From Candidatus Cryosericum sp. (GTDB lineage: Bacteria; Caldisericota; Caldisericia; Cryosericales; Cryosericaceae): 14,615 bases of DNA. The notes under the pieces were generated by a model, which was not told the origin of the DNA, did not search any database, and saw nothing but the letters and a program-made list of their open reading frames with translations. The position numbers and the translations under genes are program-made. The stretch covers positions 1 through 14,615 of the forward strand of contig JBNAWM010000007.1 in assembly GCA_049699855.1 (NCBI GenBank). The letters are read 5' to 3'. Shown in pieces: positions 1 to 14,615 of this stretch (within the stretch, counting starts at the first letter, position 1; every line of letters starts with the position of its first letter).

Positions 1-1196
1 TGCGGCAGGTCATTCTTGTCAATCGCCCGCCGCTGTGCCCCCAGCCCAAAACCGTCGTTTTCCACTTTGAAGAAGGCAATAGTGCTGGTTTTTTTGGCCA
101 GCGCCTTGTCGAGGATGAGGATCGAGGTCTTCACTCCGGAGTAGGGATTGAAGACACCAGCGGGAAGCGAGACGACGGCGACGAGGTAGTCGTCCACCAG
201 CATCTTGCGTAACTGCCTGTAGGCAGTCTGGCTCTGGAAGATGATGCCCTCGGGCACGATGATGGCGGCGCGGCCTTGCGGCGTGAGGTGCTCGGCCATG
301 TAGTCGACAAACAGCACTTCGCTGCGCTTGGCCTGGATGGAAAAACGCTTGTGCGGCTTGATGCCGCCCTTGGGCGACATGAAGGGCGGGTTGGCGAGGA
401 TAATATCCGCGTATTCGTTCCATTTGTCCTGCGAGGCGAGCGTGTCGTACTCGTAGATGTGTGGGTCGACGAAGCCGTGGAGGTACATATTCACCAACGA
501 CAGGCGTACCATGTCGGGCGAGATGTCGTAGCCTCTGAAGTTCTGCGCCAGGCGCCCCTTTTCGTCGGGCGTCAGCGTGCTATGACCCTTGGCATCGGTG
601 TTGGCTTTGAGGATGTGCTTCCAGGACGAGATTAGGAACCCGGCAGTACCGCAGGCCGGGTCAAGCACGGTCTCGGTCTTCTTCGGGTCAATGACCTCGA
701 CCATGAAATCAATGATGTGGCGGGGAGTGCGGAACTGCCCAGCATCGCCCTGAGAGCCGAGTACGGAGAGCAGATACTCGAAGGCATCACCCAGGCGTTC
801 GCTGTGGTCGTAGTTGAACTCGTCGATGACCTTGAGGAACATCTTGAGCGTTTCAGGGTCCCGATAGGGAAGATAGGCGTTCTTGAAGATGTCACGGAAG
901 AGCGGCGGAATGCCGGGGTTCTCCGGCATCTTGGCGATGGCTTCGGCGTAGAGGTTCAGGATCTCGAAGCCACCGAGGCCGGCGTGCATCAGGTTGGCCC
1001 AGCCATAGCGGGCAAACTCACCCTCGAAGAACTTGCGCTTGCCGCCCAACTCCTCGCTCTCGGCATCCATGTCGTCCATGAACTTGTAGATCAGCGCGAT
1101 GGTGATCTGCTCGACTTGGCTCTTGGGGTCAGGCACCTTGCCCACAAGGATGTCGCGAGCCGTATCAATACGACGTTTGGTGTCAGTATCAAGCAT
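1..1196 (-). CDS. hsdM: Type I restriction-modification N6-adenine methyltransferase (HsdM / N-6 DNA methylase), 3' end beyond the left window edge
   Basis: Not in the ORF track (no stop in window). Manual translation from ATG at 1196: MLDTDTKRRIDTARDILVGKVPDPKSQVEQITIALIYKF...GDAFEYLL...GQFRTPRHIIDFMV...VLDPACGTAGFL...IILANPPF...AAIIVPEGIIF...VVSLPAGVFNPYSGVKTSILIL... It stays open for 398 codons to the edge. SAM-binding motif I (DPACGTAGF), catalytic motif IV (NPPF) and the HsdM-typical GQFRTPR are present. Starts 3 nt after the KilA-N stop. Confidence 0.93.
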   Translation of the reverse strand, partial: MLDTDTKRRIDTARDILVGKVPDPKSQVEQITIALIYKFMDDMDAESEELGGKRKFFEGEFARYGWANLMHAGLGGFEILNLYAEAIAKMPENPGIPPLFRDIFKNAYLPYRDPETLKMFLKVIDEFNYDHSERLGDAFEYLLSVLGSQGDAGQFRTPRHIIDFMVEVIDPKKTETVLDPACGTAGFLISSWKHILKANTDAKGHSTLTPDEKGRLAQNFRGYDISPDMVRLSLVNMYLHGFVDPHIYEYDTLASQDKWNEYADIILANPPFMSPKGGIKPHKRFSIQAKRSEVLFVDYMAEHLTPQGRAAIIVPEGIIFQSQTAYRQLRKMLVDDYLVAVVSLPAGVFNPYSGVKTSILILDKALAKKTSTIAFFKVENDGFGLGAQRRAIDKNDLP

Positions 1197-1199
1197 GGG

Positions 1200-2024
1200 T
1201 TATCCTTTGAGTTGTTTGATTGCCGATGCCGAGGTAAGCACCTGCATCTGGCGGATGGCGATTTCGTTCAAGCGCTTCAGGCGATCCCCCTGTGACAATC
1301 CCATGTGAATGAGTTCTGCGTTCATTCCCTCCATGTTGGCCAGTACGAGCAATTGCTCAATGGTGGCGTAGTCACGCATATTGTCTTCCAGGCCAGGATT
1401 GGCGTCCCGCCATTGTTTGGCAGTCTGACCAAAGAGGGCAACGTTCAGCATATCCGCCTCGTTGGCGTAGATCATGGCGGCCTGTTCAGGCGTCACTGCA
1501 ACCGGAATCAGGTGCATCTGGATGGCATCTGTGTGGATACGGTAGTTGAGCTTGGAAAGGGTACGATTCAGGTTCCAGGCAAGCGACAGACGGCGATTTT
1601 CATCCTCCTTGAGGCGCTGGAACTCCTTGATGAGGTATATCTTGAATTCAGGACTGATCCACATGCCGAACTCAAAGGCGATGTCCTTGTGCGCGTACGT
1701 ACCGCCATATCTTCCCGTGGTAGCCCGGAGACCGACGGCGTGAGTTTTGGCAACCCATTCCTTGACGCTGATCTTGTAGCTGTTCAGGCCGGCTTGGCTT
1801 TTAATTATGGCGAATTCGCCATAATTGAAATCGGGGTTGTTGACGCGCTCCCAAATGCCGAGAAACTCAACGGTGTTGCGGTTACGCAACCAGTCCGAGA
1901 TGAAGAAATCGCCGTCTTTCGCCTTGAGCATATCGGTCAGAGAGATGTAGTCCTCATCCTTTTGAGACAGGACAGTGATGGTCGTTCCCAGAACCTCGAT
2001 GCTTGATTTCTTGGCGTTGCTCAT
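1200..2024 (-). CDS. KilA-N domain-containing putative DNA-binding protein (274 aa)
   Basis: N-terminal pattern DYISLTDM...ISDWLRNRNTVEFL...GRYGGTYAHKDIAFEFGMWISPEFKIYLIKEFQRLK is characteristic of KilA-N/APSES-type proteins. SD AGGAG overlaps the hsdR stop codon, 6 nt before the ATG. Confidence 0.85.
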   Translation of the reverse strand: MSNAKKSSIEVLGTTITVLSQKDEDYISLTDMLKAKDGDFFISDWLRNRNTVEFLGIWERVNNPDFNYGEFAIIKSQAGLNSYKISVKEWVAKTHAVGLRATTGRYGGTYAHKDIAFEFGMWISPEFKIYLIKEFQRLKEDENRRLSLAWNLNRTLSKLNYRIHTDAIQMHLIPVAVTPEQAAMIYANEADMLNVALFGQTAKQWRDANPGLEDNMRDYATIEQLLVLANMEGMNAELIHMGLSQGDRLKRLNEIAIRQMQVLTSASAIKQLKG

Positions 2025-2033
2025 GTTCTTCTC

Positions 2034-4571
2034 CTAGTTGGCGAACTGATTCAGGGATACGTAGTCCTTGATGTAATCAGGTATGAGCGTGCGGTACTTT
2101 GCCGGCACAGCGCGAAAGTCGCGGGTGGAAAAGTAGGGGTTGGTAGCCAGGTCGGTGTAACTGCCGCTCTCAATGATGTGACGCACCTGGTCGCTGGTAA
2201 GGTAGGCCTTGAAGTAGGTCTTGATGGCGGGGATGGCCTCAGCCTCATCGGGCTTGATATCGGCGACGAACTTGGCGAACTCTTCTTCCAGCAGTTCGTC
2301 CTTGGACTTGAAGCGCGGGATGAGACCAAAGATCTTCTCAAGGATCTCGCGCAGCGTCAAACGCCGATCCACAGCGGCGGCTTTGCGCAGCTTGTCGAGA
2401 GTGTAGTACTCTTCGGGCTTGTCAAAGACCTCGCGGTTGACGTAGTCGATCACGCGATCCCACTGACCGGTCTCGACCGCTTTCGCGATGGTCTCGTTCT
2501 CGCGCACGGTGTCCTCGAATTTCTCGAAGAACATGCGGTCGATTTTCATCCCTTCGTAGCCGATGGTCTCCTCCTTGATTGAGGAGATGATGTCGGCACC
2601 GAGGTGCTCGTAGGCACCGCCGACCACAACGGGGCGCATGTCATCGCCGATGCCGTTGCCCTTGTGCTGACGTCGGGGGAGCTTCAGCACCTCGTCGTAG
2701 TTGAAGTCCTTCTCGAAGTATTCGCAGTTGGCGAAGAAGTCGAAGAGCTTGAAGGCGGTCTTTTGAGGCTGCAAGACGCCGTCCTTGAGACTATTGTCGA
2801 AGAGCTGTTCAAGGAAGTTGTGCCTGCGGGTGCCGCGCCCCTTGATCTGGATGAAGTCCGTCGGTGAGAAGATTGGACGGAAGAGGCCGAGGTTGAGGAT
2901 GTCGGTACAATCGTAGCCGGTGGTCATCATGCCAACCGTCACGCAGATACGCGCCTTGCTGGTCTTGTACGAGGGCAGAAAGTTGGCTGAACCGAGCAGG
3001 TTGTTGTTGGCGAAGTTGATGGTGAATTGCTGGGCGTCGGGTATCTGTGAGGTCACCTGCACGGCGAAGTCGGACTGGTACTTGCCAGGGAACATGCGGT
3101 CGGCCATCTGATTGAGGATCTGCGCCAGCTTGCCGGCGTGGTTCTGGCTGACGGCGAAGATGATGGACTTGCCGATCTCGCCGCTGACCGGGTCACGCAG
3201 AGCGTTCTCCAGGAAGGTCTTGCAGAAGAGCTGGTTGGTGGCGTCCGCAAAGAAACGCCGTTCGAACTCGCGTTGCTTGAAGGCTTGCTGCTGATCCTCG
3301 CCGGTGTCATCTGTGACCGAGACGACAAAACCCTCTTCGGAAAGAAGCTCGGTGGTGACCTCGGTGCGAGCATCCACCACCGTCGGGTTGACGAGGTAGC
3401 CCTCTTTGACGCCGTCCAGCAGGGAGTAACGGAAGGTTGGCTGGCTGTTCTCGCAGCCGAAGGTGCGGTAGGTATCCAGCAGTACGCGACGTTCGGCCTC
3501 GCGCGGATCGCGGGTGCCTGGATTGGAACTGGCGAATCTGCGGAGGTAGTCGCGTGGCGTGGCGGTGAGGCCCAGCTTGTAGCCGATGAAATAGTCGAAT
3601 ACGGCGCGGGCATTGCCACCGATGGAGCGGTGGGCTTCATCGGAGATGACTAGGTCGAAATCGGTCGGCGAGAAGAGCTGCTGGTACTTGTTGCCCACGA
3701 GCAGCGACTGCACCGTGGTGACCACGATTTCCGCCCGCCGCCAGTCGTCACGGTTTTCCTTGTAGATCACTGTCTGGAAATCGGCGGACAGGAGCATGGC
3801 GAAGGCTTTCTTGGCCTGGTCCTCCAGTTCAAGACGATCCACCAGGAAGAGAACGCGCCGAGTATTGCCGGAACGGAGGAAGAGTTTGATGACGGCGGCG
3901 GCAGTGAGTGTCTTGCCTGTACCTGTGGCCATCTCGAACAGAAAGCGGTCTTTACCTTCCCCTACGGCTTGCTGCAAGGCGTGAATGGCCCTCAACTGAT
4001 ACGGCCGCAAGAAACGCAGTTTGTTGGTCTGGATGTAATCGGGGCGTTCCGTCTCATTCCGCCACCCGGCATCGGACTGGTAGCTCGGGCGCTGGGTGAG
4101 CACGATGTAGTCCTCGCCCACCTGTTCTGTGATCAGGCGCTGCGGATTGGGGGTGACCTTCTGGTACCCGATGACCGAGTCTGGTGCCGGAAACGCTGTG
4201 ATGACGTAGGGATTACCACGTTCAAGGTCCCAGAAGTAGTGAAGGTTGCCATTGGACAAGATGATGAAGCGACAATGCTGGGCCTTGGCGTACTTGCGCG
4301 CCTGCTCCTTGCCAACCAGAGGGTCCTTGGTCTCGGACTTCGCCTCTAGCACAACAAGCGGGAACCCATGACTGTCCAGCAACAGGAAGTCGACGAACCC
4401 GTTGACGGCCTGCTCAAAGTCGTTTCCGTACGCATCGAGGAGGGACCTGGTCATCTTCACGTGGTTTTCGAGGACGACGTTGGCTGAGCCGCGGTCATCA
4501 TCAATCAGCCTCCAGCCCGCCTGTTCCAGGAGTTTATTAATCTTAATCCTTGCCGTCGCCTCTTTTGCCAT
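2034..4571 (-). CDS. hsdR: Type I restriction endonuclease subunit R (HsdR; PD-(D/E)xK nuclease plus SF2 DEAH translocase), 845 aa
   Basis: N-terminal EATARIKINKLLEQAGW; nuclease motifs VDFLL...VLEAK and QARKY; Walker A MATGTGKT; LFLVDRLEL; DEAH; LGLTATP; MMTTGYDC; FIQIKGRGTR. Co-oriented with an HsdM gene. Confidence 0.92.
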   Translation of the reverse strand: MAKEATARIKINKLLEQAGWRLIDDDRGSANVVLENHVKMTRSLLDAYGNDFEQAVNGFVDFLLLDSHGFPLVVLEAKSETKDPLVGKEQARKYAKAQHCRFIILSNGNLHYFWDLERGNPYVITAFPAPDSVIGYQKVTPNPQRLITEQVGEDYIVLTQRPSYQSDAGWRNETERPDYIQTNKLRFLRPYQLRAIHALQQAVGEGKDRFLFEMATGTGKTLTAAAVIKLFLRSGNTRRVLFLVDRLELEDQAKKAFAMLLSADFQTVIYKENRDDWRRAEIVVTTVQSLLVGNKYQQLFSPTDFDLVISDEAHRSIGGNARAVFDYFIGYKLGLTATPRDYLRRFASSNPGTRDPREAERRVLLDTYRTFGCENSQPTFRYSLLDGVKEGYLVNPTVVDARTEVTTELLSEEGFVVSVTDDTGEDQQQAFKQREFERRFFADATNQLFCKTFLENALRDPVSGEIGKSIIFAVSQNHAGKLAQILNQMADRMFPGKYQSDFAVQVTSQIPDAQQFTINFANNNLLGSANFLPSYKTSKARICVTVGMMTTGYDCTDILNLGLFRPIFSPTDFIQIKGRGTRRHNFLEQLFDNSLKDGVLQPQKTAFKLFDFFANCEYFEKDFNYDEVLKLPRRQHKGNGIGDDMRPVVVGGAYEHLGADIISSIKEETIGYEGMKIDRMFFEKFEDTVRENETIAKAVETGQWDRVIDYVNREVFDKPEEYYTLDKLRKAAAVDRRLTLREILEKIFGLIPRFKSKDELLEEEFAKFVADIKPDEAEAIPAIKTYFKAYLTSDQVRHIIESGSYTDLATNPYFSTRDFRAVPAKYRTLIPDYIKDYVSLNQFAN

Positions 4572-4747
4572 GCCCTTCTCGTCACCTCACTTCAACCAGC
4601 ACAAGCGTACAGCGCGCTGTTCGCATAAGGTATACCACGAACACACAAAAAGGCTACCCCAGGTCAAAGGTAAGTTGGCGCACGGACTTGCACCTGGGCA
4701 GGAATGACGGCCTGAAAGAAACTCATACGCACGAATGATGTAAGCGC

Positions 4748-4757
4748 TATACTATTG
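4748..4757 (+). promoter_or_regulatory. Putative sigma70-type -10 element for cobO-eamA (TATACT, within TATACTATTG)
   Basis: TATACT at 4748-4753, about 30 nt upstream of the cobO ATG. The same 10-mer recurs upstream of hutU. No clear -35. Confidence 0.45.
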
Positions 4758-4784
4758 ATAACATCCCCGCAATTGGAGGCGACG

Positions 4785-5309
4785 ATGGAACAGCATGGTC
4801 TTGTGATGATCTACACGGGCAACGGCAAAGGAAAGACGACTGCGGCACTGGGACTTGGTCTTAGAGCCATCGGCGCTGGACAGCGCGTTTTGCTGGTCCA
4901 GTTCATGAAAGGTGACCCGACGTCCTCTGAACTGCGTGCCCTGGCTCTGCTTCCCGGATTTGAAGTCATCCAGACTGGTTCACACCAGTGGGTGACAAAG
5001 GGGAAGGCCAACCTGCTCGACAAAACAGAAGCACAGAGGGGGATGAATGTCGCCCGCAATGCATTTTTAGAAGAACGGCATGAACTGGTCATCCTCGATG
5101 AGCTCAATTGCGCGATCGATTATGGGCTCATTCCCGAGAGTGATGTCCTGGAATTGCTGACGCACAGGCCTCCGTTCATGTCAGTCTGCATCACAGGGCG
5201 TGGCGCTCCGGCTAATCTTGTAGAGGCCGCGGACATGGTCAGCGAGGTCATTGAGATCAAGCACCACTACCACAAGGGTGTGCCTGCCCAGAAAGGAATA
5301 GAGTTCTAG
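4785..5309 (+). CDS. cobO: ATP:cob(I)alamin / cob(I)yrinic acid a,c-diamide adenosyltransferase (CobO/BtuR/CobA family), 174 aa
   Basis: Family motifs GLVMIYTGNGKGKTTAALG, VQFMKG, LVILDEL, ITGRGAP, ADMVSEV..IKHHY..GVPAQKGIEF. Start moved from the track's TTG at 4755 to ATG 4785, which follows SD GGAGG (4775-4779). Confidence 0.93.
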   Translation: MEQHGLVMIYTGNGKGKTTAALGLGLRAIGAGQRVLLVQFMKGDPTSSELRALALLPGFEVIQTGSHQWVTKGKANLLDKTEAQRGMNVARNAFLEERHELVILDELNCAIDYGLIPESDVLELLTHRPPFMSVCITGRGAPANLVEAADMVSEVIEIKHHYHKGVPAQKGIEF

Positions 5310-5327
5310 CGCCGCTGGCGGCATCGT

Positions 5328-6263
5328 ATGAAGCCTTCACATGGGCACGCATGGGGACTGTTCAACCTTGGCGCGGCCGCAACCATCTGGGGCAGCACCT
5401 TTGTTGTCAGCCGTTACGCCTTGGCCAGCATCTCATTTCTCGACCTGGTGATTATGAGGTTCATCTGCTCGACCGTGCTGTTCCTGGCCCTTTTTCTCAT
5501 CCGGCGGCCACACATGCCGCATGGGCATGAATGGTGGTTGTATTTGGGCAGTGCCGTCACCGGCTACGTACTGTCCATTCCCCTTCAGTTCCTTGGGACG
5601 TCGCTCACAAGCGCGCACATCGGCTCGATTGTCACGTGCGCAACGCCTCTCGCCATGGTTGTCCTGGCCGGGCTCTTTCTGCACGAGCGCATCCGGCTGC
5701 GTGACATACTTGCCATCAGCATCGCTCTCGCCGGGGTGGCGCTGATCTCGCTGGAAGGACTGCGGCGTTCATCCGGCCCCAGCGGCATCCAGTGGCTTGA
5801 AGGCGTTGTCGCCTTGCTGGGCGCTGCCGTCACATGGGCGCTCTATTCCCTGTTTCTGCGGCTGATTACCACGCGCCAGTCCTCACTGGCCGCTACCGGC
5901 ATCAGCAACGCACTGGGACTGTTTATCCTCCTGCCACTCTTCATCCCACACGCCGGGGAGGTCTCCAAGACCGTCAAGGCACACCCTCTGCTTGGCCTCG
6001 CCATTGCCTACCTCGGAACCGTCTCCACATTTCTGGGTTTCTTCCTGTGGACACTGGGCCTCCAGCAGGTCTCCAGTATCTCTGCCTCCTCACTCATGTT
6101 CTTCTTTCAACCACTGGCGGGCACACTGCTGGGCGCCTTGGTGCTGAGGGAGCAGGTCAGTGCCCCGACGCTCGCCGGTGGCCTGCTCATCTTCATTGGG
6201 CTGGTCAGCGGCATCAGCAGACCGCCCGTCAAGGAATCTCTGGAAGACCCCGTCCCGCTGTAA
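5328..6263 (+). CDS. EamA/DMT-family membrane transporter (about 10 TM, two EamA repeats)
   Basis: Highly hydrophobic. Motifs IWGSTF, MRF, 'PLAMVVLAGLFLHERI' and the second-repeat 'QPLAGTLLGALVLREQV...GGLLIFIG'. Begins 18 nt after the cobO stop, so probably co-transcribed. Confidence 0.88.
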   Translation: MKPSHGHAWGLFNLGAAATIWGSTFVVSRYALASISFLDLVIMRFICSTVLFLALFLIRRPHMPHGHEWWLYLGSAVTGYVLSIPLQFLGTSLTSAHIGSIVTCATPLAMVVLAGLFLHERIRLRDILAISIALAGVALISLEGLRRSSGPSGIQWLEGVVALLGAAVTWALYSLFLRLITTRQSSLAATGISNALGLFILLPLFIPHAGEVSKTVKAHPLLGLAIAYLGTVSTFLGFFLWTLGLQQVSSISASSLMFFFQPLAGTLLGALVLREQVSAPTLAGGLLIFIGLVSGISRPPVKESLEDPVPL

Positions 6264-6302
6264 CACCAGCCTGCGCTGGAACACGCCACGATGAGATCTG
6301 CT

Positions 6303-6312
6303 TATACTATTG
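6303..6312 (+). promoter_or_regulatory. Putative -10 element for hutU (TATACT, within TATACTATTG)
   Basis: Identical 10-mer to the one upstream of cobO, in the eamA-hutU intergenic gap. No clear -35. Confidence 0.45.
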
Positions 6313-6386
6313 CCGGAAAGGACACCGTTGCGTGCCCGGGCAAAGACAGCATCAAGGAGCAAGAAACAACCAGGAGGAAGTCAACC

Positions 6387-8417
6387 ATGAGCAACATTGA
6401 TGCATCAAACGCAATGACGATCAAGCTGGATGATGAGTTACCGGAGATGCCGGAATTTGTGGACGGCGTTCGGCGGGCTCCGGCAAGAGATTTCCGCCTG
6501 AGCAAGGAGCAGACGAAGATTGCGCTCAAGAACGCCCTGCGCTACATCCCTGAGCAATATCACAAAGCACTGGCGCCCGAGTTCCTGCAGGAACTCATGA
6601 CACGCGGCAGGATCTATGGCTACCGATTCAGACCCTCAGGAAGGATCTATGGAAAACCCGTCGACGAGTACAAGGGCAAATGCCTGGCGGGCAAAGCCTT
6701 GCAGGTCATGATCGATAACAATCTGGACTTCAACGTTGCCCTCTACCCCTACGAACTCGTGACCTATGGCGAGACAGGCAGTGTGTGCCAGAACTGGATG
6801 CAATACCGCCTCATCAAGAAGTATCTGGAGAATCTGACCGAGGATCAGACGCTGGTCATGGAGTCAGGACATCCGGTAGGATTGTTTCCATCCAAGCCAG
6901 AGGCCCCGCGCGTCATCACCACCAATGCACTGATGGTCGGGATGTTTGACAATCAGGATGATTGGGAAGTCGCCGAAGAAATGGGGGTTGCCAATTATGG
7001 ACAGATGACCGCGGGTGGCTGGATGTATATCGGTCCCCAAGGCATTGTTCATGGCACCTTCAACACACTGCTCAACGCCGGGCGCCTCAAGCTTGGCATA
7101 CCGCACGATCAGGATCTGCGCGGGCACCTGTTTGTCTCCTCTGGCCTTGGTGGCATGAGCGGAGCACAGCCCAAGGCTGTCGAAATAGCCGGAGGCGTGG
7201 GGATCATCGCAGAGGTGGACGCATCACGGATCGAGACACGTCACCTGCAGGGATGGGTGAGCAAGGTCAGTTCAGACCTGGACGAGATCTTTAAAACAGC
7301 GGGCGAGCACCTCCGGACAAAAGAGCCCATCTCCATCGCCTATCACGGCAACATCGTGGATCTCCTCGAATATGCCGTCAAGAACAATGTCCCCATCGAA
7401 CTCCTGTCCGATCAGACGTCCTGCCATGCGGCATATGACGGCGGATACTGCCCGCAGGGCCTCACCTTTGAGGAGAGAACCCGCATGCTGGCCGAGGACA
7501 GAGAAGGCTTCCGCAAGCTCGTGGACAAGAGTCTGAGGCGTCACTTTGAACTCATTAGAACCCTGGTCGACCGCGGAACCTATTTCTTTGACTACGGCAA
7601 CTCATTTCTGAAGGCTGTCTTTGACGCAGGGGTCCAGGAAGTCTCCCGCAATGGCAAGGACGAGAAGGATGGATTCATCTTCCCCTCCTACGTGGAAGAC
7701 ATCATGGGCCCAATGCTGTTTGACTATGGCTATGGCCCATTCAGGTGGGTATGCCTCAGTGGCAAGCGAGAAGACCTCATCAAGACGGACAAGGCGGCCA
7801 TGGAGTGCATCGACAGCAACAGGAGGGGACAGGACCGCGACAACTACATCTGGATTCGCGATGCTGAGAAAAACAACCTTGTCGTCGGCACCCAGGCCCG
7901 CATCCTCTATCAGGACGCTGAGGGAAGGTTGAAGATTGCTCTCAAGTTCAACGAGATGGTACGCAACGGCGAAATCGGGCCCGTCATGCTGGGCAGGGAC
8001 CACCATGACGTGAGCGGCACCGACTCACCCTTCCGTGAAACAGCCAATATCAAGGACGGAAGCAATGTCATGGCTGATATGGCCACACAGTGCTTCGCGG
8101 GTAACGCCGCACGTGGCATGACGCTGGTGACCCTGCACAATGGAGGCGGCGTCGGCATTGGCAAAGCCATCAACGGCGGCTTTGGACTGGTTCTGGATGG
8201 CAGCCAGAAAACAGATGCCATTATCAAATCTGCACTGCTGTGGGACGTGATGGGAGGTGTGGCGCGCAGATCATGGGCAAGAAATGAACACTCCATTGAG
8301 ACCGCCACCGAATTCAACAGGGACTACGCGGGACTCGGCCATATCACTATTCCCTTCATTCCCGACGAGGAGTTGATCGAGGATACCGTCAACCACAGCT
8401 GGAAGCCGCGCGATTGA
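6387..8417 (+). CDS. hutU: Urocanate hydratase (urocanase), long form, 676 aa
   Basis: Motifs ELVTYG, YGQMTAGGWMYIGPQGIVHGT, GLGGMSGAQP, SDQTSCH, FDYGN, GPFRWVCLSG, GRDHHDVSG, HNGGGVG. Start placed at ATG 6387 behind SD AGGAGG (6372-6377) rather than the track's 6291. Confidence 0.95.
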   Translation: MSNIDASNAMTIKLDDELPEMPEFVDGVRRAPARDFRLSKEQTKIALKNALRYIPEQYHKALAPEFLQELMTRGRIYGYRFRPSGRIYGKPVDEYKGKCLAGKALQVMIDNNLDFNVALYPYELVTYGETGSVCQNWMQYRLIKKYLENLTEDQTLVMESGHPVGLFPSKPEAPRVITTNALMVGMFDNQDDWEVAEEMGVANYGQMTAGGWMYIGPQGIVHGTFNTLLNAGRLKLGIPHDQDLRGHLFVSSGLGGMSGAQPKAVEIAGGVGIIAEVDASRIETRHLQGWVSKVSSDLDEIFKTAGEHLRTKEPISIAYHGNIVDLLEYAVKNNVPIELLSDQTSCHAAYDGGYCPQGLTFEERTRMLAEDREGFRKLVDKSLRRHFELIRTLVDRGTYFFDYGNSFLKAVFDAGVQEVSRNGKDEKDGFIFPSYVEDIMGPMLFDYGYGPFRWVCLSGKREDLIKTDKAAMECIDSNRRGQDRDNYIWIRDAEKNNLVVGTQARILYQDAEGRLKIALKFNEMVRNGEIGPVMLGRDHHDVSGTDSPFRETANIKDGSNVMADMATQCFAGNAARGMTLVTLHNGGGVGIGKAINGGFGLVLDGSQKTDAIIKSALLWDVMGGVARRSWARNEHSIETATEFNRDYAGLGHITIPFIPDEELIEDTVNHSWKPRD

Positions 8418-8514
8418 CTGAAATGTGAAGAAAGGGAGCGAACGTTCTGGACAGCATCGACGTACTAGAGGTGGCGAAACAGATTTCATGCCAACCTCCT
8501 CCCCAAACAGGACC

Positions 8515-8547
8515 AAAAGGGCCTCCGTAGCAGCCGGAGGCCCTTTT
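8515..8547. terminator. Bidirectional intrinsic terminator between convergent hutU and cysM
   Basis: Perfect 13-bp inverted repeat AAAAGGGCCTCCG-tagcagc-CGGAGGCCCTTTT, giving a T-run on both strands. Confidence 0.85.
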
Positions 8548-8565
8548 CGCTTAGCAGTGGAAACG

Positions 8566-9453
8566 CTACTCAAACAGCGCTGTGCTGGCGTAGCGGTCGC
8601 CACGGTCGGGGAAGATGACCACGATCACGCCACGTGCCAGTGTGCCAGCAAGCTCCATGGCTCCCCACAGGGCCGCACCGCAGGAGATGCCTGCATTGAT
8701 GCCTTCCTTGCGGTAGAGCTCACGTGCAAGGTCAAAGGCGGGGGCGTCTTCCGTCATCCGCAGCGTCACATCCAGGCTAGCGAAGCTAAAGATACCGGGG
8801 GTGTAGGCCGCCATGTTGCGCAGTCCCTGGATCTTGCTGCCAGCGATCGGTTCGACCCCGACCACCTTCACGTGTGGCGCCTGCCGGTGCATGAAGGCGG
8901 ACAGTCCGGCCAACGTGCCGCCCGTCCCCATGCCGGCCACCACGTGCGTCAGCTCCGGAACGTCCCGCAGGATCTCGGGGCCGGTCGTCTCTTCGTGCGA
9001 ACGAGGGTTGGCGCTGTTCTCGAACTGGTTGAGGTTGACCCATGACGGGTCCTCCGCCAGCATCTGCTGTACCGTTTTGATGGCCAGGTTCGTGCCGCCG
9101 GCAGCATCGGTGAGGACGATATCCGTGCCGAACATCTTCATGACCTTCCGGCGCTCGATGCTCGCGCTCTCGGCCATCACGGCTCGAAACCTATAGCCAC
9201 GCAGAGTTGCGATCATGGCCATGGCGATCCCGGTGTTCCCGCTGGTGGCTTCCAGCAGCTGGGAGCCAGGCTTCAGCACACCTCTTTCCTCGGCGTCCCT
9301 GAACATGCTGAGGACTGGGCGGTCTTTGATTGATCCCCCTGGGTTGCTGCCCTCCAGCTTCGCCAGGATCCGAACCCTGGAATTTGTGCTGAAGTGTTGA
9401 AGCTCGACGATTGGTGTGTTGCCAATCAAATCAAGGATGGAATTCGTTCTCAT
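8566..9453 (-). CDS. cysM: PLP-dependent cysteine synthase, CysM type; probable O-phosphoserine sulfhydrylase (295 aa)
   Basis: PLP-lysine motif AKLEGSNPGGSIKDR, EATSGNTG, NQFEN, GMGTGGT, GISCGA and C-terminal PDRGDRYAST. The loop reads KIQGLRNM (Arg-containing, CysM-like) rather than CysK's KIQGIGAG. SD AAGGAG; overlaps the upstream gene by 23 nt. Confidence 0.88.
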   Translation of the reverse strand: MRTNSILDLIGNTPIVELQHFSTNSRVRILAKLEGSNPGGSIKDRPVLSMFRDAEERGVLKPGSQLLEATSGNTGIAMAMIATLRGYRFRAVMAESASIERRKVMKMFGTDIVLTDAAGGTNLAIKTVQQMLAEDPSWVNLNQFENSANPRSHEETTGPEILRDVPELTHVVAGMGTGGTLAGLSAFMHRQAPHVKVVGVEPIAGSKIQGLRNMAAYTPGIFSFASLDVTLRMTEDAPAFDLARELYRKEGINAGISCGAALWGAMELAGTLARGVIVVIFPDRGDRYASTALFE

Positions 9454-9847
9454 GTGATTTCTCCTTTAGGAGCGCCAGGGGTACGTTGACACCATGGGGC
9501 ATATCCGGCATGGTGTGGCGCGAGGTCTTGGCAGGCATGAGGTCCCCGGTAAGGCCCGCTCGCATGACCTCCGCCTTCGTGACATGTTCTCCGGCTCTCC
9601 AGGCAGCGACCGCAATGTGGTCACTGCTGTAGTCGACGAAATAGACAGGCACATATTTGTATCCCATACGCTTGAGAGCATTGTAGCGGTGATGGCCGTC
9701 TAGAATCACCATGGTCCGCTGATCCACGATGATGGGGTCCTTGATCATGCCGTCCCGCACCAGATCGTGCTGGATTCTCGTCAGGTTCTCGTTCAGAATC
9801 TGCTCGTGTTGCCGCAGGGCACTCACCGGCATCAGTGTTATCGTCAT
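9431..9847 (-). CDS. ParB/Srx-fold protein, putative free L-serine kinase (compact SerK/SbnI-like), 138 aa
   Basis: Motifs LRQHEQ, PIIVD, ILDGHHR, a Trp (AAW) and VTKAEV...G.LMPAKTSRH resemble SerK/SbnI-type serine kinases. No HTH or dimerisation domain of a partition ParB. Start at ATG 9847 behind SD AAGGAG (9853-9858). Confidence 0.72.
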   Translation of the reverse strand: MTITLMPVSALRQHEQILNENLTRIQHDLVRDGMIKDPIIVDQRTMVILDGHHRYNALKRMGYKYVPVYFVDYSSDHIAVAAWRAGEHVTKAEVMRAGLTGDLMPAKTSRHTMPDMPHGVNVPLALLKEKSHENEFHP

Positions 9848-9875
9848 CTGTTCTCCTTCTCTGCACGTTTGCAAC

Positions 9876-9907
9876 AAACAAAAAAGCCTCCCATCTCCGG
9901 GAGGCTT
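9876..9907 (-). terminator. Intrinsic terminator (attenuator) in the 5' leader of the serK-like/cysM unit
   Basis: Minus strand AAGCCTCCC-GGAGAT-GGGAGGCTT followed by TTTTGTTT, ending about 30 nt before the downstream start codon on the same strand. Confidence 0.85.
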
Positions 9908-9950
9908 CGCATGTTCGGTGTGTGGATATGCGACTAGCGATGCCCCTCGG
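9897..9950 (-). promoter_or_regulatory. Predicted antiterminator helix, mutually exclusive with the 9876-9907 terminator
   Basis: Minus-strand CCGAGGGGCATCGC (9950-9937) pairs with GCGAAGCCTCCCGG (9910-9897) at 12 of 14 positions (one G-U, two mismatches). The second segment contains the whole 5' arm of the terminator. Confidence 0.7.
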
Positions 9951-9996
9951 TATGCTGCGTTTCACAGGTACAGGTATACATCGCCATATATGTCAT
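9934..9996 (-). CDS. Putative Cys/Met-containing attenuator leader peptide MTYMAMYTCTCETQHTEGHR (20 aa), apparently leaderless
   Basis: ATG ACA TAT ATG GCG ATG TAT ACC TGT ACC TGT GAA ACG CAG CAT ACC GAG GGG CAT CGC TAG. Two Cys codons (9972-9970, 9966-9964) and three Met codons. The 3' codons form the antiterminator arm. No convincing SD; the ATG is 6 nt after a putative -10. Confidence 0.65.
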   Translation of the reverse strand: MTYMAMYTCTCETQHTEGHR

Positions 9997-10002
9997 GGGT
10001 TC

Positions 10003-10030
10003 ATTGTGCCCCGATAGGCATACACATCAA
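10003..10030 (-). promoter_or_regulatory. Putative sigma70 promoter TTGATG-N16-CACAAT for the leader/serK-like/cysM transcript
   Basis: Minus strand -35 TTGATG (10030-10025), 16-nt spacer, -10 CACAAT (10008-10003), then 6 nt to the leader ATG, so the predicted +1 falls at or next to the A of the start codon. Confidence 0.5.
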
Positions 10031-10051
10031 CCTCTGTCATGACCATGCCGT

Positions 10052-10429
10052 TCACGATTTCCTGTTGTGATAGTCCTCAATCGCTAGGTGCAGCGCCTGA
10101 ATGGCATATCCGGCACAACGCCACTTGCTCTCGGGAAGACCTTCCAGCAATCCGGACAGATATGGCATGTCGATGGTCAGAGCTTCGTCGACCGTCTTGC
10201 CCATCAGCTCCCTGCTGAGAACGGAGAGCGTAGCAATGAGGGCTGTGCACCCGGCGATGCGGTATTTGGTCTCTGTGATATGCCCAGCCGCATCAACGTT
10301 GATATAGAAGGTCAGCTCCACAGCATCTGTGTTGTCTGCTACATGCCCCACCCCGGAGGGATCTTCAATGTGCCCTATGTTGCTGGGACTCATGAACTCT
10401 CGAATGGTGGCCCGACTGTACTTGTCCAT
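10052..10429 (-). CDS. NifU_N/IscU-like protein, atypical (first conserved Cys absent), 125 aa
   Basis: YS...F.SP.NIG.I, AGC..LIA..S, GKTVDEAL.I and GLPESKWRC...AIQAL..AI.DY align with the IscU/NifU_N pattern. Lies 6 nt downstream of the nifS stop. Confidence 0.85.
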   Translation of the reverse strand: MDKYSRATIREFMSPSNIGHIEDPSGVGHVADNTDAVELTFYINVDAAGHITETKYRIAGCTALIATLSVLSRELMGKTVDEALTIDMPYLSGLLEGLPESKWRCAGYAIQALHLAIEDYHNRKS

Positions 10430-10435
10430 TGTGCC

Positions 10436-11602
10436 TCAGGACATCGAACGCAGGAACTTGACAAGGTCAGGAATGACGTCTGCGGCATAGTCGATGTCCT
10501 TCTCTGTCGTGAAATACCCAAGCGACAGGCGTATCGACGACTTCGCTTCCTTCAGGTCACAGCCAATAGACGTCAGTACATGCGACGGCACTGTCTCCAG
10601 CGCGTTACACGCCGACCCGCCCGCTGCGATGATGCCAGCCTCGTTCATGGCGAGGAGCAGGGGCTCGTTGTCGATTCCATCGATGCGGATGTTCAGGTTC
10701 TGTGGCACCCGCTTCTTCATATCACCATTGACGGTCACCCCGTCGATACGCGTGTAAAGTCGTTCCAGCAGCATATCACGCAATCCCGTCAAACGCTTGA
10801 GCTCACCCGGCAGCCGTTCCCTTCCCAATTGCGCAGCCTTGCCAAGACCAACGATGCCCGGCACGTTGTGGGTAGAGCCACGCAACCCCCACTCCTGTCC
10901 ACCCCCGTCCATGAGTGGATACAGGGTGGCCGCATCCCGCACATACAAGATGCCCACACCTTTCGGCCCATTAAATTTGTGTGCCGAGATACTGAGAAAA
11001 TCGACGCCCAGGGTGTCCACGGCCACCGGAATGTGCGCTGTCGTCTGGACGGCATCCGTATGCATAAGGGCACCATGTTCGTGAGCGATCTGCGCAATCT
11101 CGGCAATCGGCTGGATGGTTCCAATTTCATTGTTTGCATGCATCACCGATACCAGCACTGTCGAAGGTTGCATAGCCCGCCGGACATCATCAGGATCTAC
11201 AATGCCATCCCTCCCGACCTTTACGAACGTCACATCGTACCCCTGACGCTGAAGAGTCAGGGCGCTGTGAAGGATCGCGTGATGTTCAAACTCGGTCGTC
11301 ACCAGGTGGCCACGCCCATGCAGCTTTTCGCGCGAAGCCCGCTCGACTGCTCCCTTCAGGGCCCAGTTGTCGGACTCAGTCCCGCCGCTCGTAAACACAA
11401 CCTGCTCGGGACGGCAGTCGATGAGGCCCGCGACGCGCTCCCGCGCATCCTCGACGGCTGTGTGAGCCATATCACCCATGGACGAATGCATGTACGTCAT
11501 GGGATTGGCAAACTGTTCCGTAAAAAACGGTTTCATTTCATCGTACACAAGCGGCTCGACCTGCGTTGTCGCCGCATTATCCAGGTAGACAACTCTGTCC
11601 AT
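10436..11602 (-). CDS. nifS: Group I cysteine desulfurase (NifS/IscS family)
   Basis: YLDNAATT, FTSGGTESDN, EHHAI, ANNEIGTIQP, HTDAVQ, PLP-Lys SAHKFNGPKGVG, GGGQE, catalytic-Cys loop GGSAC...PSHVL, SSIRLSLG. SD GGAGG (11609-11613) spacing favours the second ATG (11602) over 11605. Confidence 0.92.
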   Translation of the reverse strand: MDRVVYLDNAATTQVEPLVYDEMKPFFTEQFANPMTYMHSSMGDMAHTAVEDARERVAGLIDCRPEQVVFTSGGTESDNWALKGAVERASREKLHGRGHLVTTEFEHHAILHSALTLQRQGYDVTFVKVGRDGIVDPDDVRRAMQPSTVLVSVMHANNEIGTIQPIAEIAQIAHEHGALMHTDAVQTTAHIPVAVDTLGVDFLSISAHKFNGPKGVGILYVRDAATLYPLMDGGGQEWGLRGSTHNVPGIVGLGKAAQLGRERLPGELKRLTGLRDMLLERLYTRIDGVTVNGDMKKRVPQNLNIRIDGIDNEPLLLAMNEAGIIAAGGSACNALETVPSHVLTSIGCDLKEAKSSIRLSLGYFTTEKDIDYAADVIPDLVKFLRSMS

Positions 11603-11721
11603 CATTCGCCTCCAGATTTGCAGCGCTCAAGTTTTGCGTTAACAAGCGCCTGCACGGACTCAGGAGCTTTGGCCACTACAATTCCTCAAGCGGCAAGACA
11701 GAACTCTCCTGCGTTCATACC

Positions 11722-11731
11722 ATAGTATAGC
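11722..11731 (-). promoter_or_regulatory. Putative -10 element for nifS-nifU (GCTATACTAT)
   Basis: Minus-strand TATACT at 11729-11724, in the same TATACTAT context as the elements before cobO and hutU. Confidence 0.45.
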
Positions 11732-11822
11732 CAAACTCCCTCACTATGCAGATCAGCTTCCTCGCTTCGATCACCTGCACACGGCAGGAGCCGGCACAGC
11801 CCTCGCTCTTTGTAGCAGCTTT

Positions 11823-12521
11823 CTAGGAACGCCCGCCAAGCAACGCCTGTATGGTTTCCTCTGTCCTGGGGGCCTCGTGCACCGTGGCATCGGCCACCAC
11901 GTACAGCCGGTCGGGGAGCAGGCGGATAGTCTCCAGATTGTGCGTGGACAACACGACCGACTTCTGCCTTGCTGTCGCCCAGGAGACGAGGCCATGAAGT
12001 TCGCGAAGGCTTGGCAGGTCCAAGTGAAGCTCGGGCTCATCCATGAGGAGGATGTCTGTCCACTGTGCCACGAGGGCAAGCAGCATGACTTTGCGCTGCT
12101 GCCCCGAAGACATCTCATCCAGGAAGCGCTGGCCCAGTCCGCTGACCTCAGAGAACACAGCGGGGTGATCAGAGGCTTCGAATTGTTGCAGTGACCGCAG
12201 ACGTCCCATCGAGCTGAGTTCGATGACCTCATCGACGGTGATATGCGCCTGCGGCAGGGCGGGCGAGAGGAACCCGATGGTCGATGCCAGCCGCTGCTGA
12301 TTCATGGACCCCAGTGGATAGCCCTCTACCAGAACCTGCCCACCGAGAACAGGAAGGAATCCACGCATCGTGCGCAGAAGCGTTGATTTTCCCGTCCCAT
12401 TGCGTCCGACCAGTGCAACGACCTCGCCAGAAAGAACTGTCATCGTCACCCCGCTGAGAACGGGGTCGCCCCGAGCATAACCAACGGCCGCGTCCACGAG
12501 CTCAAGCCGAGAGGCGTTCAC
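11823..12521 (-). CDS. ABC transporter ATP-binding subunit (FecE/BtuD-like), 232 aa
   Basis: Walker A GRNGTGKST, signature variant MSSGQQRKV, Walker B LLMDEP, H-loop STHN. GTG start overlaps the permease stop (GTGA); SD GAGGAGG. Confidence 0.88.
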   Translation of the reverse strand: MNASRLELVDAAVGYARGDPVLSGVTMTVLSGEVVALVGRNGTGKSTLLRTMRGFLPVLGGQVLVEGYPLGSMNQQRLASTIGFLSPALPQAHITVDEVIELSSMGRLRSLQQFEASDHPAVFSEVSGLGQRFLDEMSSGQQRKVMLLALVAQWTDILLMDEPELHLDLPSLRELHGLVSWATARQKSVVLSTHNLETIRLLPDRLYVVADATVHEAPRTEETIQALLGGRS

Positions 12522-13555
12522 AGCACCCTCCTCGACTTGATCGCCAGCCAGATCAGGAATGGGGCTCCAAAGAGGGACAGGACGGTGTTCAGAGGAATCT
12601 CCGATGCACTCACCGAGCGCGCGATCACGTCACCCACGACCACGATGTTCGCCCCCATGAGCATGGTGAGGACCACAAATGTCCTGTCAGTGCGCCTCGT
12701 AAGCAGGCGGGCCATGTGGGGAGAGAACAGCCCAGCGAAGCCCACGACACCAGAGGCGGCGACATCAGTCGCAGCAAGGACAACGCTCATCAGCAGCATT
12801 GCAAAGCGGATGGCCTCCACGCGGACACCCAGGTTCTGGGCGAAGTCATCACCCACCAGATAGGAGCGCAGGGGGCGCATCAGGCTCATGACGGCCGGCA
12901 CGACCAGGATCAGCCCGATAGCCACCACCACGATGCCCGGCAGTGAGGCGCGATTGAGTCCCATCCAGGACCAGAAGATTGTGTTGGAAAGAATGTCAGG
13001 ACGCGTCGAGACCAGGACTGACTGCAGTGCGTTCAGCATATAGGAAAGAGCCAGTCCCGACAGAAGAAAGGCCAGGAGGTCATGGCCAATGCGCCGGCTG
13101 ATGATGAGCAACAGCGCCAGAACGGCAAGTGCGCCGGCTAGAGGGGCCAGGATCATGATCGGCACCGAGGCAACGGTCCCTGCAAGACCAAGCAGTGCCA
13201 CCATGGTCACCGCCAGTTGAGCTCCACCCGAGACGCCCAGCAGGTAGCTGTCCGCAAGGGGATTGCGAAAAGCAGTCTGCATCAGAAAGCCAGAGAGCCC
13301 AAGGGACCCCCCGACCAGAACACCCAGTCCAACGCGCAGCAGCCTAAGCTGGACAATCTGCGCTTCCGGCGTCTGCACGGAAGACCCACTCATCAGAAGG
13401 CTCATTCCGTGCACCACCTGCCTCGGCGTCAGCCCTGCACTGCCAAAGAAAACACTGGCAGAAGCAAGAAGAACCAGCAGTGCGGCTGTGCTTGTCAGCA
13501 CAGCCGCATTCTGTCGCCCAGTCTTCAGGTCAGGGCTGGGCAGCGCGCTGAACAT
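12518..13555 (-). CDS. ABC transporter permease, FecCD/BtuC family (cobalamin/iron-chelate), 345 aa
   Basis: LRLLRV...GGSLGLSGFLMQ..FRNPLADSYLLGVSGGA, GDDFAQNLGV, SGVVGFAGL..PH.AR, EIP......LFGAPFLIWL are FecCD/BtuC signatures. Confidence 0.92.
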   Translation of the reverse strand: MFSALPSPDLKTGRQNAAVLTSTAALLVLLASASVFFGSAGLTPRQVVHGMSLLMSGSSVQTPEAQIVQLRLLRVGLGVLVGGSLGLSGFLMQTAFRNPLADSYLLGVSGGAQLAVTMVALLGLAGTVASVPIMILAPLAGALAVLALLLIISRRIGHDLLAFLLSGLALSYMLNALQSVLVSTRPDILSNTIFWSWMGLNRASLPGIVVVAIGLILVVPAVMSLMRPLRSYLVGDDFAQNLGVRVEAIRFAMLLMSVVLAATDVAASGVVGFAGLFSPHMARLLTRRTDRTFVVLTMLMGANIVVVGDVIARSVSASEIPLNTVLSLFGAPFLIWLAIKSRRVL

Positions 13556-14615
13556 ATCCTGCGATCAAGTTCAGCCCCTGGATGATGCGAGGCGATGGGC
13601 GGAAGATGTAATCGCCGGGAATCTCATACACCTGTCCCTTCTTGACAGCGGTTACCGTTGCGAACGCTGTCCGTCCAGTAACGTCGCCCGCTCCCATGCC
13701 GGAGGCAACAATGATGATCTCCGGGTTACGGCTGATGACAAACTCTTCTGACAAGACTGGCCAGGCAGTGTTGGTGTCATCGCCGATATTTGTTCCACCT
13801 GCGACCGCAATGAGATCTGACAGGAACGTGCCTTTGCCCGCGCTCATGAGGGGGCTGTTCCAGATCTCCACGTAGACCGGTGGCTTGCGGGGCAGTTTCT
13901 TTGCTGCTGTGGCGACCTTCTCGATCGATCGGTGCATGGAGAGTGCCACTTCGAAGCCGCGGTCTGCCACGCCCAGCACCACCGCCTCTGACCGGATTGC
14001 CTCCACGATGCCAGTGAGAGTCTTGGGGTCATCAGCATACACATTGCGGCCCATCTTCCGGAGCTGCTCCACCACCGAGAGGGGAGTGCCATTCGTCACC
14101 AGGATCACGTCAGGTGAAAGGACCAAGAGTTTCTCCAGCGAAGGATTCGTAAAAGCGCCAACCGTGGGGATCTTCGTCGCCTGCTCCGGGTAGTCGGTGT
14201 ACTCGGAGGTAGCAATGATATTGCTGCCCTGACCGAGCGCGAAACAGTTCTCTGCAAGGTTGGGGGCCAAGGTTACGATGCGCATGTGCCCGGCCTTGGC
14301 AGGAAAGGTATCATGCTGATACCCAAGGACATCCTGCATCGTAGATGGGATCTGAAGGACAATGGAGGTCAGCCCGCTTCGGGTGGAGACCGTCAGCGTG
14401 CCGCCAGCTGCCCTGACGTAGTCGCCAAGGACATCATCCGAGAAGTACAGCGTTCCGGTTCTGCCTGCAGTGCGGAACAGGTCACCTCGCACTGATGATG
14501 CATACGTGCTGTCGATGAGGGTTCCGGAACCAAGTTCATATGCACCGGCCACGGGGCCAAGCGCAAAGTAGACGGTCTTGCCGGATGGCTCGAATCGTAC
14601 CACGCCCCCGGCTGC
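13530..14615 (-). CDS. Substrate-binding protein, BtuF/FecB (helical-backbone) family, with an N-terminal extra domain; 5' end beyond the right edge
   Basis: RIVTLAPNLAE, TDYPEQA, VGAFTNPSLEKLLVLSPDVI, SAGKGTFLSDLIAVAGGTNI, WPVLSEE...NPEII, AVKKGQVY, RPSPRI match BtuF-like binding proteins. The frame is open from the GTG at 14603 to the window edge (GCA GCC GGG GGC GTG), so the true start is probably outside. Confidence 0.88.
   Translation of the reverse strand, partial: AAGGVVRFEPSGKTVYFALGPVAGAYELGSGTLIDSTYASSVRGDLFRTAGRTGTLYFSDDVLGDYVRAAGGTLTVSTRSGLTSIVLQIPSTMQDVLGYQHDTFPAKAGHMRIVTLAPNLAENCFALGQGSNIIATSEYTDYPEQATKIPTVGAFTNPSLEKLLVLSPDVILVTNGTPLSVVEQLRKMGRNVYADDPKTLTGIVEAIRSEAVVLGVADRGFEVALSMHRSIEKVATAAKKLPRKPPVYVEIWNSPLMSAGKGTFLSDLIAVAGGTNIGDDTNTAWPVLSEEFVISRNPEIIIVASGMGAGDVTGRTAFATVTAVKKGQVYEIPGDYIFRPSPRIIQGLNLIAGYVQRAAQP

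Follow-up and report, generated by a model that had tools for sequence, protein, structure and literature searches.

A predicted cysteine-sensing transcription attenuator with a leaderless leader peptide in Candidatus Cryosericum, and relatives with arginine codons in place of cysteine

On a contig of Candidatus Cryosericum, an iscU-like gene (10429-10052) and a ParB-like gene (9847-9431), both on the minus strand, leave a gap of 204 nt, which very probably holds a ribosome-mediated transcription attenuator, built on the trp/his design, that would sense Cys-tRNA(Cys). We base this on comparing related sequences and on simulated RNA folding. By the window we mean the whole stretch of DNA that was analyzed, 14,615 nucleotides long. 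The gap contains the whole element, which reads in order on the minus strand as TTGATG, 16 nt, CACAAT, 6 nt, a 20-codon open reading frame (ORF), 26 nt, a hairpin, a U run, 31 nt, and the next ATG. The initial annotation had named a promoter, an ORF without a Shine-Dalgarno (SD) sequence, Cys codons, an antiterminator and a terminator, and when we recomputed the coordinates all of these parts lay at the minus-strand places given for them. The features are the following.

10025..10030, minus: -35 box TTGATG; TTGAC in most relatives, with TTG invariant in 37/37 leaders
10003..10008, minus: -10 box CACAAT, ending 6 nt 5′ of the leader ATG; final T in 37/37 leaders, A2 in 35/37
9934..9996, minus: leader ORF of 20 codons, MTYMAMYTCTCETQHTEGHR; ATG at 9996, stop at 9936-9934
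9970..9972, minus: putative control codon Cys9; Cys in 27/32 leaders of 20 codons
9964..9966, minus: putative control codon Cys11; Cys in 28/32; in the simulation, the farthest codon at which a ribosome still leaves the antiterminator free
9979..9986, minus: segment 1, pairing with 9935-9942 (the 1:2 protector helix) if free of ribosomes; present in the minimum free energy fold of the window
9937..9950, minus: 5′ strand of the antiterminator (segment 2), with 9897-9910 as its partner
9907..9933, minus: small hairpin 3′ of the stop codon, fitting the terminator state; -6.0 kcal/mol
9879..9907, minus: intrinsic terminator hairpin and U run (stem 9907-9884, U run 9885-9879); -19.0 kcal/mol
9853..9857, minus: SD sequence AGGAG of the SerK-like gene, read from the sequence
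9431..9847, minus: short SerK/SbnI-like (ParB-fold) putative serine kinase, 138 aa; best PDB match a free serine kinase
8566..9453, minus: CysK/CysM-family cysteine synthase, 295 aa; TIGR01136 at 330 bits (cut-off 344), CysM models next
8515..8547, minus: operon-end hairpin with an A run before it and a U run after it, read from the sequence

Conservation of the leader and its control codons

As far as sequence comparison goes, conservation is the decisive evidence for the element being real. The leader is present in all 46 related loci examined, 37 of them distinct. These are 18/18 genome loci that have 5′ DNA, counting the window, and 28/28 metagenome loci, which were taken from 80 at an identity of at least 55%; two further loci, L019 and L147, were dropped for having no 5′ DNA. 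The serK-like gene itself occurs in 18 of the 22 other genomes of the genus, and promoter, ATG, frame, stop and terminator are kept with it although the genes upstream change. An RNA model run over 61 genomes gave 18 strong matches, all of them in the genus and before serK, with one strong copy per genome. Twelve weak matches, among the 44 matches listed, were rejected as gene-end terminators. Upstream of cysE-cysK or cysK in nine loci of other families of the class, we found no comparable leader; at a tenth such locus the DNA does not extend upstream.

The leader ORF is open, with its stop in register, in all 37 distinct leaders, and it begins with ATG in 36. Its length is 20, 21 or 22 codons, the insertions and deletions being of whole codons only, and three different stop codons are used. 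At least two Cys codons fall within codons 9-13 in 32/37 leaders, while codons 7, 8 and 10 are variable. Among the 32 leaders of 20 codons, codon 9 is Cys in 27 (TGC in 25, TGT in 2) and Arg in 5, while codon 11 codes for Cys 28 times and for Arg four times; Cys occurs two or three times in each of the five longer leaders. As a chance background, a comparable Cys-pair ORF lies upstream of 16 of the 1234 ORFs of this genome. Two observations count against the attenuator reading: five of the 37 leaders are without one or both Cys, and the control codons are just two and not adjacent.

An alignment of orthologous upstream regions had been proposed in the initial annotation, and in it the small ORF (sORF), its start, its stop and its Cys codons prove to be conserved, and the helices carry compensatory changes. 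The same annotation had spoken of a Cys/Met leader. The Cys half of that description holds, codons 9 and 11 being kept, and the Met half does not: among leaders of 20 codons Met4 is found in 3/32 and Met6 in 24/32, and codon 6 lies inside the 1:2 helix, so that Met sensing was rejected.

The promoter reads as had been described, with TTGATG and CACAAT 16 nt apart, then an ATG 6 nt on and no SD. A generic promoter scan of 9500-10500 called no promoter. Genome-wide, TTGAC + 16 nt + nAnnnT is the enriched promoter form (119/893 vs. 28-66 at other spacers, the 66 at 17 nt), and 6 nt is the peak distance from a -10-like box to an ATG (28 vs. 3-18 at other distances). Because of this enrichment and this peak, leaderless starts are plausible in this genome. 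None of the 37 leaders has an SD-like word at -4 to -14 of its ATG, and the bases at -6 to -2, between the -10 box and the ATG, vary (16-30 of 37 leaders). From the promoter geometry and the absence of an SD we infer that the leader ORF starts leaderless. Several genes in genome G000 appear leaderless as well, with an ATG 6 nt past a -10 box.

The sole exception to the ATG start is locus L018 (G003:C27), which has AGG in its place, a poor promoter, a serK with a stop and a split cysM. Such joint damage to promoter, leader start, serK and cysM would be what is expected of a decaying operon.

RNA structures and the predicted switch

In the mechanism we propose, RNA polymerase would start at or next to the ATG, and a ribosome would load on the leaderless ORF and trail the polymerase. 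With ample Cys-tRNA, the ribosome would pass codons 9 and 11, cover 9950-9937 and halt at the stop (9934); the antiterminator would be blocked, and the hairpin 9907-9884 would form and terminate transcription near 9880. With scarce Cys-tRNA, the ribosome would wait at codon 9 or 11, its footprint taking in segment 1 and some 13 nt beyond. This would leave 9950-9937 to pair with the emerging 5′ arm of the terminator, and the polymerase would read on into the genes for the SerK-like protein and the cysteine synthase. RNA that is not translated, for example read-through from iscS-iscU, could fold the 1:2 helix and would be terminated.

The terminator at 9907-9884 is the single terminator-like site called in 9500-10500, a result that by itself is near chance (shuffle mean 0.5). 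The leader as a whole folds at -46 kcal/mol (z -3.5), beating 200/200 shuffles. For the 40-nt middle, the energy of the antiterminator is reached by 3/500 shuffles and its pairing probability by 41/500. The pairing of 12 of 14 positions, 9950-9937 with 9910-9897, was reproduced when recomputed. As for the spacing that had been noted with it, the second Cys codon (9966-9964) does lie 13 nt upstream, but measured to the antiterminator strand and not to the terminator arm.

The alignment of 34 distinct rows lets each helix be compared with the same helix slid out of place and with shuffles. The 1:2 helix and the terminator taken together have 96.9% of cells paired, against 30-56% when slid, and four pairs with two-sided change; 0/500 shuffles reach this level, where all such counts for the helices are not probabilities and are inflated because the rows are kin. 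Taken alone, the 1:2 helix has 93% of cells paired with two-sided changes in 2/8 pairs, and the terminator has 100% with two pairs changed on both sides. The antiterminator has 82.8% of cells paired vs. 33-51% when slid, with two pairs showing two-sided change, G-U to A-U in seven rows and a mismatch repaired in four; its covariation score is reached by 1/500 shuffles. On the first 18 genome loci the antiterminator failed against the shuffles on most measures (45, 329, 32, 484 and 6 of 500). The small hairpin 9907-9933 belongs to the RNAalifold consensus, with two-sided changes in 3/18 rows.

We simulated the ribosome by ending the nascent RNA at the 5′ arm of the terminator and blocking everything up to 13 nt beyond the A-site codon. 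In the window, the probability that the terminator arm is held by upstream RNA stays near 0.9 as far as codon 11 and then falls to 0.7 at codon 12, 0.4 at codon 13 and 0.2 at the stop. Placing the ribosome on the last control codon gives an arm pairing of 0.8-1.0, and placing it at the stop gives no more than 0.4; this is so in 36/37 leaders, the poor switcher being L148 (0.6 at the stop). In leaders of 21 codons the switch edge moves to codon 13, and L016-L018, in which the antiterminator is shifted, have a third Cys there. For the full-length RNA at equilibrium, all ribosome states give the terminator a probability of 1.00 (12 of 18 loci), and no switch is visible. Refolding faces a modest barrier (median 7.1, range 3.5-12.0 kcal/mol). 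Since the terminator wins on the full-length RNA and the barrier is modest, the attenuator model needs co-transcriptional timing; classical attenuators rely on timing too. U runs are interrupted in many relatives, which counts against the attenuator reading. The one RNA run found contained 0.08 of the words; its five contigs all lie outside the leader and so weigh neither for nor against the switch.

The initial annotation had proposed an attenuator read through at low Cys-tRNA, and the conserved sORF and Cys codons, the compensatory helices, the lack of a riboswitch match and the cysteine genes downstream all support that reading. Four alternatives have to be weighed against it. In the first, which we regard as improbable, the switch is the same and the ribosome is held by another cause, for instance a metabolite-sensing arrest by the nascent peptide, or translation slowing down in general. 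Within the genus the C-terminal codons (ETQHTEGRR) are well conserved, as arrest would have it, and four leaders function without Cys codons, if they are functional at all. Those C-terminal codons, however, fall in helices. In L016-L018, L148 and every distant locus the peptide is a different one, with nothing in common but the Cys run and its position. In addition, a ribosome stalled close to the C-terminus would, according to the simulation, keep the antiterminator from forming.

More doubtful still is a riboswitch, a T-box or a protein-bound leader, with the ORF as a by-product of constraints on the RNA. High nucleotide conservation and alternative helices would suit any conditional terminator. 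But the ATG in 36/37 leaders and the stop in 37/37, by way of three stop codons, together with indels of whole codons within the ORF, speak against this alternative. A match to a known riboswitch or T-box model that explains the leader had been named beforehand as what would refute the attenuator reading. In the window we find no Rfam match at the gathering score (the best weak match has an E-value of 0.3 and covers the terminator hairpin only). Cys-specific T-boxes also sense the charging of tRNA(Cys) and control a terminator, and they need T-box RNA and no translation; such RNA was found neither in the window nor, with model RF00230, in any of four genomes of the genus.

The two remaining alternatives are the least credible, and to about the same degree. 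One is translational attenuation as in mycobacteria, in which the leader would pair with the SD belonging to the following gene, with the hairpin in a secondary role. It is suggested by the available text of 10.1101/834739, where a leaderless Cys-containing sORF stands before cysteine genes. Here, however, pairing of the SD with the leader ORF exceeds a probability of 0.3 in only 3/37 leaders, with no consistent shift with ribosome position, and an invariant terminator lies in between.

The other is that the hairpin is the mere terminator of the iscS-iscU operon, and the ORF due to chance or coding for a small peptide with a job of its own; a CxC peptide could bind metal. No terminator other than the leader hairpin is called between iscU and serK, which favors this alternative, and which also means that read-through from the desulfurase and scaffold genes may reach the attenuator too. 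Yet the element accompanies serK across loci with different upstream genes, there is one strong copy per genome and always before serK, and Cys changes to Arg where argGH follows. Moreover, the distance from terminator to SD is only 22-29 nt in the 37 leaders, so that there is no room for a promoter in between.

Genes of the locus, distant leaders and known systems

Upstream of the predicted attenuator lie genes for a NifS/IscS desulfurase and a NifU/IscU scaffold (window 10052-11605, minus). In several relatives other genes sit between these two and the leader.

For the SerK-like protein, matches are found to the archaeal free serine kinase of solved structure (E-value 4e-11) and to SbnI. It aligns to the N- and C-terminal parts of the kinase, with about 100 middle residues missing. 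Against NF053625 (SerK) it scores 66.5 bits where the cut-off is 380, and it has 138 aa against about 244, so that it is below the cut-off and not full length. Still, the HEQ, DGHHR and C-terminal RH motifs align with the solved kinase, and E15, D50-R54 and R110-H111 are invariant in eight rows. The Glu of the HEQ motif is presumably the catalytic residue of the kinase. The same short form of SerK is found in archaea and in uncultured bacteria.

The CysK/M synthase is present in single copy and is the sole cysteine synthase of the genome. We find no full-length match to cysE in any of the 23 genomes of the genus, and five of the other 38 genomes of the class have one; cysS is present in 4/4 genomes of the genus. 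That the downstream genes follow the logic of a cysteine sensor, as had been claimed, is borne out by a SerK-like protein next to the only CysK/M in a genus without full-length cysE. We infer that the two proteins fit the route from Ser through O-phosphoserine to Cys that the available text of PMC5120207 describes. The pair resembles the SerK-CysK pathway of Thermococcus kodakarensis in that text, and SbnI, in combining a ParB-like free serine kinase and a cysteine synthase without a serine acetyltransferase. It is unlike the T. kodakarensis SerK in being a bacterial protein of reduced size, lacking the middle residues and scoring far below the family cut-off, and its activity is a prediction.

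Elsewhere in this genome, a leader of 28 codons with Trp-Trp-Trp and a terminator precedes trpB (G000:C10:19097-19368, minus), which indicates that the leader-attenuator design is in use here. Similar Trp leaders are seen in 3/22 other genomes of the genus (L217-L221). A genome scan for other leaders gave three candidates and, having missed the present element itself, is insensitive.

Outside the genus, a leader with a Cys run stands before a short serK or a cysM-serK in 7/11 named bacterial loci and is missing in the other four (L051, L077, L079, L083). Among the metagenome loci L155-L171, 12 of the 13 with enough 5′ DNA carry such a leader, several of them before a serK without an adjoining synthase. 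These loci are as follows.

L043, L044, L049, L078, L080, L082, L084: named distant loci with a leader; near-leaderless ORF of 15-31 codons, Cys run (CC to CCCC) near codons 9-13, hairpin and U run
L155-L157, L160-L162, L164, L166-L169, L171, L182: additional loci, likewise with near-leaderless ORFs carrying CC to CCCC, and a terminator-like hairpin

The hosts are TM6, Saccharibacteria-labelled and other bacteria. When the distant leaders were simulated, the antiterminator was lost 0-2 codons past the last Cys of the run (codons 9-13) in 7/7. Against these loci, the background of 16/1234 given above is a rough control, since the distant genomes are richer in A+T. Several of the distant leader-serK loci sit between genes that we take, from their translations, to be groEL and lemA. 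Upstream of position 3001 in L082 there are two tandem Cys ORFs with the terminator between them; the ORF past the terminator is Cys-rich and possibly a second layer of control. In archaeal loci, a Cys-pair ORF with a terminator is found in 0/31, and one without a terminator in 3/31. Among the remaining loci examined for upstream leaders, 7/95 have too little upstream DNA. Because Cys leaders precede its gene, the unannotated ParB-like protein of 125-140 aa of many uncultured bacteria can be predicted to have a role in cysteine synthesis via phosphoserine.

By all testable features, the element would belong to the leader-peptide transcription attenuators, with its function predicted. It is like the trpL, hisL, thrL, leuL, pheL and ilv attenuators, as presented in the available parts of 10.1101/834739 and PMC13236596, in having a short ORF with codons for the end product, a 1:2 helix, an antiterminator overlapping the end of the ORF, an intrinsic terminator and the footprint geometry (the available part of the latter uses a 26-nt occlusion centered on the control codon). 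It is unlike the classical attenuators in that the control codons are Cys, two in number and not adjacent, the start is probably leaderless, the host belongs to the Caldisericota, and no Rfam leader family matches.

Two earlier lines of work come closest with respect to cysteine. The mycobacterial polycysteine sORFs are leaderless, as the present one would be, and like it contain Cys and precede cysteine-related genes; stalling at Cys turns expression on (10.1101/834739, available text). According to that text, it is the SD region that the Cys tract pairs with, and control is shown not to be by transcription termination, whereas here terminator and antiterminator are conserved and SD pairing is not; it also states that attenuation by an upstream ORF (uORF) had not previously been described for cysteine. 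The accessible portion of PMC1262725 predicts leader peptides with Cys codons before cysteine operons (cys/cbs) in Actinobacteria; according to that portion these have no conserved terminator hairpins, unlike the terminator conserved here, and their mode of regulation is left unknown. As far as their available text goes, PMC13096801 and PMC13236596 cite only the mycobacterial system for Cys, and there is no Cys leader in the main text of PMC2965389 or in that of PMC11109978, which names there two of its eight uORF candidates.

In a literature search that covered mostly papers outside subscription, we found no published terminator-type Cys attenuator, and nothing turned up on regulation in the genus Cryosericum or its phylum. 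Lopatovskaya and co-workers reportedly made a comparative survey of attenuators in 2010. The mechanism is textbook material, unlike the proposed choice of Cys as the amino acid sensed. As a leaderless, terminator-type Cys attenuator from a phylum that branches deeply, the element would fill a gap.

Leaders with arginine codons

Four distinct leaders have Arg at both codon 9 and codon 11: L137 (identical to L139 and L140), L144, L145 and L146. These Arg-x-Arg leaders keep promoter, start, stop, helices and the simulated switch. The arginine genes argG and argH, both over the cut-off, lie downstream on the same strand in L137, L139, L144 and L146; L145 stops before the junction with argG. The operon-end hairpin is deleted in L137, L139 and L140; L144 and L146 retain it with mismatches and without the U run. 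In L144-L146, a deletion fuses serK to the end of cysM, with most of cysM lost. Among the 23 genomes of the genus, one has argG.

Two sets of loci serve as controls. In L141-L143, argG lies behind an intact hairpin with a short U run; both Cys are kept and Arg13 is gained, giving Cys-x-Cys-Lys-Arg. In G019 (L211, G019:C12:28500-40000), argGH lies 4.5 kb off behind an intact hairpin, and both Cys are kept. We think it likely that the Arg-x-Arg leaders are a natural retuning of the attenuator from Cys to Arg. If that is true, two point changes would be enough to make an arginine sensor out of a cysteine sensor. Decay could also yield Arg codons, since Cys to Arg is a single transition, and argG may keep a promoter of its own. 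Two loci call for caution about the retuning, L009 and L133, which have Arg9 with no argG behind. They share with L137/L139 an identical promoter and first ten codons, and beyond these have 82-97% identity to them; identity at the 5′ part only suggests recombination inside the leader. A further locus, L151, has Arg13 and little downstream DNA.

A tree on 1290 nt was distorted by the deletion in L144-L146, and we rebuilt it on 325 nt of serK with 33 rows, leaving out L016-L018, L148, L151, L154, L009 and L142. In this serK tree, five of the six Arg-x-Arg loci form a supported group beside L141/L143, with L144 elsewhere. A single Arg-x-Arg clade is not rejected (p-AU 0.09), and the change was probably one event.

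The sequences suggest an order of events: arrival of argG-argH behind the operon, gain of an Arg codon, loss of the terminator, Cys to Arg twice, and partial deletion of the cysteine genes. Taken jointly with a widespread and so far undescribed family of leaderless Cys attenuators that would travel with a minimal bacterial serine kinase in Caldisericota, TM6/Babeliae, Saccharibacteria-labelled and other uncultured bacteria, this is a picture towards which we lean, a little less firmly than towards the retuning alone. In the literature searched, again mostly outside subscription papers, we found neither an Arg leader before argG nor a natural specificity switch from Cys to Arg. The Cys-x-Cys, Cys-x-Cys-Lys-Arg and Arg-x-Arg alleles go along with argG-argH coming to lie behind the operon and with the disappearance of the hairpin in between (in L137:2351-5411, L139, L140 and L141-L146). 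They would be a ready series on how the specificity of an attenuator changes.

As to the rest of the window, the end of the contig (1200-4571, minus) carries genes for a type I/III restriction-like helicase and for a KilA-N domain protein, and is an ordinary defense or mobile region. Window 11823-14603 (minus) and 4755-8417 (plus) have FecCD-type ABC transporter genes, together with genes for a corrinoid adenosyltransferase, an EamA transporter and urocanase.
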